Sequence record: OQ955832.1
Source of the DNA: Escherichia phage vB_EcoS_PJ16
Length of the DNA stretch: 57,756 nucleotides
Reading direction: 5' to 3' (one strand)
A program made the position numbers and the translations under genes. How positions within the stretch are numbered: position 1 is the stretch's first letter; every line of letters starts with the position of its first letter. This document shows positions 1-57,756 of the stretch, in pieces. The notes beneath the pieces are model-generated. The model was not told where the DNA came from and searched no databases. It saw nothing but the letters and a program-made list of their open reading frames with translations.

Positions 1-206
1 TATCTTTTTATAGATAACATAGAAAACATAGATATAAAGAAGAAGTAGTATAGAAAGATAGAGATAGTACATATAGTGTATTAGCTGTAAATAGAGCTAA
101 AATAAAAGTCTGGGGGATACCTATTGTAATCTATGTTTTTATGCAAGTCTTTGAAATCATTGTGATTATGTGTTACGTATTTATGTATGTGATCGAAAAT
201 TAGTGC
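1..206. repeat. AT-rich non-coding repeat region (right half of hub A, continuing from the window end)
   Basis: No RBS-preceded ORF; short direct repeats (catagat, GCAYGTTGTG); positions 1-80 are homologous to 17749-17830. Confidence 0.6.
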
Positions 207-323
207 ATGTTGTGCACTAACTGTAAACTTAATACTAACATTGTATTAACTGTAAAACAGGGCGTGTGGACAACCCGTGGGTATCTGTGGGAAACTAATT
301 TAAAATTTATGGGAGACAAATTT

Positions 324-959
324 ATGAAAATTTCAGACCGGGCTAAAAGGGCTGCTCTGGAGTTAACAACCGATCAACTCCGTTTTGCTAACCTGTGGTT
401 AGATCGTGTCAATAACGGCTTCAGCAACGCTCAGTGCGTCTTACACGCTTATCCGGGACATAAAGACCCTGACGCAGCTAAAGTCACCGCACACCGCCTC
501 CTGTCGAATACGAAGGTGTTGAACTATCTGGACGCGATGGGAAGTCATGCGCTTGAATCTGTCGGGGAATCGTTAACGAGTCGTGTCGAGTGGTGGAAGC
601 GCGCGGCAAGCACGGCTGAAGAATTACTGGAACCGTACTGTCAGCGCGTCATCGTCCCTGGTGAAGACGATACAGAAGCGAAACACCTGTGGGTGAACAG
701 TACCGACGATATCCCCAGCCATCTGCAACAGTACGTAGTTTGCTACAAACGTTACATGCTGGGTGGATACATTCTGGTGACACGTGAACTGTTCGACCCG
801 AAAACTCGTGCAAAAGCGTCTGAACAACTGGATAAGATCACCGGGAACAGTATCGACCGTGTGGAATTGTCTGGCGTGGTTGGTAACGTGGTTCAGAGTG
901 TCCCTGAAGGTGCAACCATCGACGACATTGCGCAACTGTACCAGAAGGCGCTCAAATAA
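324..959 (+). CDS. Terminase small subunit (putative)
   Basis: Track ORF 207-959 trimmed to ATG 324 (GGGAGA 7 nt upstream); N-terminal ELTTDQLRFANLWL resembles TerS DNA-binding segment; terminator follows. Confidence 0.5.
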   Translation: MKISDRAKRAALELTTDQLRFANLWLDRVNNGFSNAQCVLHAYPGHKDPDAAKVTAHRLLSNTKVLNYLDAMGSHALESVGESLTSRVEWWKRAASTAEELLEPYCQRVIVPGEDDTEAKHLWVNSTDDIPSHLQQYVVCYKRYMLGGYILVTRELFDPKTRAKASEQLDKITGNSIDRVELSGVVGNVVQSVPEGATIDDIAQLYQKALK

Positions 960-1050
960 CGCCGGAAACCGTTTGCTTTTTCGATAAACAGGGTGGGGTG
1001 GTGCAAGTGTACTGGTGAAGGTGTTAAGTTCGTCAGAGAGCGTTTTAGAA

Positions 1051-1077
1051 AGCCCGGTTAATTCCGGGCTTTTTTTA
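1051..1077 (+). terminator. Rho-independent terminator
   Basis: Stem agcccgg/ccgggct, loop ttaatt, then T7 run. Confidence 0.7.
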
Positions 1078-1311
1078 GTAGAATGTTTTAGGTGCGGGAA
1101 GATTTGTATTAATGAAACTTTTCGCGTCATCAAGAGTTCTAAAGAAGCCATAATCTTTGTGATTCATTGTCACGTTGTATGGGTAATCACAGTTAAAACT
1201 TAAAGTCATAAAATAGATCCTGCCAATTTCTTTACCATTCTCAAAAATCGCAAGGTCTTTCGTAAGCAGTGAACCTGTTCCTAAAGCATATGCTGGTTCA
1301 AAAGTTTTCAT
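1075..1311 (-). CDS. Hypothetical protein (78 aa)
   Basis: Track ORF; start overlaps stop of upstream small ORF in ATGA arrangement. Confidence 0.4.
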   Translation of the reverse strand: MKTFEPAYALGTGSLLTKDLAIFENGKEIGRIYFMTLSFNCDYPYNVTMNHKDYGFFRTLDDAKSFINTNLPAPKTFY

Positions 1312-1460
1312 TTGAATTCATACTCCACAATACCAAATTCGTTAATAATTTGTGCTTTATAAAAACAACCTTTCGATGCCAGTTTATAGGCTTGTTCCAT
1401 AGTCATTTCACGATATTCAGCCATTGAATTTTCTGTTTCTAATATCATCAGTGTAACCAT
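1308..1460 (-). CDS. Hypothetical small protein (50 aa)
   Basis: Not in track; ATG with GAGGA RBS about 8 nt upstream; stop overlaps next start (ATGA). Confidence 0.35.
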   Translation of the reverse strand: MVTLMILETENSMAEYREMTMEQAYKLASKGCFYKAQIINEFGIVEYEFK

Positions 1461-1493
1461 TTTCCGGTTCCTCACAATTCGTTGTCTATGTGA

Positions 1494-1540
1494 GTAATTT
1501 ACACTTCCCTGTGTAATCCGTCAAGAATTATTTTAAATTT
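1494..1540 (-). promoter_or_regulatory. sigma70-type promoter with UP element (conserved family)
   Basis: Minus strand: UP AT-tract, -35 TTGACG (1519-1524), 17-bp spacer, -10 TAAATT (1496-1501). Confidence 0.65.
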
Positions 1541-1860
1541 TGTTTCAGTAACTTGTACGTTTCAGGACATTTACCGGATCCGCGTTCACGTTCATAAGCG
1601 GCACTAATAACGTCCCAGTTTTCAATCACACCTTTAAACGCCGGACACTTTTCAGCAATCAATGGAAAACTGTTTCTGATTTCCGGTACAGCTTCAACCA
1701 GGAACCAGCAACGGCGAAAATCGGAAACGTCAAGGGGTGCTCTAAACTCCCAGTCGTAACCCATTTCATTACCCGTGTGAATACAGACCATCGTTTTAGA
1801 ACTTAGTCCGGTTTCACCAGAACATAACCACTGAATAATACGTTCCTGTTCTGTTTTCAT
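1528..1860 (-). CDS. Hypothetical protein (110 aa)
   Basis: Track ORF; ATGA-coupled to upstream gene. Confidence 0.5.
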   Translation of the reverse strand: MKTEQERIIQWLCSGETGLSSKTMVCIHTGNEMGYDWEFRAPLDVSDFRRCWFLVEAVPEIRNSFPLIAEKCPAFKGVIENWDVISAAYERERGSGKCPETYKLLKQNLK

Positions 1861-2024
1861 TTCGTATCACCTATCATGAGCAAACAATCTGGTGTGTTAA
1901 TCCAGAAACGATCACCAACATCCGGGGAAGCATCCCAGGGCATCTTTTCAGTTACTTCCAGTTCAAGATCACCACGGGTATTTTCAGCGATAATTTTTAC
2001 AGGTACACCGTCATAGGTACTCAT
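1857..2024 (-). CDS. Hypothetical small protein (55 aa)
   Basis: Not in track; ATG overlaps RdgC stop (ATGA) and its stop overlaps next start. Confidence 0.4.
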
Positions 2025-2935
2025 CGTTTTGCCTCCCCGCCGAGTGCCACCACAAGTTGTTTAATCAGCGCCTGAAGTTCACCTGTCATTAGTACAAAAT
2101 CAGCGTCAAATCGTGCCAGAACATCTTCAAGGTCAATATCGTCATTCTGTCCGATCAGTCCATCACAGAACTTCACACGGTTTAATGTCATGCTGTCAGT
2201 TAGCGTAAACGTTACCCGCTGCTGCCAGTCCAGAGCCAGCTTTGTAACGACTTTCCCTGCTTCAATATGTGTGGCTATTTCATCACTGGTTAAATCCTGT
2301 TTTTTAACGCGTGCAACACCGCCGTCAGTCAGGATTGCTTTCAGTTCAGCAGCGTCACCCATTGTAAAACCTGTTGGCGCGTTTCCTGAACGTACCCACT
2401 CCGTTGTTGTCAGTTCAACAGGGTTTTCAGTTGTCAGTGGGACTACAGGCAGACTACCCAGGGATTTACGCAACAGCGCTAACGCATCTTCAGCCCGTTT
2501 AGCACTGGACGCATCAACCACGATTAACCCGTTAGTGATGTCGATCCATAACTGTGTACGACTGTTTTTAACGAACACCCGTGGTAACAGACTGTGTAAC
2601 ACTTCGTCTTTCAGCGCGTCTTTCTCTGTTTTCTTCAGTTTACGCGCCTGTTCAGCTTCCAGTTTGGCGATTCGCGCGTTCAGATGTTGTTTAATGACCG
2701 GGCCAGGAATAATCTTTTCCTGTTTCTGAATAGTCAGCAGATATTGCCCATTAGCCTGGTGAACCAGTGTATGATGTTGTTCAGTTGCCGGAATCCATCC
2801 AGTACGCGCCATATCCTGTGAACCGCACGGATTGAATTGAAACGCACACAGGCTGTCTTCCAGCGTTGGTAAATGGGCCATTAATTGCATCGGGTTAGTC
2901 AGGCGATAAATGATTGCGTTTTTAAAGAAGTTCAT
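2021..2935 (-). CDS. rdgC: Recombination-associated protein RdgC
   Basis: 304 aa; N-terminus FKNxxxYRL and long blocks ([53 protein letters not shown]) match enterobacterial RdgC as recalled. Confidence 0.85.
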
Positions 2936-3129
2936 AGTTCAATGTCCTGTGGTTTGATAGTAACTTTTCCGTCAAGAACAACAGTGTTTACACCACTTAG
3001 TTTTTGTTCTTCGTATAAATCAAGTTCAACATTAATTCCGACGATTGAGGCTTCGTGTATCGTGCTGTTTAACTGTTTAATAAGATCTAAAATTCTACGC
3101 TGATAATCTTGTGCTTCTGTTAGTTTCAT
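2932..3129 (-). CDS. Hypothetical protein (65 aa)
   Basis: Track ORF; ATGA-coupled chain. Confidence 0.5.
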
Positions 3130-3323
3130 ACACCACCTTCATTTTTAATATAGTCAGCAACTAAATCTTTGACTTCTACAATTTTAACAGCACCATTATA
3201 ATCAACCTCAATATGACAGTGACCATAACGCGCCGCTGTTAACCTGGCGTCGTTCAGTATTTTTAAATCTTTCAATACTTGTTCAATTGCTTGTTGTTTA
3301 ATTACAGATTCGTGCACAGTCAT
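3126..3323 (-). CDS. Hypothetical protein (65 aa)
   Basis: Track ORF; ATGA-coupled chain. Confidence 0.5.
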   Translation of the reverse strand: MTVHESVIKQQAIEQVLKDLKILNDARLTAARYGHCHIEVDYNGAVKIVEVKDLVADYIKNEGGV

Positions 3324-3475
3324 TTCCTGTTCCTTCTTTTCTTCGCCTCGCGTCGGGCTTTTGCAATACCTGTTTTACGATGTGGTTGTTTACGGTCAGT
3401 AATAAGTCGTTGTGGTGGAATACCCCACAATGTGTTAGTGGAACTTAACAGTTTAATCGCGTAATCAAGAATCAT
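3320..3475 (-). CDS. Hypothetical small basic protein (51 aa)
   Basis: Not in track; ATG overlaps upstream stop; Lys/Arg-rich C-terminus. Confidence 0.4.
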   Translation of the reverse strand: MILDYAIKLLSSTNTLWGIPPQRLITDRKQPHRKTGIAKARREAKKRRNRK

Positions 3476-3765
3476 ACGTTCACCACTTTTAAATCAGGTG
3501 TCAGGCTACGATGGTCATGATGACCGTTCATCGTAAACGAGAAAGTGTAATCGCACTGCTCACCGTCGAACGTGAAGGGGATTTGAAACCCTGTATCGTC
3601 AGTGATGCGAACTTTAACCGGGTATTCAGCTTGCGGATCGACTGCTACAACAGTGCCGAACGGTTGAGATTTGCGACGTGCGAGAATTTCTAACAGTCGT
3701 GGACTGGTGATTTCTACGTGTTGACCAGTTTTAAACATGGTGATAACTCCAGTTGTTTTACACAA
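3472..3765 (-). CDS. Hypothetical protein (97 aa)
   Basis: Track ORF; first gene downstream of promoter at 3794. Confidence 0.5.
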   Translation of the reverse strand: MCKTTGVITMFKTGQHVEITSPRLLEILARRKSQPFGTVVAVDPQAEYPVKVRITDDTGFQIPFTFDGEQCDYTFSFTMNGHHDHRSLTPDLKVVNV

Positions 3766-3768
3766 ACT

Positions 3769-3815
3769 GAAGTCTATCTGATAATGTGTAAACCGTCAAG
3801 AATTATTTTAAACTG
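3769..3815 (-). promoter_or_regulatory. sigma70-type promoter with UP element (conserved family)
   Basis: -35 TTGACG (3794-3799), 17-bp spacer, -10 TAGACT (3771-3776), AT-rich UP element. Confidence 0.55.
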
Positions 3816-3980
3816 TCCATCACTGTCTGCAGCGTAACAAATACCGTGACTGTAGATTGTCGCAGTTCGTGTAATGCGTTGATAGTCTGAGCATTGGTTA
3901 CGAACACGCAGGTCATACCCGGACTGTATGATTAGCCAGGTTGCAATGATGGCGAGTAATTTTAAAACGTATCTGAACAT
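3774..3980 (-). CDS. Hypothetical small membrane/secreted protein
   Basis: Track ORF 3774-3989 trimmed to ATG with AGGAG RBS; hydrophobic N-terminus; 3' end overlaps promoter. Confidence 0.4.
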   Translation of the reverse strand: MFRYVLKLLAIIATWLIIQSGYDLRVRNQCSDYQRITRTATIYSHGICYAADSDGQFKIILDGLHIIR

Positions 3981-4051
3981 GTTCCACACTCCTGTTTGAT
4001 AGTTTCAGGGTAGTGTGGAACTGGCGAAGATGGTATAGGATTTACGATAAT

Positions 4052-4441
4052 TTAACAGGGGTTTCGACTGGCATAAAACTTTGTACCGACTGGCATACGT
4101 TCCATGTTGAGTTTTCCACGTAGGTGTTTGTATGTTTCACCGGGAGAACGTAGTTCTGCTTCACACGGTCTTTCAACAATTTCACCCACGGGATCACCTA
4201 ACGCGCCTTTCCATCCTTCCCACATTGCAGTCATAGTGATAAACCAGACACTACCTAAACTGGCTTTCTTGTTCTCCCAGAACCAGTCTATGAACTCTAT
4301 CGACATTCCGTGCTGTTTTGCAATTTCATAACGGTCATCCACTTTTTTAACCCTCCACCCATATTTAGCACGATTCATAGCAGTCCGTTCATCATTCGTT
4401 GTGAACAGTACACGCCCGGATTTATGACAAATGTTCCACAT
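4052..4441 (-). CDS. Hypothetical protein
   Basis: Track ORF 4052-4474 (alternative GTG start); trimmed to first ATG; no recognisable motif. Confidence 0.4.
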   Translation of the reverse strand: MWNICHKSGRVLFTTNDERTAMNRAKYGWRVKKVDDRYEIAKQHGMSIEFIDWFWENKKASLGSVWFITMTAMWEGWKGALGDPVGEIVERPCEAELRSPGETYKHLRGKLNMERMPVGTKFYASRNPC

Positions 4442-4741
4442 TATAACTACCGCCTGAATAGTGATGTTTACCACACAACGATCTACTTACACGTTTCACA
4501 CTTGGCCCCTTCAGCCTTGTCTATTCCACACTGCAAATATTCATTTTCTTTTTGTTCTAATGTTTTTCCACGACACAAACCAACAGTGGTACTTTCTGGT
4601 GTCATTTTATATTTCTGATAGTTTGCTTCCAGTTGTCGAACACGGTGATAGTGTGCCGGATACATTGTGCGTAACATGTGGATTTCACCACCTGTCACCC
4701 GTGGTAAACTGTATAGAACAGTTACAAACGGACCGATAACC

Positions 4742-6505
4742 ATGAATAAGTTTACTGGAAATATTCATAATTACCCGCGCTGGCGTGATGCCTACGCAAA
4801 TGACGAACGTATCTGGCGAAAAGGTCAGCCACGACCAGATTACAAACAGTGTTACATTGACCGCATCAACCTGTTAAACCGTATGCGCACGGATCGGGCA
4901 ATTGTCCCGGTATTGAAAAAGTATTACGAAACAAACCCGGTAGCATTCATTCTCGACTGGGCGTTTACTTATGACCCGCGTAACGTCGGTACTGAGTACC
5001 CGCCTAACATGCCTTTCTGCCTTTTCGAACGTCAGATTGACATGGTTCAGTTTGTTTATGAAGCGCTTGAAGACAAAGAGAAAGGGCTTTGGGAAAAATC
5101 GCGAGACTATGGTGCGACCTGGGTAGCCTGTGGTTTGTCCGTGTGGGCGTGGCTGTATCGTCCCGGTTCTTCAGTTGGCTGGGGATCACGTAAAGAGCAG
5201 CTTGTTGATAAACTGGGCGACCCGGATAGTATTTTTGAAAAGATTCGCCAGATTATCCGCGCATTACCACCGGAATTACGTCCTGTTGGTCTGCGTGAAA
5301 AAGACCATCTGGTTTACATGAAATGTATCAACCCTGAAAACGGTGCAACAATTACTGGTGAAGCTGGCGATAACATCGGTCGTGGTGGTCGTAAATCTGT
5401 TTACTTTCTCGATGAAGCGGCACACGTAGATCGTCCTGAACTGATCGAAGCGTCGTTGTCAGCTAACACCAACGTCCGTATTGACATCAGTTCAGTTAAT
5501 GGCGTTGGTAACGTTTTTTATCGTAACCGTAAAGCGGGTCTGGAATGGGAACCGGGTAAGAAATTACCCCGTGGTAAATTGCGTGTCATGGTTCTGGACT
5601 GGCGTGATCACCCGGCTAAAGACGACGAATGGTATAAACGAGAAAAACAATCGTTCGCTGAAAAAGGTTTACAGCATATTTTTGCACAGGAAGTTGACCG
5701 CGATTATGCCGCTGCTGTTCAGGGTGTACTGATTAAAGCTGAATGGGTACGCGCTGCTTTTGACGCGTTCCGTGACACAGAATGGCGCAAAGCTAATGGA
5801 CTACTTACACCAACAGGTCAACGTATCGCCGGACAGGATGCCGCAGACGGTGGTGAAGACGCAAGCGCACTGGTAATTGCTCACGGTGTATTCCTGACAC
5901 ATCTGCAACTTGACCACAGGGGCGCTGAACTGGCTGCACCAGGAATGTTGACGATGGCTAATATGCTGGGTGTTGATGAATACTGGTACGAAGTTAACGG
6001 TGTTGGTACAGGCGTTAAAGTAGCGGCAAATGACCGAAAAGATACTTTACGCTTCCGTGTGCGTCCGTGGTTACCGAATGGAAAAGTTGTGGATCCGGGC
6101 GGTGATATTATCGGTGGTACGAAACCAGGTGACAAAGACCGTAAATCAAACAAAGATTATTTCTCAAATTATAAAGCACAGGCATCGTGGGCGTTACGCT
6201 TGCGTTGTCAGCGAATTTATAAATGGTATGTGGAAGGTCAACCACAGGATCCAGACGAAATCATTCTGATTGATCCATCACTGGAAAATGCACAACGGTT
6301 AGAAGCTGAGTTAAGCCAGCCAACGTATACCAGTAACGGTGCCGGGAAGATTGTGATCGACAAGAAACCAAACGGTAGTAAGTCACCAAACTTTTTCGAT
6401 GCTGCGGTTATTGCACTATCACCAAAACGTACCGAATTCGTTGAAGAACCGTTTACTGGCGGTGTGAATCCTGTTGGTACTCCTGAATACGGTGACATTT
6501 TTTAA
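4742..6505 (+). CDS. Terminase large subunit
   Basis: Track ORF 4667-6505, likely start ATG 4742; size and ATPase/nuclease-like organisation (DEAAH-like FLDEAAH) typical of TerL. Confidence 0.8.
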   Translation: MNKFTGNIHNYPRWRDAYANDERIWRKGQPRPDYKQCYIDRINLLNRMRTDRAIVPVLKKYYETNPVAFILDWAFTYDPRNVGTEYPPNMPFCLFERQIDMVQFVYEALEDKEKGLWEKSRDYGATWVACGLSVWAWLYRPGSSVGWGSRKEQLVDKLGDPDSIFEKIRQIIRALPPELRPVGLREKDHLVYMKCINPENGATITGEAGDNIGRGGRKSVYFLDEAAHVDRPELIEASLSANTNVRIDISSVNGVGNVFYRNRKAGLEWEPGKKLPRGKLRVMVLDWRDHPAKDDEWYKREKQSFAEKGLQHIFAQEVDRDYAAAVQGVLIKAEWVRAAFDAFRDTEWRKANGLLTPTGQRIAGQDAADGGEDASALVIAHGVFLTHLQLDHRGAELAAPGMLTMANMLGVDEYWYEVNGVGTGVKVAANDRKDTLRFRVRPWLPNGKVVDPGGDIIGGTKPGDKDRKSNKDYFSNYKAQASWALRLRCQRIYKWYVEGQPQDPDEIILIDPSLENAQRLEAELSQPTYTSNGAGKIVIDKKPNGSKSPNFFDAAVIALSPKRTEFVEEPFTGGVNPVGTPEYGDIF

Positions 6506-6511
6506 ACAGTG

Positions 6512-6545
6512 TGGCGGGATTATTCCCGCCCGTTTTCTTTTTAAT
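6512..6545 (+). terminator. Rho-independent terminator
   Basis: Stem ggcggga/cccgcc followed by T-rich tract. Confidence 0.65.
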
Positions 6546-6576
6546 TCTTGACAAATTACATTATAAATGTTTGTAA
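6535..6576 (+). promoter_or_regulatory. sigma70-type promoter (conserved family, -10 uncertain)
   Basis: TAATTCTTGACAAATTACA matches family consensus; -35 TTGACA 6548-6553; -10 position ambiguous. Confidence 0.45.
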
Positions 6577-6666
6577 ATTATCTGTTAGATTAATGTAACA
6601 CGTCTATACTCCTGCAGGTAACCAATCGGTTACAGTTAATTAACATTCTCTCACAGGAGTTTCAAC

Positions 6667-7365
6667 ATGTCTGACATGACTTTAGTTCCCACTGGCGGTT
6701 TCGGCGGTGAAGCTGGCGCGGCTGCACTTGGTGGTGGTATCGGCGGTCTTATCGGTTCCTGGTTCGGTAATGGCTGGGGTGGTGCCGGTGGTTGGGGTGG
6801 TCGTGGTATTGGTGCTGCTGAAGGTGTTGTTGTTCAGAACTCTCTGGATACTAACGCTATTCTTCAGGCTATTAATGCGGCGTCACTGGCTAACATTCAG
6901 GGTCAGAATGGTACTAACCTGACTGTTGAACGCTCAGCAGCTTCTACCTATAACGGTCTGACCCAACAAAACACACAAAACCTGCTGGCAAACGTTCAAG
7001 GTTTTGCAGGTCTGAACACTCAGATTCAGCAGGGTACTAACACGGTGACCAATGCGATCTGTGCGTCTGAAACTGCTGCACTGACTCGTTCTTTCCAGGC
7101 ACAGTTAGCGGCTGAGAAGTGTTGCTGTGAAACCAACCTGAATATCGAACGTCAGGCAGAAGCAACTCGTGCACTGATCCGTGATCAGTTCGCACAGTCT
7201 CAGGCTGTTCTGATTTGTGACCTGAAATCTCAGATTCAAACCCGTGACTTCCAGTTGTCTCAATTGTCACAAACGTCTCAGTTGGCGTGCAAAATTAACC
7301 AGGTCGATCAGCTTATTAACTTCAAGCTGCCTACTCCGCAAACTCCACCGACTGGCTGCTGCTAA
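6667..7365 (+). CDS. Glycine-rich protein with Cys clusters (unknown function)
   Basis: 232 aa; N-terminal GGxGG/GxxxG-rich tract, Q/N-rich middle, CCC and C-terminal GCC; good RBS AGGAG. Confidence 0.6.
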   Translation: MSDMTLVPTGGFGGEAGAAALGGGIGGLIGSWFGNGWGGAGGWGGRGIGAAEGVVVQNSLDTNAILQAINAASLANIQGQNGTNLTVERSAASTYNGLTQQNTQNLLANVQGFAGLNTQIQQGTNTVTNAICASETAALTRSFQAQLAAEKCCCETNLNIERQAEATRALIRDQFAQSQAVLICDLKSQIQTRDFQLSQLSQTSQLACKINQVDQLINFKLPTPQTPPTGCC

Positions 7366-7415
7366 TTGGTCAACTAAGCGCCTCTGTACGGGGCGCTTTA
7401 ACAGGAGATAAGAGT

Positions 7416-7775
7416 ATGCATTACAAACCGTATTACGTTATCAAAAAAGACGATGATGACGATGAAGAGGAAGATATAGAAATTCATCACCATCATCATT
7501 ATCACCACGGGCATCACCCGGACACGATGGGAGTATTTCATCATGATAGCTATGCTGGCGAACATGGTTCAGTTATGGCCCATGTTAAAGCACGTATGGA
7601 TAACCCTCCTTCGACTTGGGCGTCGTACCACGATAAGCCCGGCGGGATGATGTCCATTGTTGAAATGGAATATCGCGAACTGATGGAAGAAAAAACCGAA
7701 GGTTCGACGTCTGGTATTAAAAAAGAGCTAACGGATCTGGCTGCAGCCTGTATCCATGCACTTAAAAAGATGTAA
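7416..7775 (+). CDS. Acidic/His-rich protein (unknown function)
   Basis: 119 aa; DDDDDEEED followed by HHHHHYHHGHH; helical E-rich C-terminus. Confidence 0.6.
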   Translation: MHYKPYYVIKKDDDDDEEEDIEIHHHHHYHHGHHPDTMGVFHHDSYAGEHGSVMAHVKARMDNPPSTWASYHDKPGGMMSIVEMEYRELMEEKTEGSTSGIKKELTDLAAACIHALKKM

Positions 7776-7791
7776 CTAACAGGAAACCGAC

Positions 7792-8295
7792 ATGCAGAAT
7801 ATTAACGCAGGTATGGGTGTCACCCAGTTTAACGGTATGAAACCGCGAAGCACTATTAACATTGGTGGTGTGGAGTGGTCATTACGTCGGGATGCCACTG
7901 ACTCAACAACAATGTTTCCTCACCCGAAGGTAAGCTGGCTTAACGCTGGTTGTGAACCGATGGGTGATGGTCGTTTTCATTACTGTTGGATTTTGGGTGT
8001 AATTCCCCCGACACCGGGGACAATCGAACGACCTGTTAATGTGATGTATGTTGGTTTCCATCAATTTAAAATTAATATCGCACCTAATTCAATTAGTCAG
8101 GCTGATTTAGACAGGATGCATGTTTATGTCAGCGATACTTCTCATTTTGCTGGTGAATTTGTCAGTAAGTTTTTAGGTACAGAACCTGAACCTGTGGAAA
8201 CTCGTGAAAATATCAGCCCGTGGCCCCCGATGAATGATCCTCGTGAGCAACCAAAAGTAGCCAAAAATAAGGTAAACGAAGATGACGAAGAATGA
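7792..8295 (+). CDS. Hypothetical protein (167 aa)
   Basis: Track ORF with RBS. Confidence 0.55.
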   Translation: MQNINAGMGVTQFNGMKPRSTINIGGVEWSLRRDATDSTTMFPHPKVSWLNAGCEPMGDGRFHYCWILGVIPPTPGTIERPVNVMYVGFHQFKINIAPNSISQADLDRMHVYVSDTSHFAGEFVSKFLGTEPEPVETRENISPWPPMNDPREQPKVAKNKVNEDDEE

Positions 8296-8536
8296 AGGGG
8301 TAGACAAAGTAGTCGAAAGTCTGGGGTTACGCGCACACGTAATCGTAGACGAAGGTCACAGTCAAGAAGCGATCATGAAGTCGGCATTTAACGATTTTAA
8401 AGCGTTGGGTTCAATGAGTGGGATCATGGCAGTGATGACTACCGGGAAATTGAGCCAGCAACAGTTAGATCTGGCGCAACGTATCGCTGTGAAAGTAATT
8501 GCAGTTTTAGGTCTTAAAGAGTCAGAAAAAGCGTAA
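8282..8536 (+). CDS. Hypothetical protein (84 aa)
   Basis: Track ORF overlapping upstream gene end. Confidence 0.45.
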   Translation: MTKNEGVDKVVESLGLRAHVIVDEGHSQEAIMKSAFNDFKALGSMSGIMAVMTTGKLSQQQLDLAQRIAVKVIAVLGLKESEKA

Positions 8537-8549
8537 AAAGGGGGTTACT

Positions 8550-8714
8550 ATGTGTTGTAGAACATCGTGTTGTCTGGGAAGTCCTGCTACGCAATTTGGT
8601 CTTCTTCAGTCACAGATTGCACATACTCAGGCCGTTTTCAGAGGGTTTACCAGTCCGTTCATAGTACCATTACAGTTTTCCGCGTTCACGTTTAGACCTT
8701 TTGTATTTTACTGA
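8550..8714 (+). CDS. Cys-rich small peptide (54 aa, putative)
   Basis: Not in track; ATG 5 nt after AAGGGGG; begins MCCRTSCC; terminator follows. Confidence 0.3.
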   Translation: MCCRTSCCLGSPATQFGLLQSQIAHTQAVFRGFTSPFIVPLQFSAFTFRPFVFY

Positions 8715-8722
8715 TTGACTTT

Positions 8723-8748
8723 GCCCCGGAACTGTCCGGGGCTTTTTT
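8723..8748 (+). terminator. Rho-independent terminator
   Basis: Stem gccccgga/tccggggc then T6. Confidence 0.7.
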
Positions 8749-9023
8749 CAACGTCTGAAAGATGAAAGAACAGCGAGACTAACAGAACCTAAACCGAATA
8801 TGACGGCGTATGTTAGCTGATGTTGAAGTTTCACAAAACCGTAATAATCACTTTGTAATTCCACGATGTCAAAAGCAATTGAAAAACTGGTTACCAGCAA
8901 CATGATTGAAAGAACACGAATCAGAGCAACTGCTAACCCTATCACCCCTTGTTCTTTTTTCTCAGTTGTAATAACGACAACAATCATTAACAGAAGTGAA
9001 AAAGCAATGTACATATATTCCAT
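8748..9023 (-). CDS. Hypothetical membrane protein (91 aa)
   Basis: Track ORF; two hydrophobic helices. Confidence 0.5.
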   Translation of the reverse strand: MEYMYIAFSLLLMIVVVITTEKKEQGVIGLAVALIRVLSIMLLVTSFSIAFDIVELQSDYYGFVKLQHQLTYAVIFGLGSVSLAVLSSFRR

Positions 9024-9162
9024 AATGATTAGTCCCGATAAACTTCAGCACACCCGTAAATTTTACCAGGGTTGTAAGCCTGACACTGTTCGAACGTCAT
9101 GATACATTCTGTCACAGGTTCAATAGCCACACCATGCAGAACAAGCACTAGTACATAACCAA

Positions 9163-9492
9163 TTAACATTTTCTTAGAGTCTCCCGCCAGTTCAGCCCGT
9201 GTAGGTTTACTTTACATACAAGAATAAACGGAATATCAGGATCATACCACGAGCTACCGCTAATGTATGGGTCGTGTTCCCACGCGTAAACTTCACCATC
9301 AGCATCAGTAGTAATAACTGTATAGTTTTCTGGTATAGTTACTGACAATCCAAAATACATTACAGTTTTATAAAGATTCATTTTAACCAGTGTCATTTTA
9401 CAATCTGGTGCTTCTTCGTGGATATCCCACGATTTACCACAATGCGAACAATGATATTCATCATTACAGCGAATAGCGTTTACATGATTCAT
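9163..9492 (-). CDS. Hypothetical Cys-rich protein (109 aa)
   Basis: Track ORF; CxxC and HC pairs near N-terminus. Confidence 0.5.
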   Translation of the reverse strand: MNHVNAIRCNDEYHCSHCGKSWDIHEEAPDCKMTLVKMNLYKTVMYFGLSVTIPENYTVITTDADGEVYAWEHDPYISGSSWYDPDIPFILVCKVNLHGLNWRETLRKC

Positions 9493-9509
9493 GATTATTC
9501 TCCTGTTAT

Positions 9510-9710
9510 TCAGTTGACTAAGTAATAAATGTTATCACGGGCCAATTCATCAGCGTCTTCCTGACATTCGATTAAGGTGTTATCGTTACGCCATTCTTTA
9601 GCACATTCACGCGCTTGTTTACGACGTTTTTTCTTACTGTTACGAAGGTCTAAAAATATTTTTAATTCTTTATCATAAGCTCTTACCATACGTTTCATTG
9701 TACTTTTCAT
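9510..9710 (-). CDS. Hypothetical basic protein (66 aa)
   Basis: Track ORF. Confidence 0.45.
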   Translation of the reverse strand: MKSTMKRMVRAYDKELKIFLDLRNSKKKRRKQARECAKEWRNDNTLIECQEDADELARDNIYYLVN

Positions 9711-9713
9711 AAT

Positions 9714-9860
9714 TCAAAACCCCTTACTTTTAGCAATTTGTTGTGCACGTTTTTTAGTGTGACCAGCAGCAATTAAGCGTTTAATTTCGGCTTTACGGCG
9801 TACAAAGTGATCACTGCGTGAATTTTCAACCCACGACTGACTAATGTTTCTTGGATTCAT
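9714..9860 (-). CDS. Hypothetical small protein (48 aa), paralog of 10425-10625 C-terminus
   Basis: Not in track; shares about 35-nt repeat encoding KRLIAAGHTKKR; ATGA-coupled. Confidence 0.4.
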   Translation of the reverse strand: MNPRNISQSWVENSRSDHFVRRKAEIKRLIAAGHTKKRAQQIAKSKGF

Positions 9861-10195
9861 AATTCTATAGCCTTTGTCAGATATGAATGTTTCAGAACTT
9901 CACAAATTGTGTCATAATATTCAAATGTAACAGCAATAGTGTCAGCCGTTCGCTGATAGAAAAGAAAACCCTGATCATCCAATTGTTCAAGTATTTCAAT
10001 TTCTTCACTTGAACAATTACCGGAAATTATTTTCCCACCATTCAATACACAGTGAAGAATGAAAGGTAATAAACGTAACTCATGTTTGGTTAACTCGCGT
10101 TTAGTTTTAAACTGATATAATTGTTTCAGTTCATCGGTAACCATTCCACGGTGTTCTGGTTTTACTGGTATTAACATGTTCATCACTCCTTTCAT
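9857..10195 (-). CDS. Hypothetical protein (112 aa)
   Basis: Track ORF. Confidence 0.5.
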   Translation of the reverse strand: MKGVMNMLIPVKPEHRGMVTDELKQLYQFKTKRELTKHELRLLPFILHCVLNGGKIISGNCSSEEIEILEQLDDQGFLFYQRTADTIAVTFEYYDTICEVLKHSYLTKAIEL

Positions 10196-10424
10196 TTATA
10201 ATAAAGTTCTTTTTCAAGCCTGATGATTTGTTCTTTCAACCACGAAAGTTCTAAAAGAGTTTGTTTACCCCACGCCATCACTTCGGCATACCGTTTACAC
10301 TCATAACTGTGTTTTTTACGCTCGTAACAAGTAAGATGTCGCTGATGGCATGTGCTATTTAAAAGGTGAAACCTTATATTTACACTAACGCTGTTTTCAA
10401 TTAAATCATCATTTATGCAATCGT

Positions 10425-10625
10425 TTACATTGCGCCAGTCTTGTCGCGTTTTTTAGTGTGACCAGCAGCAATTAAGCGTTTTTCTACTTGGTCATTATAA
10501 GTTTTTAAAAGTTCGTCGCGCATTACTCGACATGTTTCACACGGGCATTTCATAACAGGTTCAGTACAAGCATTAGGATCTAATGACGCAATACCAAAAC
10601 CACTACCGTTGCCGTACATACTCAC
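10425..10625 (-). CDS. Hypothetical Cys-containing protein (66 aa)
   Basis: Track ORF; CPCETC motif; first gene after promoter at 10673. Confidence 0.45.
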   Translation of the reverse strand: MSMYGNGSGFGIASLDPNACTEPVMKCPCETCRVMRDELLKTYNDQVEKRLIAAGHTKKRDKTGAM

Positions 10626-10647
10626 TACTCCTGTTCAGTTGATGGTG

Positions 10648-10695
10648 AAAGCATAACTGCGTATCTGTAATCAGTCAAGAATTATTTTAACACCG
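10648..10695 (-). promoter_or_regulatory. sigma70-type promoter with UP element (conserved family)
   Basis: -35 TTGACT (10673-10678), -10 TATGCT-like, UP AATTATTTTAA. Confidence 0.5.
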
Positions 10696-10712
10696 TGCAA
10701 AAAAACCATCAC

Positions 10713-10721
10713 TGATATAAC
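10713..10721 (+). promoter_or_regulatory. Extended -10 element TGATATAAC (putative late promoter)
   Basis: TGnTATAAY without recognisable -35, about 40 nt upstream of portal start. Confidence 0.35.
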
Positions 10722-10760
10722 ATACGTTAAGAACCGTAAACCGTATGGAGCCTGTAGAAC

Positions 10761-12116
10761 ATGGCTGACCAACAATTCGAACAACTAGCCGTTGCCGGGT
10801 ACAGTCGAACAGGCAACCAGGTAAACGACGATTTTCTTCCTAAACTGAATGGTAAACAAGGCCGTCGTATTCTTCGTCAGATGGCTGAGAACGACGAAAC
10901 GATCGGTGGTGTACTGTTTGCTATGAGTAGCGTTTATCGTTCTGTACAGTGGATTTTTGACCCGTCTGACAAAGATGATCCAGAAGCTATCCGTTATTCA
11001 GAATGGTTACAGGATGCTATTGAAAATAAAATGGGTGATCCGCGTGGTGCACTCCCGGATGATACCTGGTCCGCGTTCGTTCAGACATGGACAGACGTTG
11101 ATGTATTCGGCTGGGGTTGGTATGACATCTGGGTCAAAGATCTTGATGACGGTACAGTGGGTATTGCCCGTCTGGTTCCTGTAGCACCTGAAACGCTTGC
11201 TGGCTGGGATATTGAAGAACCGACAGGTTATGTTCGTGGTATTTATCAATGTTCACCTAATCAGGGTACAACGACGTTAATCACACGTGACCGTTCGCTT
11301 CATTTGATTTCAAGTCCGAATAAAGGTAACCCGGAAGGTTTATCACTGCTGCGCACAGCTTATCGCCCGTGGTACTACAAAAAAGTGAATATGGAAATCG
11401 AATCCATACTTGCCGAACGTGGTACAGGGTTCCCGGTAATTACTGTCAACGCAGATATTAAGAAAGCGGCTAATGATCCTAATGTTCCTGAACAACAGCG
11501 TCAGGCAGCACAGGCGATGATTGATGACTATGAAAACATCGTCGCTAATATCAAACGCAATGAACAATCAGGACTGGTGATTTATTCTAAACCGTATATC
11601 ACGGGTTATGATAACGAAACAGGTGTTACTACGTACGGTGGTGAACAACAGGTGAAACTGGAATTCGTTACACCTAACCAGACCAGTTCTGTGGATATTG
11701 ACCGGACGATTAAACGCCTGGATACCAGTATTGCCCGTGCGTTACTGGCTGATTTTTTATTTTTTGGCAGTTCGGGTAATACAAGTAATGGTGCTAACCT
11801 GGGTAATCGTACTGAACTGTGGATCCGCGCAATGCAATCACGTATTGACAGCATTGTAGAATGTGTTAATCGTCAGTTGATACCGCAGTTATGGTCATTA
11901 AACGCATTTCCTGATGAATACCGCCCGTCGATTCGCGCCGGGTCGATCAGTAAAGACAGTATCGAGACGTTGACCACTGCACTTGCACGACTTGCACAAG
12001 CTGGTGCGCCTGTATTCCCGGATCCAGACCTTCAGGAATACGTGTATAAAGAGGCTGGTCTACCTATTACGGGGATTGATAAAGCCGGGGACGGATTACC
12101 GTCTATTGACGACTGA
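10761..12116 (+). CDS. Portal protein (putative)
   Basis: 451 aa; position and size between terminase and head morphogenesis gene; no motif confirmed. Confidence 0.5.
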   Translation: MADQQFEQLAVAGYSRTGNQVNDDFLPKLNGKQGRRILRQMAENDETIGGVLFAMSSVYRSVQWIFDPSDKDDPEAIRYSEWLQDAIENKMGDPRGALPDDTWSAFVQTWTDVDVFGWGWYDIWVKDLDDGTVGIARLVPVAPETLAGWDIEEPTGYVRGIYQCSPNQGTTTLITRDRSLHLISSPNKGNPEGLSLLRTAYRPWYYKKVNMEIESILAERGTGFPVITVNADIKKAANDPNVPEQQRQAAQAMIDDYENIVANIKRNEQSGLVIYSKPYITGYDNETGVTTYGGEQQVKLEFVTPNQTSSVDIDRTIKRLDTSIARALLADFLFFGSSGNTSNGANLGNRTELWIRAMQSRIDSIVECVNRQLIPQLWSLNAFPDEYRPSIRAGSISKDSIETLTTALARLAQAGAPVFPDPDLQEYVYKEAGLPITGIDKAGDGLPSIDD

Positions 12117-12119
12117 ATG

Positions 12120-12150
12120 AAAAAGGGACCGTTACTGGTCCCTTAATTTT
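12120..12150. terminator. Bidirectional rho-independent terminator
   Basis: Stem agggacc/ggtccct flanked by A-run and T-run between convergent genes. Confidence 0.65.
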
Positions 12151-12481
12151 ACTTAGTTTCAGGCTGCACGATTGACAGTAACTTACTCGCTTCATCAACC
12201 GCAGTCTGAATACGAGTCTGTAACGGATAACTGTTGTTGATCGCACGTTCCAGCGTTTTATCAAGCAGTTGCAGTTTGACTTCATCATCGCCAGTGAACG
12301 CGTACATGTCAGCGACAACTTCCTTAAACTGTGATGCTTGCTCAACAATAGTCGTGGTTACAATGTATTTCCAGACTTTGTTAAGTAGTTTAAATTTCAC
12401 TTCGTTGTCAGCAACTGCATCAACCAGAATTTCAGCAGCAGTCTTGTCATATTTAACAAGCTCAAGAATTTCAAAACGCAT
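12149..12481 (-). CDS. Hypothetical protein (110 aa)
   Basis: Track ORF. Confidence 0.5.
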   Translation of the reverse strand: MRFEILELVKYDKTAAEILVDAVADNEVKFKLLNKVWKYIVTTTIVEQASQFKEVVADMYAFTGDDEVKLQLLDKTLERAINNSYPLQTRIQTAVDEASKLLSIVQPETK

Positions 12482-12496
12482 TTAAGTCTTCTCCTG

Positions 12497-12841
12497 TCAG
12501 TTAACATACTTCGCGATCAGTTTATCACAATCCTCGCGACAGGTAGCATACTTAAACAGGTCACTGGCTGCTTCTGCGCGGTAGTCAGTATCAATGGTGT
12601 AATGTTCATTAACATAATTATAGGCTGCAAGGTAATTGCTGAACATCCCCGTGGTTACCACTTTCGGTTGTTCCCTTACGACCTTACCGTTAAACAGATG
12701 TGCGATTAGCAGAATCAGACCACCGATCACAGGACTTGTGAGAAATGCGATAAAGAACCATACACCAGGGTTACGACCTGTTTGTTTGGCAACACCCGCG
12801 ACAACCAGAGAGAAAAGAATCCATAAAATAGCGAATAACAT
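12497..12841 (-). CDS. Hypothetical membrane protein (114 aa)
   Basis: Track ORF; two N-terminal TM helices; strong RBS AGGAGG. Confidence 0.5.
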   Translation of the reverse strand: MLFAILWILFSLVVAGVAKQTGRNPGVWFFIAFLTSPVIGGLILLIAHLFNGKVVREQPKVVTTGMFSNYLAAYNYVNEHYTIDTDYRAEAASDLFKYATCREDCDKLIAKYVN

Positions 12842-12869
12842 GATTGTGTCCTCCTTTGTTTTGATGTTT

Positions 12870-12916
12870 GTAGGTTACACATCCTTGTGCAATCCGTCAA
12901 GAATTATTTTAGATTA
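12870..12916 (-). promoter_or_regulatory. sigma70-type promoter with UP element (conserved family)
   Basis: -35 TTGACG (12895-12900), 17-bp spacer, -10 TAACCT; leader nearly identical to promoter at 27470. Confidence 0.55.
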
Positions 12917-13152
12917 TCATAGACAGGCGGTAAACCCATTGCGGCCTGTACAGACCGTTTTTCGTATTCCTCCCGAAGTTTCTGAAGCTGTTCAATACCG
13001 ATGTCACAACCACGCATTATATCAGCGCACAGGTCGTTGTAGGTCGCTTCAGATTGTTTGCTGTGTGGGTAATCAACACAGGATGGATCTGCAATAATGA
13101 CTTTCGGCAGATACGCGACAGTATCGCCCATTGCGTTTTTAAATATCGTCAT
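12904..13152 (-). CDS. Hypothetical protein (82 aa)
   Basis: Track ORF. Confidence 0.45.
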   Translation of the reverse strand: MTIFKNAMGDTVAYLPKVIIADPSCVDYPHSKQSEATYNDLCADIMRGCDIGIEQLQKLREEYEKRSVQAAMGLPPVYDNLK

Positions 13153-13478
13153 AAGTACGATCCCACAATTGCAGCACAGTTGACGATCGCTAAACGCGTT
13201 GCTTTTTCACGGTCTTCTCCGTGGCTAACTGGTTGCTTATAACTAACGCCAGTATCAGGGTTATTAACCGTCACTTCGTTGTCACGAACATCCAGATCCA
13301 TGTACATGTTAACCATCAGACTGAAAGCATCCTCATTACGTGTAAGAGGGTTCCACAGGCGACCATTACCTATATCAATACCTTCGTTTATGTAACGTTC
13401 GTCGTACGCGATGTAATATTTACCCTGGATTTCAGCAGCCCGTGCTGCGTTGACTAATAAATCACGATTGTTCATCAT
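13149..13478 (-). CDS. Hypothetical protein (109 aa)
   Basis: Track ORF, ATGA-coupled. Confidence 0.45.
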   Translation of the reverse strand: MMNNRDLLVNAARAAEIQGKYYIAYDERYINEGIDIGNGRLWNPLTRNEDAFSLMVNMYMDLDVRDNEVTVNNPDTGVSYKQPVSHGEDREKATRLAIVNCAAIVGSYL

Positions 13479-13978
13479 ACCCGTCCTGTTGATCCAAACC
13501 CGCCATTACGCTGACTATCAACATCTGGTAATTCTTCCACTTCAACCAGGTTAACAGGTTCGACACGTTCAACCATAAGCTGACAAACGCGTTCACCGTC
13601 TGCGATGGTCTGTAATTTCTGCCCGTGGTTAGTCAGCGTAACGTAGTATTCTTCTTTGTAATCACGATCACCGATACCCACACAGTTGATCAGTGACAAA
13701 CCGTGTTTAAGACTCATGCCGGAACGTGGATAGAATTTAATGCAATATCCGCTATCAACTGACATTTTCAAACCAGTGGGGATCATAGCGCGGTCGCCGG
13801 GCCATAATGCGATTGTTCCTGCAACAACCGGACGTTCCACTTTAGCGCCTGATTCTGTGAATATAGTTACCGATTCTTCCCACAGGCAAGCACGAACGTC
13901 TAACCCGGCGCTGTCCGGTGTTGCACGTGTCGGAAGTTCAGCGCGGGGTGTTAGTTTTTTGATATACAGGTTAGTCAT
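13475..13978 (-). CDS. dut: dUTP diphosphatase (dUTPase)
   Basis: All five dUTPase motifs: SAGLD, PRSG, GIGDRDYK, GERVCQL, RNGGFGSTGR. Confidence 0.85.
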   Translation of the reverse strand: MTNLYIKKLTPRAELPTRATPDSAGLDVRACLWEESVTIFTESGAKVERPVVAGTIALWPGDRAMIPTGLKMSVDSGYCIKFYPRSGMSLKHGLSLINCVGIGDRDYKEEYYVTLTNHGQKLQTIADGERVCQLMVERVEPVNLVEVEELPDVDSQRNGGFGSTGRV

Positions 13979-14010
13979 TGTTTGATTCCTCAGTGTGTTT
14001 CGTTCGTGAC

Positions 14011-14058
14011 AAATGTTAGTGTTACTGCTTGCAATGTGTCAAGAATTATTTTAAACTT
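14011..14058 (-). promoter_or_regulatory. sigma70-type promoter with UP element (conserved family)
   Basis: -35 TTGACA (14037-14042), 18-bp spacer, -10 TAACAT (14013-14018). Confidence 0.55.
14029..14057 (+). promoter_or_regulatory. Putative divergent plus-strand promoter overlapping the minus-strand element
   Basis: TTGCAA-17 bp-TAAACT on plus strand; same arrangement recurs at 44612. Confidence 0.35.
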
Positions 14059-14085
14059 CTGTCAACGTTAACCAATGAGGAATAA

Positions 14086-14745
14086 ATGATGCGTAACTTT
14101 AACTGGAGTGAAGCACCTAACTGGGCTACATGTGTTGTTAAACCGAAAATTAAAGAACTCAGTGATGATTATCACTGGTCAGAAGAACCCTGTGCATCTG
14201 CACGCGTGATGAGAATTGAAACAGGTATTGGATTTACAATGAACTGTGAAAATTTCTGGGAAATCGTTGAAAAACGCCCTGTAGGTTCACCACGGGATGT
14301 AACGGTTACTCGTGTTAACGACGACCAGTTAGTCAAATATGGTTATACTATTCATACCAATGATAAAATAGCAAAATATGAACAACCATCAACAGTAACC
14401 CGTGCGTCTAGACCAACACCACCGTCAAATTGTCGGTGTACATTCACCCCTGTTCAACAACCATCAACAGCGTCTGACTTGCTGAAACAGGCTGAACAGC
14501 TACTGACAGAACGTGGTAAGCAGTACGACACGTCTGGTCAGGAACGTTCGTCAGCTAAAATCGTTGCTGCGTTTAACGCAATTACCGGGCGCGACTTAAC
14601 ACCGGGTGAAGGGTGGTTGTTTCTGATGTTGTTAAAAGCGGTTCGTTTCTATTCCAATACTGAAACACCACATCGTGACAGTCTGGAAGACCTGATCAGC
14701 TATGCTGCATTACATGCAGAGGAATATCTTAACGATGAACGGTGA
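14086..14745 (+). CDS. Hypothetical protein (219 aa)
   Basis: Track ORF; Cys-containing N-terminal half, helical C-terminal half. Confidence 0.5.
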   Translation: MMRNFNWSEAPNWATCVVKPKIKELSDDYHWSEEPCASARVMRIETGIGFTMNCENFWEIVEKRPVGSPRDVTVTRVNDDQLVKYGYTIHTNDKIAKYEQPSTVTRASRPTPPSNCRCTFTPVQQPSTASDLLKQAEQLLTERGKQYDTSGQERSSAKIVAAFNAITGRDLTPGEGWLFLMLLKAVRFYSNTETPHRDSLEDLISYAALHAEEYLNDER

Positions 14746-14917
14746 ACAAGCATTCGACCTTCTGGTTAAATACGACATTATTGTTATTCACTGTGACCGT
14801 GAACAAATCGTTTTCACAGACGATCTTCGTTATGAAGAACCTTATGACGGTGATAAACGGTCTGCCACGATTCGGTTAATCGAACGTGTGGCACGTGACA
14901 GAGGGGAACTATTATAA
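14735..14917 (+). CDS. Hypothetical protein (60 aa)
   Basis: Track ORF 14702-14917 trimmed to ATG 14735. Confidence 0.4.
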   Translation: MNGEQAFDLLVKYDIIVIHCDREQIVFTDDLRYEEPYDGDKRSATIRLIERVARDRGELL

Positions 14918-15111
14918 TGGTTCAAACTATTTCTGAATTACTACCCACCGTTTATGGCAACGTGACAGAACTTGCCAGGCGGATTGGGTGTAACAAAGCG
15001 ACAGTTTATAAATATATGGATGACACCAACGGTGAATTTCACGCAGTGGTGAATGGTAAGTTGATGGTCAGACCCGGTTTTAAAGGACGTTATAATCGTG
15101 ACAAAAGATGA
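14917..15111 (+). CDS. Hypothetical protein (64 aa)
   Basis: Track ORF. Confidence 0.4.
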   Translation: MVQTISELLPTVYGNVTELARRIGCNKATVYKYMDDTNGEFHAVVNGKLMVRPGFKGRYNRDKR

Positions 15112-15245
15112 AAAATTATTACGTGAACTTGAAATAGACTACGAACGAGCACAAAAAGCGTTACAGTTTCTGGAAGAACAGATCCGCGAAGTTAAGAATC
15201 GCATTCAGGGAACTGAAAAACGTAATCTTCCACGCCCGTAACACG

Positions 15246-15254
15246 TGATATAAT
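15246..15254 (+). promoter_or_regulatory. Extended -10 element TGATATAAT (putative late promoter)
   Basis: TGnTATAAT with no clear -35, immediately upstream of hairpin and head gene. Confidence 0.4.
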
Positions 15255-15256
15255 CG

Positions 15257-15283
15257 GCCTCAGTGTGTTAACTGAGGCTTTTT
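15257..15283 (+). terminator. Hairpin plus T5 (terminator and/or RBS-sequestering leader)
   Basis: Stem gcctcag/ctgaggc; right arm contains the GAGG SD of the 15284 gene. Confidence 0.5.
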
Positions 15284-16243
15284 ATGGCTACTAAAGACCC
15301 ATACCCGGATATTTCAGACAAGTATGACGCTCGCATTCGCGAAGCACTTGACGTTGTGTGGGAAAACGTGCGTCGTAGTGAGTCGTTAGCCAACCTGGAA
15401 TACATCATTGAAACTCAGGGTATTGCCGGATTACTCCCCATTCTTGAAACACTCCCTGATGAACTTAGTGCACAGTTGCGCCCGGTTATTGAAGATGCGA
15501 TCGCCGAATCAGGTCGTGTAGTCGTTCAGGTTTTACCGAAAGCGGCTGTAACAGGTCCGGTTGTGTTTAGTCTGGTCACCCCACAGGTCAGCACATATAT
15601 CAACAACTATGTCGGACAACTGATCCGTGAAGTCAGTGACGAAACAGTCAAAGCTGTTCAGATTGCTGTTAACCAGGGTGTGGTAACCGGACGAAATCCG
15701 CGTCAGATAGCCCGTGATTTTCGATCGTCAATAGGGTTAACCACACGGCAGGAAATGACGGTTCAACGTCTGCGATCAGCACTGGAAAAAGGTGAAGCAG
15801 GTTATGTGAACAGTCTGACCACTGTTACAGACAGTGGGAAGAACGCTGTAAGTGCCGGGAAACTATCACAGGCGAAGATTGACCAGATAATCGAACAGAC
15901 ACGCTTGCGTTACGTAAAACAGCGTACAGAGACAATAGCGCGTACTGAATCACTTCGTGCTGTATCAGTTGGTCAGGATCAGGCAATACGTCAGGGACAG
16001 ATTACCGGGGCTATTAGTAATGAATTGCTGAAGCGCTGGTTATACAGAAAGGATGGTCGGACACGTGATGCGCATATTTCCACGGGTGAAACGAATGGCT
16101 GGATACCAATGAACAGACCGTTTTCAACGCCGTTAGGACCACTTATGTTTCCTCGTGATCCTAACGGTAGTGCAGCGAATGTGATTAATTGCCGTTGCCG
16201 GGTACAGTACAGTTTGCCGGAAGATATAGGTTCGTTGGGTTAA
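15284..16243 (+). CDS. Head morphogenesis protein (Mu F / SPP1 gp7-like, putative)
   Basis: 319 aa; position after portal; C-terminal region resembles minor head protein family. Confidence 0.55.
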   Translation: MATKDPYPDISDKYDARIREALDVVWENVRRSESLANLEYIIETQGIAGLLPILETLPDELSAQLRPVIEDAIAESGRVVVQVLPKAAVTGPVVFSLVTPQVSTYINNYVGQLIREVSDETVKAVQIAVNQGVVTGRNPRQIARDFRSSIGLTTRQEMTVQRLRSALEKGEAGYVNSLTTVTDSGKNAVSAGKLSQAKIDQIIEQTRLRYVKQRTETIARTESLRAVSVGQDQAIRQGQITGAISNELLKRWLYRKDGRTRDAHISTGETNGWIPMNRPFSTPLGPLMFPRDPNGSAANVINCRCRVQYSLPEDIGSLG

Positions 16244-16470
16244 TCAGGTTCACGCCAGTCAAGAGGTCGCACATCACATAACAGACGAACATTATCTTCA
16301 AATTTTATGTTTATCCTGTGATGTGCAGTATCATTTTCATAAACAGAAGGCCATATTTCATAACCCTGAACAGTTCGTGCCACCCACTTGTTAATGCTTG
16401 CCAGATGGATCAACACTTCACAACCAACTGGAGGGAGGTTTTTACCATCCCAAATCTGTTTCATTCCCAT
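16240..16470 (-). CDS. Hypothetical protein (76 aa)
   Basis: Track ORF. Confidence 0.45.
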   Translation of the reverse strand: MGMKQIWDGKNLPPVGCEVLIHLASINKWVARTVQGYEIWPSVYENDTAHHRINIKFEDNVRLLCDVRPLDWREPD

Positions 16471-16679
16471 TATTTGCGCAACTCCTGTTTAACTGCATTT
16501 TCAATATCATCTAATGCTTTAATCTCGTGATCCCAGTACAAACGGTCATCGGTTCCTTCTACTATATCTGGTGGGTTTGCGTGTTCACGAGCGATTTTCA
16601 AAGCATCACGCCAGTTTTCAATATGAGTACTGATCATATCAGCGAGATTTGAATGACCTTTGTAATCTACGTTTTTCAT
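16470..16679 (-). CDS. Hypothetical protein (69 aa)
   Basis: Track ORF 16470-16859 trimmed to internal ATG with AAGGA RBS. Confidence 0.4.
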   Translation of the reverse strand: MKNVDYKGHSNLADMISTHIENWRDALKIAREHANPPDIVEGTDDRLYWDHEIKALDDIENAVKQELRK

Positions 16680-16926
16680 TATTTTCAGAATCCTTAATTT
16701 CTTGTAAAAGTTTGAAACCGTAATCGCCCATTTTTCGATCAAACCACGGTTTCTGTGTTTTAGCATAGGTATATGCTTTTTTGCCGTATACGTAGTGTGC
16801 GCCATAACTACCGAACTGACATTTCGGACAACCAACACCCGTGTTAAAAATCCATTCACAGGAGGCGCACACTCTTAGTTTAGCTGTCATAGTGGTTACT
16901 CCTGTTTCTCCCCGCAGAACGGACAA
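16639..16926 (-). CDS. Hypothetical zinc-ribbon protein (95 aa)
   Basis: Track ORF; CxxC...CxxC pairs. Confidence 0.45.
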   Translation of the reverse strand: MSVLRGETGVTTMTAKLRVCASCEWIFNTGVGCPKCQFGSYGAHYVYGKKAYTYAKTQKPWFDRKMGDYGFKLLQEIKDSENNEKRRLQRSFKSR

Positions 16927-17171
16927 TAAGACATTTTGATGTTGGTTTCCAGGCGTGTGAAGTTCTTCGCCAATTCACCGTTTTTCTTTTTAGCACGGTA
17001 TGCAAGACGATATTTCAACATAACGTGAATTTTACCAGACGTCAGACCGAAACACTGATTATCCCAGCCAACTTTATCAAACAGGTTAGTGCTGACTTCC
17101 GAACCTACTGGTACTTTTTCCATCAGACGTTTTTGAAGTTCGTCACCAACTTTTTTCATACAGTCACACAT
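16896..17171 (-). CDS. Hypothetical Cys-containing protein (92 aa)
   Basis: Track ORF 16896-17180 trimmed to ATG; CDC and CPFC motifs. Confidence 0.45.
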   Translation of the reverse strand: MCDCMKKVGDELQKRLMEKVPVGSEVSTNLFDKVGWDNQCFGLTSGKIHVMLKYRLAYRAKKKNGELAKNFTRLETNIKMSYCPFCGEKQE

Positions 17172-17545
17172 TACGCGCACCTCGATAGTCGTCTTAATTT
17201 AACGATCAACCTTGTGACTTTACTCCAGTCAGATTCAGTAAAGTCGTCCACATCTTTAGCCCATAACTCATTAACATGTCGTGGGTTATATGGTTCTTTC
17301 TTAACTGGCTATTTCCGTTTCTTTTTACCCATAGGTTATAACCCAAGTAAAAGTTTAAGCGCACATTTACGAGCATCGTTGACCATTTTTAATAATTCTT
17401 GTGTATCAATGGTGCGATCAGCGTGTTTAATCAGTTCATTCATACTATTAACCTCTTACTATTCCTACGACCACAGGTGCTGCGAAAATCATGAAAGCCA
17501 GTATGTAGTAAATCATCGCATGTCTCCTTTTTCTTCCTGTTAACC

Positions 17546-17592
17546 ACAGGGTAGTTGTGTCGGTGTAATTTGTCAAGAATTATTTTAAAGAT
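17546..17592 (-). promoter_or_regulatory. sigma70-type promoter with UP element (conserved family), left arm of divergent pair
   Basis: -35 TTGACA (17571-17576), 17-bp spacer, TACCCT; inverted copy of promoter at 17898. Confidence 0.55.
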
Positions 17593-17880
17593 ACAGCTAA
17601 TACAGAACGTGTACTAACTGCACATATTTCTACATAGGTTTCATGATTTTGAGTTGCAGCTAATACAGAACGTGTATTAGTAGATCATAGATTCATAGAT
17701 TTCGTCATGTTTATTTTTTAACCAACCTCTCTCTATCTTATTCTTTTTATTATCTTTTTATAATAAAAAGATAATAAACATAATAAACATAGATAAATAG
17801 AAGAGTAGTATAAGTAGTATAAGTTGCTGCAAGTAGGAGAGGTTTAAAAGGTATAGGGAGTCGCATACTTCCCATGAATC
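17581..17880. repeat. AT-rich non-coding repeat hub B
   Basis: No ORFs; direct repeats cagctaatacagaacgtgta x2, catagat repeats; homologous to window-end/start region. Confidence 0.65.
17746..17778. repeat. Perfect palindrome (16-bp arms, 1-nt centre)
   Basis: tttttattatctttttat a ataaaaagataataaaa read directly; core TTATCT...AGATAA also present at window junction. Confidence 0.8.
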
Positions 17881-17928
17881 TATACGTAAAATAATTCTTG
17901 ACGGATTACACCGACACAAATACCCTGT
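17880..17928 (+). promoter_or_regulatory. sigma70-type promoter with UP element (conserved family), right arm of divergent pair
   Basis: TAAAATAATTCTTGACGGATTACACC; -35 17898-17903, TACCCT at 17921-17926. Confidence 0.55.
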
Positions 17929-17956
17929 GGTTAAGAAAACAAGAAGGGTTGAATGT

Positions 17957-18304
17957 ATGAATCCGAACATCAGAGTTGCTACAGACGAATTCATTCGTCG
18001 CGCCCGTAAAGTTCACGGTGATCGTTACGACTACTCATTCAGCATTGTTGAAGATAGTTCCAGCACAGTGGTTATTATTGACTGTGAAACTAACACAGTG
18101 TTTTTCCAGGTTGTCGCTGAACATCTGGACGGTGTTGAACCAGTAACGACTGCTGTTGAACCAGTAACGACTGCTGTTGAATCGATCAAGAATCTTTCTG
18201 AGACATTCGGTAACGTTGCAAACAGCGTGTATCACCAGTGCAATTATTCATCTGAAATGTTAGAATTTAGTCATGTTGAAACAATACGAGGACAATCCCC
18301 GTGA
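17957..18304 (+). CDS. Hypothetical protein with degenerate zinc-ribbon-like N-domain and VEPVTTA repeat
   Basis: Track ORF 17927-18304 trimmed to ATG 17957; DEFIRRARKVHGDRYDYS matches N-domain of 26624-27235 protein but lacks Cys ligands. Confidence 0.45.
   Translation: MNPNIRVATDEFIRRARKVHGDRYDYSFSIVEDSSSTVVIIDCETNTVFFQVVAEHLDGVEPVTTAVEPVTTAVESIKNLSETFGNVANSVYHQCNYSSEMLEFSHVETIRGQSP
18134..18175 (+). repeat. 21-bp tandem repeat x2 (in-frame, VEPVTTA)
   Basis: gttgaaccagtaacgactgct repeated exactly. Confidence 0.8.
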
Positions 18305-18711
18305 TTAACGTAAAAGTTAATAAGGTTGACAACTCACTACGTATGGTATTCGGTTGGGGTAGTATCTGTAAAAAACGTAATCAGGAGACAGGTCAGTTAG
18401 AAATTTACACAGACACGGACAACGAGCAATTTCCCGAGGATGTCACTCTGAAAGCATGGCTGGACTTTATGAATTCTGACCAGCGCATCATGGACAATAT
18501 GCACAATGAACAACCTGTTGGGAAAGTTGTGTTTGCGTTCCCGATGACTGAAGACATTGCGGCAAGTTTTGGGCTGGTTGATAAACTGGATCAGACAGGC
18601 GTCATTGTTGGTACGTTGATAACTGATGACGAAGTTTTGAAAAAGTTTCAGACTGGTGAATATACGGGATATAGTATCGGTGGAACTGCATATTATGAGG
18701 ATGTGGAATAA
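18301..18711 (+). CDS. Hypothetical protein (possible prohead protease)
   Basis: Track ORF with GTG start overlapping upstream stop; location before scaffold-like gene; no catalytic motif confirmed. Confidence 0.35.
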   Translation: MINVKVNKVDNSLRMVFGWGSICKKRNQETGQLEIYTDTDNEQFPEDVTLKAWLDFMNSDQRIMDNMHNEQPVGKVVFAFPMTEDIAASFGLVDKLDQTGVIVGTLITDDEVLKKFQTGEYTGYSIGGTAYYEDVE

Positions 18712-19970
18712 TGCGTACAGATGGTACTAATCATTTACGCCGCGCTAAATCGATGAAGATCGGTTTTCTGTCCGGCGTGACAAAACCTGCTCACGAGGGA
18801 GCAAATGCTCTTGTTCTTAAATCACATTCAGAACCGCCTGCCGTTGCTCTTTTAAAGTCAACATTCAGTGCAGCACTGGCTGAAAAAGAACTTGAACAGA
18901 AAGTTCGCGATTTCCTCTCTAATTCGTGGATGTTGAACGATGCGCTTTATGAAGCAGCAGAGGATATTGCAAAAGATGATTCTATTACCGATAAACAAGC
19001 AGCATTGCGTGACGCGGTAATAGAATATATTATAACGTTGCAACAGGCCGCTGGTATTTCGATGAATAAAGCGAAAGGTGGTAAAACTGAAGACGGTGAA
19101 GTTTTCCCGGCATCTGATTATGCATATGTACCAGATCCAGAAAAACCTTCAACCTGGAAACTTCGTTTAACAGCTACCCCTGGCGGTGAACCTGATGCGC
19201 GTATTGTAGGCGCTGCACTTGCTGCATTAGGTCCGGGTTATCGCGGTAACAAAGTTGAAATCCCTGACGCCGATTTAGCAGGTGTGAAAAACAAAGTCCG
19301 ATCCGCGTGGAAAAAATTACACCCGGACCAGGAAGTACCTCAAGTTTTAAAAACGGCAGAGGAAATCGAAATGTCCGAACTGGAAAAATACAAAGCCCTG
19401 GCTGAGATGAACGACGTCCATAAGGCGTATCATAATTCTCTGCCTGAATCTGATCAGGAAGCATTCCGTAAAATGGATGCGACTGCTCGCGATGCCCTCG
19501 TGACGATGGCTAAACAGGCTGATGAATCGTTTACCACGATTGCGGGTCAGGTTGTTCAGAAATCTGTAGCTGGTCCGATGTATGACGTTCTGAAATCTCA
19601 GGACGAACAACTTCGCAAAGCACAGACTGAAGCGGCACTAGCGAAAGCTAAAGAAACCGTGAACGCTGATTTCGCACATATTCCGGGTGAAATGGTACAG
19701 AAAACCCAGATGGTCATGACTCTTGAGCGTTTACCGGAAGCGGATCGTAACTTCCTGGTTGAAAAACTCAAACAGGCCGATGAACTCTGGAAAGCACGTA
19801 AAGAGCCAGCAGCGCCGAATGGCAGTGGTAAAGGTTCCAGTGCACTGGAAGACATGATCAACGAATGGCTGAAAGCAAATCCGGGTAAAACACGCACCCA
19901 GGCTATGCAGGCCGTTTCTGCAACTAAAAAAGGTCAGGAAGCAATCGAAGCGATGCGAGGTGACGAATAA
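18711..19970 (+). CDS. Capsid scaffolding protein (putative)
   Basis: 419 aa, helical and rich in A/E/K, immediately upstream of decoration-like and capsid genes. Confidence 0.45.
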   Translation: MRTDGTNHLRRAKSMKIGFLSGVTKPAHEGANALVLKSHSEPPAVALLKSTFSAALAEKELEQKVRDFLSNSWMLNDALYEAAEDIAKDDSITDKQAALRDAVIEYIITLQQAAGISMNKAKGGKTEDGEVFPASDYAYVPDPEKPSTWKLRLTATPGGEPDARIVGAALAALGPGYRGNKVEIPDADLAGVKNKVRSAWKKLHPDQEVPQVLKTAEEIEMSELEKYKALAEMNDVHKAYHNSLPESDQEAFRKMDATARDALVTMAKQADESFTTIAGQVVQKSVAGPMYDVLKSQDEQLRKAQTEAALAKAKETVNADFAHIPGEMVQKTQMVMTLERLPEADRNFLVEKLKQADELWKARKEPAAPNGSGKGSSALEDMINEWLKANPGKTRTQAMQAVSATKKGQEAIEAMRGDE

Positions 19971-20380
19971 TGGCTAAGAACAGCAAAATCTACTGGAACT
20001 ATGAGCGCCCGACCCGTGCCGTTGCATCCGTGGCTATTTCGGCAGGTGTTGGTCTTGTTCTGGATACCAGTTTAGGTGACACTAACCAATGTGTACCTAA
20101 ATACAAACTCCCAACGGCTGGCGGTCGTATTGACGGTGTGGCTGTTGATGATGTCGCAGCAGGTGTATTCTTTGATCTGGTGAATGAAAAAGAAAAATTC
20201 GTACCAGTAAAAGCCGCTGCAACGTTCGCCACAGGTGTTGAGCTTGCTGTTGGTGCTGACGGACGATTCCAGACCGCTACTGCTGAACAACTGGTTGTGG
20301 CTATTTCTCAAACTGGTGCCACTGCTGAAAACCAGGTAGTTACCGCATTACTTATTGCACCGTATTCTAAAGGAGCATAA
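19970..20380 (+). CDS. Head decoration-like protein (putative)
   Basis: 136 aa, Ala/Gly/Val-rich, directly upstream of major capsid gene. Confidence 0.35.
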   Translation: MAKNSKIYWNYERPTRAVASVAISAGVGLVLDTSLGDTNQCVPKYKLPTAGGRIDGVAVDDVAAGVFFDLVNEKEKFVPVKAAATFATGVELAVGADGRFQTATAEQLVVAISQTGATAENQVVTALLIAPYSKGA

Positions 20381-20383
20381 CCG

Positions 20384-21403
20384 ATGAGTTACAAACAGAA
20401 TTTTCGCGACGTTGGCGCACCAGATACATTCCTGTCTAACTTTTCTGTAAGTTACTGGCAGGATACATCACTGTTTGTTGGTACTCGTTATTTCCCGGTA
20501 GTTCCTGTTAATCAGGCTGCTGGTAAGTTTCTGACTTACCCGAAAGGTTATTTCGGTCGTCCGGTTAACTCCAAACGTGCCGAAGATGGTGTTGCTAACA
20601 CTATTGGTTACAAAACCAAAAACCAGGGTTACACCGTTGATGACGATGCGATCCGTATCTTCATTTCTGACAAAAAACGTGCAAACGTTCAGAACGGTCA
20701 GCAACTGGATATGGAAGCGTCTGCAGTAACCACAGATGCGTTACTGATCAATAAAGAAGTGGATTTTGCTGAAAAATTCCTGACCGCTGGTAAATGGGGT
20801 CTTGATTTCCAGGGTAAAGACACGTCTCCGTCCACGGGTCAATTCCTGAAATGGTCTAATGCGAATGCCGATCCGATTGGTGATATCCTGTCACGTCGTG
20901 TTGCGTTCTCTCTGGCATCCGGTGGTCGCCGCTGGAATAAAGCACTGATGACGCTGGACGTGTATGACGCACTGACCCGTAGCCCGGCTGTTATTGACCG
21001 CATTAACGGTGGTTCTACCACTCAGAATCCGGGGATCGTGACTAAACAGGCACTGGCTGCACTGCTGGAAGTTGACGAACTGGAAATCATGCAGTCCGTG
21101 GTTAACATGGCTGCTGATGGCGTTGAAGACGGTGACGGCAATCCGCTGTCAGACTTCCAGTTTGCTAAAACTGGTGTGCTGATGCTCAACTATGTCGAAC
21201 CGACTGTTGGTAATATGAAACCTGTTGCGGCTGCGGGCTTCGTGTGGAACGAGTTCATCGGTCTGGGTGTTAACAACGGTCCGTCTATCCGCACCTATCC
21301 GGGTGTTGAAGGTCGTCGTGGTAATTTCGTTGAAGCGGAATTTGCCATTGATGTTCAGATGGTTGCACCTGACCTGGGCGTTCTGTTCTACGACGCGGTT
21401 TAA
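20384..21403 (+). CDS. Major capsid protein (putative)
   Basis: 339 aa; strong RBS; position after scaffold; followed by terminator. Confidence 0.6.
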   Translation: MSYKQNFRDVGAPDTFLSNFSVSYWQDTSLFVGTRYFPVVPVNQAAGKFLTYPKGYFGRPVNSKRAEDGVANTIGYKTKNQGYTVDDDAIRIFISDKKRANVQNGQQLDMEASAVTTDALLINKEVDFAEKFLTAGKWGLDFQGKDTSPSTGQFLKWSNANADPIGDILSRRVAFSLASGGRRWNKALMTLDVYDALTRSPAVIDRINGGSTTQNPGIVTKQALAALLEVDELEIMQSVVNMAADGVEDGDGNPLSDFQFAKTGVLMLNYVEPTVGNMKPVAAAGFVWNEFIGLGVNNGPSIRTYPGVEGRRGNFVEAEFAIDVQMVAPDLGVLFYDAV

Positions 21404-21423
21404 TAACAACTGTGGTATTATTA

Positions 21424-21451
21424 AGGGGTGGCTTATGCTGCCCCTTTTTTT
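21424..21451 (+). terminator. Rho-independent terminator
   Basis: GC stem ggggtggc...gctgcccc then T7. Confidence 0.65.
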
Positions 21452-21466
21452 CATGAGGTTAAAATC

Positions 21467-21820
21467 ATGCGTAATTCATATGATCCGTCACTGAAATATG
21501 TTTTCACCCGTCCGATGCTGTGGAATGGTAAACAGATGTCCGCTGGCGATAAAGTATCAACATCAAAAGCTATCCCGGCTGTTTTAAATGCCCTTGTGCG
21601 TATGCGCCACATTGAACCAGCTACTGCGACCGTTGAAGAACCAGTGACTGTAGCAACCGAAGAATCGGTATCAACCACAGCTGCTGAAATCCGACGTGAC
21701 GCGCCAAAAACCTATAACGTTTATGTTATGGGTATGCCGATGAATTCAGAATCATTCAGCAGTAAAAGTGCCGCTGCTGAATGGTGTGAATCTCAAGGCT
21801 TGACATATAACTATTCTTGA
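21467..21820 (+). CDS. Hypothetical protein (117 aa)
   Basis: Track ORF 21428-21820 trimmed to ATG 21467 with GAGG RBS. Confidence 0.45.
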   Translation: MRNSYDPSLKYVFTRPMLWNGKQMSAGDKVSTSKAIPAVLNALVRMRHIEPATATVEEPVTVATEESVSTTAAEIRRDAPKTYNVYVMGMPMNSESFSSKSAAAEWCESQGLTYNYS

Positions 21821-22573
21821 CCTATTGTTAGTTGTAGATAGTTTTCGTGGCGACTTTGCGGACTTTTTAGAAACTGACCACAAAGATAAATGCAAACGAA
21901 GAACGTTTTCTGATGGCGGCGTAATAGCCTGTAAGTCAGCAAGGTCTTCCGATTCCTTGTAAATAAATTCGGCGCACTGGCCCGGTGTGATTAATAATGG
22001 GCACCCACGAATGAGAGTATTGTGATTGATCGTCGTTCTTGCGCGCAAAGTCTGCTCGAAGACAGTATTCTCATTCGTGGGTAACAACGGGCGTGTCGCC
22101 TTAGTAAATCCCTCAAGGGTGCAGCGAATAATCCGGTAATGTCGTTGCCGTAAGCCGCACGAAACGTGGCACACAACAGGTAAGAGCATTTGGTCAATGC
22201 GAAGTTATTCGCGCAGACGTAAGGCCTAATTGTCGGCAGTGCTCTTATCGTTGTGGTGAATTGCAGTTCTCAGAAACAACCAGAAGATAAGCGTCTGGCA
22301 CCACAACACAAACACTCGCTGATAAGGAGGTGATCCTTATCTTGCTGGCGGGAAAGCCGCAAATCGTGGGTAAAGCATGTTGTGAAACATCCTGAACTGC
22401 GTGTCGTTTTACATAACTGGTTATTCACGTGTCACGCATAGGGGTATGTTGGGACGTCAGGTGTGGATGACCAGTTATGTAAAACCCTCATTATCACCCA
22501 GAGCCATTTGCCGTCTGTTTAAGACGGCTTTTTTCGTGCTAATATAACGAAAACATTTCTCACAGGTGATCAC
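21821..22573. other. ORF-free structured intergenic region (about 750 bp)
   Basis: All plus frames closed; minus ORFs lack RBS; long hairpins, palindromes and a terminator at its 3' end. Confidence 0.6.
22510..22534 (+). terminator. Rho-independent terminator
   Basis: Stem gccgtct/agacggc then T6. Confidence 0.7.
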
Positions 22574-22984
22574 ATGGCTATTACAGTTGAAGGTATTCGT
22601 TATTTGATCAGTGTCCCTGATGTTACTGATGAACAAATTCAGTGGTACATTGACAACGGTTATACAAATCCTCTCAGTATTTGCGTTGCTCTCTGTGATT
22701 ATATGGCGTCTATCGCCAGCAACGATACTGATATTAAAGTAGGTCCGATCTCACTCAGCAGTAGTCAGTCAGCAGACGCCTGGAATAAACTTAAAAAAGA
22801 TTTTATTTTACGTATTAATACTGGCGCTGATTCAGGTGGTGGTTTGTTAGGTAGTTTTATGGGTGTTGGTGGAGCTACATTAACTGGCGCTGGTATGCAA
22901 CCTGCTATTCAACGTGGTCAGTTCGACAACCCACCTGTAACACTTGAAAGCGGTGGTCGTGCACTTAACGAGGGTGAACGGTGA
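22574..22984 (+). CDS. Head-tail connector protein (putative)
   Basis: 136 aa; first gene of tail-proximal block. Confidence 0.4.
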   Translation: MAITVEGIRYLISVPDVTDEQIQWYIDNGYTNPLSICVALCDYMASIASNDTDIKVGPISLSSSQSADAWNKLKKDFILRINTGADSGGGLLGSFMGVGGATLTGAGMQPAIQRGQFDNPPVTLESGGRALNEGER

Positions 22985-23358
22985 TGGCAGACAAACGTCA
23001 AAGTGTCCTGAAAGGTGTTACTCGTGCACTTGCTGAAGTAGGTGAGGATTTGACGGTAAAACGTGTGACAACAGTTCCCAACCCGTCTAATCCTACATTA
23101 CCGGGTACAACCGTTACTGAATCACACACCTGTCGTGGTTATATTTACCCATTAGAAAAATGGGATCCGACTACTATGACCAGGATAACTACGACGATGG
23201 TAATTATGGATAGTCAGAGTTTTGAACCACGATTCGTTCCCGATCGGGGGGATGTTGTGGTTGATGAACGTGGTAAAGAATATCGCCTTCTTGATCGTCA
23301 AAACCCACGATTGTTAGGTGATGATATGGCGTTTATTCACCCTGTTGGAGCTGCCTGA
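22981..23358 (+). CDS. Head-tail joining protein (putative)
   Basis: 125 aa, start overlapping upstream stop. Confidence 0.4.
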   Translation: MMADKRQSVLKGVTRALAEVGEDLTVKRVTTVPNPSNPTLPGTTVTESHTCRGYIYPLEKWDPTTMTRITTTMVIMDSQSFEPRFVPDRGDVVVDERGKEYRLLDRQNPRLLGDDMAFIHPVGAA

Positions 23359-23359
23359 T

Positions 23360-23791
23360 ATGGCTAAGGCTAACGTTAACGATATAAACCGGATAACAGG
23401 TGTCTTTAAAGACATTAAAGCTGACTTGCGAGATTTTACCGATCGTGAAGTCATCCGGTATGTCCTGACGTTACGTAATATTCTTGTCAGTGAACCACCT
23501 GACGGTACACCTGTGGATACAGGCTGGGCAAGTAACAACTGGTGGTTCGATCAGGGGCAACCCGCTAATAGTCCTGATACACCAACAGGTAATGTTGAAG
23601 CCAGTAAAGCACGTATCGAACAGGATACGGTCACTATCAGCAGTATTAAAGTTAATGGTCAGGAACTGCATATTACTAACAACGTTCCTTACATTGGGGT
23701 TCTCAATGGTGGTAGCAGTACACAGACACCTTCCGGGTTTGTCGAACGTGCTATATTAAAAGCCGGAATAATGGTGAGGTTTAATCAGTGA
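23360..23791 (+). CDS. Neck/tail completion protein (putative)
   Basis: Track ORF 23318-23791 trimmed to ATG 23360 (GGAG RBS). Confidence 0.4.
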   Translation: MAKANVNDINRITGVFKDIKADLRDFTDREVIRYVLTLRNILVSEPPDGTPVDTGWASNNWWFDQGQPANSPDTPTGNVEASKARIEQDTVTISSIKVNGQELHITNNVPYIGVLNGGSSTQTPSGFVERAILKAGIMVRFNQ

Positions 23792-24213
23792 TGACACTCT
23801 CAGATGTTTCAGGAATTGTTTATAATCGCGTTCTGGCGAATCTTCCCGTGGAAATTACACCTGACCGATTTACAATCGCTTCTGGTCAACTCCCTGATGA
23901 CACTACAGAAAAACCAGGTTTGATTCTGACACACAATCCCGGCCCGCGGACAATAACCACGCTGGGTGGGGAAGGTGTTTGTCGTCGTCGTTTAAGAACA
24001 GGAAACGTTTTTTTACAGGTACGCACACCTGCTCAGTATGGTATGGACACTTTGAGTATTGATATTGCGGATCGGCTTGCAAAATTATTTGAAGGTGTCT
24101 GGCAGGACCGCCCGTTAATTTACACGAGTGTTGATATTCGTCATCAGGGTCGTGATAACGCGTGGTTTTTAACGAACGTCGTACTTAGTTACGAATACGA
24201 AGAAATATATTAA
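23788..24213 (+). CDS. Tail terminator-like protein (putative)
   Basis: 141 aa, immediately upstream of major tail protein. Confidence 0.4.
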   Translation: MMTLSDVSGIVYNRVLANLPVEITPDRFTIASGQLPDDTTEKPGLILTHNPGPRTITTLGGEGVCRRRLRTGNVFLQVRTPAQYGMDTLSIDIADRLAKLFEGVWQDRPLIYTSVDIRHQGRDNAWFLTNVVLSYEYEEIY

Positions 24214-24249
24214 ACTACGAATGATTGCAATCAAACGAGGCTTAGAACA

Positions 24250-25707
24250 ATGGCTGAATCAATTTTTAAATGTTCGCAAACACCTGCGGCTGACGTAAAC
24301 GCAACACGACTCAGTGTGGCAAAAGTCTGTGAACCTGTTTCTGGTACACCCTGGACGGTTCAACAACCGAATGAAATCAGTTCTTACAGTGCTGATATTA
24401 CAAAGACTCAGCGTACACCGATCAGTACGGACCGATCTGCACGTAAAGGCACAGTAACTAACGTTGAAGTTGCACCGGGTTTTCAGACAGACCTGACACT
24501 TGATACGTTCCGCTACTGGGGTGACGGATTCCTTTACAGTAAATGGGTCGGTGCTGGTGCAATTGATATTGACGTTACCAGTGTTGGCGGTGACGCTTAT
24601 AACGTTACTACTCTTGATGCGGCATTACCTGAAGGTTCTCTTGTTTATGCGACAGGTTTTACACTGGCTGCAAACAACGGTTTGAAAACTGTAGGCGCTG
24701 ATAGTACCACTACAGCTATCAACGTGTCAGGGCTTACTGCCGAAGCGTCACCGCCTGCTGAAGCTCGTTTGTATCTCGTGGGCTATGCAGCAACGTCTGG
24801 TGATATCGCTGTTAACAGTAATGGTCAGTTGACGTCTACCACCCTGGATTTTTCCACACTGGGTTTAGTACCTGGTCAGTATATTTATATTGACGGTCTA
24901 ACACAGTCGGTTACCAGTAAAATGGCCCGCGTGACTATGGTTGGTGATCATGTTCTGACTCTCGCTAACAGTGAATTCACCACTGAAGAAGGTACGGGTA
25001 AAACTGTACGTTTATTTGTTTCCAGTTTTGTTCGAAACGTTCCTGTTGACTCTGCAGAGTTCGTTAAAACTGAATACACAATGGAAGCACGTTACAACAC
25101 GACACCTGTCATTTATGAATATGCGCGTGCTGTAGCTGCAAATCAGATGACGATCAACGCGCCGTTGACTGAAAAAATGACAATGGATCTGACGTTTGTC
25201 GCACAAGACTTGTCAGCACCGTCAGAAACCGCGTTACCGGGTTCCGGGTATATTGAATTCGTGGCTAACGAAGCGTACAACACCGTAACGAACCTGAACC
25301 GTGTACGACTGACCGGGATTGATGATAGTGGACTCAGTACGTTCCTGAAAGACGTTACTGTCTCCGTGAATAACAACGTGTCAGGTGAAAACGTGCTGGG
25401 CGTGATGGGTGCTGCGTTTACCAACATCGGTAACCTGGAAATCACGATGGAAACTGAAACGGTGATGACGGATGGTGCTGTATTGGCTGCGATCCGTAAC
25501 AACGCGACCGTTAACTTCGAACTTGCTGGGGTAAACGGTGATGGTGCAATCGTGGTTAACATTCCTGCGATGACACTGGGCGACGGTTCTAAGAACCTGG
25601 CAACTGGCGAAAAAGTGAAAGTTACTGTCAGTGGTAATGCTCACGAAGAAGAATCGATCGGCTTTATGATTGGTTTCAGCTTGTTCCCGTACTTGCCTAC
25701 AGCATGA
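24250..25707 (+). CDS. Major tail (tube) protein (putative)
   Basis: 485 aa, Thr/Val/Gly-rich; position before chaperone pair and tape measure; terminator follows. Confidence 0.55.
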   Translation: MAESIFKCSQTPAADVNATRLSVAKVCEPVSGTPWTVQQPNEISSYSADITKTQRTPISTDRSARKGTVTNVEVAPGFQTDLTLDTFRYWGDGFLYSKWVGAGAIDIDVTSVGGDAYNVTTLDAALPEGSLVYATGFTLAANNGLKTVGADSTTTAINVSGLTAEASPPAEARLYLVGYAATSGDIAVNSNGQLTSTTLDFSTLGLVPGQYIYIDGLTQSVTSKMARVTMVGDHVLTLANSEFTTEEGTGKTVRLFVSSFVRNVPVDSAEFVKTEYTMEARYNTTPVIYEYARAVAANQMTINAPLTEKMTMDLTFVAQDLSAPSETALPGSGYIEFVANEAYNTVTNLNRVRLTGIDDSGLSTFLKDVTVSVNNNVSGENVLGVMGAAFTNIGNLEITMETETVMTDGAVLAAIRNNATVNFELAGVNGDGAIVVNIPAMTLGDGSKNLATGEKVKVTVSGNAHEEESIGFMIGFSLFPYLPTA

Positions 25708-25727
25708 CATGGTGGATGGTAGTGATT

Positions 25728-25751
25728 GCCCGGTTAACGCCGGGCTTTTTT
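25728..25751 (+). terminator. Rho-independent terminator
   Basis: Stem gcccgg/ccgggc then T6. Confidence 0.7.
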
Positions 25752-25812
25752 GTTGCGTAATTTGTACAGAACTATTATTATCTAATCGTCTAATACATAA
25801 AAGGTAAAAACC

Positions 25813-26235
25813 ATGTCAAAGTTTGACCATCTGAAAAAAGCACTTTCCCCATTAGTGCTGAAGTCTTCTGCTGAACTGATTTTAAATGAAAATTTCAGTA
25901 TCACTGTGTTGAACCTGAACACCGCTAATCAGGTATATAACGTAACAGTCGCGGACTATGTAAAACAAAACGGTGTGTTGTCTGAAAACTTCTTTGAAAA
26001 ACTGTGGAATCAGGAATATACACCAGAAGGTGTTAAGTTCGTGGCTAACGTTCTTATGCTGGACTGGAAACTGATTGGTGAAGATGACAAACCGGAACCA
26101 TTCAGTGTTGAAGAAGCTATTGAACTGTTAAGTGATGAACGTTTTGGTCAGGTGATCTACAGTCGTGTTATTCAGTTCGCAATTAATTCCGCATTCTTCA
26201 AGGACGAATGGGAAAAACAGATTGAAAAAAACTGA
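25813..26235 (+). CDS. Tail assembly chaperone (G-like)
   Basis: 140 aa, acidic; ends with slippery heptamer A_AAA_AAC just before stop. Confidence 0.6.
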   Translation: MSKFDHLKKALSPLVLKSSAELILNENFSITVLNLNTANQVYNVTVADYVKQNGVLSENFFEKLWNQEYTPEGVKFVANVLMLDWKLIGEDDKPEPFSVEEAIELLSDERFGQVIYSRVIQFAINSAFFKDEWEKQIEKN

Positions 26236-26531
26236 TCGACTTCCTCTTGTGGAACGATAAGACAGACGGGGACGACCTGGACTGGGTTACACAAGGGGCG
26301 GCTGCACGTGGTATATCTGTTCCGGTTGTTGTACAGAAACGACCTAGATTGCGACCTGATGCTATATTTTTTTGGAATGCTTACGTGGATCTGATGGAAG
26401 CTGATTGGGTTGCTTGTGAGCGATATGCACGGGTGTATAACGTTGATGTACAATTCCTATGGAAATTATTGGTAGCGTTGCGGTCTGCACGTGTTGTCGA
26501 GATGAAGAAAAATAAACACAAGCCCGGTTAG
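26226..26531 (+). CDS. Tail assembly chaperone -1 frameshift extension (GT-like)
   Basis: -1 frame opens at 26226 within the heptamer and runs to 26531; track ORF 26247-26531 is the same frame. Confidence 0.5.
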   Translation, partial: KKLIDFLLWNDKTDGDDLDWVTQGAAARGISVPVVVQKRPRLRPDAIFFWNAYVDLMEADWVACERYARVYNVDVQFLWKLLVALRSARVVEMKKNKHKPG

Positions 26532-26544
26532 TTCCGGGCTTTTT
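26519..26544. terminator. Bidirectional rho-independent terminator
   Basis: Stem agcccgg/ccgggct with U-rich tracts on both strands between convergent genes. Confidence 0.65.
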
Positions 26545-26623
26545 CATTTATGTAGTCGAGGATTGCAGGAGAGTATTTAAACCACTCTGTAGCACCGTCA
26601 AAACCTTTAAGACGCGCGTTAAG

Positions 26624-27235
26624 TTAATGATAGACCTTGTGTACCTCTTGTTCCAGTTTATACGCGTCGGCGCCTTGTGGGAACGGATACGACACGAGTT
26701 TAACCACGGGGTGTGGAGTTCGTCGTTGTAGTTGTCGTAGTCGCTGTTTTAAGTCGTTTGTAATACCAACTTTAAGCAGAGTAGGACACTGTTTATCGTC
26801 AGTTAACACGTAGAGCGTTCCGTGTTCTGACGGGTTAAAACCTGTTTCAGCGCACTGGGGGCAACCTTGTTTCATTGAAGTGTGATTGTTCGGAGTCTGT
26901 TCAAACACACCGTGTTCTGAACAAATGATTTTCACAGGAGTACACCGATTAACATACTCCACCAACGAATAGTCGTAACGGTCCCCGTGAACTTCACGGG
27001 CGCGTGTAATAAACTCTTCTGTGGTTAAACGTTGTTGCTTAACTGCACATTGGGGACAACCTCTCCCGCGAACATGATTATTAGGAATCTGTTCAAACAC
27101 ACCATGTTCAGGACAGGTGATCTTCACAGGAGTACACCAATTCACATACACCACTAGCGAGTAATCGTATTTGTGCCCATGAACTTCACGGGCACGTGTG
27201 ATAAATTCTTCTGTGGTTAAACGTTTCCTACTCAT
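26624..27235 (-). CDS. T5orf172 (GIY-YIG-like) domain protein with duplicated zinc-ribbon domains
   Basis: Two tandem copies of EEFITRAREVHG-YDYS...GCPQCA; C-terminal GTLYVLTDD...KVGIT...EQEVH resembles T5orf172 domain. Confidence 0.55.
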   Translation of the reverse strand: MSRKRLTTEEFITRAREVHGHKYDYSLVVYVNWCTPVKITCPEHGVFEQIPNNHVRGRGCPQCAVKQQRLTTEEFITRAREVHGDRYDYSLVEYVNRCTPVKIICSEHGVFEQTPNNHTSMKQGCPQCAETGFNPSEHGTLYVLTDDKQCPTLLKVGITNDLKQRLRQLQRRTPHPVVKLVSYPFPQGADAYKLEQEVHKVYH

Positions 27236-27236
27236 C

Positions 27237-27416
27237 TTATTTGTCGCTTTTTAACACAGCCCAGATTAACGCACCTAACCAACCGACGAATGTCCAACCC
27301 GCAAAGATGTTAAGTAAAATAATTGCTGTTTGTTGTTTATGTTTAATGTTAATCGCGATGAGTGCTGGGATCAGATATACAGCAGCGATTAAGAAAAGAA
27401 TGATGAAAGTAGCCAT
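27237..27416 (-). CDS. Small membrane protein, superinfection-immunity-like (59 aa)
   Basis: Not in track; strong RBS GGAGGG; NIFAGWTFVGWLGALIWAV resembles Imm-type motif. Confidence 0.45.
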   Translation of the reverse strand: MATFIILFLIAAVYLIPALIAINIKHKQQTAIILLNIFAGWTFVGWLGALIWAVLKSDK

Positions 27417-27444
27417 TTTGTAACCCTCCGTTGTTTTGTTGATT

Positions 27445-27492
27445 GTAGGTTACACGTCTTTGTGTAATCCGTCAAGAATTATTTTAAACGTT
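27445..27492 (-). promoter_or_regulatory. sigma70-type promoter with UP element (conserved family)
   Basis: -35 TTGACG (27470-27475), 17-bp spacer, TAACCT; leader paralogous to 12895 promoter. Confidence 0.55.
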
Positions 27493-27550
27493 TGTCGCTT
27501 TTTAGACCCGTGTTAAACTGTGTACATGCTTCGTGAAAAGGTTAACCACA

Positions 27551-30118
27551 ATGGCACAGTATCCGATTGATATAAAAATAGACACTGGTAACGCTGACAG
27601 AAATCTTAACAGTCTTAATAACCAGTTAGACCAAACAGCTAATTCTGCAAAATCTGCTGCACAAGCGGCAAACACTTTATCAAAAAGTGAACAGCAAGCT
27701 GCAAAATCTGCACAAGTAATGGCGTCAAATACTGGTAACGCTACATCATCTTTAAAGACGATGGCATCTGGCGTAAATCTTGCAACAAACGCCGTTCGTG
27801 GTTTTATGGCAATAGGTGCGGTGTCTTCTGCTATTGAGTTAGGAAAAGCGTTTATTGTTGCGGGTGATGCAGCTAATCAACTCGAAGCTCGTATTGCAAG
27901 ATTGACCGGGAGTACATCATCAGCCAAACAAACATTTCAAACACTCGCGGATATTGCCTCTAAAACAGGTGGTGGTCTTGCTGATACTGAACGTTTATGG
28001 GAAACCTTATCATCATCATTAAAGGATAGCGGTGCAACAAACGATCAGATATTACGATTAACTGAAACACTTCAAAAAATAGGTCGTGTTGGTGGTTCAT
28101 CTGCTGAAGAAATGTCTAACGCATTACGTCAGTTTGGTCAGTCAATTTCATCTGGTGTAGTTCGTGCAGAAGAATTTAACAGCATTGTTGAACAGATGCC
28201 AGAACTGGCAAGACAGATGGCTGCTGGTTTAGGTATTTCAATGGGTGAGTTACGTCAGCAAATGCTGAATGGTGAACTTACAGCGGAACAAGCATTGAAC
28301 GCTATCATTCGTCAAACGCAAAATGTTGATGAAGAATTTAGCAAATTGCCACGGTCTTTAGATCAGGCCACAAATTCGTTATCTGTATCGTTAGCCACGT
28401 TTGTTGCAAGCATGAATGATGTGACTGGAGCATCAAATCTTGCTGTAGACGCTATTGATACACTTACAGGTTTCATCAATAAATTAGGCGATGATTCAAC
28501 AACAACTGCTGATAAATTGTGGTCAATAGCTGGCGTAATATCTAAGTTACAACCTGGTGCTATCGGAGCATCCCTTGCCGATCTGGTCTGGTCAAATGAT
28601 GATGTAAATAATGCAAAAGCGTACAATGACCAGGTTGATAGATTTGTTAAAGCATCTGCTGCTGGATACGAACAAGCTAAAAAAAACCGTGATGCTACAA
28701 AACCTATTTCTATAAAAGGGACAAATGCATCAGACGCGGAAGCACAAAAACAGATTAAAAACCTAAAAGAACAGATCACTTACACCCAGGCGCTTGCTGA
28801 CGGTAACTATGAACTGGCAGCAAGTCAGAAACTGGGTAACAAAGCAACAAAGGAACAGATTGCAGACTACGCCGCGTTGTTGAAACAACAGGCAGAATAT
28901 AAAGAAAATCAAAAAAACCAGAAGAAATCAGCGAGTGCTGAAGCATCTGCTGCTAAACGTGCACAGAAAGAACTGGAACGTAATCAGGCTGCTAACCAGA
29001 AATACCTGAAAACGCTTCAGGATAAAATCAATGCTGGTAATTATGATGTTCAGTTAGCCCGCGAACAGGTTCAGATTGCTTTAACACAGGGATCGTCTGT
29101 TGAGCAACTTACAGCAACGTATCAGAAAGAATATCAGGTACGTCAACAGTTAACGCTGGCATCACAACAGGCAGAAGCACAGTCACGACTGAATAAAGAC
29201 GCGACTGATGCTGAACGTGCTGCCGTTGATGCGCATGTGGCTGCGTTGCAACGTCAACAGCAGATAGCACAGTTAAGCGCAGATGTAAAACAAGTTGACA
29301 TTGATGTGAAAGCACAGTTGAACCCGTATCAATCACAAATTGATCAGGTTAATCAACAGGAAGCAACACGTCTTAGTATTACCCAAGCTGCCCGTGAACA
29401 AGATTTAATCAACGAGCAACAATACCAGGATATGAAAACGCAGATTCAACAGGCTGGTGAACAAGCCCGTACGAATCTTGCAAATGCTAACTACAGCTTG
29501 TTGCTACAATCCAGTGCTGATTTTTTGGGTCAAATGGCTGCTGGTCTGGCACAATCTAAAGGTGAGCAATCAAACGCGTATAAAGCGATGTTTGCACTGT
29601 CTAAAGCCTTTAGTATTGCACAGGCAAGCATTAACCTGTGGACAGCAGTTAGCCAGGCTATGGCGTTGCCGTTCCCGGCGAATATTCCATTCATTGCACA
29701 GGCTTTAGCATACGGAACAAGCGTGTTAGGTAATATTCAGTCTGTGGCTGCAACAGGTTTTGCAACGGGTGGTTATGTTAAAGGACCGGGTACAGGTCAG
29801 AGTGACAGTATAAACGCACGTTTGAGTAATGGTGAATTTGTCAGCACCAAACAGGCTACCAGTCGTTATCGTAGCACTCTGGAAGCAATGAATCGTGGGA
29901 CATACACCCCCGGGTCTGAAGGTGGTTCATCACCTAATATTCAGGTTCATAACTACGGTGGTGAACGTGTTCAGGTGAAACAAGGATTAACACGGGATGA
30001 TGTAGTGCTTATCATAGGTGAAGAATTCCCACGACAATCAGCGGCACAATGGAATGACCCGTACAGTCAGACGAATAAAGCATTCAGGTCTAACTATGAT
30101 GCGAACAGGAAAATATAA
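27551..30118 (+). CDS. Tail tape measure protein
   Basis: Track ORF 27533-30118; 856-861 aa, helical, Q/A-rich; position after chaperone pair. Confidence 0.8.
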   Translation: MAQYPIDIKIDTGNADRNLNSLNNQLDQTANSAKSAAQAANTLSKSEQQAAKSAQVMASNTGNATSSLKTMASGVNLATNAVRGFMAIGAVSSAIELGKAFIVAGDAANQLEARIARLTGSTSSAKQTFQTLADIASKTGGGLADTERLWETLSSSLKDSGATNDQILRLTETLQKIGRVGGSSAEEMSNALRQFGQSISSGVVRAEEFNSIVEQMPELARQMAAGLGISMGELRQQMLNGELTAEQALNAIIRQTQNVDEEFSKLPRSLDQATNSLSVSLATFVASMNDVTGASNLAVDAIDTLTGFINKLGDDSTTTADKLWSIAGVISKLQPGAIGASLADLVWSNDDVNNAKAYNDQVDRFVKASAAGYEQAKKNRDATKPISIKGTNASDAEAQKQIKNLKEQITYTQALADGNYELAASQKLGNKATKEQIADYAALLKQQAEYKENQKNQKKSASAEASAAKRAQKELERNQAANQKYLKTLQDKINAGNYDVQLAREQVQIALTQGSSVEQLTATYQKEYQVRQQLTLASQQAEAQSRLNKDATDAERAAVDAHVAALQRQQQIAQLSADVKQVDIDVKAQLNPYQSQIDQVNQQEATRLSITQAAREQDLINEQQYQDMKTQIQQAGEQARTNLANANYSLLLQSSADFLGQMAAGLAQSKGEQSNAYKAMFALSKAFSIAQASINLWTAVSQAMALPFPANIPFIAQALAYGTSVLGNIQSVAATGFATGGYVKGPGTGQSDSINARLSNGEFVSTKQATSRYRSTLEAMNRGTYTPGSEGGSSPNIQVHNYGGERVQVKQGLTRDDVVLIIGEEFPRQSAAQWNDPYSQTNKAFRSNYDANRKI

Positions 30119-30621
30119 TGAGCAATACAGATGATTTACCACGGCTTGAGTACGGCGCGAAAATGGTGTTACCTGAGCGTGATAATTACAGTTACAGTCC
30201 ACCGTGGGGCGTAACTAAATCTGATATTTCCGGTACGTTATCACGGTTGGGTCGTAGTGCCTTTGGTGGTCCTGCTCAGGTATCGTGTACAATTCAGTTA
30301 TATAGTCCTGCGATGCTTCAGTGGTGGGACGATTTTTATAATCTGGAAATCGCTGAAGGTAGTAAGCGGTTTGTGATGCAACTGTTTGTGAACGGTTTGA
30401 TTCAGGAACACGTTGTTCAGATTGTCAGTAACCCGTCATCCTCTGTTGTAGGATGGAAAGGATCTGTCGATCTACAGTTGCAAGCTGTTCCTGTAATCGA
30501 CCGTTGCGCAATGGCATCACGATTGTTAATCACTAAATGCCAGGGTGATTACGCTGCTTGTTACCTTAAAGAAATTATTGATACTGGCCTACTCTTAAAT
30601 AACGCGTGGACACCAGAATGA
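30118..30621 (+). CDS. Minor tail protein (M-like, putative)
   Basis: Position directly after tape measure. Confidence 0.4.
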   Translation: MSNTDDLPRLEYGAKMVLPERDNYSYSPPWGVTKSDISGTLSRLGRSAFGGPAQVSCTIQLYSPAMLQWWDDFYNLEIAEGSKRFVMQLFVNGLIQEHVVQIVSNPSSSVVGWKGSVDLQLQAVPVIDRCAMASRLLITKCQGDYAACYLKEIIDTGLLLNNAWTPE

Positions 30622-31124
30622 AAGACGAACTGCGTGAATTATTAACGGTCGCGACAACAGGTAAAGGTGTTGTTGACGGTGTGAAACTGAATCATAGTTC
30701 ATGGCCCAATCCGCTATACATCACCAGTGTTTATCCGGGATTTATCGCGGTGCATGAAGACGGTAAGGAATATGAGTACGAGTATGTTCCGATGTCCGTC
30801 AAGAAGGCGAATAAACAAAACGATTTATCACAGGATTATTCATTCACTATTCAGGATTTGAATGAAGTTGTTGGTGTGTATCTGGACTTAATTCCTCTTG
30901 ACAGTAATGAAAAACCATCTGTTGAGTTGCGAACGTTTGTTTACCGTGAAGATGGTTCCATGTCTGATATTCAGGATGGACCATATCTTCTGGAATCTGG
31001 CGATATTACTACTGAACCACAGGGTTGTACGTTTACAGCGTCACCACCTATTACAAACTTTGCCGGGACAGGTGAACTATATACGTTTGAACGTTTTCCC
31101 ACTCTACTGGCGTATGCAACATGA
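30606..31124 (+). CDS. Minor tail protein (L-like, putative)
   Basis: Position in lambda-like tip module. Confidence 0.4.
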   Translation: MDTRMKDELRELLTVATTGKGVVDGVKLNHSSWPNPLYITSVYPGFIAVHEDGKEYEYEYVPMSVKKANKQNDLSQDYSFTIQDLNEVVGVYLDLIPLDSNEKPSVELRTFVYREDGSMSDIQDGPYLLESGDITTEPQGCTFTASPPITNFAGTGELYTFERFPTLLAYAT

Positions 31125-31480
31125 TCGGTGATCGCTATGATATTGACAAATGGAATTGTACACACGAGGTTAGTCAGTGGTATCAGGTCCACAACTACCC
31201 ACACGTATTGAAAACTGTTTCAGGTGATGAATGGGATATTGCGTTTGTCAGATGGATGCGAAAACGTTTTTCATCAATTACCACACCGGAACAAGGCGCG
31301 CTTGTACTGATGAAGAACAGATATTCAGGCGGTTTTCACGTTGGTGTGTGGGATTGTGGAATGGTTCATCATTGTTATCAGCCACCTGGTGATTCACCAG
31401 GACAGACAATCAGATCACCTTTAAGTATAATCAAGACAGCACATAAAGAAATCACGTTCTGGAGAATGAAAAGTGTCTAA
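31121..31480 (+). CDS. Tail assembly protein with NlpC/P60-like features (K-like, putative)
   Basis: 119 aa; conserved Cys and His (NCTHEV, VHH) in a K-like position. Confidence 0.4.
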   Translation: MIGDRYDIDKWNCTHEVSQWYQVHNYPHVLKTVSGDEWDIAFVRWMRKRFSSITTPEQGALVLMKNRYSGGFHVGVWDCGMVHHCYQPPGDSPGQTIRSPLSIIKTAHKEITFWRMKSV

Positions 31481-34001
31481 AGTCATCTATCACACTAATC
31501 CTGTTGAACACGCTGATAACGTTGACTTTGGTGAATGGATGCTGAAACGCTGGCCCGTGGGTACTGTTCGCCCGCGTGGGTTACTGATTTATAAAAACGA
31601 CGAAAACATTACCCAGAAATGGGTCACTGACCCCAGCGTATTAACTGATCCTGATGCTGTTTATCACATTTATGAATTACCAAAAGGTGGGGTGATTAGT
31701 GCAATAACGAAAGTTATTAGCACAATTCTAAACCCCATTTTAAAATTGTTCATGCCGAATACCAGTGCGTCGGCTAATCTTAAGAACTCACGTTCAGCGT
31801 CGTCTAACAACGCGCTTCAGGGGCGTACCAACGCTTCACGACCGGGTGAACGTATTTCTGATATCCGTGGTCGTGTACTGGCATATCCTGATCTGTTAAT
31901 GGACTACCGAATCTTTATTGACCGAACAGAATATGAAGTTCAGTTCCTGTGTCTGGGCGCTGGTGAATACGAAGTCGAAGACGTTCGTGACGGTATTACA
32001 CCTGCGGTAAATATAAGTGGTGAAAAATTAGACTTTTATAAAAAAGGTAATGCACCAGGGTATGGTTCTCCATATATGAATATCGGTGGTGCAATTGATA
32101 TTAACACTTTTCCGATCATGGTTGCTAAGTCATCGAACGAAGCAGACGGATCTGAAGTTAAGCCACCAAACTATGCTGATATTAGTAAAGCAAGTTTTAA
32201 AATTTACAGCACAGGTGAAATTGATACTACGATTTCCAGCGATGATAACACTACTATTGACTGGTCGGAACGTGCACCAATCGGTAGTAAAATACGTTTA
32301 TCGCAATTTTACAGTTTTACACCTAATACTTTACCGTTAAACACGTATGTACGTAATGACCTGTCCGGTGATTACGATGTTATTTATGCAGGTGAGAATA
32401 CGTTAATCATTGATACTAATGGTCGTGATGGTTGGGATGCTCTGTCTGAAAGTGGTCAGGCTGCGTATACACAGGCTTACTTGCGAAATGACGGTTACTG
32501 GGAATTTGAAACCACTGAAGGAAGTGGAAGTTTTTTATACAAATTTTCACCATCTCTTGACAGCACTATGCCGTATATTGTCGGACCTTATCTGATCGAT
32601 AGTGCGGATAAGCTGATGATCAACCTTTATGCACAGAATGGTGTGTATAAAACTGATGGTGATATTTATCCGTTTACCTGTGACTTCCAGGTAGTCTTGT
32701 CAGACCCGAACGGTGTAAAAGCGAATGTGACACACTCTATGTCTGTCAGTGGTCGCTATACAGAAGCTGTAGGCAGTTCATTAATTGTGGATAATCCTTT
32801 TGACGGTCCTGTCAATGTGTCTGTAAGACGACTGTCAAACACAGATAAAGATTTCGAAGGGTCTGTTGTTGACAACATCAAGTGGCGCGATTTATACGCT
32901 ATAACGAACGTTTCTCCGCGTTCCTATGGTGATGTGACATTGATTCATACAGTGACAAAAGCAACAAACGCGGCACTGAAACAAAAAGAACGTAAATTAA
33001 ACATGATTGCAACACGCGTGTATAACGATGTTGCAAGTAGTAATTTTGCAGATGTTGTAATGTCAATGCACACAGATCCTTTATTTGGTCGTCGCACATT
33101 GGACACTATTGATCGCGATGCTTTATATGCTGTTCAGGAACAACTTCTTGAATATTTTGGTGACCAACGAGCAATTGAAGTTGGCTATACGTTTGATAAT
33201 AACAGTACGACGTACGAAGAAGGATTGGACACTATCTGTAACACGGTGAATGTTAAACCGTATCAGATCGGTAGTGTATTGTATTTCTGGCCTGAATTAC
33301 CGCAAGACCAGTCTGCAATGCAGTTTGGTCATGCGTTTAAAATTCCTGACAGTGATAAACGCACACGTTCTTTTGCACCACCTAAAGAATATACTGGTGT
33401 TCAGGTTAAATATTTCGACCACGATGAAAAATCATATTTATATGTTACTAAAGGCGAAGAAACAAACCTTAATAAAATAGACCTTGTTGCATGTCAGTCG
33501 CGATACCTTGCAAACATCCGTGCTAATCGTGAGATGAATAAATTACGTTACCAGCGTATTACTCACGAGTGCACAGCACTTAGTATCGGGTTACAGGCTA
33601 CCCCGGGTATGCGTGTGGATATGATTGACAATACCCGTATGAAACAACACGAAGGTGTTGTTGTCGATGTTGACGGTTTAACACTTATTCTCAGCGATCC
33701 TGTTACATTCACCACGGGTAATACATACAGCATAACGTTAACACACCGACTGGGAACACTTGAAAACATTCCTGTAACTGCCGGGGATGATGAATTTTCA
33801 GTGGTAATGGCTTATCAACCATCTGAAGAAATTTACACGGGGTGGTTGCGTGACCGTACCGCATACGTGATCCGTACTGATGATGAAAGAAGTAAATTAG
33901 CAATGCTTGTTCAGAACATGGAACCGTCAGGAAGGGATAATAACTATCAGGTAGGTTTAACGTGCATCAATTACGATGCACGTTATTATCAGGATGATTA
34001 A
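31473..34001 (+). CDS. Tail tip / host specificity protein (I/J-like)
   Basis: 842 aa; last gene of tail module. Confidence 0.55.
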   Translation: MSKVIYHTNPVEHADNVDFGEWMLKRWPVGTVRPRGLLIYKNDENITQKWVTDPSVLTDPDAVYHIYELPKGGVISAITKVISTILNPILKLFMPNTSASANLKNSRSASSNNALQGRTNASRPGERISDIRGRVLAYPDLLMDYRIFIDRTEYEVQFLCLGAGEYEVEDVRDGITPAVNISGEKLDFYKKGNAPGYGSPYMNIGGAIDINTFPIMVAKSSNEADGSEVKPPNYADISKASFKIYSTGEIDTTISSDDNTTIDWSERAPIGSKIRLSQFYSFTPNTLPLNTYVRNDLSGDYDVIYAGENTLIIDTNGRDGWDALSESGQAAYTQAYLRNDGYWEFETTEGSGSFLYKFSPSLDSTMPYIVGPYLIDSADKLMINLYAQNGVYKTDGDIYPFTCDFQVVLSDPNGVKANVTHSMSVSGRYTEAVGSSLIVDNPFDGPVNVSVRRLSNTDKDFEGSVVDNIKWRDLYAITNVSPRSYGDVTLIHTVTKATNAALKQKERKLNMIATRVYNDVASSNFADVVMSMHTDPLFGRRTLDTIDRDALYAVQEQLLEYFGDQRAIEVGYTFDNNSTTYEEGLDTICNTVNVKPYQIGSVLYFWPELPQDQSAMQFGHAFKIPDSDKRTRSFAPPKEYTGVQVKYFDHDEKSYLYVTKGEETNLNKIDLVACQSRYLANIRANREMNKLRYQRITHECTALSIGLQATPGMRVDMIDNTRMKQHEGVVVDVDGLTLILSDPVTFTTGNTYSITLTHRLGTLENIPVTAGDDEFSVVMAYQPSEEIYTGWLRDRTAYVIRTDDERSKLAMLVQNMEPSGRDNNYQVGLTCINYDARYYQDD

Positions 34002-36037
34002 ATCAATCCATAAATGGCATTGTGTATTACGACACCCCCAACAACAGAGGAAACATTGAAATTAATTTCAGCTTTGTAAGCTCCTGGTGGAACACAATCT
34101 ACCAAAGCATAAAAATTGAACGTGCCTCCTGCTGAGATGTTATATCCCATGGAGTCCGCGACAGCATTTCCTTGTTGGTCAAGGAACCTAAGTGACGCCA
34201 GGGTGGTTGTTGTATTTTTAGCCCAAAAACCAAGCTGAAAATAACGACCTGGCTCACAATCAATGATTGTTTGGGTGAAATTAGCTGCTGCGTCAGATGA
34301 TGGTACAGATAAAACAAAAGAAGTTGAAAACATTAAATCATTAGGAACATCGTTTGTTGTAGTAGCAGTGACAACTCCTGTTCCAGTTTGCGAGAGTGTC
34401 CAGTTAGATATGTTTAAAAACTGTCCTGAGCCATTACTGATGCTATTAATATAAGGGCTTACAATGCTCCCTAAATTCCAGTTACTTGTGATAAATCCTG
34501 CCCGTGGATAGCACCCTCTGGACATTACTTTTTTGCTCGCGCCACCTATCAACTGTCTTGTGGGAAATCCGGTAGCAATCGTTGTATTCCCATAGAGGGG
34601 TAACGAGCAATTATTTAGGCTAACAACCCCATCGCCGTTGCTAACAATAGGTACACTGGTATACCCGTCTGGGAGTAGTATCGTCGAATTACTGACGGTT
34701 AATCGTGAACTGCCATCCACAGTAAACCCAACGAAACTCTGACCAGGTTGGTACTCAATGTTACCGTTTGTGAAAACCACTGTTGCGTTATCTGATAACG
34801 CAACAGTAGGGTCAAAATATCCTGATTTTTTACCTGCCGGTAGAGAGCAGCTATCGAATATAAATTGACCATTAACAAACGTGAAAGGTCCACCGTTGTC
34901 AACCATCCAGCAGTGATTAAATTTTATAACCTCACCGGAATTCGCTGGTGAATTGAAAATAGCAGAATTTGTAAAACTTCTGGACAACGCGCATTTATCA
35001 AAAAGAATACGATATGCATTATCAAGAAACTCAATTCCGGCAGTTGAGATAAACCCACTATTAGATATTCTTAACTCTGATACTACACCACTGGTAGAGC
35101 CACCGATAGCCAATTTCCTGGAACCTTTTCCGACGAATGACACACCACTCATCAAAGCAGTTGCGTTAACTGCATCTCTGTTAATGTAATCCGCGCCTGT
35201 ATTAATAATGGTTAGGTAGTAGTCACCGGTTACAGATGCAGTTTCTGTTAAAGTACATTTATTTTTTCCAATAAGTGCGCCTTTTGCTATGTCGAAAATA
35301 ATCGGTGTTGTTATCTCACCAGAAACAGGAACCACACAGTCAAATCCGGCAGCGTTTATTTTGTTGATGAATACCGCCAAATCTTCGGTTCCAGTATAAC
35401 CAGCATCATACACGTCCACGGTGCCGTTGAAGAATTTTCTTTTCCATACCACACCGTTTCCGGGGAAGGTAACAATATTGTCTACAGTAGTAGTCGCGCT
35501 AACAGCTACCATAATACCACCACCAAAATTAAACCCGCTCACATACGAATCAAGAATTATGGAATCACCAATTGATCCTGATATCGATGATAACTCAGAA
35601 ACTGATGATACAGTCCCTATATAAGACAAACCATTTGATTTGTTTAAATCAGAACGTAACATTAAATCCGTCTGATTAACCCAGTGTGTAGCATCAATAC
35701 CACCCGTAGTTGCAGGTGTTGAACCAGGTGGAACAATTTTAGGCAACATACCCATCCACTGGTAATAATTACCTTCTGATTCATATAGTAGTGTTTCCCA
35801 ACGATGGTTAATAGTACTACCGCCTTCAAACGAACCGTCTGCAGGTTTAAAACCAACTGAACTAAAAAAACCATCCAGTGTTTTGTTAGTAACTGATTCG
35901 CCACGGATTGTATCGGTTGCTTCCAGTGCAGGTTTACCGGTAGCGTCACGACTTTTTGCAACGTGTTCAATATGTAAAATCGCTTGTTTGCCTGTTTTCA
36001 AATCATCAGCACTGATATAATCGTTACAGTTAGCCAT
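33998..36037 (-). CDS. Tailspike / receptor-binding protein with beta-helix-like repeats
   Basis: Track ORF 33998-36064 trimmed to ATG 36037 (GGAG RBS); Gly/Ser/Thr/Asn-rich repetitive beta-strand pattern. Confidence 0.6.
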   Translation of the reverse strand: MANCNDYISADDLKTGKQAILHIEHVAKSRDATGKPALEATDTIRGESVTNKTLDGFFSSVGFKPADGSFEGGSTINHRWETLLYESEGNYYQWMGMLPKIVPPGSTPATTGGIDATHWVNQTDLMLRSDLNKSNGLSYIGTVSSVSELSSISGSIGDSIILDSYVSGFNFGGGIMVAVSATTTVDNIVTFPGNGVVWKRKFFNGTVDVYDAGYTGTEDLAVFINKINAAGFDCVVPVSGEITTPIIFDIAKGALIGKNKCTLTETASVTGDYYLTIINTGADYINRDAVNATALMSGVSFVGKGSRKLAIGGSTSGVVSELRISNSGFISTAGIEFLDNAYRILFDKCALSRSFTNSAIFNSPANSGEVIKFNHCWMVDNGGPFTFVNGQFIFDSCSLPAGKKSGYFDPTVALSDNATVVFTNGNIEYQPGQSFVGFTVDGSSRLTVSNSTILLPDGYTSVPIVSNGDGVVSLNNCSLPLYGNTTIATGFPTRQLIGGASKKVMSRGCYPRAGFITSNWNLGSIVSPYINSISNGSGQFLNISNWTLSQTGTGVVTATTTNDVPNDLMFSTSFVLSVPSSDAAANFTQTIIDCEPGRYFQLGFWAKNTTTTLASLRFLDQQGNAVADSMGYNISAGGTFNFYALVDCVPPGAYKAEINFNVSSVVGGVVIHNAIYGLI
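36013..36021 (+). promoter_or_regulatory. Extended -10 element TGATATAAT (putative late promoter for lysis cassette)
   Basis: Third copy of TGATATAAY motif, 43 nt upstream of 36064 ATG, embedded in tailspike 5' end. Confidence 0.35.
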
Positions 36038-36063
36038 CTTTAAGTCTCCAGGAGTGTAGAACA

Positions 36064-36387
36064 ATGTCTGATAACCCAGTGTTGAGGTATTGGCCTATAA
36101 TAGCATTTGTTGCCACGGGGTTGGTAGGTTACGGGGTAACTCAAAACCAAATCAATTCTAATGAAAAAGATATTGCAGATGCAAAAACCTATGCGCATGA
36201 GGCGCTTAATCTGGCAAAGCGAGTGGAATCCCGAGTGGATGTCCACGACATCAAAATCGAATATCAGGCAACACAGAACGCTGAAATCCTCACCAGTGTT
36301 AAAGAGCTAACACAGTCAACAAATGACCTGAAAGTTGTTATTGAAGGTTTGAAAGCGGAACAACGTAAAACCGGGAGTAAGCAATGA
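36064..36387 (+). CDS. Membrane protein with N-terminal TM helix and coiled coil (lysis-associated, putative)
   Basis: 107 aa; AGGAG RBS; first gene of lysis cassette. Confidence 0.5.
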   Translation: MSDNPVLRYWPIIAFVATGLVGYGVTQNQINSNEKDIADAKTYAHEALNLAKRVESRVDVHDIKIEYQATQNAEILTSVKELTQSTNDLKVVIEGLKAEQRKTGSKQ

Positions 36388-36773
36388 GTAACTTTAAATT
36401 CAGTCAGAGAAGTGAAAATAATCTGAAAGGGGTTAACCCGGATCTTGTGAAAATCGTGCGTCGGGCACTTCAGTTATCACCCGTTGATTTCGGTATCACA
36501 GAAGGTTTACGAACTGTTGAACGACAACGACAACTGGTTGCTGCAGGTAAAAGTCAGACGATGAACAGTCGCCATATTTCAGGCCATGCCGTGGATGTAT
36601 TCGCATATCCTACACCTGCTGGGTCGTGGGAATGGAAATACTATGAACAAATTGCCACTGCATTTAAACAGGCTGCAAAAGAACTGAACATCCCTGTTGA
36701 ATGGGGTGGTGACTGGAAAACCCTGAAAGATGGTCCACACTTCCAGTTACCACATGCAAAATATCCGGCGTGA
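36384..36773 (+). CDS. Endolysin, peptidase M15 family
   Basis: SRHISGHAVDV and DGPHFQL zinc-binding motifs. Confidence 0.8.
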   Translation: MSNFKFSQRSENNLKGVNPDLVKIVRRALQLSPVDFGITEGLRTVERQRQLVAAGKSQTMNSRHISGHAVDVFAYPTPAGSWEWKYYEQIATAFKQAAKELNIPVEWGGDWKTLKDGPHFQLPHAKYPA

Positions 36774-36783
36774 GATAACTGTC

Positions 36784-37014
36784 ATGGACAAGTTCAGCAT
36801 ATTACGTAACACAACCGGGGGGATTTCTTTAAGCCGCGCACAAGCGGCTTTAGGCTTCCTCGTGGTAACAGGCATTCTGATTTACCAGGCCGTGGATCGT
36901 ACACTTGATGATACAGTGCTGTTAACCTATTTCGGTTTCTGTATAGGTCAGTATGTTGGTGCTAAAAAAATCGCTGTAGATAAACAACGAGGTACGCCAA
37001 ATGACAACCCGTAG
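36784..37014 (+). CDS. Holin (putative, two TM helices)
   Basis: Track ORF 36730-37014 trimmed to ATG 36784; two hydrophobic helices. Confidence 0.45.
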   Translation: MDKFSILRNTTGGISLSRAQAALGFLVVTGILIYQAVDRTLDDTVLLTYFGFCIGQYVGAKKIAVDKQRGTPNDNP

Positions 37015-37399
37015 TGTGTTAATCACCGTTGTTGCAACCGTTCTTGTGTTAAGCATAGGTGCGTATACGTGTTACCACGCTGGGTATAAAGCACGGGTAA
37101 ATGAAGAACATCAGGAACGTTTAGACGATGCACAACGGGAACAACAACGGTTAAAGGCACAACAGGAACTGGCAGATGATGTACTTCGTGGTTTAGCTGA
37201 CTGGTCGCAGAATACTAAAATCGTGGAAATACGACATGAAAAGACTAATACTGTTTTTCGTAACGAGTGTCTTACTTCTGAATATCAACGCTTGTACAAC
37301 GAACGAGTTACCGAAGCAGAAGCCCGTTTATCAGGCCGCATTAGTTCAGAAGTGTCAGACCGAAAACCTTCCACGGCTGAACGGTCTGACAGGAAGTGA
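37001..37399 (+). CDS. i-spanin (Rz-like)
   Basis: N-terminal TM helix then charged coiled coil. Confidence 0.55.
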   Translation: MTTRSVLITVVATVLVLSIGAYTCYHAGYKARVNEEHQERLDDAQREQQRLKAQQELADDVLRGLADWSQNTKIVEIRHEKTNTVFRNECLTSEYQRLYNERVTEAEARLSGRISSEVSDRKPSTAERSDRK

Positions 37400-37484
37400 T
37401 TCAACAGATGTTAATGACCAGTGGTTAGATATTTATTTCAAATGTGCAACTATTCACAACGCATTAGTAGACAGTCTTCAGTAA
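37236..37484 (+). CDS. o-spanin (Rz1-like lipoprotein)
   Basis: Out-of-frame overlap with i-spanin; signal peptide with lipobox-like INAC. Confidence 0.5.
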   Translation: MKRLILFFVTSVLLLNINACTTNELPKQKPVYQAALVQKCQTENLPRLNGLTGSDSTDVNDQWLDIYFKCATIHNALVDSLQ

Positions 37485-37697
37485 ATCTTCAACCGATACT
37501 TCAATCCACGATGCGGGAACCGGATATTCAGTCCGGTACATGAACAAGGATGTTCCTATCAACCCGTGTGGATCTGTTTTAATCCCTCGCATGTTCAACA
37601 ATGGAAAAAACTGTTCGCGTGTTTGTGGCAACCGTGCAAAGCGTCCTGTCGGGCGTTTAGCAGGATCCATAGGGTTGAATTCAACGATTGTGGACAT
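37464..37697 (-). CDS. Hypothetical protein (77 aa)
   Basis: Track ORF; last gene of leftward replication operon. Confidence 0.4.
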   Translation of the reverse strand: MSTIVEFNPMDPAKRPTGRFARLPQTREQFFPLLNMRGIKTDPHGLIGTSLFMYRTEYPVPASWIEVSVEDLLKTVY

Positions 37698-37703
37698 AGT
37701 GAG

Positions 37704-38144
37704 TTACTCCAGTGAATAGATTGTAATTTCGCAATCAATGTTGTTCAATTTTTCATAAATCAAAGGTCTGACTACTGACCATGATAAACCACCATTTGAA
37801 CAACCTAATCGTGGTAATGAAACTGAACGTATTTTAAAGTGTCTGATGACTTTTATAAGATCGTCCAAACCATATTCAATCCATTGTAATTGTGAAGGAT
37901 TACACCAATGCTCTTTAGTTGGAAAATTAATAATTATCTGATTGTTTTCAGATGTGACAAACATTTTTCCAACTTTTACATGGTGTTGTTCACACGCTTT
38001 TCGGTACTGTTTAAAATTGTCAGGAAAGGTTCTTTTAAACGCTAAAGCAATACCTTTACCCATTACACCAACGCAATTCACCGTGTTTACTAGAGCATGT
38101 GAATTGCTTTTAAGAAGGTCCCCCGTGACTTCTATTACTGACAT
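37704..38144 (-). CDS. Macrodomain protein, TARG1/DarG-like
   Basis: GDLLxxNSHALVNTVNCVGVMGKGIALAFK and PRLGCSNGGLSW resemble TARG1-type macrodomain signature. Confidence 0.7.
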   Translation of the reverse strand: MSVIEVTGDLLKSNSHALVNTVNCVGVMGKGIALAFKRTFPDNFKQYRKACEQHHVKVGKMFVTSENNQIIINFPTKEHWCNPSQLQWIEYGLDDLIKVIRHFKIRSVSLPRLGCSNGGLSWSVVRPLIYEKLNNIDCEITIYSLE

Positions 38145-38649
38145 AACAATAACTCCTGTACGCTTGTCGTTTTATTTTCTGATAGTCGGAAACTTTTACA
38201 GATCTCGTTTTACATTCACCGATACGATATGGGTCGAAAACAAACATCACCTGTGAACGGTCATTTCCTCCTGCTGGTAACCTGGTGTCAGGATCTACAA
38301 ACGCTATACGACCTTTAAACACCCATAGTTCCGAACAATGTGTCAGTGCTTTGTGAAACCAGTCTGCAGACGTCATAGCGTTCACGAGTAATAACGAACC
38401 AGTTCCTTGATGAACAGTGGTTATTATTTTATTAACCCATGGAGACGGATCGCTGTATGGTGGATTACACCAGACGAACCCACCACCATTACTTTGAACA
38501 ATCGAATTCCAGTCTTTATTCAGACTATCAGTGATAAACAACGAACATTTAGCGTTAGAACCATCGGTACACACATCAAGAACAAGTGGGAATTCACGAG
38601 AAACGTTATCAATAAAATCCCACGGTGTTTCCCAGTTGTCTTTAGCCAT
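38110..38649 (-). CDS. DNA N6-adenine methyltransferase (phage Dam type)
   Basis: Track ORF 38110-38766 trimmed to ATG 38649 (GGAGAG RBS); WETPWDF, VLDVCTD, NPPY motifs. Confidence 0.7.
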   Translation of the reverse strand: MAKDNWETPWDFIDNVSREFPLVLDVCTDGSNAKCSLFITDSLNKDWNSIVQSNGGGFVWCNPPYSDPSPWVNKIITTVHQGTGSLLLVNAMTSADWFHKALTHCSELWVFKGRIAFVDPDTRLPAGGNDRSQVMFVFDPYRIGECKTRSVKVSDYQKIKRQAYRSYCYVSNRSHGGPS

Positions 38650-38995
38650 GTTCCGGTACGCTCTCCACGCTGTAATAAACGGGGATACCCAGACGTTCAG
38701 CTTCTGCAATTTCCGCAATAGTCCCGGACGAACGACGATAATCAGGAAGCACCAGAACAGCGTCACAGCGGCGCATAATTTCTAACGTGCCTGACAGGTA
38801 GTATTCAGGTTGTATATTGCGTAAACCTCCGTCAAAGTCCCACAATTCGGTGTTCTTGTGAGGGATAACAGGGAACCACCCCGGACGTTGTAAAGCAAGT
38901 CGTTTACCTGCCTGTTCAGCGCGTGACACGTTACGGGATGTTTTAAGCGCACAGTCAGCACGATAAGGCCCGGCAATGTAACAGAGTTTAATCAT
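38642..38995 (-). CDS. Nucleoside 2-deoxyribosyltransferase-like protein
   Basis: Track ORF 38642-39085 trimmed to ATG 38995; IAGPY start and DAVLVLPDYRRSSGTIAEIAEAERLGIPV resemble the fold signature. Confidence 0.5.
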   Translation of the reverse strand: MIKLCYIAGPYRADCALKTSRNVSRAEQAGKRLALQRPGWFPVIPHKNTELWDFDGGLRNIQPEYYLSGTLEIMRRCDAVLVLPDYRRSSGTIAEIAEAERLGIPVYYSVESVPEHG

Positions 38996-39219
38996 GGTTG
39001 TTTTCCTGCATCTGTATAATGAGCTATGATTTCTTCCAAACAATTTATTGTGAAGAGAAATTTTAAACCAACCCGACATTCCCAAATATGTTCTCTCAGA
39101 TCTCTTGGGTCGGTGTACCCTCCGACAATAATAAAATTTTTAATCTCTTGTTTATATTTATCGGGAACGAAGTTGAAAAAGTCACGTTTAGTCTTAATTT
39201 CCCGACTGAATCTACTCAT
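38992..39219 (-). CDS. Hypothetical protein (75 aa)
   Basis: Track ORF, ATGA-coupled. Confidence 0.4.
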   Translation of the reverse strand: MSRFSREIKTKRDFFNFVPDKYKQEIKNFIIVGGYTDPRDLREHIWECRVGLKFLFTINCLEEIIAHYTDAGKQP

Positions 39220-39748
39220 GACGATTCATTCCTTCTAACATATCCCAGATAAGCGCAACACGACGCGGGTCAGTGCTGATAGTGTGTAAAGTTTCACATC
39301 CGTAATGCCATCCCCAGCGAACGGATAATTCTGACAGCAGATAACCACGGGAGTTAGCCAGTTCAGCCAGTTCACCAGGTTTGAACGTTGTTGTGTTAGG
39401 TTCTGTAAGAACACGAGTACCACAGATAGCGTCACTGATGCGCCACGGTTTCATCAGGTCATCAACTTTGTACCAGTTACTGATACTGATTTCAGACGTT
39501 CCCCAGCGTGCAGCCAGTTTCAGACGTTCCTGACGGGCCGGGAACATTGGCATTTGTGGTAAACGCAGTTGGGTCTGTTCTGCAGGTTCGAACATGTCAT
39601 CGTCTGTTAAACGAAATTCACCACGGTCATCAATATAAAAACCACGGGAACGACCATCACGGGTGAACCCGTCAACACGGTTGTAAATTTTACCGGGAGT
39701 AAAGACACCAATCGGTGAACCAGCTACAAATTTGTGTGAAGTATGCAT
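39212..39748 (-). CDS. Hypothetical protein (178 aa)
   Basis: Track ORF. Confidence 0.5.
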   Translation of the reverse strand: MHTSHKFVAGSPIGVFTPGKIYNRVDGFTRDGRSRGFYIDDRGEFRLTDDDMFEPAEQTQLRLPQMPMFPARQERLKLAARWGTSEISISNWYKVDDLMKPWRISDAICGTRVLTEPNTTTFKPGELAELANSRGYLLSELSVRWGWHYGCETLHTISTDPRRVALIWDMLEGMNRHE

Positions 39749-39787
39749 TGTTATCGCCTCAATAAGTTTTAAATAATTCTATACGGT

Positions 39788-41644
39788 TTACCGAAGTGGT
39801 GCAACGAGTTTTTCAGCTTCTTTGATGTAAAAATCATAATTGAGTGTTGCCCGGTTAAAACGTTTCATGTCGTTACATTCCGTGGTCAACCAACCTTTAC
39901 ACACGGACATGCGGCGTTCAGGCGCGTCAGGGTTCAGTTTCAGTGATTTTGCCAGCGGTGGCATGACTTTTGTCAACGGTGCACCATCTGTACTGACGTA
40001 ATAACGGGTAATGTTCTGAACCTGTTTATCACCCCATAATAACTTGCTGTTACGCGGTACTTTCGTCACCAACATAAAATCGTGAATGTCTTCGTGTGAT
40101 GTTATAAAATCACGAATGTCTTTATTGTGTACCAGTGCTGCTTCAGCCGCTTTTGCGACAACCTGCATACTGTGGTTTTGATGCCAACCAAGGTCAACAC
40201 TGTGGCAATAAGCACCTTTACGTTTAACTTTCTTACCACCTTCATAAACAGCGATGTAGTTATTTACATCGCGGATAAACATCACGTCATAAATCGCTTC
40301 TTCAAGCTGGAGTCTGGTTAATTTTTCCCACGCGTGACGAACCTGTTCTACTTGTCCGATAAATACTCGTGGTACGTAAACAGTAAGACCATCTGTGTTA
40401 GCCTGAATCATGGATAAACCAGGGATTTTCAGAAGTTCTTCAGCCAACATGCACAAAAGTAACTGTCCATTAATCGTAATAGCCATTGTATAAGCAGGAT
40501 CGTAGAATGGACTGTATACGTTATTACTGTCACCATACACACCGTTTAATGCCAGTTTTAACATTGCATTTTCTGGTGTACCTTTCGGGTAACTGGAACG
40601 CATGTCATAAACATTTTTATAAATGGTGCAAAATTGTTTTCCCAAATGTGCAGGGTAAAGTTCATTACTAATCGCAAGGTTTGGATAAAAACTGGCAACA
40701 TCCAAATCGATGATCACATAATTTTCAGTGGACCTTATAGTTTGAGATTCAATAGACCCGTGGATACCACCCGTACCAAAATCAAACGAGAACCCGTTAA
40801 TATCTGCGCTTAAATCAGTAAACACACCTTTTGTTTCAGTGATGACCTGTTGACGTAACCAGTTAAGAACACGATTAAATTCAGGCTGTTCAAAACGGAC
40901 ATAAGGGAAAATCACGCTGTTCAATGCGATTGATAGTCTGTGCGTCTGTCGTGGTTTTCTGCTACCCGGTTCGAAACATTGAATACCTGATTTTTCAAGT
41001 TCCATAATGAAATAGTCTTTACCGATTTTCGTGTCATTATGGTTCATGAAATTACGACCGTATTTAGCAGAAAGTTCACGACGAAAATCTATCAGCTTTT
41101 TACTGTGTTTATAAAACATCAAAGTCGCTTTCAAATCGTGTATCAGATATTGACGAAGCGTATCAATTTGAGAATTGGTTAAATAAGTCCCTGGTGTAAA
41201 CGGGAGGTCTTCAATGTTTTCCATTCTCATATTGAATTCAAGTGTTTTCAGACTTGTTCGTTTTGCCTGATTGTCGAAATGATGAATTTTATACAAATCA
41301 AGCTGGGGAACTATCCAGTCTTTTTCCCACACCATATGAGCAAAACGATTTTCATCACCAGCGTTAATTATCGAATCACCTTTTTTGTAAATGTCTGCGT
41401 TGGTGATATACATGATGTTGTTCAAAATAGAATGCTGAACAGGATAGTCGTAACCCAGATTGTTATAACCAACTTCTTCAGCACGATGTTCACGCAAATA
41501 TTCTGTGAACAGGTAAAAAGCCTGACGATCGTCGCGACGATGTGAAATCTCAAAAATATAAGGTGTTTCAGTTAATGCGTGAATAGCACCGAACAGGAAA
41601 ACATTAGGATAGTTTTCAATATCGTGAACGTAAGCATCTGACAT
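39788..41644 (-). CDS. DNA polymerase, family B-like (compact)
   Basis: 618 aa; motif A DLDVASFYPNL, motif B KLALNGVYG, motif C-like ANTDGL, exo I-like HDIEN. Confidence 0.75.
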   Translation of the reverse strand: MSDAYVHDIENYPNVFLFGAIHALTETPYIFEISHRRDDRQAFYLFTEYLREHRAEEVGYNNLGYDYPVQHSILNNIMYITNADIYKKGDSIINAGDENRFAHMVWEKDWIVPQLDLYKIHHFDNQAKRTSLKTLEFNMRMENIEDLPFTPGTYLTNSQIDTLRQYLIHDLKATLMFYKHSKKLIDFRRELSAKYGRNFMNHNDTKIGKDYFIMELEKSGIQCFEPGSRKPRQTHRLSIALNSVIFPYVRFEQPEFNRVLNWLRQQVITETKGVFTDLSADINGFSFDFGTGGIHGSIESQTIRSTENYVIIDLDVASFYPNLAISNELYPAHLGKQFCTIYKNVYDMRSSYPKGTPENAMLKLALNGVYGDSNNVYSPFYDPAYTMAITINGQLLLCMLAEELLKIPGLSMIQANTDGLTVYVPRVFIGQVEQVRHAWEKLTRLQLEEAIYDVMFIRDVNNYIAVYEGGKKVKRKGAYCHSVDLGWHQNHSMQVVAKAAEAALVHNKDIRDFITSHEDIHDFMLVTKVPRNSKLLWGDKQVQNITRYYVSTDGAPLTKVMPPLAKSLKLNPDAPERRMSVCKGWLTTECNDMKRFNRATLNYDFYIKEAEKLVAPLR

Positions 41645-41724
41645 AATAAAATCCTGATAAGTAAATGGGGCGCTATGGCCCCATGTCTGTTTAAAGCGGT
41701 ATGTCGTCCCAGTTCCAGTAACTA

Positions 41725-42588
41725 TCAGTAACCGTTACCGTTGAGAAAATTAGGGGCCGGGGTGGTCATTACCATATAACCGTTAGCGATCAGTTGTTCA
41801 TCGTTCCAACCTTGCGCAATAAACTGTTCGTAAGTTGCACCACCTGCTTTTTCAGTCATTACCTTCACAGGCGCTGCTACAGGTGCTGCCGCTGGTGTAG
41901 GCGCTGCTACAGGTGCTGCCGCTGGTATAGGCGCTGCTACAGGTGCTGCCGCTGGTGTAGGCGCTGCTACAGGTGCTGCCGCTGGTGTTACGCCGATCGG
42001 ACGTGCACCTTCAGGCATTGCAGGTGCAGCACCGAACACAGAGGCCGGAGCCGGACCGGAAATGATTTCTTCACCTGCATAAAGCAATTGCGCCATTTCC
42101 ATATTGATATACACACCAGCCTGATTACCTGTACGACCGTTTGCAACAGATGACCCGCTGATACGGTAGTAATACCCTTTTTTCGCCAGATTTTTATCAA
42201 TAACTGGCTGGTACGCTGCGTTATAAACAGGACACGCGTCAATAGCCACGTTGCGTGAGAAACCAATAACCCAGTGACCAGCATAACCCGTTTTACTCGC
42301 ATGTTTCGGATCGTCACCGTTAATAATTTTCCATGCGAAAGTTGGTTGTTGTGGTTCGCCGTTCACATAGTGTGAGTTAGCCGCTCGCATGATCGCCTGG
42401 AATACCGTACCCAGTTCACCTTGTTCTTCCCACCAGTTCGCCGCTGTTTTAGGAAACGCCAGACCAACCCACCAGTTATGTTTTTCAGGTGCTAACGGTT
42501 TATTTTCGTGGTCATGAGTGTTGATGTCGAAAAAAGAACCGCCAACCAGACGACCAACCGGAGTTACAAAAGATTCTTTCTGTGCCAT
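41725..42588 (-). CDS. ssDNA-binding-like protein (DUF2815-like, putative) with Pro/Ala repeat linker
   Basis: N-terminal VTPVGRLVGGSFF pattern; four PTPAAAPVAA repeats; sits between nuclease and polymerase. Confidence 0.4.
   Translation of the reverse strand: MAQKESFVTPVGRLVGGSFFDINTHDHENKPLAPEKHNWWVGLAFPKTAANWWEEQGELGTVFQAIMRAANSHYVNGEPQQPTFAWKIINGDDPKHASKTGYAGHWVIGFSRNVAIDACPVYNAAYQPVIDKNLAKKGYYYRISGSSVANGRTGNQAGVYINMEMAQLLYAGEEIISGPAPASVFGAAPAMPEGARPIGVTPAAAPVAAPTPAAAPVAAPIPAAAPVAAPTPAAAPVAAPVKVMTEKAGGATYEQFIAQGWNDEQLIANGYMVMTTPAPNFLNGNGY
41871..41990 (-). repeat. 30-bp tandem repeat x4 (in-frame, Pro/Ala-rich)
   Basis: gcgctgctacaggtgctgccgctggtgtag repeated with 1-2 substitutions. Confidence 0.85.
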
Positions 42589-42603
42589 GTTATTAACCTT
42601 CTT

Positions 42604-43749
42604 TTAAAGTGGACGTGCGCCAGTCGGCATCGTCACGGGTTTATTAAAAACAGATTCTGCCAGTGTGCTGTGACCTTTACGCGGGTCACTGTCAGGTACT
42701 AAAACTGGCTGACCTTCTGGTTTTGTAGTACACATGTCAACAAGTGCCGGGGGCAGTGATTTTTCCAGTGTTGACAACGGTTTTAATTTACGTTCGTACA
42801 ATGTTTCAGGGTTTACACCAAACATGGGTGCAGCACCGATCAGTTTTCCTTCGTCCGTAAGCTGACGTCGGGTTTGCTTTGTTGCGAGTTTAAAACCCGG
42901 TAAAGCCTTACCCATGCGAACAAAATGTAACCCCTGAGTATGTAACGCTGTTTTTGCTTCAGAAGAACGCGTATACAGTTCTTCAAGAAGTGCCAGACGA
43001 CGCGCTACTTCTTCTGGCGTAAGTGATGCTGGTGCATCAAGAACAGTAGCCAATTCTAAAACCCTCTCATACATCGCCGGACACATACCACGCGCCGGAC
43101 AGTAATGACAATGACTACCAACATTTAACGGTGCGTCTGGTTTATGTGCTTCGTTAAACCCGTGTTTAAATCGTTCAACCCAGTCCATCAATGTCACCCG
43201 GTTAAACTCCCATCGTCTTACAGGTCCGAGTGGGTGATAAGCCCGTGGCTGAACGATTGTGAACACAACACGCTTAACAGTATCAATACAACGTTGATCC
43301 AGTGCGTAATAGATCCCCTGTGAGTTATCAACTGCTTCAACTGCAACATGACCGTATTTATAATCCCATACGTAAAGCGTATCAGTATTAAAGTCATACC
43401 AGCGATAATCACAGGTTCCGTACTGACCGGGTAACAACCAGTCAATGTGAATGCGAACTTCTGAAAACAGCGGATCGAGTTTCGCACCAACTGAAAGAAC
43501 ATCTGCTATAAAGTCATCCGCGTAAATGTGCATGTCTTCAGTAACCTGAACACCGTTAGGAGCAAGACACGGCATTAATGGCGGTTTACCTTTAATCTTC
43601 TGTTCTAACACCCAGTGCCCGGCTGTACCTTCTTCAGCACTGGGTGACGATGGTTCTACATAGTCAATCCGCTGTGACAGTTGAACGCTACCCGGACAAG
43701 CTAACCAACGTTTTGATCCACTGGCACTAAAGGTAGCGTGACTTGTCAT
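42604..43749 (-). CDS. PD-(D/E)XK nuclease, DUF2800 (Cas4-like) family
   Basis: N-terminus HATFSASGSKRWLACPGS and C-terminal Cys cluster CHYCPARGMC. Confidence 0.65.
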   Translation of the reverse strand: MTSHATFSASGSKRWLACPGSVQLSQRIDYVEPSSPSAEEGTAGHWVLEQKIKGKPPLMPCLAPNGVQVTEDMHIYADDFIADVLSVGAKLDPLFSEVRIHIDWLLPGQYGTCDYRWYDFNTDTLYVWDYKYGHVAVEAVDNSQGIYYALDQRCIDTVKRVVFTIVQPRAYHPLGPVRRWEFNRVTLMDWVERFKHGFNEAHKPDAPLNVGSHCHYCPARGMCPAMYERVLELATVLDAPASLTPEEVARRLALLEELYTRSSEAKTALHTQGLHFVRMGKALPGFKLATKQTRRQLTDEGKLIGAAPMFGVNPETLYERKLKPLSTLEKSLPPALVDMCTTKPEGQPVLVPDSDPRKGHSTLAESVFNKPVTMPTGARPL

Positions 43750-44501
43750 CAGAATGCCCCACCCATTTGTTTAACAGACTCAGCCTGACCGACAATATTT
43801 TCAGCATCAGCAGGGGCAGCGTTGATACGTTCAATCAGTTCGATGATAGATTTCAGTTTCACCGGGTCATCAATTTGCATCACGTTCTGAGTTTCATACA
43901 GTCCCATGATTCGCTGACTTAACGGCGCAGCACGGTCACCCGTAATTTGTCCAAACATCTGCATCAGTGCTGACTGAAGAACCTGGGTGTTATAAACTTT
44001 AGCCGGATCCGTGGTTACAGGTTGCTCAGCAGGCGCGACTGGTGCTGCTGGTGCTGCTGGTACAACTGGAGCTACCGGAGCGGCAGGAACCGCTGGAGCA
44101 GGATCAACAGGTGCTACATAACCCGGTGCAAGTTCTGCAGGTCCAGTATAACGCCCTGCTTCAACTGCTTCAGCGATAAGTTCACGTTTAACACCGTCAA
44201 CAAACGCTTCATCCAGTTTTTTCTTCTGACGCCACAGACCGTCACCTTTGTTCAGGGATTTACTGTCAGTGTGGATACGCGGATCATGACGCAAACCCCA
44301 TTTGTCGAACTCTTCAGTGCTGGTTTCGTTATCGTCAACATCTTCAGTTGGTGCAGATACAACAGGTAGTGATTCAGCAACGACAGAAACGATTTCTTCT
44401 TTCGTAATCGGTGAGACACTTTTACCAGCAATCGCCGCTGCCAGATTGTTGATCGCAGTTTCCAGACCCGGAGCAGTTACAAGTAATTTAACTTCGAACA
44501 T
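43749..44501 (-). CDS. Hypothetical protein with Pro/Ala-rich linker (250 aa)
   Basis: Track ORF; first gene after promoters 44557/44620. Confidence 0.5.
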   Translation of the reverse strand: MFEVKLLVTAPGLETAINNLAAAIAGKSVSPITKEEIVSVVAESLPVVSAPTEDVDDNETSTEEFDKWGLRHDPRIHTDSKSLNKGDGLWRQKKKLDEAFVDGVKRELIAEAVEAGRYTGPAELAPGYVAPVDPAPAVPAAPVAPVVPAAPAAPVAPAEQPVTTDPAKVYNTQVLQSALMQMFGQITGDRAAPLSQRIMGLYETQNVMQIDDPVKLKSIIELIERINAAPADAENIVGQAESVKQMGGAF

Positions 44502-44531
44502 TACATTTTCCTCTTGTTGTTTGGTTGTCGC

Positions 44532-44578
44532 TAACTTTAAAAGGTGTTGTGTAATCTGTCAAGAATTATTTTACACTC
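44532..44578 (-). promoter_or_regulatory. sigma70-type promoter with UP element (conserved family)
   Basis: -35 TTGACA (44557-44562), 17-bp spacer, -10 TAAAGT (44534-44539). Confidence 0.6.
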
Positions 44579-44593
44579 ACCTTTCGTTGATGC

Positions 44594-44641
44594 AGATGTT
44601 AGAGGAATAAGTTGCAATGCGTCAAGAACTATTTTAAACTT
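44594..44641 (-). promoter_or_regulatory. sigma70-type promoter with UP element (conserved family), tandem second copy
   Basis: -35 TTGACG (44620-44625), 18-bp spacer, -10 TAACAT. Confidence 0.55.
44612..44640 (+). promoter_or_regulatory. Putative divergent plus-strand promoter
   Basis: TTGCAA-17 bp-TAAACT; 37 nt upstream of helicase GTG start. Confidence 0.4.
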
Positions 44642-44676
44642 TTTTCACGATTCGATATTAGCTGAAGGAAAGATAC

Positions 44677-47355
44677 GTGAGTCAACAACCACTTCGTTAT
44701 TACCAACAAGATGCAGTTAACAACGTGCGCCAGGCATGGTCGAACGGTGCTAATGACGTGATTCTTGTGCTTCCCACTGGCTGTCATGCTAAAGACAGTG
44801 AAATTCTTATGTACAACGGTGATGTTATAAAAGTACAGGATGTTTTACCTGGTGATTTATTGATGGGTCGTGATTCATTACCACGAACCGTGTTAGCGTT
44901 AGCTCGTGGCAGAGAAGAAATGTTTGAAATCATCCCAGTCAAAGGGTCACCTTTCCGTGTAAATAAAAATCACATATTACATTTGATACATACTGAATCA
45001 AAAGAAGAAATAGACATTTCTGTAAGTGATTACTTACAGAAATCAAATTATTTCAAACATTGCCACAAGTTGCTTCGTACGGGGGTTGATTTCGAATATC
45101 GCGAACCACCGACTTTAGACCCGTGGTTTGCCGGGATTATGATCGGTGATGGTAGTTACAAATCAGGTACACCACGTCTGACAAATGCAGACTCAAGTAT
45201 TTTAGAAAAGGCTACTTTTTACGCAAACCTTTTTGGATGTGTCTGCAAAGATGTAAAAGGTAACAACTGTGTTACACGTTATTTCGGTTATCCCGGGTCA
45301 TCGCGTTCGGTTAGTAACCCGTTGAGCGATGCGATGAAATCTGATGGATTGTGGGGGAAAATCGCACATGAAAAATCAATACCTGATGTGTATAAAAAAG
45401 GAAGCAGAAACACACGTTTAAACGTTCTGGCAGGATTAATTGATAGCGACGGATATATTTCACATAAGGGCGTTGATTTTGTGTCCAAATCACAGCAGTT
45501 AGCCGCTGATTTAGTGTTCGTTGCAAGAAGCCTGGGGAAAGCCGCGTATTACAAAGCCTGTGTTAAATCATGTCAAACGGGTAATGCAAACATTTACTAC
45601 AGAGTGAGTATTAGTGGCGATTTAAGCGATGTACCATTCGTTAGAAAACATGGTGATTTAACGAGAAAGCAGAAGAAAAATCATTTAGTAACGGGCTTTT
45701 CTGTTCGGTCTGTTGGTGAAGATAATTTTTATGGTTTTATGGTTAACGGTGACAATCTTTATCTTACGTCAGACTTCATCATCCATCATAACAGTGGTAA
45801 AACACGTACTATGGCTGAACTACTAAAATCCGACGGTGTAAAAGTCATCCAGGCACACCGCAAAGAACTAGTTAGTCAAATCGCAATGGCTGTTGCTCGC
45901 CAGGGGTTAGCACACAGATTTATAGCGCAAAAAGATACTGTTAAGTTTGCAACTAATCAGCAGATGAAAACGCTTGGTTACAGTACCTATTCCCCCGGTG
46001 CTGACATCGTTATTACCAGTTCACAAACGTTAAGAACAAAACAGTACGAACGATGGTACAACGACGTGTCTCTTGTATTCAGCGACGAAGCGCATCACCT
46101 GGTGCGTGGCACACAGTGGGGAGACTGCCGGGAAAAATTCCCTAACGCTAAAGGTCTGGGTGTTACAGCCACACCGATCCGTGCTGACGGTAAAGGCCTG
46201 GGTCGTCATGCATCAGGTTACGCAGATCAGATGATCATTGGTCCGTCAATGCGTGAATTAATCAGTCAACAACACCTGGCTGATTATCGTCTGATCATGG
46301 CTGAAACAGACCTGGAATTAACCGCAGAAATGATTTCTCATACGACGGGTGATTACAAACCATCTGCGTTAAAAAAAGCGATGGAAGATTCAAACATTGT
46401 TGGTGATACCGTTAGTACGTGGAAAACGTATGCAGATGGTTTACTCACTGTTGTGTTTACGTGTGATGTGGATTCTGCTGAAGCACTTGCAAAAGAATTT
46501 CGCGATGCTGGCATTCCTGCAGAGGCGATCAGTTCACGAAACAGTAATCAGGAACGAGCGGATATTCTGGAACGTTTTGAACGACGTAAAACACTCGTGC
46601 TATGTAACAACGATTTATTCGGTGAAGGATACGACTGTCCGGCAATGGAATGTGCAGTAATGGATCGCCCCACAGAATCTTACTCTTTGTTTGTACAACA
46701 AATGGGTCGACCATTGCGTTTCAAACCCGGTAAAAAAGCACTGATTATTGATAAAGTCGGTAATGTTCGTCGATTTCTGGCCCGTGGTTTTCCACTTCCT
46801 GATCAGCATTACAACTGGTCTTTAGATGACCGTGACCGTCGTTCATCTAACAGCAGTGGGAACAGTAATACAACATGTACAAACAAGGGTGATCCTGATA
46901 ATGGTATTCCACCGTGTCTGAAGCCTTATCCGTCTGGTCTTCCGTGCTGCCCGTATTGTGGTCATGTTCCTGAAAAAGCCGAACGCTCAGGCCCGGATCG
47001 TGTAGAAGGTAATTTACGTGAACTGACACCTGAAGAACTGGAAGAATTACGCCGGGCAGTGGTGATAATCGACCGTGACCCTGTTGCAGTAAAAGAACAA
47101 ATGTTAAACGCGGGTGCACCCCCTGTTGCAGCTTACAGTGCAATGAAAAACATTCAGGCAATGAACGATGCACAGCGTAAGTTACGCAGCATGATCACCA
47201 CATGGGCAGGTATTCAGCGTGATAAAGGTATACCCGTTGATGACGCTTACAAGATGTTTTACAGGGTGTTTGGTGTTGATGTACTTAGTGCACAGGGCTT
47301 ACGTACTCGTGAAGCTAATGAACTCGCCGCAAGGGTTGCAAGTTCATTAATCTGA
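44677..47355 (+). CDS. SF2 DEAH-type DNA helicase, intein-containing precursor
   Basis: GTG start with AAGGA RBS; Walker A split as LPTG / SGKT by intein; DEAHH, TATP, QQMGRPLR motifs; C-terminal CxxC zinc ribbon. Confidence 0.85.
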   Translation: MSQQPLRYYQQDAVNNVRQAWSNGANDVILVLPTGCHAKDSEILMYNGDVIKVQDVLPGDLLMGRDSLPRTVLALARGREEMFEIIPVKGSPFRVNKNHILHLIHTESKEEIDISVSDYLQKSNYFKHCHKLLRTGVDFEYREPPTLDPWFAGIMIGDGSYKSGTPRLTNADSSILEKATFYANLFGCVCKDVKGNNCVTRYFGYPGSSRSVSNPLSDAMKSDGLWGKIAHEKSIPDVYKKGSRNTRLNVLAGLIDSDGYISHKGVDFVSKSQQLAADLVFVARSLGKAAYYKACVKSCQTGNANIYYRVSISGDLSDVPFVRKHGDLTRKQKKNHLVTGFSVRSVGEDNFYGFMVNGDNLYLTSDFIIHHNSGKTRTMAELLKSDGVKVIQAHRKELVSQIAMAVARQGLAHRFIAQKDTVKFATNQQMKTLGYSTYSPGADIVITSSQTLRTKQYERWYNDVSLVFSDEAHHLVRGTQWGDCREKFPNAKGLGVTATPIRADGKGLGRHASGYADQMIIGPSMRELISQQHLADYRLIMAETDLELTAEMISHTTGDYKPSALKKAMEDSNIVGDTVSTWKTYADGLLTVVFTCDVDSAEALAKEFRDAGIPAEAISSRNSNQERADILERFERRKTLVLCNNDLFGEGYDCPAMECAVMDRPTESYSLFVQQMGRPLRFKPGKKALIIDKVGNVRRFLARGFPLPDQHYNWSLDDRDRRSSNSSGNSNTTCTNKGDPDNGIPPCLKPYPSGLPCCPYCGHVPEKAERSGPDRVEGNLRELTPEELEELRRAVVIIDRDPVAVKEQMLNAGAPPVAAYSAMKNIQAMNDAQRKLRSMITTWAGIQRDKGIPVDDAYKMFYRVFGVDVLSAQGLRTREANELAARVASSLI
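44782..45792 (+). mobile_element. Intein with double-LAGLIDADG homing endonuclease in helicase P-loop
   Basis: Begins with Cys after LPTG, ends HN before Ser; LAGLIDSDG and FAGIMIGDG motifs; 337 codons in frame. Confidence 0.8.
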
Positions 47356-47396
47356 TGGTAATCTGCATAGAAATATTTTAAACGTAAGGAACTGTA

Positions 47397-47888
47397 ATGA
47401 CAACGCTTGAACAATGGGCGATTCGTCACGGTATTAGTCAGATGGCGTTGTACGAGTTATACGCTCTTTATCAGCCTGACGGAACACCACACGAAGACGG
47501 TGTAAGTGAAAGCGCTACCAGTAAAGAGTGTGAACTGATTGCAGCACGTGCCGGGCAACGTATCTGGCGTAATAACTCAGGTGCTCTGAAAAACGAAAAA
47601 GGAATGATGGTTCGTTATGGTCTTGGTAACACCAGTGCGAAAATCAACGCTGTTATGAAGTCAAGCGACTACATCGGCATTAAAACCAAAATCGTTACAC
47701 CGGATATGATCGGTTCGAAAGTGGGCGTCTTTATTGCTGCCGAAATGAAACGCCCTGACTGGTACATGACCCCGAGTGACAGACATGCACAAGCACAGGC
47801 CACTTTCGGTGCGATTGTTGAAAACGCAGGTGGTGAATTTCGTTTCATCACTCATCCTTCACAATTTGAAAAATGGATTAAACAATGA
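47397..47888 (+). CDS. VRR-NUC domain nuclease
   Basis: RNNSG, D-Y-IG, E-K and QAQ elements in order. Confidence 0.6.
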   Translation: MTTLEQWAIRHGISQMALYELYALYQPDGTPHEDGVSESATSKECELIAARAGQRIWRNNSGALKNEKGMMVRYGLGNTSAKINAVMKSSDYIGIKTKIVTPDMIGSKVGVFIAAEMKRPDWYMTPSDRHAQAQATFGAIVENAGGEFRFITHPSQFEKWIKQ

Positions 47889-48160
47889 ATAAAAAATCTT
47901 TAATCGCAACAATTGTAAGTCCTGAATACAAACAAAAACGTGAATCAATAACGTCTGAAATTGTTTCTGAATTTGATGACGTTAAAAAAACAAACCAACG
48001 CGTATCACGTCTGCAAAAACTGATTGATAACCACGGTATTGAAGCTGTTGCTAAACGTCTGAACGTTACTGAAATTCATGTTAAACGTAATCTGCTTACC
48101 GGGCGATCTGCTATCAACCTGGTCAAACTGATGGCTGCTGAACGTCAGTTCGGAGCGTAA
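47885..48160 (+). CDS. Hypothetical protein (91 aa)
   Basis: Track ORF. Confidence 0.45.
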   Translation: MNKKSLIATIVSPEYKQKRESITSEIVSEFDDVKKTNQRVSRLQKLIDNHGIEAVAKRLNVTEIHVKRNLLTGRSAINLVKLMAAERQFGA

Positions 48161-48163
48161 ATT

Positions 48164-50518
48164 ATGAAAGGGTTACTGAACCGTAAACAGTGGGTCATGT
48201 GGCGGCTTGAGACAGTCGCCGATCGTCCAAAACCAACAAAAGTACCATATAGCCCGGTACACGGTTATAAAGCCAGTACCACTAACCCTAACGACTGGTC
48301 TGACTATCACACCGCGTTAGGTATGGCGCAAATGTACGGTATGTCCGGCGTTGGTTTTGTATTCACAGAAAATGACCCTTATTTCTTTATCGATGTTGAT
48401 AACTGTCTGGTAGATCAGGCAACAGCTACGTGGTCACCTCTGGCGCATGAATTCGTAAACCGTTTCCCAAATGCTTACACTGAAGTAAGTCAGTCAGGAA
48501 CAGGTTTACATATCATCTGTGCTTATACCAGCATGCCGGAAGGTTTTAACAGTCTGAACGACCAGAAAACCGGGTTGGAAATGTACTGGCGTGATCGTTT
48601 CGTCGCGATGACGCTCACGGGGAATGGTGATGTTGATATTGATTATACCCAGGGCATTCATGATTCTATTGCCCGGTATGGTCGTATCCGTTCAGACCGT
48701 TCCGCACGCTGGACAACAGCACCCTGTGATGACTGGTCAGGTCCGACAGACGACGATGAACTGATTAAAATGGCGTTAAATTCGTCCAGTGCTGCTTCAG
48801 TATTTGGCAATAAAGCGTCATTTGCGGATCTGTGGAATGCAAACGTTGAACGCCTGTCTGTGTCATATCCCAGCGACCAGGGAAAAGACTACAATGCATC
48901 TGCCGCTGATGCTGCCCTGTGTTCACACCTTGCATTCTGGACTGGGAAAGATTGCGAACGCATTGAACGGTTGTTTAACCGTTCCGGGCTGGTTCGTGGT
49001 AAATGGACAGATCGTCAGGATTACCGTGAAAACACAATTCTGGGCGCTGTGGAACGTTGTGATACTGTGTATCGTAGTCAACCGACACTGACACCAGAAC
49101 TGATGAAAGCAGTCACACCAGCGCCTACCATCGTTCCTAACGGTGGAACACCTGCGTACATGAGTGTGAAACCCGGTGAAGGTGCATATGGTTCAAACCA
49201 CACAGTTAACGCATCCACTTTCGTTAATAACTATTATCCGAACAACACATTGATTTTCGTCCAGCAACAGCCGTACCGGTTTAACGGTCGTGTATGGGAA
49301 CGTGTGAGTGAAGATGAACTGAAACATCAGATATCTATGGCAATGCTCGCCAGCGAACCAAAAGCTGACGTGATTAATGGTACGTACAAGGTATTGTCGT
49401 ATTTATTCACACGGGCTGATCGTGAGCTTGGAACATGGCCCGGCGTTGATGTGTCACACTACATTGTATGTCAGAATGGGATACTGGATGTACACACGGG
49501 TAAATGTGATGCACACAACCCGGATTTCTTTACAACCAGTATTTTACCGTATAGCTACGATCCGTTTGCCCGTGCACCAGCGTTTGAACAGTTTCTTAAT
49601 ACAACTCTGGAAGGTGATCAGGAACGTATCGCACTGTTGCAGGAATGGCTGGGTTACATGCTTGTCAACTCGTATGACTATCAGAAAGCGATGCTGTTGA
49701 TTGGTGCACCACGTTCCGGTAAAGGTACGATTGGTCGCATCATTCAGGCACTGGTAGGTGATGAAGCGTATGCAGGGATCACACTAGAGGGTTTAGCCAG
49801 TGATGCGGTACTTGAAACTGTGCTGGATAAATCTGTGCTGTTTATTGGTGATGCTCACAGTGTGTCCGGGCCTGATCGCAACCGAATTCTGGACCGTTTC
49901 AAATCTATTACAGGTTGTGATGCGATTCCGGTTAATCGTAAGTATAAAGGTGCATGGAACGGTCGTTTACCTGGACGTATGACACTGGCTGCTAACAACA
50001 TACCGGCATTTGCTGATGATTCAGGTGCAATGGCTAACCGTTTACTGATCCTACCATTCAACATTTCGTTCCTGGGTCGTGAAGATACCACTCTGGAAGC
50101 ACGACTGATGAAAGAACTACCTGGGATCTGTAACTGGGCGATTGAAGGTTTACAACGGTTACGTGCAAACGGACGGTTTACTGAACCAAAAGCAAGTCTG
50201 GAAGAACGTCAGGAAATTATGGACCAACAATCACCACTTAGAAGTTTTATCAGAGATTGTTGCGAATTGGTATCTGATGGTGAGGTGCACACTGAAGAAC
50301 TCTATGGTCGTTATCGTCTCTGGAAAACACAGGAAGGTGGTCCAGCAATGACTAAAACTGCATTTAGTCGGGCGTTTAAATCCACCCTTCGTGGTAAAGT
50401 GAAAAAAGACGTTGTTAATATAAATAACGTTCGACTAAACGGTTTCAGGGGTATTCGTCTTCTCCCTTTTCAGTCAACAGCTAATATAGTGCCTTTCCCA
50501 CCTGCGAGTAATGGTTAG
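48164..50518 (+). CDS. Primase-polymerase / P4-D5-type helicase
   Basis: 784 aa; N-terminal prim-pol-like region (FIDVD), C-terminal Walker A GAPRSGKGT. Confidence 0.75.
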   Translation: MKGLLNRKQWVMWRLETVADRPKPTKVPYSPVHGYKASTTNPNDWSDYHTALGMAQMYGMSGVGFVFTENDPYFFIDVDNCLVDQATATWSPLAHEFVNRFPNAYTEVSQSGTGLHIICAYTSMPEGFNSLNDQKTGLEMYWRDRFVAMTLTGNGDVDIDYTQGIHDSIARYGRIRSDRSARWTTAPCDDWSGPTDDDELIKMALNSSSAASVFGNKASFADLWNANVERLSVSYPSDQGKDYNASAADAALCSHLAFWTGKDCERIERLFNRSGLVRGKWTDRQDYRENTILGAVERCDTVYRSQPTLTPELMKAVTPAPTIVPNGGTPAYMSVKPGEGAYGSNHTVNASTFVNNYYPNNTLIFVQQQPYRFNGRVWERVSEDELKHQISMAMLASEPKADVINGTYKVLSYLFTRADRELGTWPGVDVSHYIVCQNGILDVHTGKCDAHNPDFFTTSILPYSYDPFARAPAFEQFLNTTLEGDQERIALLQEWLGYMLVNSYDYQKAMLLIGAPRSGKGTIGRIIQALVGDEAYAGITLEGLASDAVLETVLDKSVLFIGDAHSVSGPDRNRILDRFKSITGCDAIPVNRKYKGAWNGRLPGRMTLAANNIPAFADDSGAMANRLLILPFNISFLGREDTTLEARLMKELPGICNWAIEGLQRLRANGRFTEPKASLEERQEIMDQQSPLRSFIRDCCELVSDGEVHTEELYGRYRLWKTQEGGPAMTKTAFSRAFKSTLRGKVKKDVVNINNVRLNGFRGIRLLPFQSTANIVPFPPASNG

Positions 50519-50529
50519 TCGTTGCACAA

Positions 50530-50577
50530 GGACGTGTAAAATAATTCTTGACGAATTACAGATATGTGCGCTATAGT
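50530..50577 (+). promoter_or_regulatory. sigma70-type promoter with UP element (conserved family)
   Basis: TAAAATAATTCTTGACGAATTACA; -35 50548-50553, -10 TATAGT 50572-50577. Confidence 0.55.
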
Positions 50578-50608
50578 CTGTACATCAAGTGAACAAGGAG
50601 TGATTGTT

Positions 50609-50821
50609 ATGAAACCACGCTACCGATTAATGAGACTTTCACAGTGTCCTAACGGAACACGGTTTTATTTTTATCGTCTGAAGCAACTATTACCTTTCAC
50701 GTTAATTGCTAACAGCTTCAAGAAACACGAAAGTATTTATCACGAGGGTCATGATTTTAATATAACCGCGCGAAAATACAGAACGTCTATTTATAAACTT
50801 GTGTGGGCTAAGGTGAACTAA
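50609..50821 (+). CDS. Hypothetical protein (70 aa)
   Basis: Track ORF 50564-50821 trimmed to ATG 50609 (AAGGAG RBS), downstream of predicted TSS. Confidence 0.4.
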   Translation: MKPRYRLMRLSQCPNGTRFYFYRLKQLLPFTLIANSFKKHESIYHEGHDFNITARKYRTSIYKLVWAKVN

Positions 50822-50822
50822 A

Positions 50823-51020
50823 ATGAAAAACATATTTGACCGTTTAATTACTGCTATTATTTTCCTTGTATCCATAACACTCGCTTCTTGTATTGTCGGA
50901 CTAATGACCCGTGGTAATCATGCGGAAACACCGTGGTGGTTTCTGGCGGGTCTTGGATTATTAGCGGCTGCTGCATCAATTGGCGCGTGTATGTGGGGAG
51001 TGAAAAACGATCATGACTGA
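50823..51020 (+). CDS. Small membrane protein (65 aa)
   Basis: Two hydrophobic helices. Confidence 0.45.
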   Translation: MKNIFDRLITAIIFLVSITLASCIVGLMTRGNHAETPWWFLAGLGLLAAAASIGACMWGVKNDHD

Positions 51021-51228
51021 GTTCGGTGCTGTAATCAAAAAAGAAGACCGTTATGCACATATTGATACCCGGATTACCTGGGTTGATATCAGTGAAGCTA
51101 CTCTGTTCAGTTCAACTTACATGGCTGGTGTTGCACTTAAAGCACTTCGTGATCAAGGTTTCAATTGCAGAAAAGTAACAATCGCGCCTGTTAAAATCAC
51201 ACGAATTGTCGAGGAGACAGAAGGATGA
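51013..51228 (+). CDS. Hypothetical protein (71 aa)
   Basis: Track ORF. Confidence 0.4.
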   Translation: MTEFGAVIKKEDRYAHIDTRITWVDISEATLFSSTYMAGVALKALRDQGFNCRKVTIAPVKITRIVEETEG

Positions 51229-51905
51229 AAGTCGTCTGGTCGTTATTCGATGGTTCCGGGATTATGGGTTTACCGTGGGCTAAGGCTGGCTATCAGGTTT
51301 ATTGCTTTAATGCTGATTCCGGTAATCACGGGGAATATTTTATTAAAGCTGATCACCCCAATCTTCATTACGTTAATCAATGGATTGATCCACAGTTTGC
51401 AATTAAGCAGGAAATACTGGGAACACCTTTACCGTCAATTATTTTTGGTTTTCCGGATTGCACCCTGTTTGCTCAAAGCGGTTCGCAACATAACCGGGAT
51501 GACGCTGAACTACAGTATGCACTGGCAAACGCAAAACTGATCCGGGAACTCGGAGAACGTTATAACGTACCCTGGATGGTGGAAAACCCTGTCGGTGCTT
51601 TATCGCGTCCTGAAATGATGGGGACACCTGACGCTTATTTTCATCCGTGGGAATATGGCGGTTATATGACAACAGATGATAAACCTTTTCACCCTAAAAT
51701 GCCGATGTTTGACGGATACACGAAGAAAACATGTCTGTGGTTCGGTAACGGTTTCAGAATGCCTGAAAAACGTCCCGGACCGATTAATATTGGTTTCTTC
51801 TGGGGCTGGAAATATCTGGGTGGTAAATCTGAAACAACTAAACAGTTACGTTCATTAACCCCGCGTGGCTTTGCTCGCGCTGTATTTGAGGCTAATAAAC
51901 AATGA
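51225..51905 (+). CDS. C5-cytosine methyltransferase-like protein (short, atypical)
   Basis: Motif I-like LFDGSG, motif IV-like GFPDC, motif VI-like ENPVG; only 226 aa, no obvious target-recognition domain. Confidence 0.5.
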   Translation: MKVVWSLFDGSGIMGLPWAKAGYQVYCFNADSGNHGEYFIKADHPNLHYVNQWIDPQFAIKQEILGTPLPSIIFGFPDCTLFAQSGSQHNRDDAELQYALANAKLIRELGERYNVPWMVENPVGALSRPEMMGTPDAYFHPWEYGGYMTTDDKPFHPKMPMFDGYTKKTCLWFGNGFRMPEKRPGPINIGFFWGWKYLGGKSETTKQLRSLTPRGFARAVFEANKQ

Positions 51906-52297
51906 TAATAGTCGTTACAGGCGGTCGTGACTTCAACGACAGAACAGCGGTATTTTCAGCATTAGGGTTACTTCACAAACAATTCCCGGTTACCGAACTG
52001 ATTGAAGGCGGTGCATCAGGTGTTGATAACCTGTGTAAGCAATGGGCGCAATTACACGGTATTCCTGTACGTAGTTGCCCGGCAGCATGGGACGATCTGA
52101 CTGTACCAGGTGCGGTTGTAAAACAGGGTAAGCATGGGCCTTATAACGCTGTTGCAGGTCATCAACGTAATCAGGCAATGTTAGAGGGTGAACCACGCCC
52201 TACATACGGTGTTGTGTTCCCCGGTGGGCGTGGTACTGCCGACATGCATCGTCGTATGTTGAAAGCTGGTTTAACTGTGTGGGTTCCATATCCTTAA
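51902..52297 (+). CDS. SLOG/LOG-like Rossmann-fold protein (DUF2493-like)
   Basis: VVTGGRDF, GGASGVD and PGGRGTADM motifs. Confidence 0.5.
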   Translation: MIIVVTGGRDFNDRTAVFSALGLLHKQFPVTELIEGGASGVDNLCKQWAQLHGIPVRSCPAAWDDLTVPGAVVKQGKHGPYNAVAGHQRNQAMLEGEPRPTYGVVFPGGRGTADMHRRMLKAGLTVWVPYP

Positions 52298-52334
52298 AAT
52301 AATTCTTGACAGATTACCAACCTCCCCCGATAAT
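52290..52334 (+). promoter_or_regulatory. sigma70-type promoter with UP element (conserved family)
   Basis: TAAAATAATTCTTGACAGATTACC; -35 52306-52311, 17-bp spacer, -10 GATAAT 52329-52334. Confidence 0.6.
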
Positions 52335-52357
52335 TAGCCTCAGTTAACACACATGAG
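52335..52357 (+). promoter_or_regulatory. 5' leader hairpin overlapping SD (inverted version of hairpin at 15257)
   Basis: Stem gcctcag/gaggc; right arm contains GAGG SD of the 52369 gene. Confidence 0.45.
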
Positions 52358-52368
52358 GCTAAACACAA

Positions 52369-53136
52369 ATGGCTAACATTAACTCCCTTCGCAAGCTGTC
52401 TGATACCGATAAAACCAACGTAAAACGTGGTAATGCGTATCGTATTGATCCGCGTATTATCAAGATTCGTCCAGGACATAACCCACGCGGTGTGTTTACC
52501 GACAACTACTGGGAAACTGAAGCAGCACTGGCACACATTGAAAACTTTCGTCAGGCTTATACTAACGGCGATTTCGTTCCACCCATCGTGGTACAGGTTG
52601 TTGACGGTGTTCCGTATGTCCAGGATGGTGAGCATCGTTTACGTGGTGTATTGGCAGCTATTGACGCCGGGACGCCGATTCTGACAGTAGACGTTGTTGA
52701 ATCGTCCGGTGACGAACTACAACAGACCCTGACACTGTTAAAAGGTAATGAAGGTAAACCGTGGTCCCCTGTTGAACGTGCTGTTATTTACGGTCGTTTC
52801 CGTTCATATGGCATGAGTGTTGAGCAGATCGCTACACAGGTCGGTAAAACCGTTCAGCACGTTTACGAACAACTGAATATTCTTGATATGCCGCTGGAAC
52901 TTAAACGTCGTATTCAGAACGGCGAAATCAGCGCGTCAGCAGCCATTCGCCAGTTTAAAGCAGGTGATAAAGAACCAGTAGTAACGCGTCGTCCGCCTGC
53001 TAAACTGGTACGGTCTGCAGTGGAAGCAATCCGTGGTGAATGGTCTGTAACCCGTTCGGAAGGTGGTAAAGTCCTGGTTGAACTTACCGCTGAACAGTTT
53101 GAAGCGTTAAAAGCACTGAAGGAGCACCAGTTATGA
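52369..53136 (+). CDS. ParB-like nuclease domain protein
   Basis: KIRPGHNPRG and DGEHRLRGVLAA resemble ParB/sulfiredoxin N-domain motifs. Confidence 0.65.
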   Translation: MANINSLRKLSDTDKTNVKRGNAYRIDPRIIKIRPGHNPRGVFTDNYWETEAALAHIENFRQAYTNGDFVPPIVVQVVDGVPYVQDGEHRLRGVLAAIDAGTPILTVDVVESSGDELQQTLTLLKGNEGKPWSPVERAVIYGRFRSYGMSVEQIATQVGKTVQHVYEQLNILDMPLELKRRIQNGEISASAAIRQFKAGDKEPVVTRRPPAKLVRSAVEAIRGEWSVTRSEGGKVLVELTAEQFEALKALKEHQL

Positions 53137-53312
53137 AAAACCGTAAAGCAAAGATTCTGTTAGTTCGTAGAAACGCTCCTGGCGTCTGGCAGTGGGTGAG
53201 ACTCAGCAACCGACGGATGGGGTTGATGAAATATTACGGGATGATGGATTGCAGTTTTTGCAAAAAAACCCAGCGCGGCGCAAAACCGCTGGAAAAACCA
53301 CTTTCGCATTAA
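53133..53312 (+). CDS. Hypothetical small basic protein, tandem paralog 1 (59 aa)
   Basis: Not in track; ATGA-coupled to ParB-like gene; NRKAKILLVRR...WVRLSNRRM shared with next gene. Confidence 0.35.
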   Translation: MKNRKAKILLVRRNAPGVWQWVRLSNRRMGLMKYYGMMDCSFCKKTQRGAKPLEKPLSH

Positions 53313-53323
53313 AGGAGAGTGAT

Positions 53324-53521
53324 ATGGCAACCAACAATCGTAAAGCCAAGATGCTTATTTCCCGTGTATACAGCCGTTGCTATCCCAGCCAGTGGTTGAG
53401 AGTTAGCAATCGCCGTATGGTGTTGTACTTATATTCTGGAATTGCCAGAGATGGAATCAAAGATAAGCGTAGCGCGGCGCAAAACCGCTGGAAAAACCAC
53501 TTGCGTACTAAAGGAGAGTGA
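53324..53521 (+). CDS. Hypothetical small basic protein, tandem paralog 2 (65 aa)
   Basis: Track ORF 53192-53521 trimmed to ATG 53324 after AGGAGAG RBS. Confidence 0.4.
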   Translation: MATNNRKAKMLISRVYSRCYPSQWLRVSNRRMVLYLYSGIARDGIKDKRSAAQNRWKNHLRTKGE

Positions 53522-53522
53522 T

Positions 53523-53786
53523 ATGGCAACTTTAACAAAAAAAGAACGGGCATGGTTGAATGAATTACAGGACGTTCTTGATCGCTGCCCATCACCGAAA
53601 AAAATTGGTTTTTACACCATTGGCGATAAAAGCATTTACCTGTATGACCTACGCCGCATGGATGAAATCATGGAGGCTCTTGATAATCGTTCGTCGGTGG
53701 ATTGGTGTGTTGCTGTCCATGATATGAATGCCGGATTTGATGAAAAGATTTTGTTCCCCTCATCAGTTGAAAGCACTGCGGGTTAA
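53523..53786 (+). CDS. Hypothetical protein (87 aa)
   Basis: Track ORF 53442-53786 trimmed to ATG 53523 after repeated RBS element. Confidence 0.45.
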   Translation: MATLTKKERAWLNELQDVLDRCPSPKKIGFYTIGDKSIYLYDLRRMDEIMEALDNRSSVDWCVAVHDMNAGFDEKILFPSSVESTAG

Positions 53787-53796
53787 GGAGTAACAC

Positions 53797-54465
53797 ATGA
53801 CCACTATTACCAAAGAGCGACTGCTGACAATCAGGCAATGGCGCGAAACATACGGACCTGGTAGCAATGTTGTACTGCCAGCAGAAGAAGCGGAAGAACT
53901 GGCACGAATTGCTCTGGCATCGCTGGAAGCAGAACCAGTTGCTTATATTTTCAAACATCCGGCCGGGAAATTATTCTGGGCTTTAACGGATGAAAGCAAT
54001 AAAGAGCAACCGGACGTTATTCCTGTTTATGCTGACTCACCTGCGCCGGTTGTGCCGGATGAAATAGACGTAAACGATGTACCAAGGGCGGTGACATATT
54101 TCAAGACACACAGAGATTGTTACGCAGATGGCTGGAACGCCTGCCGCGCCGCCATGCTTCAGTCCGGAAACTTTCGGGAAAACAAGAATTCGTCAACCAA
54201 TAATTTTCGGGAAATCGCGGAAACGTCAACCAACTATCCGGTAATTCCTAGTGAGGTGTTGTCCGCAATCCTGAAGGTTGCCAAGATTCGTGCCGATTTC
54301 GATGATTTTGACGGTGACAGGCGAGGTATCGGTGATTGTCTGGATGAGGCTGAGCAAGAGCTTATCGTTACCATTAACAAATATGCCAGTCAGTTAGCAG
54401 CAGAACCGATAGCGACTAATGAAAATCGTTGGGTTGCCAAACTAACCGGGAGTAAAAAGAAATGA
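53797..54465 (+). CDS. Hypothetical protein (222 aa)
   Basis: Track ORF. Confidence 0.5.
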   Translation: MTTITKERLLTIRQWRETYGPGSNVVLPAEEAEELARIALASLEAEPVAYIFKHPAGKLFWALTDESNKEQPDVIPVYADSPAPVVPDEIDVNDVPRAVTYFKTHRDCYADGWNACRAAMLQSGNFRENKNSSTNNFREIAETSTNYPVIPSEVLSAILKVAKIRADFDDFDGDRRGIGDCLDEAEQELIVTINKYASQLAAEPIATNENRWVAKLTGSKKK

Positions 54466-54632
54466 CTAAAATCTACATTACAAAATATGCATTAACAACT
54501 GGTGTTTTCAGTGTAGATGCTAAAATAAAATCAGATGGTACAAGTGCAACTTTCTACGACAAAAGAAACATACGACAGTTTGTTTATGGTAAAGATTTTT
54601 GGTTGACACCGGAAGAGGCTTTTATTGATTGA
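54462..54632 (+). CDS. Hypothetical small protein (56 aa)
   Basis: Not in track; ATGA-coupled. Confidence 0.35.
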   Translation: MTKIYITKYALTTGVFSVDAKIKSDGTSATFYDKRNIRQFVYGKDFWLTPEEAFID

Positions 54633-54721
54633 GAGCGTCGTCGAATAAACAAATTAAAATCTCTGGAGAAACAGAAACAAAAAATCGAAAGTTTAAACTT
54701 TCAAATTATTAAGGAACATTT

Positions 54722-54946
54722 ATGACTATCCGACTGATGAATCCAACCGTTGCCCGTGATATTAAACCGGGTGACAAGATTGAAGTATTTAACGAATGGT
54801 ACTGGGTACGTTATATCAATTACCACGGGGCAACACTTACGCTTCGCTTACAACCGGAAGATGAACCGCTATCACCATTTTTCGAAAACGACCGCGTTGT
54901 GGTGACAGTACCAGAAGATCTAATGATTGATGTCGAGGTGCGTTAA
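54722..54946 (+). CDS. Hypothetical protein (74 aa)
   Basis: Track ORF with AAGGA RBS. Confidence 0.45.
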   Translation: MTIRLMNPTVARDIKPGDKIEVFNEWYWVRYINYHGATLTLRLQPEDEPLSPFFENDRVVVTVPEDLMIDVEVR

Positions 54947-55270
54947 ATGACTGTATATGAAATGGAAGGTTTTCTTCGTGGTAAATGTGTTCCGGGTGAT
55001 CTGAAAGTTAACGAAACAAACGCTGAATATCTTGTCCGTAAGTTCGGTGAACTTGAAAATAAATGTGCGGCGCTGGCTGAGGAGAATGTTCGACTTAAGT
55101 CAGGTATAGCTGGCCTGATACATCTCGGTATTCGATACGCAGATGTTGATGTAATGAAAATTGCTGGAGATGCACAGCTTTCTACCCCATGCACTGATGA
55201 CATCATAAACAGCATTATCCAAAAAGAAACCAGTGATAAACGTGCACAAGCACAAAATGTTCCCTCGTAA
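54947..55270 (+). CDS. Hypothetical protein (107 aa)
   Basis: Track ORF. Confidence 0.45.
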   Translation: MTVYEMEGFLRGKCVPGDLKVNETNAEYLVRKFGELENKCAALAEENVRLKSGIAGLIHLGIRYADVDVMKIAGDAQLSTPCTDDIINSIIQKETSDKRAQAQNVPS

Positions 55271-55499
55271 CGGTTTGAAGTGGTCCGCACGAGATCTGGC
55301 GTTATTAAAAATTAATGCAGGAAAGATCAGTGCGGATGAAATAGCGTATTACCTTCGCCGGGACGTTGAAGCGGTACACATTAAAGCGTCACGTCTCGGT
55401 ATATCACTGGTAACCAATAAATGTAAACGTGGTCATGCGCGAGTTTACAAAAAAGGTAGATGGCGCTGTCCTGAGTGTAGAAAATTAAAAGGGTATTAA
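55257..55499 (+). CDS. Hypothetical zinc-finger protein
   Basis: Track ORF 55233-55499 trimmed to ATG; C-terminal CKRGH...CPEC. Confidence 0.4.
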   Translation: MFPRNGLKWSARDLALLKINAGKISADEIAYYLRRDVEAVHIKASRLGISLVTNKCKRGHARVYKKGRWRCPECRKLKGY

Positions 55500-55501
55500 A
55501 T

Positions 55502-56071
55502 ATGACACCTGAACAATTCGCAACAGCAGCACACGGTGATCAACTTCGTAAGTATACCAACGACCCATATGTGAACCACTGCCGGAACGTTGCTGAACTG
55601 GTTAAACGCTATGGTGGTACGCCGGATATGGTTACCGCTGCCTGGCTGCATGACGTCGTTGAAGATACGCCCGTGACCGTGGGTGATGTGTGTTCGCAGT
55701 TCGGTGAGACTGTGGCACGTTATGTTGATCAGCTTACTGATGTGAGTCGTCCACACCACGGCAACCGTGTTAAGCGTAAAGCACGGGACATCGACCATTT
55801 ATCACGGGCTGAACCTGTGGTGAAAACTATAAAACTGTGTGATCTGCTGGATAACACATCTTCAATTGACCGACACGATCCGAAGTTTGCTGTAACATAC
55901 CTGGCTGAAAAACAACTCATGCTTGCTCACCTGTCAGACGCCAGTAATCAGGAGTTATACGCGCTTGTTGAGCGTGAATTGTTTAAAGCCAAATACAAAC
56001 TAACGAACGTCCAGTTAACCGCGTTTGACAAACACTACGACGCACTGGTTAAAGCGATGGGGGAGTTGTGA
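55502..56071 (+). CDS. HD-domain phosphohydrolase, SpoT/RelA-hydrolase-like
   Basis: AAHGDQLRK, H-x3-VA and AAWLHDVVEDT match the (p)ppGpp-hydrolase HD signature. Confidence 0.65.
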   Translation: MTPEQFATAAHGDQLRKYTNDPYVNHCRNVAELVKRYGGTPDMVTAAWLHDVVEDTPVTVGDVCSQFGETVARYVDQLTDVSRPHHGNRVKRKARDIDHLSRAEPVVKTIKLCDLLDNTSSIDRHDPKFAVTYLAEKQLMLAHLSDASNQELYALVERELFKAKYKLTNVQLTAFDKHYDALVKAMGEL

Positions 56072-56295
56072 TTATGATTGCAGATCAACTACTGTGTAAA
56101 CTACGCGCGGACCTGATTAATAAAAAGTTTTGTCGTGATATAAACAAACCACTGGCATTTGTAAAAGTGCTCAACGTCTACAGAGCAGGTCGTGGTTTTA
56201 AGGTCATGTTCAGATACGGTGATGACGGTCCTGTCGTATATTGTGGTTACACCAATTTTTTGAAACGTTACCCGGAGGAACTAACACATGAATAA
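56068..56295 (+). CDS. Hypothetical protein (75 aa)
   Basis: Track ORF. Confidence 0.45.
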   Translation: MIMIADQLLCKLRADLINKKFCRDINKPLAFVKVLNVYRAGRGFKVMFRYGDDGPVVYCGYTNFLKRYPEELTHE

Positions 56296-56542
56296 AGCAT
56301 CACCTGTAGAAATACGCAAATGTCTTGAAATGGCAAACAGTCTTGCACATGCAGGGATTAGATTTGTCCCTGTACCGGTAACCAGTGATGATGAATTTAA
56401 TTCGCTGGTTTCTCATTCTTACGGGATACTGGACAAAATAGCAGACGATTGTGATACGACTAACCGCCAGTTCGAAAGCCTCAGCAACCACAAACATCAC
56501 TTCATCAACGGCACTTGCGTAGAGTGCCTGAAAAGTGAATAA
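56288..56542 (+). CDS. Hypothetical protein (84 aa)
   Basis: Track ORF; terminator follows. Confidence 0.45.
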   Translation: MNKASPVEIRKCLEMANSLAHAGIRFVPVPVTSDDEFNSLVSHSYGILDKIADDCDTTNRQFESLSNHKHHFINGTCVECLKSE

Positions 56543-56565
56543 CTACCCGTTCATATTAATTATCA

Positions 56566-56590
56566 GTGCGCTCTATGTGGCGCACGTTTT
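56566..56590 (+). terminator. Rho-independent terminator
   Basis: Stem gtgcgc/gcgcac then GTTTT. Confidence 0.55.
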
Positions 56591-56640
56591 CTATGAGGTG
56601 TACCGATGACTATAAGACGTGTTGTGTGTGCAGAAACTGA

Positions 56641-56672
56641 CTAAAAAGCGGGGCTAATTACCCCGCTATCTT
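56641..56672. terminator. Bidirectional terminator hairpin
   Basis: Stem agcgggg/ccccgct; T-run on minus strand side after the 56672-57475 gene. Confidence 0.6.
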
Positions 56673-57475
56673 TATTGACCCATCATATCTTTATACATCA
56701 TCAAAACAACATCATCCGGCATATTATCTACATCGCAATGCGGGTTATGTGATAACGCATACAGTCTGATTTTCTCCTTCAAATCGCTGACATCGACTAC
56801 AGGTGCTTCCACTCGTGTTACAGGTGCTTCCACTCGTGATACAGATGCTTCCACTCGTGCTACAGGTGGTTCCACTCGTGCTACAGGTGGTTCCACTCGT
56901 GCTACAGGTGGTTCACAAACCATCACGTTAAACGGTGTTCCGGTGCCTTCGTATTTTTCAAGCAAATCGACCATTACGTTTACACATTCCGGGATCCAGC
57001 CCCGGCGCAAACCATTCTGAATCCAACTGTCAGTAATTGTGTGTTCGTTTAAATTCCTGCGTAACACGTATCTTGCACATTCAAAATTACCGCACATCGC
57101 CTCAAACCGTGTCCACACGTCGTGACCGTGAACAGCTTCCAGGATCTGTGAATCAACGTATCTGACACGTTGCCAGTAGTTATTAGCAAAACGCCTGTGT
57201 GGTAATTTCTGACGCAGTTCGGTAACCGGTATTGTGTGTTTAAGAACAATGTTTTCGTCAGAATGTTGTACTGTCAAGGGTGACAGTGTGAAGTCAGTAA
57301 TCTCTTCAAGAATAATACTGATCGTTTCATATTTAGGATGAAACCTACCGCTTAACCATTGATTGTAACGACCAACAGTTACCTTAACACCTCGACGATT
57401 AAGGTATTCAACAGCATTTTGTACCCCGCCTTTTAAATCTATCAATTCGTCTAAAAGGTTCTTTTTCATTATCAC
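56672..57475 (-). CDS. Hypothetical protein with VEPPVAR heptad tandem repeats (267 aa)
   Basis: Strong RBS AGGAGGGG; 21-bp in-frame repeats near C-terminus. Confidence 0.55.
   Translation of the reverse strand: MIMKKNLLDELIDLKGGVQNAVEYLNRRGVKVTVGRYNQWLSGRFHPKYETISIILEEITDFTLSPLTVQHSDENIVLKHTIPVTELRQKLPHRRFANNYWQRVRYVDSQILEAVHGHDVWTRFEAMCGNFECARYVLRRNLNEHTITDSWIQNGLRRGWIPECVNVMVDLLEKYEGTGTPFNVMVCEPPVARVEPPVARVEPPVARVEASVSRVEAPVTRVEAPVVDVSDLKEKIRLYALSHNPHCDVDNMPDDVVLMMYKDMMGQ
56799..56916 (-). repeat. 21-bp tandem repeat, about 5.5 copies (in-frame)
   Basis: acaggtgcttccactcgtgtt and variants, read directly. Confidence 0.85.
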
Positions 57476-57756
57476 CCCTCCTTATTCAACCACGGGTAAA
57501 GCATAACTCGTGTTGGCAGCTAGTGCAAGATGTGCTTTATATGTTAGTGTATTTACACCTAATGCATGTTGTGCTTTAGCAGCTAGTGCAAGATGCACGT
57601 TGTGTATTAGCTGTTAGTGCACGTTGTGTATCTATGTTGGTACAGCTAATGCACGTTGTGAATTATATAGTGCATATAGTGCATTAAAGTTATACTTAAC
57701 ATAGATTTCGTCATGTTTATTTTTTGATCAACCCCTCATTATCTTTTTATAGATAA
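57476..57756. repeat. AT-rich non-coding repeat region (left half of hub A)
   Basis: Direct repeats GCACGTTGTG x3 plus variants, agctagtgcaagatg x2; 57700-57756 homologous to 17690-17760. Confidence 0.65.
57498..57530 (-). promoter_or_regulatory. Putative sigma70 promoter for 56672-57475 gene
   Basis: Minus strand TTGCAC-17 bp-TATGCT followed by leader ACCCGTGGTT similar to hub B promoters. Confidence 0.4.

What the first reader, a model, noticed from the sequence alone, without database searches (positions are those of the whole stretch)
22318..22345. Hairpin containing a 13-nt perfect complement of the 16S rRNA 3' end
Plus strand ctgataaggaggtgatccttatc contains TAAGGAGGTGATC, perfectly complementary to the canonical 16S 3' tail, folded into a hairpin (gataagga / tccttatc) whose stem covers the SD. 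Only a 17-codon TTG-initiated ORF follows. This could be a structured, regulated super-SD for a micro-ORF, or a sequence-specific decoy. On the minus strand the same site reads as the 16S 3'-terminal sequence itself.
Basis: seen in the sequence. Interest (0 to 1): 0.5.

Follow-up and report, generated by a model that had tools for sequence, protein, structure and literature searches.

The report
Ribosome-docking hairpin of phage leader RNA
The 14-base perfect match to the ribosome's mRNA-docking tail is real, and it is the front end of an uncatalogued structured RNA shared by well over a hundred enterobacterial phages; it most likely loads ribosomes onto that RNA rather than starting a small protein gene.

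Summary
Observation confirmed. TAAGGAGGTGATCC (22323-22336, + strand) is a 14-nt perfect complement of the 16S 3' tail. It is unique in the window: the next-longest match is 9 nt, and chance expects 0.0004. It sits in an 8-bp hairpin, and TTG follows at 22342.

The site is not an isolated oddity. It is the 5' module of a ~80-nt RNA element (H1 to H4, 22321-22401). This element ends a promoter-to-terminator, gene-free RNA island (21800-22534) in a Sashavirus/9NA-like phage.

A covariance model and pattern scans found the same element in more than 150 phage and prophage loci. These include lambdoid prophages, Klebsiella myophages, and Yersinia, Cronobacter and Hafnia phages. It is absent from Rfam and unannotated in the phage and E. 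coli genome records whose annotation was looked at.

Helices H2-H4 covary strongly (14 of 16 pairs). The 16S-complementary tract, a 5-6-nt spacer and the UUG persist. The hairpin partner and the ORF length (6, 9, 12 or 17 codons) do not, so no micro-protein is conserved.

Best reading (confidence 0.45): a 30S-docking initiation site for a leader mini-ORF that lies inside the structured RNA. A non-translated 30S binder, acting as stabiliser or decoy, remains possible.

Noticed in passing: the same island carries a tmRNA-like tag RNA that has no tRNA-like domain.

The parts
21800..21828 (+). Sigma-70-type promoter of the RNA island (TTGACA, 17 nt, TATTGT). It overlaps the 3' end of the gp37-like ORF.
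   Evidence: 10 of 12 matches. Conserved in Sasha, AVIO78A and the Klebsiella relatives. Annotated as a promoter in AVIO78A.
21836..22004 (+). tmRNA-like tag module on the same transcript as the finding. It contains GCA AAC GAA GAA CGT TTT CTG ATG GCG GCG TAA (ANEERFLMAA*), a helix that holds the stop codon in its loop, and two pseudoknots. No tRNA-like domain was found. Noticed in passing.
22179..22249 (+). Bracket helix GGTAAGAGCA...TGCTCTTATC enclosing a hypervariable ~50-nt domain.
   Evidence: The helix is kept by compensatory changes while the loops differ between phages.
22250..22307 (+). Hairpin module GTTGTGGTG...CACCACAAC. It is also found after trnT in phage P1 and in the N leader of phage epsilon34.
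   Evidence: Three fully compensatory pairs versus epsilon34.
22321..22341 (+). H1, the hairpin of the finding: stem gataagga/tccttatc, loop ggtga.
   Evidence: Clade-specific stem.
22323..22336 (+). 14-nt perfect complement of the 16S rRNA 3' tail. The GGAGGTGATC core is kept in all 9NA-like phages except Sasha, which has GGAGGTGACC.
22342..22395 (+). TTG-initiated 17-codon mini-ORF, stop codon included. The reading frame is not conserved as a peptide across the family.
22348..22360 (+). H2: a 4-bp G+C stem (GCGG/CCGC) with a GNAAG pentaloop. The first six codons of the mini-ORF run through it.
   Evidence: Compensatory G-C to A-U changes in L036 and in the temperate family.
22365..22401 (+). 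H3 outer helix (CGTGG/CTGCG) and H4 apical hairpin (ATGTT-GTGA-AACAT, a GNRA loop).
   Evidence: All 12 pairs show compensatory changes across the family.
22403..22492 (+). Long hairpin insertion found only in Sashaviruses, between the element and the terminator. Its apical motif TAGGGGTATGTTGGGAC also occurs in the 3' hairpin of T1-like tag RNAs.
22510..22534 (+). Intrinsic terminator that ends the RNA island.
   Evidence: The stem is kept with a different sequence in L020/L037. Annotated as a terminator in Sasha.
22537..22545 (+). Extended -10 element TGcTAATAT. This is the separate promoter of the gp38 operon (ATG at 22574; its own SD AGGTGATC at 22564-22571).
   Evidence: TGnTAnAAT is conserved in all relatives, despite a 22-nt insertion in 9NA and SP069.

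Best explanation
The hairpin is the ribosome-binding module (H1) of a conserved structured phage RNA. The RNA has four parts:
- H1, carrying an extended Shine-Dalgarno tract.
- A 5-6-nt spacer followed by UUG.
- H2, a short G+C stem with a GNAAG pentaloop.
- H3 and H4, the latter with a GNRA loop.

Proposed mechanism:
1. The 3' tail of 16S rRNA in a 30S subunit pairs with the tract. It starts from the exposed GGUGA loop and displaces the clade-specific partner strand. After paying for hairpin opening, the net gain is still about that of a strong SD.
2. Initiation at UUG places the ribosome directly on H2. The first six codons are H2.
3. Ribosome loading therefore melts and remodels the H2-H4 fold. 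The peptide is irrelevant; its length is 6 to 17 codons.

In most phages this leader sits 10-15 nt upstream of the RBS of a small late gene, ahead of the terminase genes. There it would act as a ribosome-loading or regulatory mini-cistron for late mRNA. In the 9NA/Sasha lineage the same module has been placed at the 3' end of a tRNA and tmRNA-like RNA island, just before its terminator. In that setting, ribosome docking would govern the fate (stability, folding, partner access) of the ~215-nt 3'-terminal RNA.

Shown: the complementarity, its conservation, the spacer and UUG conservation, RNA structure by covariation, non-conservation of the peptide, and the transcription-unit signals.

Inferred: 30S binding, initiation at UUG, and the consequence of either.
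For: (1) Uniqueness. The 14-nt perfect complement occurs once in 57.8 kb, and 0.0004 are expected.

(2) Purifying selection on the nucleotides. The 77-nt core is 91-96% identical between the Salmonella/E. coli and Klebsiella 9NA-like clades, with no indels. The adjacent gp38 gene is 74-88% identical, and its third codon positions are 48-68% identical.

(3) A wider family.
- Model R1 scores 23-56 bits in 57 further phage or prophage sequences.
- Pattern scans give more than 120 IMG/VR contigs plus Yersinia, Serratia, Enterobacter, Buttiauxella, Dryocola and E. coli prophages.
- With an anchor that does not include the tract (CGGGTAAGCCGTAAGT), 119 of 149 loci have exact GGTGATC within 30 nt upstream.
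- Most of the rest have one-base variants. Several of these keep pairing to the 16S tail through G-U: GGUGGUC, GGUGAUU, GGGGG.

(4) Initiation-site signature across the 67 distinct sequences of alignment A7.
- Of the 66 in which the site could be read, 64 have a 6-14-nt contiguous complement. The other two are hits cut off 5' of the tract.
- Predicted duplexes for those 64 are -15 to -26 kcal/mol.
- UUG is present in 61 of 66.
- The spacer sequence varies but its length stays at 5-6 nt.

(5) The tract and the UUG persist while their cis pairing partners change. This points to a trans partner, namely the ribosome.

(6) RNA on the + strand. For H2-H4, 94.7% of cells are paired, 14 of 16 pairs have compensatory changes, and slid controls reach at most 42%. 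There are many G-U pairs. A promoter and a terminator flank the island.

(7) Energetics. The 16S duplex (-21 to -26 kcal/mol) outweighs the hairpin (-9 to -14 kcal/mol) in every clade.
Against: - No direct evidence of ribosome binding or translation.
- UUG is a weak start codon. It lies 11 nt from GGAGG, and if the full 14-bp duplex forms only 5 nt of single strand remain, which is awkward geometry for initiation (inference from general knowledge of SD spacing).
- Five family members have UGG or CGG instead of UUG. L107, L408 and probably L067 lack the tract.
- The commonest temperate form (AAGGAUGGUGAUC) needs a bulged U to pair fully with the 16S tail.
- In the window no gene follows. An 85-nt hairpin and a terminator come next, and the downstream operon has its own promoter. 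The benefit of loading ribosomes here is therefore unexplained.
- The near-invariance of H2-H4 within 9NA-like phages exceeds what ribosome loading alone would require.
- The A7 alignment was fitted to the model's structure, which inflates pair counts somewhat.
Confidence: 0.45

Rival explanations
1. Non-translated 30S docking site. The tract binds the 16S 3' tail without productive initiation. It would act as a 5' stabiliser of the processed RNA, like the STAB-SD of cryIIIA, or as a trans-acting sponge or decoy that ties up 30S subunits late in infection. The UUG and the mini-ORF would be incidental to the RNA sequence.
For: - The complement is much longer and stronger than any genic SD in this phage: 14 nt versus at most 8-9 nt, and -25.8 versus about -13 kcal/mol.
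- Conservation is centred on GAGGUGAUC, which pairs with 16S nucleotides 1530-1538, rather than on the canonical AGGAGG.
- In the window the element sits in a terminated, gene-free, strongly promoted RNA next to tRNA-type cargo.
- The peptide is not conserved.
- Some members lack UUG.
Against: - UUG is kept in 61 of 66 members at a fixed 5-6-nt distance, even though its pairing partner changes.
- A decoy would also hamper the phage's own translation.
- In most family members the element is embedded in a late mRNA just upstream of a translated gene, not in a free sRNA.
Confidence: 0.25
2. A structured RNA whose conserved nucleotides serve a partner other than the ribosome. Candidates are a phage or host protein (for example an N-like factor on the boxB-like H2), RNA polymerase (a put-like antiterminator), or a small ligand. 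The resemblance of H1 to an SD would be secondary.
For: - H2 (G+C stem plus GNAAG pentaloop) and H4 (GNRA loop) are classic recognition or tertiary-contact motifs. They covary strongly.
- Sequence conservation in 9NA-like phages exceeds structural need.
- L107, L408 and probably L067 keep H2 or H3-H4 but lack H1.
- The neighbouring hairpin module also occurs in the epsilon34 N leader next to a boxB.
- The element lies just upstream of a terminator here.
Against: - No Rfam family matches, riboswitch or otherwise.
- No boxA partner. The TGCTCTTATC 75 nt upstream is a helix strand that covaries away from the boxA sequence in relatives.
- No conserved antiterminator-terminator alternative was found. 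The Sashavirus insertion moves the terminator 85 nt away.
- The tract's substitutions that preserve G-U pairing fit the 16S tail specifically.
Confidence: 0.12
3. An ordinary strong RBS of a real micro-protein gene whose product, the 17-aa peptide MLAGKPQIVGKACCETS, is the functional molecule.
For: - SD, spacing, start codon, open frame and stop codon are intact in all 9NA-like phages examined.
- dN/dS by hand count is about 0.5. The counts are small and the estimate is not significant.
Against: - ORF length is 6, 9, 12 or 17 codons across the family.
- The stop-or-sense codon after CCG tracks H2 base pairing.
- The amino-acid replacements are radical.
- One compensatory RNA change costs a Pro-to-Leu replacement (L036).
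- Synonymous sites are about as conserved as nonsynonymous ones, whereas gp38 third positions are saturated.
Confidence: 0.05
4. A DNA-level site (pac/cos-type terminase site, operator or palindrome) or a decaying remnant of a lost gene start.
For: - In many phages the element lies just upstream of the terminase genes.
- In the window the site is an imperfect palindrome.
Against: - The helices are kept through G-U pairs, which would be A-C mismatches on the other strand or in DNA.
- The palindrome is not conserved in the Klebsiella clade.
- The element is under strong purifying selection, so it is not decaying.
- In 9NA-like phages it is nowhere near the terminase genes.
Confidence: 0.04

Closest known systems
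STAB-SD 5' mRNA stabiliser of Bacillus thuringiensis cryIIIA (Agaisse and Lereclus 1996; from my own knowledge)
   Same: An SD-like tract with extended perfect complementarity to the 16S 3' end. It lies in a leader with no obvious gene directly behind it, and it is proposed to bind 30S subunits.
   Different: - STAB-SD belongs to a Gram-positive host with 5'-exonuclease RNase J, sits near the mRNA 5' end, and has no associated start codon or downstream conserved helices.
- Here a UUG follows at a conserved spacing, and the tract is part of a covarying four-helix RNA.
- A stabilising effect was not tested.
Leader mini-cistrons and translational-coupling leaders (leader peptides such as ermC, tnaC and thrL; synthetic bicistronic designs; from my own knowledge)
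   Same: A strong SD plus a very short ORF upstream of the real gene, where the act of translation rather than the peptide is what matters. In about two thirds of family members a gene starts 50-60 nt after the mini-ORF stop codon.
   Different: - No regulatory codons.
- No conserved terminator/antiterminator alternative.
- The stop-to-start distance is too long for classical coupling.
- In the window the element is followed by a terminator, not a gene.
Lambda/P22 boxB of nut sites
   Same: H2 is a short G+C stem capped by a five-base G-N-A-A-G loop. It resembles the GNRA-like pentaloop of boxB, and a neighbouring module is shared with the epsilon34 N leader.
   Different: - No adjacent boxA.
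- The fifth loop base is G.
- No N-like protein was identified.
- The position is in late or structural regions, not behind PL or PR.
- This is a resemblance only.
tRNA 3' external transcribed spacer sRNAs (3'ETS-leuZ of E. coli; from my own knowledge)
   Same: In several relatives the element starts about 20 nt after tRNA-Ser(GCU) and ends at the operon terminator. This is the position of a 3'ETS-derived RNA.
   Different: - 3'ETS-leuZ is a sponge for sRNAs and has no SD or mini-ORF.
- The window itself has no tRNA gene.
- Most family members are not next to tRNAs.
tmRNA (for the neighbouring tag module, not for the finding itself)
   Same: - A resume-type GCA codon after AUAAAU.
- A 10-codon AN(D/E)...A(A/V)A tag.
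- The stop codon lies in a helix loop.
- Pseudoknots follow.
   Different: - No acceptor stem, T arm or CCA was detected by ARAGORN or Rfam.
- It is embedded in tRNA islands.

Membership tests
Bacterial translation-initiation region (SD + spacer + start codon) | Complementarity to the 16S rRNA 3' tail | tested here: met
   14 nt perfect match in the window. In 64 of the 67 distinct family sequences the contiguous complement is 6-14 nt, with predicted duplexes of -15 to -26 kcal/mol.
Bacterial translation-initiation region (SD + spacer + start codon) | Start codon at a workable, conserved distance | tested here: met
   UUG lies 5-6 nt after GGUGAUC (10-11 nt after GGAGG) in 61 of 66 sequences. 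The spacer sequence varies but its length is fixed. Five sequences have UGG or CGG.
Bacterial translation-initiation region (SD + spacer + start codon) | Ribosome occupancy and initiation in vivo or in vitro | not testable with these tools
   Needs toeprinting or ribosome profiling.
Protein-coding micro-gene | Reading frame and peptide conserved; synonymous changes exceed nonsynonymous | tested here: not met
   ORF length is 6, 9, 12 or 17 codons. The stop-or-sense codon covaries with H2. Replacements are radical, and synonymous sites are constrained.
Any Rfam 15 family | Score at or near the family threshold | tested here: not met
   Nothing at gathering score in the whole window. Nothing over the element at E<=10. 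Nothing in temperate homologues at E<=1.
Leader-peptide transcription attenuator | Conserved alternative antiterminator/terminator pairing, with the stop codon positioned against the terminator | tested here: not met
   The stop-to-terminator distance is about 35 nt in 9NA and the Klebsiella clade and about 115 nt in Sashaviruses, because of an inserted hairpin. No conserved anti-terminator was found, and a separate extended -10 promoter follows the terminator.
STAB-SD type stabiliser | SD-like tract not associated with a start codon | tested here: not met
   UUG at a conserved spacing.
STAB-SD type stabiliser | Tract increases the half-life of the downstream RNA through 30S binding | not testable with these tools
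   Needs rifampicin-chase northerns with SD mutants.
Lambda-type nut site | boxA followed within about 10 nt by a boxB hairpin, downstream of an early promoter | tested here: not met
   There is no boxA next to H2. The boxA-like TGCTCTTATC (22240-22249) is the 3' strand of a helix whose sequence covaries (GTTCTCTTATC, CCGCCACTCA) in relatives.
Type I toxin (hok/ldr/ibs-like) mRNA | Small hydrophobic membrane peptide | tested here: not met
   The peptide MLAGKPQIVGKACCETS is polar, and the family ORF is mostly 6 codons.
tmRNA (neighbouring tag module 21836-22004) | Tag reading frame with a resume codon, helix 5 and pseudoknots | tested here: met
   11 distinct tags, all of 10 codons. Of 26 pairs, 94.9% of cells are paired and 13 pairs have compensatory changes.
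tmRNA (neighbouring tag module 21836-22004) | tRNA-like domain: acceptor stem with G3-U70, T arm, 3' CCA | tested here: not met
   ARAGORN calls no tmRNA in the window or in 40 related loci. Rfam tmRNA models match only the tag region, below threshold.

The most novel reading that the evidence does not exclude
The element is a trans-acting, ribosome-targeting phage RNA. Its 10-14-nt tract clamps the 16S 3' tail, while the invariant H2-H4 fold contacts the 30S subunit or a translation factor. In the 9NA/Sasha lineage it is co-expressed from one 'ribosome-manipulation island' with a tmRNA-derived tag RNA that lacks a tRNA-like domain. On this reading, these phages reprogram translation initiation and ribosome rescue with RNAs alone.
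Probability: 0.12. Interest if true: 0.9.

Novelty: new variant of a known kind. Interest (0 to 1): 0.62.

Why it matters
This would add a widespread phage RNA family: more than 150 loci across lambdoid prophages, 9NA-like siphophages, Klebsiella myophages and others. The family is absent from Rfam and unannotated in the phage and E. coli genome records whose annotation was looked at, and its defining front end is an extreme 16S-tail complement.

It offers a natural test case for three questions. How does very strong SD pairing combined with a weak UUG start behave? Do phages use mini-cistrons or 30S-docking RNAs to control late-gene expression or RNA fate? Why do phages keep promoter-to-terminator RNA islands among their structural genes?

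It also corrects annotations. 9NA gp42 and AVIO78A_052 are extended upstream across the terminator. The small ORFs called on the opposite strand in Bas79, and plp/upl in P1, overlap these RNA modules.

The neighbouring tmRNA-like tag RNAs without a tRNA-like domain could open a question in ribosome-rescue biology.

Tried and rejected
- **Rfam.** Gathering threshold on the whole window, and E-value mode on 21400-22700 and on relatives. Nothing matched the element; only sub-threshold tmRNA hits on the tag module.
- **ARAGORN.** No tRNA or tmRNA in the window.
- **Homology to E. coli genomes.** The 9NA-type core gave no match. The diverged type hit six E. coli genomes, in phage-type gene neighbourhoods where these were looked at.
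- **Wider rRNA complementarity.** Tiles of the element against 16S, 23S and 5S rRNA gave nothing above shuffles apart from the SD tract. One tile in the Sashavirus-only hairpin scored z about -3.7 against 5S and was not pursued.
- **Attenuator model.** Rejected on the variable distance to the terminator and the downstream promoter.
- **boxA/nut model.** Rejected because the boxA-like string is a covarying helix strand.
- **Micro-protein model.** Rejected on family-wide ORF variation.
- **Hairpin sequestration as the selected feature.** Not supported: 0.59 of the tract paired versus 0.55 with shuffled flanks.
- **Minus-strand '16S mimic'.** Disfavoured by G-U pairs and by the strand of the tRNAs and the terminator.
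- **Genome-wide pattern scan.** It returned many high-G+C bacterial hits. Most that were read show one conserved reading frame (FPEKLIPVVILNALAGKP...RDWLYVEDH), which I take from memory to be dTDP-glucose 4,6-dehydratase (rfbB). A few are other coding or chance matches. All were discarded.
- **5' acceptor strand for the tag RNA.** The search found only a local hairpin partner.
- **10-nt antisense match of the tag module's 5' motif to the host ssrA tag codons.** E is about 0.1-0.2, so it may be chance.
- **Literature searches.** Searches for 9NA/Sasha noncoding features, phage tmRNA-like RNAs, and terminase-associated RNA motifs found nothing relevant.
Full report
**1. The observation**

The window is a Sashavirus/9NA-like siphophage, 99.6% identical to Sashavirus BDX09P1 over the region.

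At 22321-22341 the + strand reads gataagga-ggtga-tccttatc, followed by TTG at 22342.
- TAAGGAGGTGATC occurs once. With C22336 the perfect complement of the E. coli 16S 3' end (GGAUCACCUCCUUA, from rrsH) is 14 nt.
- No other site in the window exceeds 9 nt, and SDs next to genes reach 8 nt.
- Composition predicts 0.0004 such 14-mers.
- The hairpin is predicted at -10.2 kcal/mol and the duplex with the 16S tail at -25.8 kcal/mol. That is about twice a canonical strong SD.

**2. Context in the window**

The site lies in a 753-nt gene-free gap (21821-22573). The gap separates a gp37-like ORF, downstream of the major capsid gene, from a gp38-like ORF. A head-closure gene follows.

The gap is a transcription unit of its own.
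- A sigma-70-type promoter lies at 21800-21828 (10 of 12 matches).
- An intrinsic terminator lies at 22510-22534.
- Both are conserved in relatives. One lineage keeps the terminator hairpin with a different sequence.
- Directly after the terminator, a conserved extended -10 element (TGnTAnAAT) restarts transcription for gp38.

The island is modular.
- A tmRNA-like tag module.
- A long hairpin.
- A 'bracket' helix around a hypervariable domain.
- A hairpin module shared with phage P1 (after trnT) and with the epsilon34 N leader.
- The element that contains the finding.
- A hairpin found only in Sashaviruses.

In Klebsiella relatives a tRNA-Ser(GCU) gene sits about 20 nt upstream of the element. 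Other relatives carry a tRNA-like 3' end at the same place.

**3. The element within 9NA-like phages**

The 77 nt from GGAGG to CTGCGT are 91-96% identical between the Salmonella/E. coli and Klebsiella clades, with no indels. The adjacent gp38 gene is 74-88% identical, and its third codon positions are 48-68% identical. Selection therefore acts on almost every nucleotide, including the synonymous sites of the 17-codon ORF.

The few variable positions are as follows.
- One lies in a loop (GNAAG).
- One lies in a linker.
- One is an internal mismatch.
- Two form a compensatory pair in the apical hairpin (U-A to C-G).
- One metagenomic variant carries a double change in H2 (G-C to A-U) that costs a Pro-to-Leu replacement.

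The amino-acid changes are radical: Ile/Thr/Ser, Cys/Arg and Ser/Phe.

In the Klebsiella clade the tract pairs instead with an upstream GAAUCACACC.

**4. A much larger family**

A covariance model of the 9NA-type element found diverged copies in unrelated phage contigs that had been fetched for another reason (50, 28 and 17 bits).

Blast and pattern scans then showed the element in the following.
- More than 120 IMG/VR contigs.
- Enterobacterial prophages: E. coli, Yersinia, Serratia, Enterobacter, Buttiauxella and Dryocola.
- Cronobacter and Hafnia phages.
- Jedunavirus-like Klebsiella myophages.
- Pectobacterium, Proteus and Acinetobacter phages.

The phage and E. coli genome records that list annotation show either nothing under the match or only hypothetical-protein calls (one HNH endonuclease). 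No Rfam family matches. The many high-G+C bacterial hits of the genome scan were discarded. Most that were read show one conserved coding frame, which I take from memory to be rfbB; a few are other coding or chance matches.

In lambdoid prophages the element lies between the lysis cassette (plus morons) and the terminase genes. It sits 10-15 nt upstream of the RBS of a small ORF of unknown function, phrog_6581.

Sixty-seven distinct sequences aligned to the model give the following for H2, H3 and H4.
- 94.7% of cells are paired.
- 14 of 16 pairs have compensatory changes, across 215 cells.
- G-U pairs are abundant.
- Slid controls reach at most 42%.

The caveat is that this alignment was fitted to the model. 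This is a real, strand-specific RNA.

**5. What is and is not conserved around the finding**

An anchor that excludes the tract (CGGGTAAGCCGTAAGT) found 149 loci.
- 119 have exact GGTGATC within 30 nt upstream.
- Nearly all others have one-base variants. Several of these keep pairing with the 16S tail through G-U: GGUGGUC, GGUGAUU, GGGGG.
- Some variants are disruptive: GGCGAUC, GGUAAUC, AAGGCGG.
- Two loci lack the tract.

Across the 67 distinct sequences of alignment A7, of which 66 could be read at this site:
- The contiguous complement is 6-14 nt in 64 of them.
- The predicted duplex for those 64 is -15 to -26 kcal/mol.
- UUG is present in 61 of 66.
- The spacer is 5-6 nt long, with a variable sequence.

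The ORF behind it is 6 codons in 50 sequences, 9 in 3, 12 in 2, and 17 in 11 (the ten 9NA-like sequences and one other). The base that decides between UAA and CAA is the 3' partner of the first H2 pair, and it covaries with that pair (A-U or G-C).

The conserved unit is therefore 'extended SD, fixed spacer, UUG, structured RNA'. It is not a peptide.

The cis partner of the tract turns over. It is a downstream UCCUUAUC, an upstream GAAUCACACC, an upstream ACCUC, or a downstream CCUC. Family-wide, the tract is no more paired than with shuffled flanks (0.59 versus 0.55). Sequestration as such is not demonstrably selected.

The 9NA/Sasha lineage stands out in two respects. The purine tract and GGUGAUC fuse into a perfect 11-14-nt complement, and a terminator rather than a gene follows.

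**6. Mechanism**

The simplest account of a tract and a start codon that persist while their pairing partners change is a trans partner, namely the 16S tail and the initiating ribosome.

I therefore take H1 to be a 30S-docking initiation site. Its mini-ORF runs through H2 (and through H3/H4 in 9NA-like phages), so that ribosome loading remodels the RNA.
- In late mRNAs this would be a leader mini-cistron.
- In the window it would control the fate of the 3'-terminal RNA of the island.

None of the functional steps is shown. Confidence is 0.45.

The main rival is non-productive 30S docking, acting as stabiliser or decoy (0.25). It is favoured by the extreme duplex strength, by the conservation bias toward GAGGUGAUC, and by the terminated, gene-free context here.

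A non-ribosomal partner for the invariant H2-H4 fold (0.12) would explain why conservation exceeds structural need and why L107, L408 and probably L067 lack H1.

A functional micro-protein, a DNA site and a decaying relic are each unlikely. The reasons are given under the rival explanations.

**7. Comparison with known systems and novelty**

The element works most like an SD-dependent leader: a STAB-SD-type 30S binder or a leader mini-cistron. It is not a member of any catalogued family.
- It fails the attenuator, nut-site, type I toxin and STAB-SD (no start codon) criteria that could be tested.
- It meets the sequence criteria of a translation-initiation region.

I class it as a new variant of a known kind, carried by an apparently undescribed RNA family.

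**8. Seen in passing**

The tag module (21836-22004) is striking.
- 38 loci carry it, with 11 different tags, all of 10 codons (AN[DE]x..L[AM][AV]A). The host tag is ANDENYALAA, from my own knowledge.
- The stop codon lies in a helix loop.
- Two pseudoknots are supported by 13 compensatory pairs.
- No tRNA-like domain is detectable.
- Where tRNA genes are present nearby, the module lies among or next to them.

It deserves its own study.

Noticed in passing
window 21836-22004 (+); also L003, L004, L008, L009, L011, L027, L029, L055-L157: tmRNA-like tag RNA.
- AUAAAU is followed by GCA AAC GAA GAA CGT TTT CTG ATG GCG GCG TAA (ANEERFLMAA*).
- 38 loci carry the module, with 11 distinct tags, all of 10 codons.
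- A helix holds the stop codon in its loop, and two H-type pseudoknots follow: 26 pairs, 13 of them with compensatory changes.
- ARAGORN and Rfam find no tRNA-like domain.
- Where tRNA genes are present nearby, the module lies among or next to them (T1-like, 9NA-like and ~87-kb phages).
   Followed up: partly
window 21838-21847 (TAGTTTTCGT); motif AGTTTTCG in all tag modules: The invariant 5' motif of the tag module is a perfect 10-nt antisense to E. coli ssrA nt 97-106 (ACGAAAACTA), which lie inside the host tag codons. The blastn-short E-value is 0.1-0.2, so it may be chance. The motif also resembles the tmRNA D-loop motif GGUUUCGAC (from memory).
   Followed up: no
window 22250-22307; L006 (P1) 2001-2076; L007 (epsilon34) 2001-2056: A 58-nt hairpin module (GTTGTGGTG...CACCACAAC) is shared at 77-87% identity with phages P1, P7, D6 and SJ46, just after trnT and antisense to the annotated plp. 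It also lies in the N leader of epsilon34 and g341c, between boxB and the N SD, with three fully compensatory pairs. It may be a processing signal. P1 plp and upl may overlap an unannotated RNA.
   Followed up: partly
window 22170-22258; L008/L009/L027/L029 several copies; L006 1945-2010: Recurrent 'bracket' helices (ACAAC-A-GGTAAGAGCA ... TGCTCTTATC-GTTGT; variants CTATC.../...GATAG and TGAGTGGCGG/CCGCCACTCA) enclose hypervariable 40-100-nt domains. Some domains contain T-arm-like hairpins (GGGTTCGAGTCCC). The helices are 15-16 bp long and resemble RNase III-type processing stems around exchangeable cargo.
   Followed up: partly
window 22403-22492: An 85-nt near-perfect hairpin is inserted only in Sashaviruses, between the element and the terminator. 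Its apical motif TAGGGGTATGTTGGGAC recurs in the 3' hairpin of the T1-like tag RNAs (Bas79, Sf11). One 30-nt tile has a predicted duplex with 5S rRNA of -34.9 kcal/mol, against -27.1 +/- 2.1 for shuffles.
   Followed up: no
window 22537-22545 and 22564-22571: A conserved extended -10 promoter (TGcTAATAT) lies immediately after the terminator. The gp38 RBS is AGGTGATC, the same 3'-shifted SD type as in the element.
   Followed up: partly
L005 (9NA) 1577-2122; L002 (AVIO78A) 2290-2808; L003 (Bas79) 2456-3120; L009 1257-1370: Probable annotation errors in public records.
- The gp38 homologues of 9NA and AVIO78A are extended upstream across the terminator. The frame depends on the length of the T-tract.
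- Small hypothetical ORFs are called over the RNA modules.
   Followed up: partly
window 21423-21446: A strong intrinsic terminator lies directly after the major capsid gene and before gp37. This is the usual arrangement for over-expressing the capsid protein.
   Followed up: no
L026 1540-1640, L008, L009 (Klebsiella relatives of gp37): The gp37 homologues of Klebsiella 9NA-like phages contain variable numbers of a tandem GAACCGGAACAGCAACCG (EPEQQP) repeat.
   Followed up: no
L160 320-396: An isrJ-family sRNA (55.7 bits, above the gathering score) lies next to the Q antiterminator gene of an E. coli prophage that also carries the leader RNA.
   Followed up: no

What the first reader, a model, noticed from the sequence alone, without database searches (positions are those of the whole stretch)
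22002..22085. Long imperfect inverted repeat with a palindromic loop
cccacgaatgagagtattgtg pairs with acagtattctcattcgtggg (about 16 bp with one wobble) around a 40-nt loop that itself contains the palindrome cttgcgcgcaaag. A two-tier hairpin or cruciform of this size is typical of structured RNAs or DNA-level recognition sites.
Basis: seen in the sequence. Interest (0 to 1): 0.45.

Follow-up and report, generated by a model that had tools for sequence, protein, structure and literature searches.

The report
Boundary hairpin beside phage anti-tmRNA RNA
The inverted repeat is a real, evolutionarily conserved RNA hairpin that marks the 3' edge of an unannotated phage RNA which looks like the message part of the bacterial ribosome-rescue RNA (tmRNA), lacks its tRNA part, and begins with a stretch antisense to the host's own tmRNA, so the phage may be tampering with ribosome rescue.

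Summary
Observation confirmed and sharpened. Arms 22003-22023/22062-22082 form 21 contiguous pairs (two G.U) on the + strand RNA (-40.4 kcal/mol, z -4.8); the apex holds the perfect palindrome TTGCGCGCAA. It belongs to a large family of long "punctuation" hairpins (archetype: lambda 44787-44865, just after tR') that separate modules in phage stable-RNA strings. Arms covary (15/18 pairs changed on both sides); G.U outnumbers A.C 49:4, so selection acts on + strand RNA, not on a cruciform. It is not a terminator.

It directly follows an unannotated ~165-nt RNA (21836-22002), present in about 760 phage records (Sashavirus, P1, Vi01-like, Felix O1-like, N4-like phages, lambdoid prophages). That RNA has a tmRNA-type tag frame without a start codon (ANEERFLMAA; clear coding signature), a helix over the stop codon and two covarying pseudoknots, but no tRNA-like domain. 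Its 5' 45 nt are antisense to host tmRNA nt ~53-106 (PK1, resume codon, first tag codons), beating all 6,770 background windows.

Best reading: the hairpin is the 3' processing or stabilising helix (RNase III-type substrate) of this RNA. Cleavage and the function of the RNA are inferred, not shown. I found no description in the searchable literature.

The parts
21800..21828 (+). Sigma-70-type promoter (TTGACA, 17 nt spacer, TATTGT) for the non-coding locus; predicted start about 21834-21836
   Evidence: Consensus scan, 10/12 matches. Shared with phage Sasha up to 21827. Other family members have their own TTGACA...TAGATT promoter at the same distance from the conserved 5' motif. Activity not tested.
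   Evidence: Sub-threshold Rfam tmRNA hits. About 760 phage records hold it, nearly always unannotated. Covariation: 15/22 pairs change on both sides, 0/500 shuffles as high. ARAGORN finds no tmRNA or tRNA, and Rfam gives no tRNA-like hit in the whole window at E<=1.
21838..21882 (+). 5' domain antisense to host tmRNA (E. coli ssrA nt ~53-106: PK1, linker, resume codon, tag codons 2-6); includes the invariant UAGUUUUCGU (21839-21848), the exact antisense of host ACGAAAACUA
   Evidence: Duplex -42.0 against -29.0 +/- 3.2 for shuffles. All 29 family members: mean -33.3 with host against -16.2 with their own tag region. Host ssrA 46-125 beats 6770/6770 background windows for 4 of 6 domains tested. 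The exact target 20-mer is present in ssrA of Aeromonas, Serratia, Enterobacter, Pantoea and others.
21892..21924 (+). Tag reading frame GCA...GCG TAA = ANEERFLMAA*, no start codon, followed by a second stop TAG (21925-21927)
   Evidence: 30 distinct DNA versions, all 10 codons plus stop. Third-position entropy 0.99 against 0.62 and 0.49. 26% of codon differences synonymous against 2.5% and 9% in the other frames. Other frames interrupted by stops in 27/30 and 23/30.
21910..21939 (+). Helix enclosing the stop codon (CUGA 21910-21913 / UCAG 21936-21939), like tmRNA helix 5
   Evidence: RNAalifold; all 4 pairs change on both sides.
21940..21972 (+). Pseudoknot a: stem CAAGG 21940-21944 / CCUUG 21955-21959; loop CCGA 21949-21952 pairs with UCGG 21969-21972
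   Evidence: Both stems covary (CG/UA, GC/AU...; CCGA/UCGG to CCAA/UUGG, CCAG/CUGG, GUCG/CGAC).
21973..22002 (+). Pseudoknot b: stem CGCAC 21973-21977 / GUGUG 21985-21989; GCCC 21980-21983 pairs with GGGC 21999-22002
   Evidence: Stem 1 found by RNAalifold and covaries (CG/GC/UA). Stem 2 covaries by eye (GCCC/GGGC, CGGGAG/CUCCCG, GCCCAC/GUGGGC, CCCCGU/ACGGGG) but is poorly aligned (75.9% paired).
22003..22082 (+).
   Evidence: fold and strand asymmetry; covariation and G.U excess in the family; a long hairpin follows the core in most lineages, with unrelated sequences; the interior recurs with other arms in 78 phage records.
22083..22168 (+). Module M3: conserved structured segment that always follows 'type B' hairpins such as H1; function unknown
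   Evidence: 19 distinct versions; hairpins covary (GCAGCGA/UCGUUGC, GCGACGC/GCGUCGC, GCUGG/CCAGC; GCCGCAC-GAAA-CGUGGC to GCUCCAC-GAAA-CGGAGC).
22170..22258 (+). Hairpin H2, the canonical lambda-type punctuation hairpin (CACACAACAGGUAAGAGCA ... UGCUCUUAUCGUUGUGGUG)
   Evidence: Same arms in lambda 44787-44865. In Sasha the arms are identical but the interior is unrelated, and homology with Sasha resumes exactly at its 5' arm.
22406..22485 (+). Hairpin H3, about 28 bp, third long helix of the same transcript
   Evidence: identical in Sasha.
22510..22536 (+). Intrinsic-terminator-like hairpin plus T-run that ends the non-coding locus
   Evidence: annotated as a terminator at the homologous place in phage Sasha.

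Best explanation
The inverted repeat is a + strand RNA hairpin. It is one member of a widespread family of long 'punctuation' helices that separate functional modules in phage stable-RNA or late-leader transcripts (tRNAs, sRNA-like modules, and here a tmRNA-derived RNA). In this Sashavirus a promoter at 21800-21828 drives a ~700-nt non-coding transcript that ends at the terminator at 22510-22536. The first module (21836-22002) is a tmRNA-like RNA, and the hairpin starts at the very next base. Most likely the hairpin defines and protects the 3' end of that RNA. Its 21 contiguous base pairs plus a 4-bp extension match the two-helical-turn duplex that E. coli RNase III cuts, so cleavage in the stem would release the upstream RNA from the next module (22083-22168). 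Without cleavage, the helix would still block 3' exonucleases. Only the base of the stem is constrained; the interior is exchangeable cargo. In this copy the cargo is a small apical stem-loop with a self-complementary loop. The conserved arms also act as patches of homology at which phages swap modules. SHOWN: the helix exists, is selected at the RNA level on the + strand, occupies a conserved position directly 3' of the core, and is not a terminator; the neighbouring RNA is tmRNA-derived, structured, lacks a tRNA-like domain, and starts with an anti-tmRNA stretch. INFERRED: transcription from the predicted promoter, RNase III cleavage, and the role as a 3'-end determinant.
For: Existence and strand. 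Covariation of arms at the homologous position: 15/18 pairs change on both sides, score 0.736 against 0.25 shuffled and <=0.17 slid. G.U 49 against A.C 4. Position: in 94 of 104 distinct downstream segments a duplex of <=-24 kcal/mol starts right after the core, with unrelated sequences in Pollock, Vi01-like and wV8 lineages. Punctuation role: the same family sits 1-3 nt after tRNA-Thr in the ESCO13 tRNA array, between four tRNAs and holin in a Klebsiella phage, on both sides of the core in prophages, between the core and tRNA-Asn/Thr in P1, and just after tR' in lambda. Exchangeable interior: Bas78 against Bas79 against prophage, H2 in window against Sasha. RNase III plausibility: the idealised E. 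coli substrate is 22 bp (PMC3867540); RNase III sites were mapped in the lambda late transcript (Daniels et al. 1988, cited in PMC7547250); prophage dicF RNA is released by RNase III (PMC2777011). No U-tract follows the stem and the terminator scan does not call it.
Against: No experimental data on transcript ends or cleavage were available. I could not obtain the coordinates of the lambda RNase III sites, and in lambda the tR' hairpin is also long, so the literature link is only suggestive. The arms used for the covariation count were chosen by duplex folding, which inflates the percentage paired and could contribute to the G.U excess. A single-nucleotide shuffle control for 'a hairpin follows the core' was weak (45/104 shuffles also reach -24 kcal/mol). 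Templated quasi-palindrome mutation can mimic compensatory change in DNA. RNase III antideterminant base pairs were not evaluated.
Confidence: 0.55

Rival explanations
1. The hairpin is a working part of the neighbouring RNA, not just a processing signal. Its apical loop (GCGCGC) mediates loop-loop 'kissing' dimerisation of the transcript, or docking to another RNA, and the long stem simply presents that loop.
For: The interior recurs in 78 phage records with three different sets of basal arms. The apical stem is compensated (CUU/AAG to CCU/AGG). The loop hexamer stays self-complementary with the two variable positions changing together (GCGCGC, GUGCAC, GGGCCC). Those positions are 2 nt apart and cannot pair within one hairpin.
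Against: Only three independent variants. Bas79 breaks the palindrome with a 1-nt insertion, and Bas78 and prophage copies carry completely different interiors at the same position. So the loop is not needed by the adjacent RNA in general. The centre of any near-perfect inverted repeat tends to be palindromic through templated mutation.
Confidence: 0.2
2. The selected feature is at the DNA level. The inverted repeat is a recombination linker, cruciform or protein-binding site that promotes exchange of cassettes between phages, and its RNA fold is incidental.
For: Homology between the window and phage Sasha breaks just after the promoter and resumes exactly at the 5' arm of hairpin H2. H2 arms are identical while the interior differs. 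L013 carries a hybrid hairpin with a lambda-type 5' arm and a type-B 3' arm. Arms are near-identical across unrelated phage families.
Against: G.U against A.C asymmetry of 49:4 and a 10 kcal/mol strand difference point to selection on + strand RNA. Arm sequences diverge widely while pairing is kept, which is the opposite of what a sequence-specific protein site or a homology patch requires.
Confidence: 0.1
3. It is a transcription terminator or attenuator between the head and neck genes.
For: A stable stem-loop in an intergenic region of a late operon.
Against: No U-tract follows the stem (GUGGGUAACAACGGG). The terminator scan calls 21423-21446 and 22510-22528 but not this hairpin. A 38-nt structured loop is atypical. 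Conserved structured modules continue downstream in the same orientation.
Confidence: 0.03
4. The region is protein-coding on the minus strand (145-aa ORF 21752-22189; some database records annotate 'hypothetical proteins' here) and the repeat is coincidental.
For: The ORF exists. Bas79, Bas78 and some other records carry CDS annotations over the element.
Against: No PHROG or Pfam family for any minus-strand ORF. Relatives differ by 1-nt indels and wholesale module replacement that would destroy a frame. RNA helices covary. The + strand tag frame, not the minus strand, shows the coding signature. About 760 records mostly leave it unannotated.
Confidence: 0.02

Closest known systems
Hairpin just downstream of tR' in the phage lambda late leader (lambda 44787-44865), and RNase III processing of the lambda late transcript (Daniels et al. 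1988, Virology 167:568)
   Same: Same hairpin family. Same setting: a leader or stable-RNA string ahead of late genes.
   Different: H1 has no bulge or U.U mismatch (21 perfect pairs), different arm sequence (CCCACGAAUGAGAGUA against CACAACAGGUAAGAGCA) and a different interior. Whether the mapped lambda RNase III sites lie in this hairpin could not be checked (paper not held).
RNase III processing stems of polycistronic stable RNAs and phage transcripts (rRNA operon stems, T7 early RNA sites, dicF in the dicB operon)
   Same: About two turns of dsRNA placed between functional RNAs in one transcript; interior and flanks variable (PMC3867540, PMC2777011, PMC5371410).
   Different: Cleavage is not demonstrated here. 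The apical loop carries extra conserved features not needed for RNase III.
tmRNA (ssrA), one-piece and two-piece (permuted), including phage-borne tmRNAs (mycobacteriophage Bxz1 group, Bacillus phage G; DS6A carries a TLD only; PMC4131195)
   Same: The adjacent RNA has a tmRNA-type resume context (AUAAAU|GCA, as in the Rfam beta_tmRNA consensus), a 10-codon tag ending in AA or VA without a start codon, a helix over the stop codon, and H-type pseudoknots.
   Different: No tRNA-like domain: no acceptor stem, T-arm or CCA anywhere in the window. Only ~165 nt. In place of the TLD 5' half and PK1 it carries a stretch antisense to the host's tmRNA. It is the mirror image of DS6A, which keeps only the TLD.
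Prophage-encoded anti-sRNAs AgvB and AsxR (Tree et al. 2014, PMC4104026)
   Same: Phage or prophage RNAs from the moron site 3' of P_R' whose 5' end is complementary to a core host non-coding RNA and antagonises it. Prophage copies of the core occupy the same Q-to-holin interval.
   Different: AgvB and AsxR are 51-60 nt Hfq-binding sRNAs with a conserved terminator and target GcvB or FnrS. The RNA here is ~165 nt, targets tmRNA with ~45 nt of interrupted complementarity, and also carries its own translatable tag frame and pseudoknots.
HIV-1 dimerisation initiation site (kissing loop with self-complementary hexamer GCGCGC or GUGCAC). This comparison is from my own knowledge and was not checked in a paper.
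   Same: The apical loop of H1 and its homologues carries GCGCGC, GUGCAC or GGGCCC flanked by purines on a short stem.
   Different: 7-nt rather than 9-nt loop, bacterial phage context, no evidence of dimerisation, and the motif is absent from many copies of the hairpin.

Membership tests
tmRNA (Rfam RF00023 / two-piece RF01849-51, RF04321) | tRNA-like domain: acceptor stem with G3.U70, T-arm, 3' CCA (alanine charging) | tested here: not met
   ARAGORN: no tmRNA or tRNA in the window or next to the core in 5 of 7 loci. Rfam: no tRNA or TLD hit in the whole window at E<=1. No T-loop motif in 21800-22600 (read).
tmRNA (Rfam RF00023 / two-piece RF01849-51, RF04321) | Score at or above the family's gathering threshold | tested here: not met
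   beta_tmRNA 23.5 bits (threshold 84); tmRNA_permuted 27.8 bits (threshold 47).
tmRNA (Rfam RF00023 / two-piece RF01849-51, RF04321) | Internal tag reading frame without a start codon, beginning GCA and encoding a peptide with a hydrophobic ...AA-type C-terminus | tested here: met
   ANEERFLMAA* at 21892-21924. 18 peptides in the family, all A-N-D/E-...-A-(A/V)-A. Coding signature.
tmRNA (Rfam RF00023 / two-piece RF01849-51, RF04321) | Helix over the stop codon and pseudoknots 3' of the tag | tested here: met
   P5-like helix and two H-type pseudoknots with covariation.
tmRNA (Rfam RF00023 / two-piece RF01849-51, RF04321) | Binding of SmpB and delivery to stalled ribosomes | not testable with these tools
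   Needs biochemistry.
E. coli RNase III substrate | About 20-22 bp of (near-)continuous dsRNA | tested here: met
   21 contiguous pairs plus 4 more after a 2x2 loop. The ideal substrate is 22 bp (PMC3867540).
E. coli RNase III substrate | Absence of antideterminant base pairs in the proximal and distal boxes | not tested
   The cleavage register is unknown, so the boxes cannot be placed.
E. coli RNase III substrate | rnc-dependent cleavage in vivo or in vitro | not testable with these tools
   No transcript-end data for this phage or its relatives were accessible.
Lambda-type late-leader 'punctuation' hairpin family (defined here) | Long stem whose base reads CAC(A/C)CA.. / ..UG(U/G)G(U/G)G, immediately flanking a stable-RNA module, with a variable interior | tested here: met
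   H1 base CACCCAC/GUGGGU and H2 base CACACAAC/GUUGUGGUG. Positions and covariation.
Intrinsic (Rho-independent) terminator | G+C-rich stem with a short loop followed by a U-tract | tested here: not met
   38-nt interior, no U-tract; not called by the scan.
Prophage anti-sRNA class (AgvB/AsxR) | 51-60 nt, conserved ~42-nt 3' region with terminator, 14-18-nt variable 5' seed | tested here: not met
   The core is ~165 nt, has no terminator of its own, and its 5' antisense stretch is ~45 nt. Only the concept is shared.
Kissing-loop dimerisation hairpin (DIS-like) | Self-complementary hexamer exposed in an apical loop | tested here: met
   GCGCGC at 22041-22046 in a 7-nt loop; variants GUGCAC and GGGCCC.
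Kissing-loop dimerisation hairpin (DIS-like) | Loop-dependent RNA dimer formation | not testable with these tools
   Needs native gels or cross-linking.

The most novel reading that the evidence does not exclude
The RNA that the hairpin terminates is a 'tag-swapping' parasite of the host ribosome-rescue system. Its 5' 45 nt anneal to the host tmRNA across PK1, the resume codon and the first tag codons, which silences the host tag template. The same pairing tethers the phage RNA to the host's alanine-charged tRNA-like domain and SmpB. The phage's own resume codon, 9-10 nt 3' of the duplex, emerges where the host's single-stranded template normally begins. Rescued ribosomes would then add a phage-specified tag (ANEERFLMAA, ANDDVVLMAA, ANEEMYLAVA...) in place of ANDENYALAA, changing the fate of tagged proteins. 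This would explain why a translated tag frame is conserved in ~760 phage genomes that provide no tRNA-like domain for it. The hairpin would be the processing signal that releases this RNA.
Probability: 0.3. Interest if true: 0.95.

Novelty: new variant of a known kind. Interest (0 to 1): 0.8.

Why it matters
The hairpin alone is ordinary: one more member of a family of processing-type helices whose archetype has sat unremarked in the lambda late leader. Placing it correctly, however, exposes two things of wider interest.

First, many unrelated enterobacterial phages build strings of stable RNAs (tRNAs, sRNA-like modules) from interchangeable cassettes separated by a shared, covarying hairpin. 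This gives a simple grammar for finding unannotated phage RNAs and their boundaries.

Second, one such cassette is an apparently undescribed RNA family, present in about 760 sequenced phages including P1, Vi01-like, Felix O1-like and lambdoid phages. It combines a translatable tmRNA tag template with an antisense domain against the host's tmRNA, and it has no tRNA-like domain. At the least this is a candidate phage inhibitor of trans-translation. At most it is a way to reprogram the degradation tag using the host's own tmRNA. tmRNA is known to matter for the growth of some phages (lambda-P22 hybrids, Mu; from my own knowledge), but the reasons are still debated. This RNA makes the question directly testable with deletion mutants, pairing mutants and tag proteomics in standard E. 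coli and Salmonella phage systems.

Tried and rejected
- Known RNA families: Rfam at gathering thresholds found nothing in the window; ARAGORN found nothing. Permissive Rfam gave only sub-threshold tmRNA hits, which proved to be a useful lead, not a membership.
- A tRNA-like domain for the tag RNA: I looked for acceptor/T-arm/CCA features at the ends of the 700-nt locus, in hairpin interiors and downstream. T-arm-like motifs (GGTTCGAnTCC) occur inside some hairpin interiors in prophages (L002, L013, L018, L118, L122), but not in the window and not consistently. An apparent G3.U70 in one (L118) sits inside a continuous helix followed by U, not A73-CCA. Rejected as a general TLD.
- Pairing of the core's GGCGAC (21849-21854) with GUCGCC in module M3: no covariation (M3 varies to AUCGCC while the 5' side is constant). 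Rejected.
- Pairing of the 5' domain with the RNA's own tag region (an inverted-duplication origin): half the energy of pairing with host tmRNA, and GCGAC and UUUGCGG match host-specific bases absent from the phage's own template.
- Host-specific covariation between phage 5' domains and host ssrA: not testable, because the target is nearly identical across Enterobacterales and Vibrio. The one informative case (Aeromonas phage pIS4-A against Aeromonas ssrA) shows no compensation in the PK1 half.
- Other similarity between the locus and ssrA (for example 22344-22363): at chance level for 8-11-mers.
- Literature: Daniels et al. 1988, the P1 genome paper and the lambda review are not held. Nine searches found no description of a TLD-less tmRNA-like or anti-tmRNA phage RNA.
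- A generic inverted-repeat scan of all loci was too noisy, and an exhaustive prefix-folding script timed out. Both were replaced by duplex folding.
- Minus-strand protein coding: no family hits.
- I did not build a covariance model of the core, because it would not have changed any conclusion.
Full report
**1. The observation**

The arms are 22003-22023 and 22062-22082, 21 nt each, with 38 nt between them. They are 90% Watson-Crick, and the other two positions are G.T. As + strand RNA all 21 positions pair, giving -40.4 kcal/mol against -23.4 +/- 3.5 for shuffles (z -4.8; 0 of 200 as good). The - strand reaches only -30.7. The interior is structured: a 4-bp extension plus an apical stem-loop. 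TTGCGCGCAA (22039-22048) is a perfect 10-nt palindrome.

**2. Setting**

The window is a Sashavirus, 99.5% identical to OZ035775. The hairpin lies in a 754-nt gap without credible ORFs (21820-22574). On one side are the head genes (major head protein 20384-21403, then a small conserved ORF). On the other are the connector and neck genes. Minus-strand ORFs across the gap match no protein family.

The gap has a sigma-70-like promoter at 21800-21828 and a terminator at 22510-22528, both on the + strand. As one RNA it is highly structured (z -7.1) and contains three long hairpins: H1 (the finding), H2 (22170-22258) and H3 (22406-22485).

**3. What the hairpin belongs to**

H2 has almost the same arms as a hairpin in phage lambda immediately after tR' (lambda 44787-44865). 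H1 is a paralogous variant: CCCACGAAUGAGAGUA/UAUUCUCAUUCGUGGG against CACAACAGGUAAGAGCA/UGCUCUUUCCGUUGUG.

I took the hairpin that occupies H1's position in every distinct relative and obtained 31 different arm pairs.
- 15 of 18 pairs change on both sides.
- The covariation score is 0.736, against 0.25 in shuffles and at most 0.17 with slid partners.
- G.U pairs outnumber A.C mismatches 49 to 4.

So the helix is selected in the + strand RNA. One caveat: the arms were found by duplex folding, which inflates the percentage paired.

The interiors are exchangeable. Bas79, Bas78 and prophage copies carry unrelated interiors on homologous arms. H2 has identical arms but a different interior in Sasha.

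The family sits between stable-RNA modules:
- 1-3 nt after tRNA-Thr in the tRNA array of ESCO13-like phages;
- between four tRNAs and holin in a Klebsiella phage;
- on both sides of the module described in section 4 in prophages;
- between that module and tRNA-Asn/Thr in P1.

It has no U-tract and is not a terminator.

A helix of 21 + 4 bp fits the 22-bp ideal substrate of E. coli RNase III (PMC3867540). RNase III sites have been mapped in the lambda late transcript (Daniels et al. 1988, cited in PMC7547250), and prophage dicF RNA is released by RNase III (PMC2777011). I could not obtain the lambda coordinates, and lambda's tR' hairpin is also long. Cleavage therefore remains an inference.

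**4. The neighbour that gives the hairpin its meaning**

H1 starts one base after a ~165-nt element (21836-22002). A permissive Rfam scan linked this element weakly to tmRNA (beta_tmRNA 23.5 bits; tmRNA_permuted 27.8 bits).

The element occurs in about 760 phage records from very different lineages: Sashavirus, Dhillonvirus-like BASEL phages, N4-like Pollock, Kuttervirus/Vi01, Felixounavirus, P1, Klebsiella, Erwinia, Serratia and Aeromonas phages. It also occurs in lambdoid prophages of 137 E. coli genomes, between Q and holin. It is almost never annotated. It tends to sit next to, or inside, tRNA gene arrays on the tRNA strand. In curated P1 only an upstream 'dicF-like region' is annotated, not this element.

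It carries the frame GCA AAC GAA GAA CGT TTT CTG ATG GCG GCG TAA (ANEERFLMAA), with no start codon. Across the family there are 30 distinct DNA versions:
- All are 10 codons plus a stop, encoding 18 peptides of the form A-N-D/E-x-x-x-(L)-x-(A/V)-A.
- Third codon positions are the most variable.
- The last codon is GCN with all four bases.
- 26% of codon differences are synonymous, against 2.5% and 9% in the other frames, which are mostly closed by stops.

Downstream of the frame come a helix enclosing the stop codon and two H-type pseudoknots. All are supported by covariation: 15 of 22 pairs change on both sides, and 0 of 500 shuffles do as well.

The element fails the defining test for tmRNA. 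There is no tRNA-like domain in it, next to it, or anywhere in the 57.7-kb window.

**5. An antisense domain against the host tmRNA**

The first ~45 nt (21838-21882) are complementary to E. coli ssrA nt ~53-106, which cover PK1, the linker, the resume codon and tag codons 2-6. The duplex energy is -42.0 kcal/mol, against -29.0 +/- 3.2 for shuffles.

The family's invariant 5' motif UAGUUUUCGU is the exact antisense of host ACGAAAACUA. GCGAC and UUUGCGG match host GUCGC and CCGCAAA, which are absent from the phage's own template. The domain aligns as a slightly deleted copy of the reverse complement of ssrA.

- In all 29 aligned members, pairing with host ssrA (mean -33.3) is about twice as strong as pairing with the member's own tag region (mean -16.2).
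- Against 6,770 background windows of E. coli and phage sequence, ssrA 46-125 ranks first for 4 of 6 domains tested and in the top 0.2% for the other two. Within ssrA only that region stands out.
- The 20-nt target is present unchanged in ssrA of the relevant host genera and far beyond.
- Because the target is so conserved, host-specific covariation cannot be tested. The Aeromonas phage does not compensate for Aeromonas-specific differences in PK1, which is a mild negative.

The phage's own resume context (AUAAAU|GCA) resembles other tmRNA lineages, and also genuine phage tmRNAs found in the viral contigs (L011, a permuted one, and L026). So the RNA looks chimeric: a foreign message domain fused to an anti-host domain.

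**6. Cassette behaviour**

Phage Sasha shares the promoter up to 21827 and resumes homology at the 5' arm of H2 (about 22167). The segment 21828-22166 (core, H1 and module M3) replaces about 75 unrelated bases in Sasha. Together with hybrid hairpins such as the one in L013, this shows that the conserved arms are also the joints at which modules are exchanged.

**7. Interpretation**

Best supported: H1 is a punctuation helix that sets or protects the 3' end of the tmRNA-like RNA and separates it from M3, most likely through RNase III.

The RNA itself is at least a plausible antisense antagonist of host tmRNA. A translated-looking tag frame is conserved in genomes that supply no tRNA-like domain for it. 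The simplest way to reconcile these two facts is that the RNA uses the host's charged tmRNA by docking on it ('tag swap'). That step is hypothesis only.

Rivals for the hairpin are a presentation stem for a kissing loop, a DNA-level recombination site, a terminator, and minus-strand coding. They are weighed in the rival-explanations section.

**8. Novelty**

The hairpin is a new member of a kind whose archetype is in lambda. The adjacent RNA is, as far as nine literature searches and the curated P1, lambda-relative and BASEL annotations show, undescribed. The closest concepts are tmRNA itself, the TLD-only RNA of mycobacteriophage DS6A (PMC4131195), and the prophage anti-sRNAs AgvB and AsxR (PMC4104026). 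My literature access is partial, so prior description cannot be excluded.

Noticed in passing
window 22038-22050 (apex of the hairpin); L134 735-747; L135 925-937; L126: The apical loop hexamer stays self-complementary while changing (GCGCGC, GUGCAC, GGGCCC), and the 3-bp apical stem is compensated (CUU/AAG to CCU/AGG). The covarying loop positions are 2 nt apart, so they can only pair between molecules (kissing dimer) or reflect templated quasi-palindrome mutation. There are only three independent variants, and Bas79 breaks the palindrome with a 1-nt insertion.
   Followed up: partly
window 22083-22168 (module M3): A conserved structured module always follows type-B hairpins. Two of its hairpins covary, one with a conserved CACGAAACG apex, and there is a conserved single-stranded CUUAGUAAAUCCC. 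It has no Rfam match and its function is unknown. In L118 it lies upstream of the core instead, so it is an independent cassette.
   Followed up: partly
window 22406-22485 (H3) and 22311-22400: A third long hairpin of about 28 bp and a further conserved stretch are shared base for base with phage Sasha, which lacks the tmRNA-like cassette. The resident non-coding locus of Sashaviruses therefore has a function of its own that I did not address.
   Followed up: no
L007 (phage wV8) 1665-1743: An unannotated tRNA-like gene lies 20-40 nt downstream of the core in the Felix O1-like tRNA array. It has acceptor stem CGGGGCG/CGCCUCG with G3.U70, A73, an encoded CCA and a good T-arm, but no D-stem and a UCU anticodon-like loop (Rfam tRNA 31.7 bits; ARAGORN silent). 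It could be an alanine-accepting tRNA-like partner for the tag RNA in that lineage, or an odd tRNA-Arg.
   Followed up: partly
L002 6130-6170 and 6350-6380; L013, L018, L118, L122 hairpin interiors: Several punctuation hairpins in prophages carry T-arm-like motifs (GGTTCGAnTCC on a 4-5-bp stem) in their interiors, as if tRNA remnants or tRNA-like minihelices were the cargo. None is called as a tRNA.
   Followed up: partly
L011 (IMGVR_UViG_3300018418_001574) about 1400-1620; L026 about 40-260: Two viral contigs that share AAAGATAAATGCAAACGA with the family carry genuine tmRNA genes with a TLD 5' half (GGGGGTGA...GGTTCGAC). L011 is circularly permuted: the acceptor piece ending ...CCTCCACCA lies upstream of the coding piece. 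Tags are ANDNIAYEEFALAA and ANDEKFALAA. They are possible relatives of the ancestor of the TLD-less RNA.
   Followed up: no
L140 (phage P1 NC_005856) 1275-2125: In P1 the core lies in the C1-repressor-controlled ban operon leader, between a 'dicF-like region' and tRNA-Asn/tRNA-Thr. It should therefore be expressed on induction, which makes P1 a convenient experimental system.
   Followed up: partly
5' arm of lambda-type hairpins, e.g. window 22172-22178, lambda 44789-44795: The arm begins CACAACA, the consensus target motif of the GcvB R1 seed that defines the prophage anti-sRNA AgvB (PMC4104026), and the 3' arm (GUUGUGGUG) resembles a G/U-rich seed. In the hairpin these bases are paired, so this is probably a coincidence. 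After RNase III cleavage the arms could become free.
   Followed up: no
window 22344-22365: GCTGGCGGGA is antisense to ssrA 347-356 (T-stem and acceptor 3' strand), AAAGCCGCAAA is identical to ssrA 71-81, and CGCAAATC is antisense to ssrA 24-31. All lie within 22 nt, in the part shared with Sasha. Each match is individually near chance level (E 0.05-3).
   Followed up: partly
window 26464-26547: A weak Rfam hit to Trp_leader (30.7 bits, threshold 41, E 0.027) inside the tail-gene region; most likely chance.
   Followed up: no
L020, L108 and L013, about +330 to +400 relative to the core: Downstream of the RNA modules, prophage copies carry a minus-strand terminator (CCCCGCTTCGGCGGGGATTTT). It probably belongs to the convergent anti-sRNA genes described by Tree et al. 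2014. So the tmRNA-like cassette and the anti-sRNAs share the same moron site.
   Followed up: no

What the first reader, a model, noticed from the sequence alone, without database searches (positions are those of the whole stretch)
26226..26232. Programmed -1 ribosomal frameshift site in the tail assembly chaperone
The heptamer A_AAA_AAC sits in the last codons of the G-like gene, immediately before its TGA. The -1 frame opens exactly at 26226 (a TGA closes it at 26223-26225) and continues for about 100 codons to 26531, the classic G/GT arrangement upstream of the tape measure gene.
Basis: partly seen in the sequence, partly recalled or inferred. Interest (0 to 1): 0.55.

Follow-up and report, generated by a model that had tools for sequence, protein, structure and literature searches.

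The report
Known tail-chaperone −1 frameshift site

Summary
A_AAA_AAC (26226-26232) lies in the zero frame as the last two sense codons of a 140-aa tail assembly chaperone gene (25813-26235). The −1 frame opens exactly at 26226 and runs 101 codons to TAG 26529-26531.

The heptamer alone is not unusual: 21 copies in the window against about 26 expected. The arrangement is unique among 410 slippery heptamers. The in-frame heptamer, with a −1 frame open 84-101 codons, is present in 21 relatives. These include Morganella, Proteus and Vibrio phages whose G proteins are only 25-37% identical to this one.

The extension is under purifying selection only in the −1 frame (dN/dS 0.07-0.08). It has no Shine-Dalgarno sequence, and in 9NA it holds no start codon at all, so it can only be made as a G-T fusion of 239 aa.

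The window is a Sashavirus. The same site is already annotated as a −1 frameshift in Salmonella phages Sasha (gp44/45) and 9NA (gp48/49). No family-wide stimulatory RNA structure is supported.

One correction: the tape measure gene does not follow directly. A 1-kb minus-strand endonuclease cassette lies in between.

Verdict: real, ordinary, already known.

The parts
25813..26235 (+). G-like tail assembly chaperone gene (140 aa, zero-frame product)
26226..26232 (+). Slippery heptamer A_AAA_AAC, the −1 shift site. P-site AAA (Lys) and A-site AAC (Asn) re-pair to AAA AAA.
   Evidence: Sequence and phase. Invariant and in frame in 13 of 13 phages and 9 of 9 viral contigs. Lowest synonymous variability of the whole G-T region (0.13 against a mean of 0.33).
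26233..26235 (+). G stop codon (TGA) immediately 3' of the heptamer. Together with the −1-frame TGA at 26223-26225 it limits any productive shift to a 10-nt stretch.
   Evidence: The stop is 0 codons after the heptamer in the Sasha/9NA/Klebsiella clade and 1 codon after it in the Morganella, Proteus and Vibrio phages.
26232..26531 (+). T segment: the −1-frame extension, 99 codons plus TAG. It is expressed only as the C-terminal part of the 239-aa G-T fusion.
   Evidence: phrog_8233 profile positions 141-250, E=1.5e-28. Weak Pfam Phage_TAC_18 match, 19.1 bits, below the cut-off. dN/dS 0.07-0.08 in this frame only. No SD before TTG 26247. No conserved start codon.
26240..26301 (+). Candidate, unproven downstream hairpin. 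Stem 26243-26251 with 26290-26298, plus 26240-41 with 26300-01; 7-10 nt after the heptamer.
   Evidence: MFE −21.1 kcal/mol, z=−2.3; extended fold. One U-A to C-G double change in 9NA. No RNAalifold consensus over 13 phages, and covariation no better than the slid controls. Synonymous-site dip not exceptional. No Rfam frameshift element.
26520..26541 (+). Intrinsic-terminator-like hairpin carrying the T stop codon (TAG 26529-31) in its loop, followed by a T-run
   Evidence: The same element is annotated as a terminator in the phage Sasha record.
27551..30118 (+). Tape measure protein gene, the functional partner of G and GT. Probable ATG at 27551; the ORF lister starts it at GTG 27533.
   Evidence: PF20155 TMP_3 E=6e-53. 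phrog_1107 E=1e-137. SD-like AAAGG before ATG 27551 and none before GTG 27533.
24250..25707 (+). Major tail tube protein gene, the inferred binding partner of the T domain
   Evidence: PF18906 Phage_tube_2 E=1e-16. The Sasha and 9NA orthologs are annotated as major tail (tube) protein.

Best explanation
This is a programmed −1 ribosomal frameshift of the lambda G/GT type. Most ribosomes translating the chaperone gene (25813-26235) decode ...GAA AAA AAC and terminate at TGA, giving the 140-aa G protein. A small fraction slip one base backward while tRNA-Lys (P site, AAA) and tRNA-Asn (A site, AAC) occupy A_AAA_AAC. They re-pair to AAA_AAA, read CTG next, and continue for 99 more codons to TAG 26529-31. 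The product is a 239-aa G-T fusion (...EKQIEKN-LIDFLLWN...).

By analogy with lambda, G coats the tape measure protein, and the rare GT molecules recruit the tail tube protein through their T domain. Neither protein ends up in the virion.

Shown here: the sequence geometry, its conservation, the coding constraint in the −1 frame, and the absence of an independent start.

Inferred: that the shift is ribosomal, that its efficiency is low (A_AAA_AAC is a weak site in E. coli), and what the two proteins do.
For: - Geometry.
- Unique among 410 heptamers in the window.
- The G and T halves match the two halves of one PHROG tail-assembly-chaperone profile.
- Synteny with tail tube and tape measure genes.
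- Heptamer invariant and in frame at the G terminus in 13 phages down to 25% G identity, and in 9 metagenomic viral contigs, always with a −1 frame open 84-101 codons.
- dN/dS 0.07-0.08 in the −1 frame only, with amino-acid conservation starting at the first codon after the heptamer.
- No SD, and no conserved or even present start codon for T.
- The same site is annotated as a −1 frameshift product in Sasha gp45 and 9NA gp49.
- A_AAA_AAC is a proven −1 site in E. coli (IS1) with no established stimulator, and is much less shifty there than A_AAA_AAG. That fits the low G:GT ratio needed: PMC4066793 and PMC5009743.
Against: - No experimental evidence for the fusion protein in this phage or its relatives could be retrieved. 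The main 9NA-like genomics paper is not held, and the 9NA announcement does not mention the shift.
- Pfam and NCBIfam copies give no significant hit to G.
- No stimulatory element is established, so efficiency cannot be estimated.
Confidence: 0.93

Rival explanations
1. The fusion is made by transcriptional slippage. RNA polymerase adds one extra A on the A-run (7 A at 26225-26231), producing a minority mRNA in which G and T are in one frame. The product would be ...EKK-LIDF..., with Lys in place of Asn at the junction.
For: The site is a homopolymeric A-run of 7 in the Sasha/9NA clade. Inserting one A gives the same downstream frame. Transcriptional slippage is a known recoding route in bacteria and IS elements (PMC5009743).
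Against: - The run is only 6 A in the Klebsiella, Morganella, Proteus and Vibrio relatives, and is never longer than 7. From general knowledge, efficient bacterial slippage needs about 9 or more.
- What is invariant is the full, correctly phased heptamer including the 3' C. That is what tandem tRNA re-pairing requires and polymerase slippage does not.
Confidence: 0.04
2. T is an independent gene, initiated on its own (TTG 26247, as Bas82 and other automatic annotations call it) or by termination-reinitiation after the G stop. No frameshift is involved.
For: ORF callers list 26247-26531 as a 94-aa TTG ORF. Several deposited records (Bas82, Proteus, Vibrio phages) annotate a separate downstream 'tail assembly chaperone' or 'tail chaperonin'.
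Against: - There is no SD-like pairing in the 20 nt before TTG 26247 (dG 0).
- The TTG is CTG in 9NA/SP069 and CAG in the Klebsiella phages.
- The 9NA T frame has no ATG, GTG or TTG anywhere.
- The residues between the heptamer and the TTG (LIDFL) are conserved as protein.
- The conserved slippery heptamer would be left unexplained.
Confidence: 0.02
3. The −1 ORF is a non-functional accident, i.e. an open frame that is not expressed.
For: The heptamer alone is no more frequent than chance.
Against: dN/dS is 0.07-0.08 specifically in that frame across phages whose synonymous sites are near saturation (pS 0.66-0.70). The frame is open in 22 of 22 genomes. The PHROG profile match is E=1.5e-28.
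Confidence: 0.01

Closest known systems
Salmonella phage Sasha gp44/gp45 and Salmonella phage 9NA gp48/gp49 (annotated tail assembly chaperone and its −1 frameshift product)
   Same: Orthologous genes: 95.6% and 80.3% nucleotide identity over the region. They share the A_AAA_AAC heptamer as the last two sense codons of G, the −1 extension (101 or 92 codons) and the terminator hairpin at the T stop.
   Different: In Sasha and 9NA the tape measure gene follows T within about 60-70 nt. In this window a 1-kb minus-strand endonuclease plus small-gene cassette intervenes, as in Escherichia phage Bas82. Conversely, the window lacks the minus-strand gene that Sasha carries between the tail tube gene and G.
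Bacteriophage lambda G/GT (Levin, Hendrix and Casjens 1993; Xu, Hendrix and Duda 2004, 2013, 2014, as reviewed in PMC5009743)
   Same: Two overlapping ORFs lie between the major tail and tape measure genes. [quoted passage not shown] It works as a low-efficiency shift without a demonstrated stimulator.
   Different: No detectable sequence similarity to lambda G or T was found with the tools used. According to PMC5009743, G_GGA_AAG is highly shift-prone in E. coli; that lambda uses it is from my own knowledge, not a tool result. Here the heptamer is A_AAA_AAC. The overlap is minimal, at 10 nt, with the G stop abutting the heptamer.
IS1 insA-insB' −1 frameshift at A_AAA_AAC in E. coli
   Same: The same heptamer in an enterobacterial host. 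It is a proven low-level −1 shift with no established stimulator (PMC4066793).
   Different: An unrelated gene system (a transposase). It shows only that this heptamer works on E. coli ribosomes.

Membership tests
Phage tail assembly chaperone G/GT programmed −1 frameshift (Xu, Hendrix and Duda 2004 paradigm) | Two overlapping ORFs located between the major tail (tube) gene and the tape measure gene, on the same strand | tested here: met
   The order is tail tube 24250-25707, G 25813-26235, T to 26531, tape measure 27551-30118. One caveat: a 1-kb minus-strand cassette separates T from the tape measure gene. It is absent in Sasha and 9NA.
Phage tail assembly chaperone G/GT programmed −1 frameshift (Xu, Hendrix and Duda 2004 paradigm) | A slippery X_XXY_YYZ heptamer in the zero-frame phase inside the overlap of the two ORFs | tested here: met
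   A_AAA_AAC at 26226-26232 lies within the 10-nt overlap 26226-26235.
Phage tail assembly chaperone G/GT programmed −1 frameshift (Xu, Hendrix and Duda 2004 paradigm) | The second ORF lacks its own translation start and is conserved as protein from the shift site onward | tested here: met
   No SD before TTG 26247. The start codon is not conserved and is absent in 9NA, and dN/dS is 0.07-0.08 in the −1 frame only.
Phage tail assembly chaperone G/GT programmed −1 frameshift (Xu, Hendrix and Duda 2004 paradigm) | Conservation of the frameshift arrangement among diverged relatives | tested here: met
   13 of 13 phages (Salmonella, Escherichia, Klebsiella, Morganella, Proteus, Vibrio; G identity down to 25%) and 9 of 9 viral contigs.
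Phage tail assembly chaperone G/GT programmed −1 frameshift (Xu, Hendrix and Duda 2004 paradigm) | The first ORF encodes a protein of the tail-assembly-chaperone family or fold | tested here: met
Phage tail assembly chaperone G/GT programmed −1 frameshift (Xu, Hendrix and Duda 2004 paradigm) | The fusion protein is actually produced, at a low fixed ratio to G, and is required for tail assembly | not testable with these tools
   This needs proteomics, a reporter assay or genetics. No held paper reports it for 9NA-like phages.
Stimulated −1 PRF signals (dnaX or IS911 type: heptamer plus upstream SD-like and/or downstream hairpin or pseudoknot) | A conserved downstream RNA structure 5-9 nt after the heptamer, supported by covariation | tested here: inconclusive
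   Hairpins are predicted in the window (z=−2.3), 9NA (z=−3.3) and Proteus Isfahan (z=−4.3), but in different registers, and none in one of the two Vibrio phages folded. There is no RNAalifold consensus and covariation does not exceed the slid controls.
Stimulated −1 PRF signals (dnaX or IS911 type: heptamer plus upstream SD-like and/or downstream hairpin or pseudoknot) | An SD-like sequence about 10 nt upstream of the heptamer | tested here: not met
   The window's best anti-SD duplex is −5.1 kcal/mol at −29, within background (25% of random 30-mers reach −4 or lower). Only some relatives (9NA/Klebsiella GGGAG, Henu15 GGGAGGA) carry a stronger motif.

The most novel reading that the evidence does not exclude
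The exact heptamer A_AAA_AAC, placed 0-1 codons before the G stop, has been kept unchanged across a phage lineage that spans Enterobacterales and Vibrio hosts with G proteins only 25-37% identical to this one. In the Sasha/9NA/Klebsiella clade it may be assisted by the abutting stop codon and by a long-range hairpin (26240-26301). On that reading, this lineage uses a fixed, tuned 'weak heptamer plus adjacent stop' signal, rather than the freely drifting slippery sites usually described for G/GT genes.
Probability: 0.25. Interest if true: 0.25.

Novelty: already known. Interest (0 to 1): 0.1.

Why it matters
The main value is for annotation. Automatic pipelines miss the fusion. All 23 database homologs are G-only proteins of 135-142 aa. 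Bas82 and the Proteus and Vibrio phages list T as a separate gene, and Klebsiella VLCpiS10a, e270.1 and Salmonella SP069 do not annotate T at all. The correct annotation for this genome is a joined CDS, 25813..26232 with 26232..26531, giving a 239-aa product, alongside the 140-aa G. Biologically it is one more instance of the nearly universal G/GT strategy in long-tailed phages. It opens no new question.

Tried and rejected
1. Downstream stimulatory structure. Single-sequence folds looked promising, with a stem 7-10 nt after the heptamer and one U-A to C-G double change in 9NA. Across 13 phages RNAalifold found no consensus. Pair counting was no better than partners slid by +1 or +2 columns. 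The Morganella and Proteus hairpins use a different register, and of the two Vibrio phages folded, 13VV501A has none above shuffles and K453 only a weak, more distant one.

2. Synonymous-site suppression 3' of the site. There is a dip at codons 132-164, but equal dips occur elsewhere, so it is not decisive.

3. Upstream SD-like stimulator. Not present in the window.

4. Rfam. No frameshift element. The only match is a sub-threshold Trp_leader hit (30.7 bits against a gathering score of 41) on the terminator hairpin at 26464-26547, which I take as a chance resemblance of a terminator.

5. Sequence search of the fusion against the PDB and NCBIfam. Nothing found.

7. Literature on experimental detection of GT in 9NA-like phages. 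The searches found nothing, and the key J Virol 2019 paper (PMC6819911) is not held.

8. +1 frameshift. Excluded, because the +1 frame closes after 8 codons.

Full report
**What the sequence shows**

The 3' end of the ORF 25813-26235 reads ...CAG ATT GAA AAA AAC TGA. The heptamer AAAAAAC occupies 26226-26232 and is phased A_AAA_AAC relative to that ORF. The ORF's TGA is 26233-26235. In the −1 frame a TGA lies at 26223-26225, so that frame opens exactly at 26226. It stays open for 101 codons, to TAG 26529-26531. The +1 frame closes after 8 codons. A productive shift can therefore only happen inside a 10-nt stretch that consists of the heptamer and the stop codon. A shift after AAC is decoded gives a 239-aa fusion...WEKQIEKN-LIDFLLWNDKTDG....

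**Is it more than chance?**

The heptamer alone is not. AAAAAAC occurs 21 times on both strands, against 26.1 ± 4.8 in dinucleotide-preserving shuffles. The arrangement is. Of 410 X_XXY_YYZ heptamers in the window, 24 lie in a zero frame open for at least 100 codons upstream. Only this one also has a −1 frame open for at least 80 codons downstream.

**Identity of the genes**

- The window is a Sashavirus, a 9NA-like siphovirus. It is 95-98% identical over this region to Sashavirus BDX09P1 and 536P12, Escherichia phages Bas82, AVIO78A and PDP46, and Salmonella phages Sasha, Sergei and Solent. It is 80% identical to 9NA and 75% to Klebsiella phage VLCpiS10a.
- The upstream ORF matches phrog_8233 'tail assembly chaperone' (E=3e-48, profile positions 5-140) and phrog_313 (E=2e-18).
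- The −1 extension matches positions 141-250 of the same phrog_8233 profile (E=1.5e-28). The two frames are therefore the two halves of one family of fused GT proteins.
- The flanking genes are a tail terminator (23788-24213), the tail tube protein (24250-25707, PF18906) and the tape measure protein (to 30118, PF20155 E=6e-53).
- The local Pfam and NCBIfam copies do not hit G. Database homologs carry PF27119.

**Comparative evidence**

I examined 13 phages in detail: the window, Sasha, Bas82, 9NA, SP069, Klebsiella VLCpiS10a and e270.1, Morganella Henu15, Proteus Isfahan and RS10pmA, and Vibrio 13VV501A, K453 and 1.033.O. The last six have G proteins only 25-37% identical to the window's.

- In every one, A_AAA_AAC is present in the zero-frame phase, 0 or 1 codon before the G stop, and the −1 frame is open for 84-98 codons beyond that stop.
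- AAAAAACT is an invariant block in an alignment that is otherwise 76% identical.
- Nine further viral metagenome contigs show the same arrangement.
- Between the window and 9NA or VLCpiS10a, synonymous sites are close to saturation (pS 0.66-0.70). dN/dS of the extension is 0.073 and 0.082 in the −1 frame, and 1.1-2.6 in the other two frames. The extension is therefore a translated protein-coding sequence.

**Independent initiation is excluded**

- The first candidate start in the T frame of the window, TTG 26247, has no anti-SD complementarity in the preceding 20 nt.
- That codon is CTG in 9NA and SP069, and CAG in the Klebsiella phages.
- The 9NA T frame contains no ATG, GTG or TTG at all.
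- The residues between the heptamer and that TTG are conserved as protein.

**Prior knowledge**

The GenBank records of Sasha (gp44, and gp45 'frameshift product') and 9NA (gp48, and gp49 'translated with −1 frameshift') already annotate this orthologous site as a joined CDS. Other records miss it. Bas82, the Proteus phages and Vibrio K453 call T a separate chaperone gene. VLCpiS10a, e270.1 and SP069 leave it unannotated. All 23 homologs in the large protein collection are G-only proteins of 135-142 aa.

The lambda G/GT paradigm is a low-level −1 shift giving a G:GT ratio of about 30:1. G binds the tape measure protein, the T domain recruits the tail tube protein, and neither is found in virions. 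This is summarised in PMC5009743. The same review and PMC4066793 state that A_AAA_AAC is much less shift-prone in E. coli than A_AAA_AAG. They also describe it as the proven −1 site of IS1, with no established stimulator. I could not retrieve any experimental demonstration of GT in 9NA-like phages. The 2019 J Virol genomics paper is not held, and the 9NA genome announcement does not mention the shift.

**Mechanism and possible stimulators**

The best-supported mechanism is tandem slippage of tRNA-Lys and tRNA-Asn on A_AAA_AAC.

- *Downstream hairpin.* One is predicted in the window (26243-26251 paired with 26290-26298, extendable by 26240-41 with 26300-01). The spacer is 7-10 nt, the energy −21 to −23 kcal/mol, and z=−2.3. 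9NA shows a U-A to C-G double change in it. Over the 13 phages, however, RNAalifold finds no consensus, and covariation of this helix does not exceed versions with the 3' partner slid by 1-2 columns. The Morganella and Proteus phages fold hairpins in another register, and of the two Vibrio phages folded, 13VV501A has none above shuffles and K453 only a weak one.
- *Synonymous variability.* It is lowest at the slip site (0.13 against a mean of 0.33) and lowish up to about codon 164. Similar dips occur elsewhere.
- *Upstream SD-like element.* None is present in the window.
- *Rfam.* It has no matching element.

A stimulator is therefore possible in this clade but not established. The conserved stop codon abutting the heptamer is the only other recurring feature.

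*Transcriptional slippage.* On the A-run this remains a minor rival. The run is 7 A here but 6 in half of the relatives, and what is conserved is the phased heptamer with its 3' C. The two mechanisms predict different junction residues, Asn against Lys.

**Correction to the 'classic arrangement'**

In Sasha, 9NA and VLCpiS10a the tape measure gene starts about 60-70 nt after T. In the window it starts about 1 kb later, at a probable ATG 27551. Between the two lie minus-strand genes. The first, 26624-27235 (203 aa), has DUF723 and T5orf172/GIY-YIG-like domains and matches phrog_681 endonuclease at E=1e-58. The second, 27237-27416, is 59 aa. Bas82 carries a longer version of the same cassette. 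A terminator-like hairpin at 26520-26541 holds the T stop codon in its loop. It is also annotated in Sasha.

**Verdict**

The feature is the standard tail-assembly-chaperone frameshift and is already annotated in close relatives. It is ordinary and already known, and its practical value is limited to correct annotation of the joined CDS.

Noticed in passing
window 26624-27416 (minus strand): A two-gene minus-strand cassette sits between T and the tape measure gene. One gene is a 203-aa endonuclease with DUF723 repeats and a T5orf172/GIY-YIG-like domain (phrog_681, E=1e-58). The other is a 59-aa ORF whose Bas82 homolog is annotated 'superinfection immunity protein'. The cassette is absent from Sasha, 9NA and VLCpiS10a. 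The window's endonuclease has 2 rather than 3 DUF723-like repeats and lacks about 40 C-terminal residues compared with Bas82's 305-aa version, so it may be a decaying homing endonuclease.
   Followed up: partly
window 27400-27488; L001 2471-2496; L002 2428-2496; L003 2815-2892; L004 2407-2496: The 5' flank of the window's minus-strand cassette is homologous (74-100%; 26 nt identical to Sasha) to the sequence just upstream of G in Sasha, 9NA, Bas82 and VLCpiS10a. There it flanks different minus-strand genes inserted between the tail tube gene and G. This suggests a shared promoter or insertion module for mobile cassettes on either side of the G-T genes.
   Followed up: no
window 26520-26541 and 25728-25745: Terminator-like hairpins lie directly after the tail tube gene and at the end of T. 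The T stop codon TAG sits in the loop of the second one, which also scores on the minus strand. So the tube, chaperone and tape measure genes are separated by potential attenuation points. A sub-threshold Rfam Trp_leader hit (30.7 bits) at 26464-26547 covers the T-end terminator hairpin (26520-26541) and is probably only that.
   Followed up: partly
window 27533-27553: The mechanical ORF start for the tape measure gene (GTG 27533) has no SD. The ATG at 27551 is preceded by AAAGG and gives 855 aa, the same length as the Bas82 protein. It is the likelier start.
   Followed up: partly
L014 1881-1907 (Morganella phage Henu15); L002, L004 and L020 upstream of the heptamer: Some relatives carry a strong SD-like motif about 10-18 nt upstream of the heptamer: GGGAGGA in Henu15 (−10.2 kcal/mol) and GGGAG in 9NA and the Klebsiella phages (−7.3). 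The placement is reminiscent of the dnaX upstream stimulator. The window and Sasha have lost it (GGGAA).
   Followed up: partly
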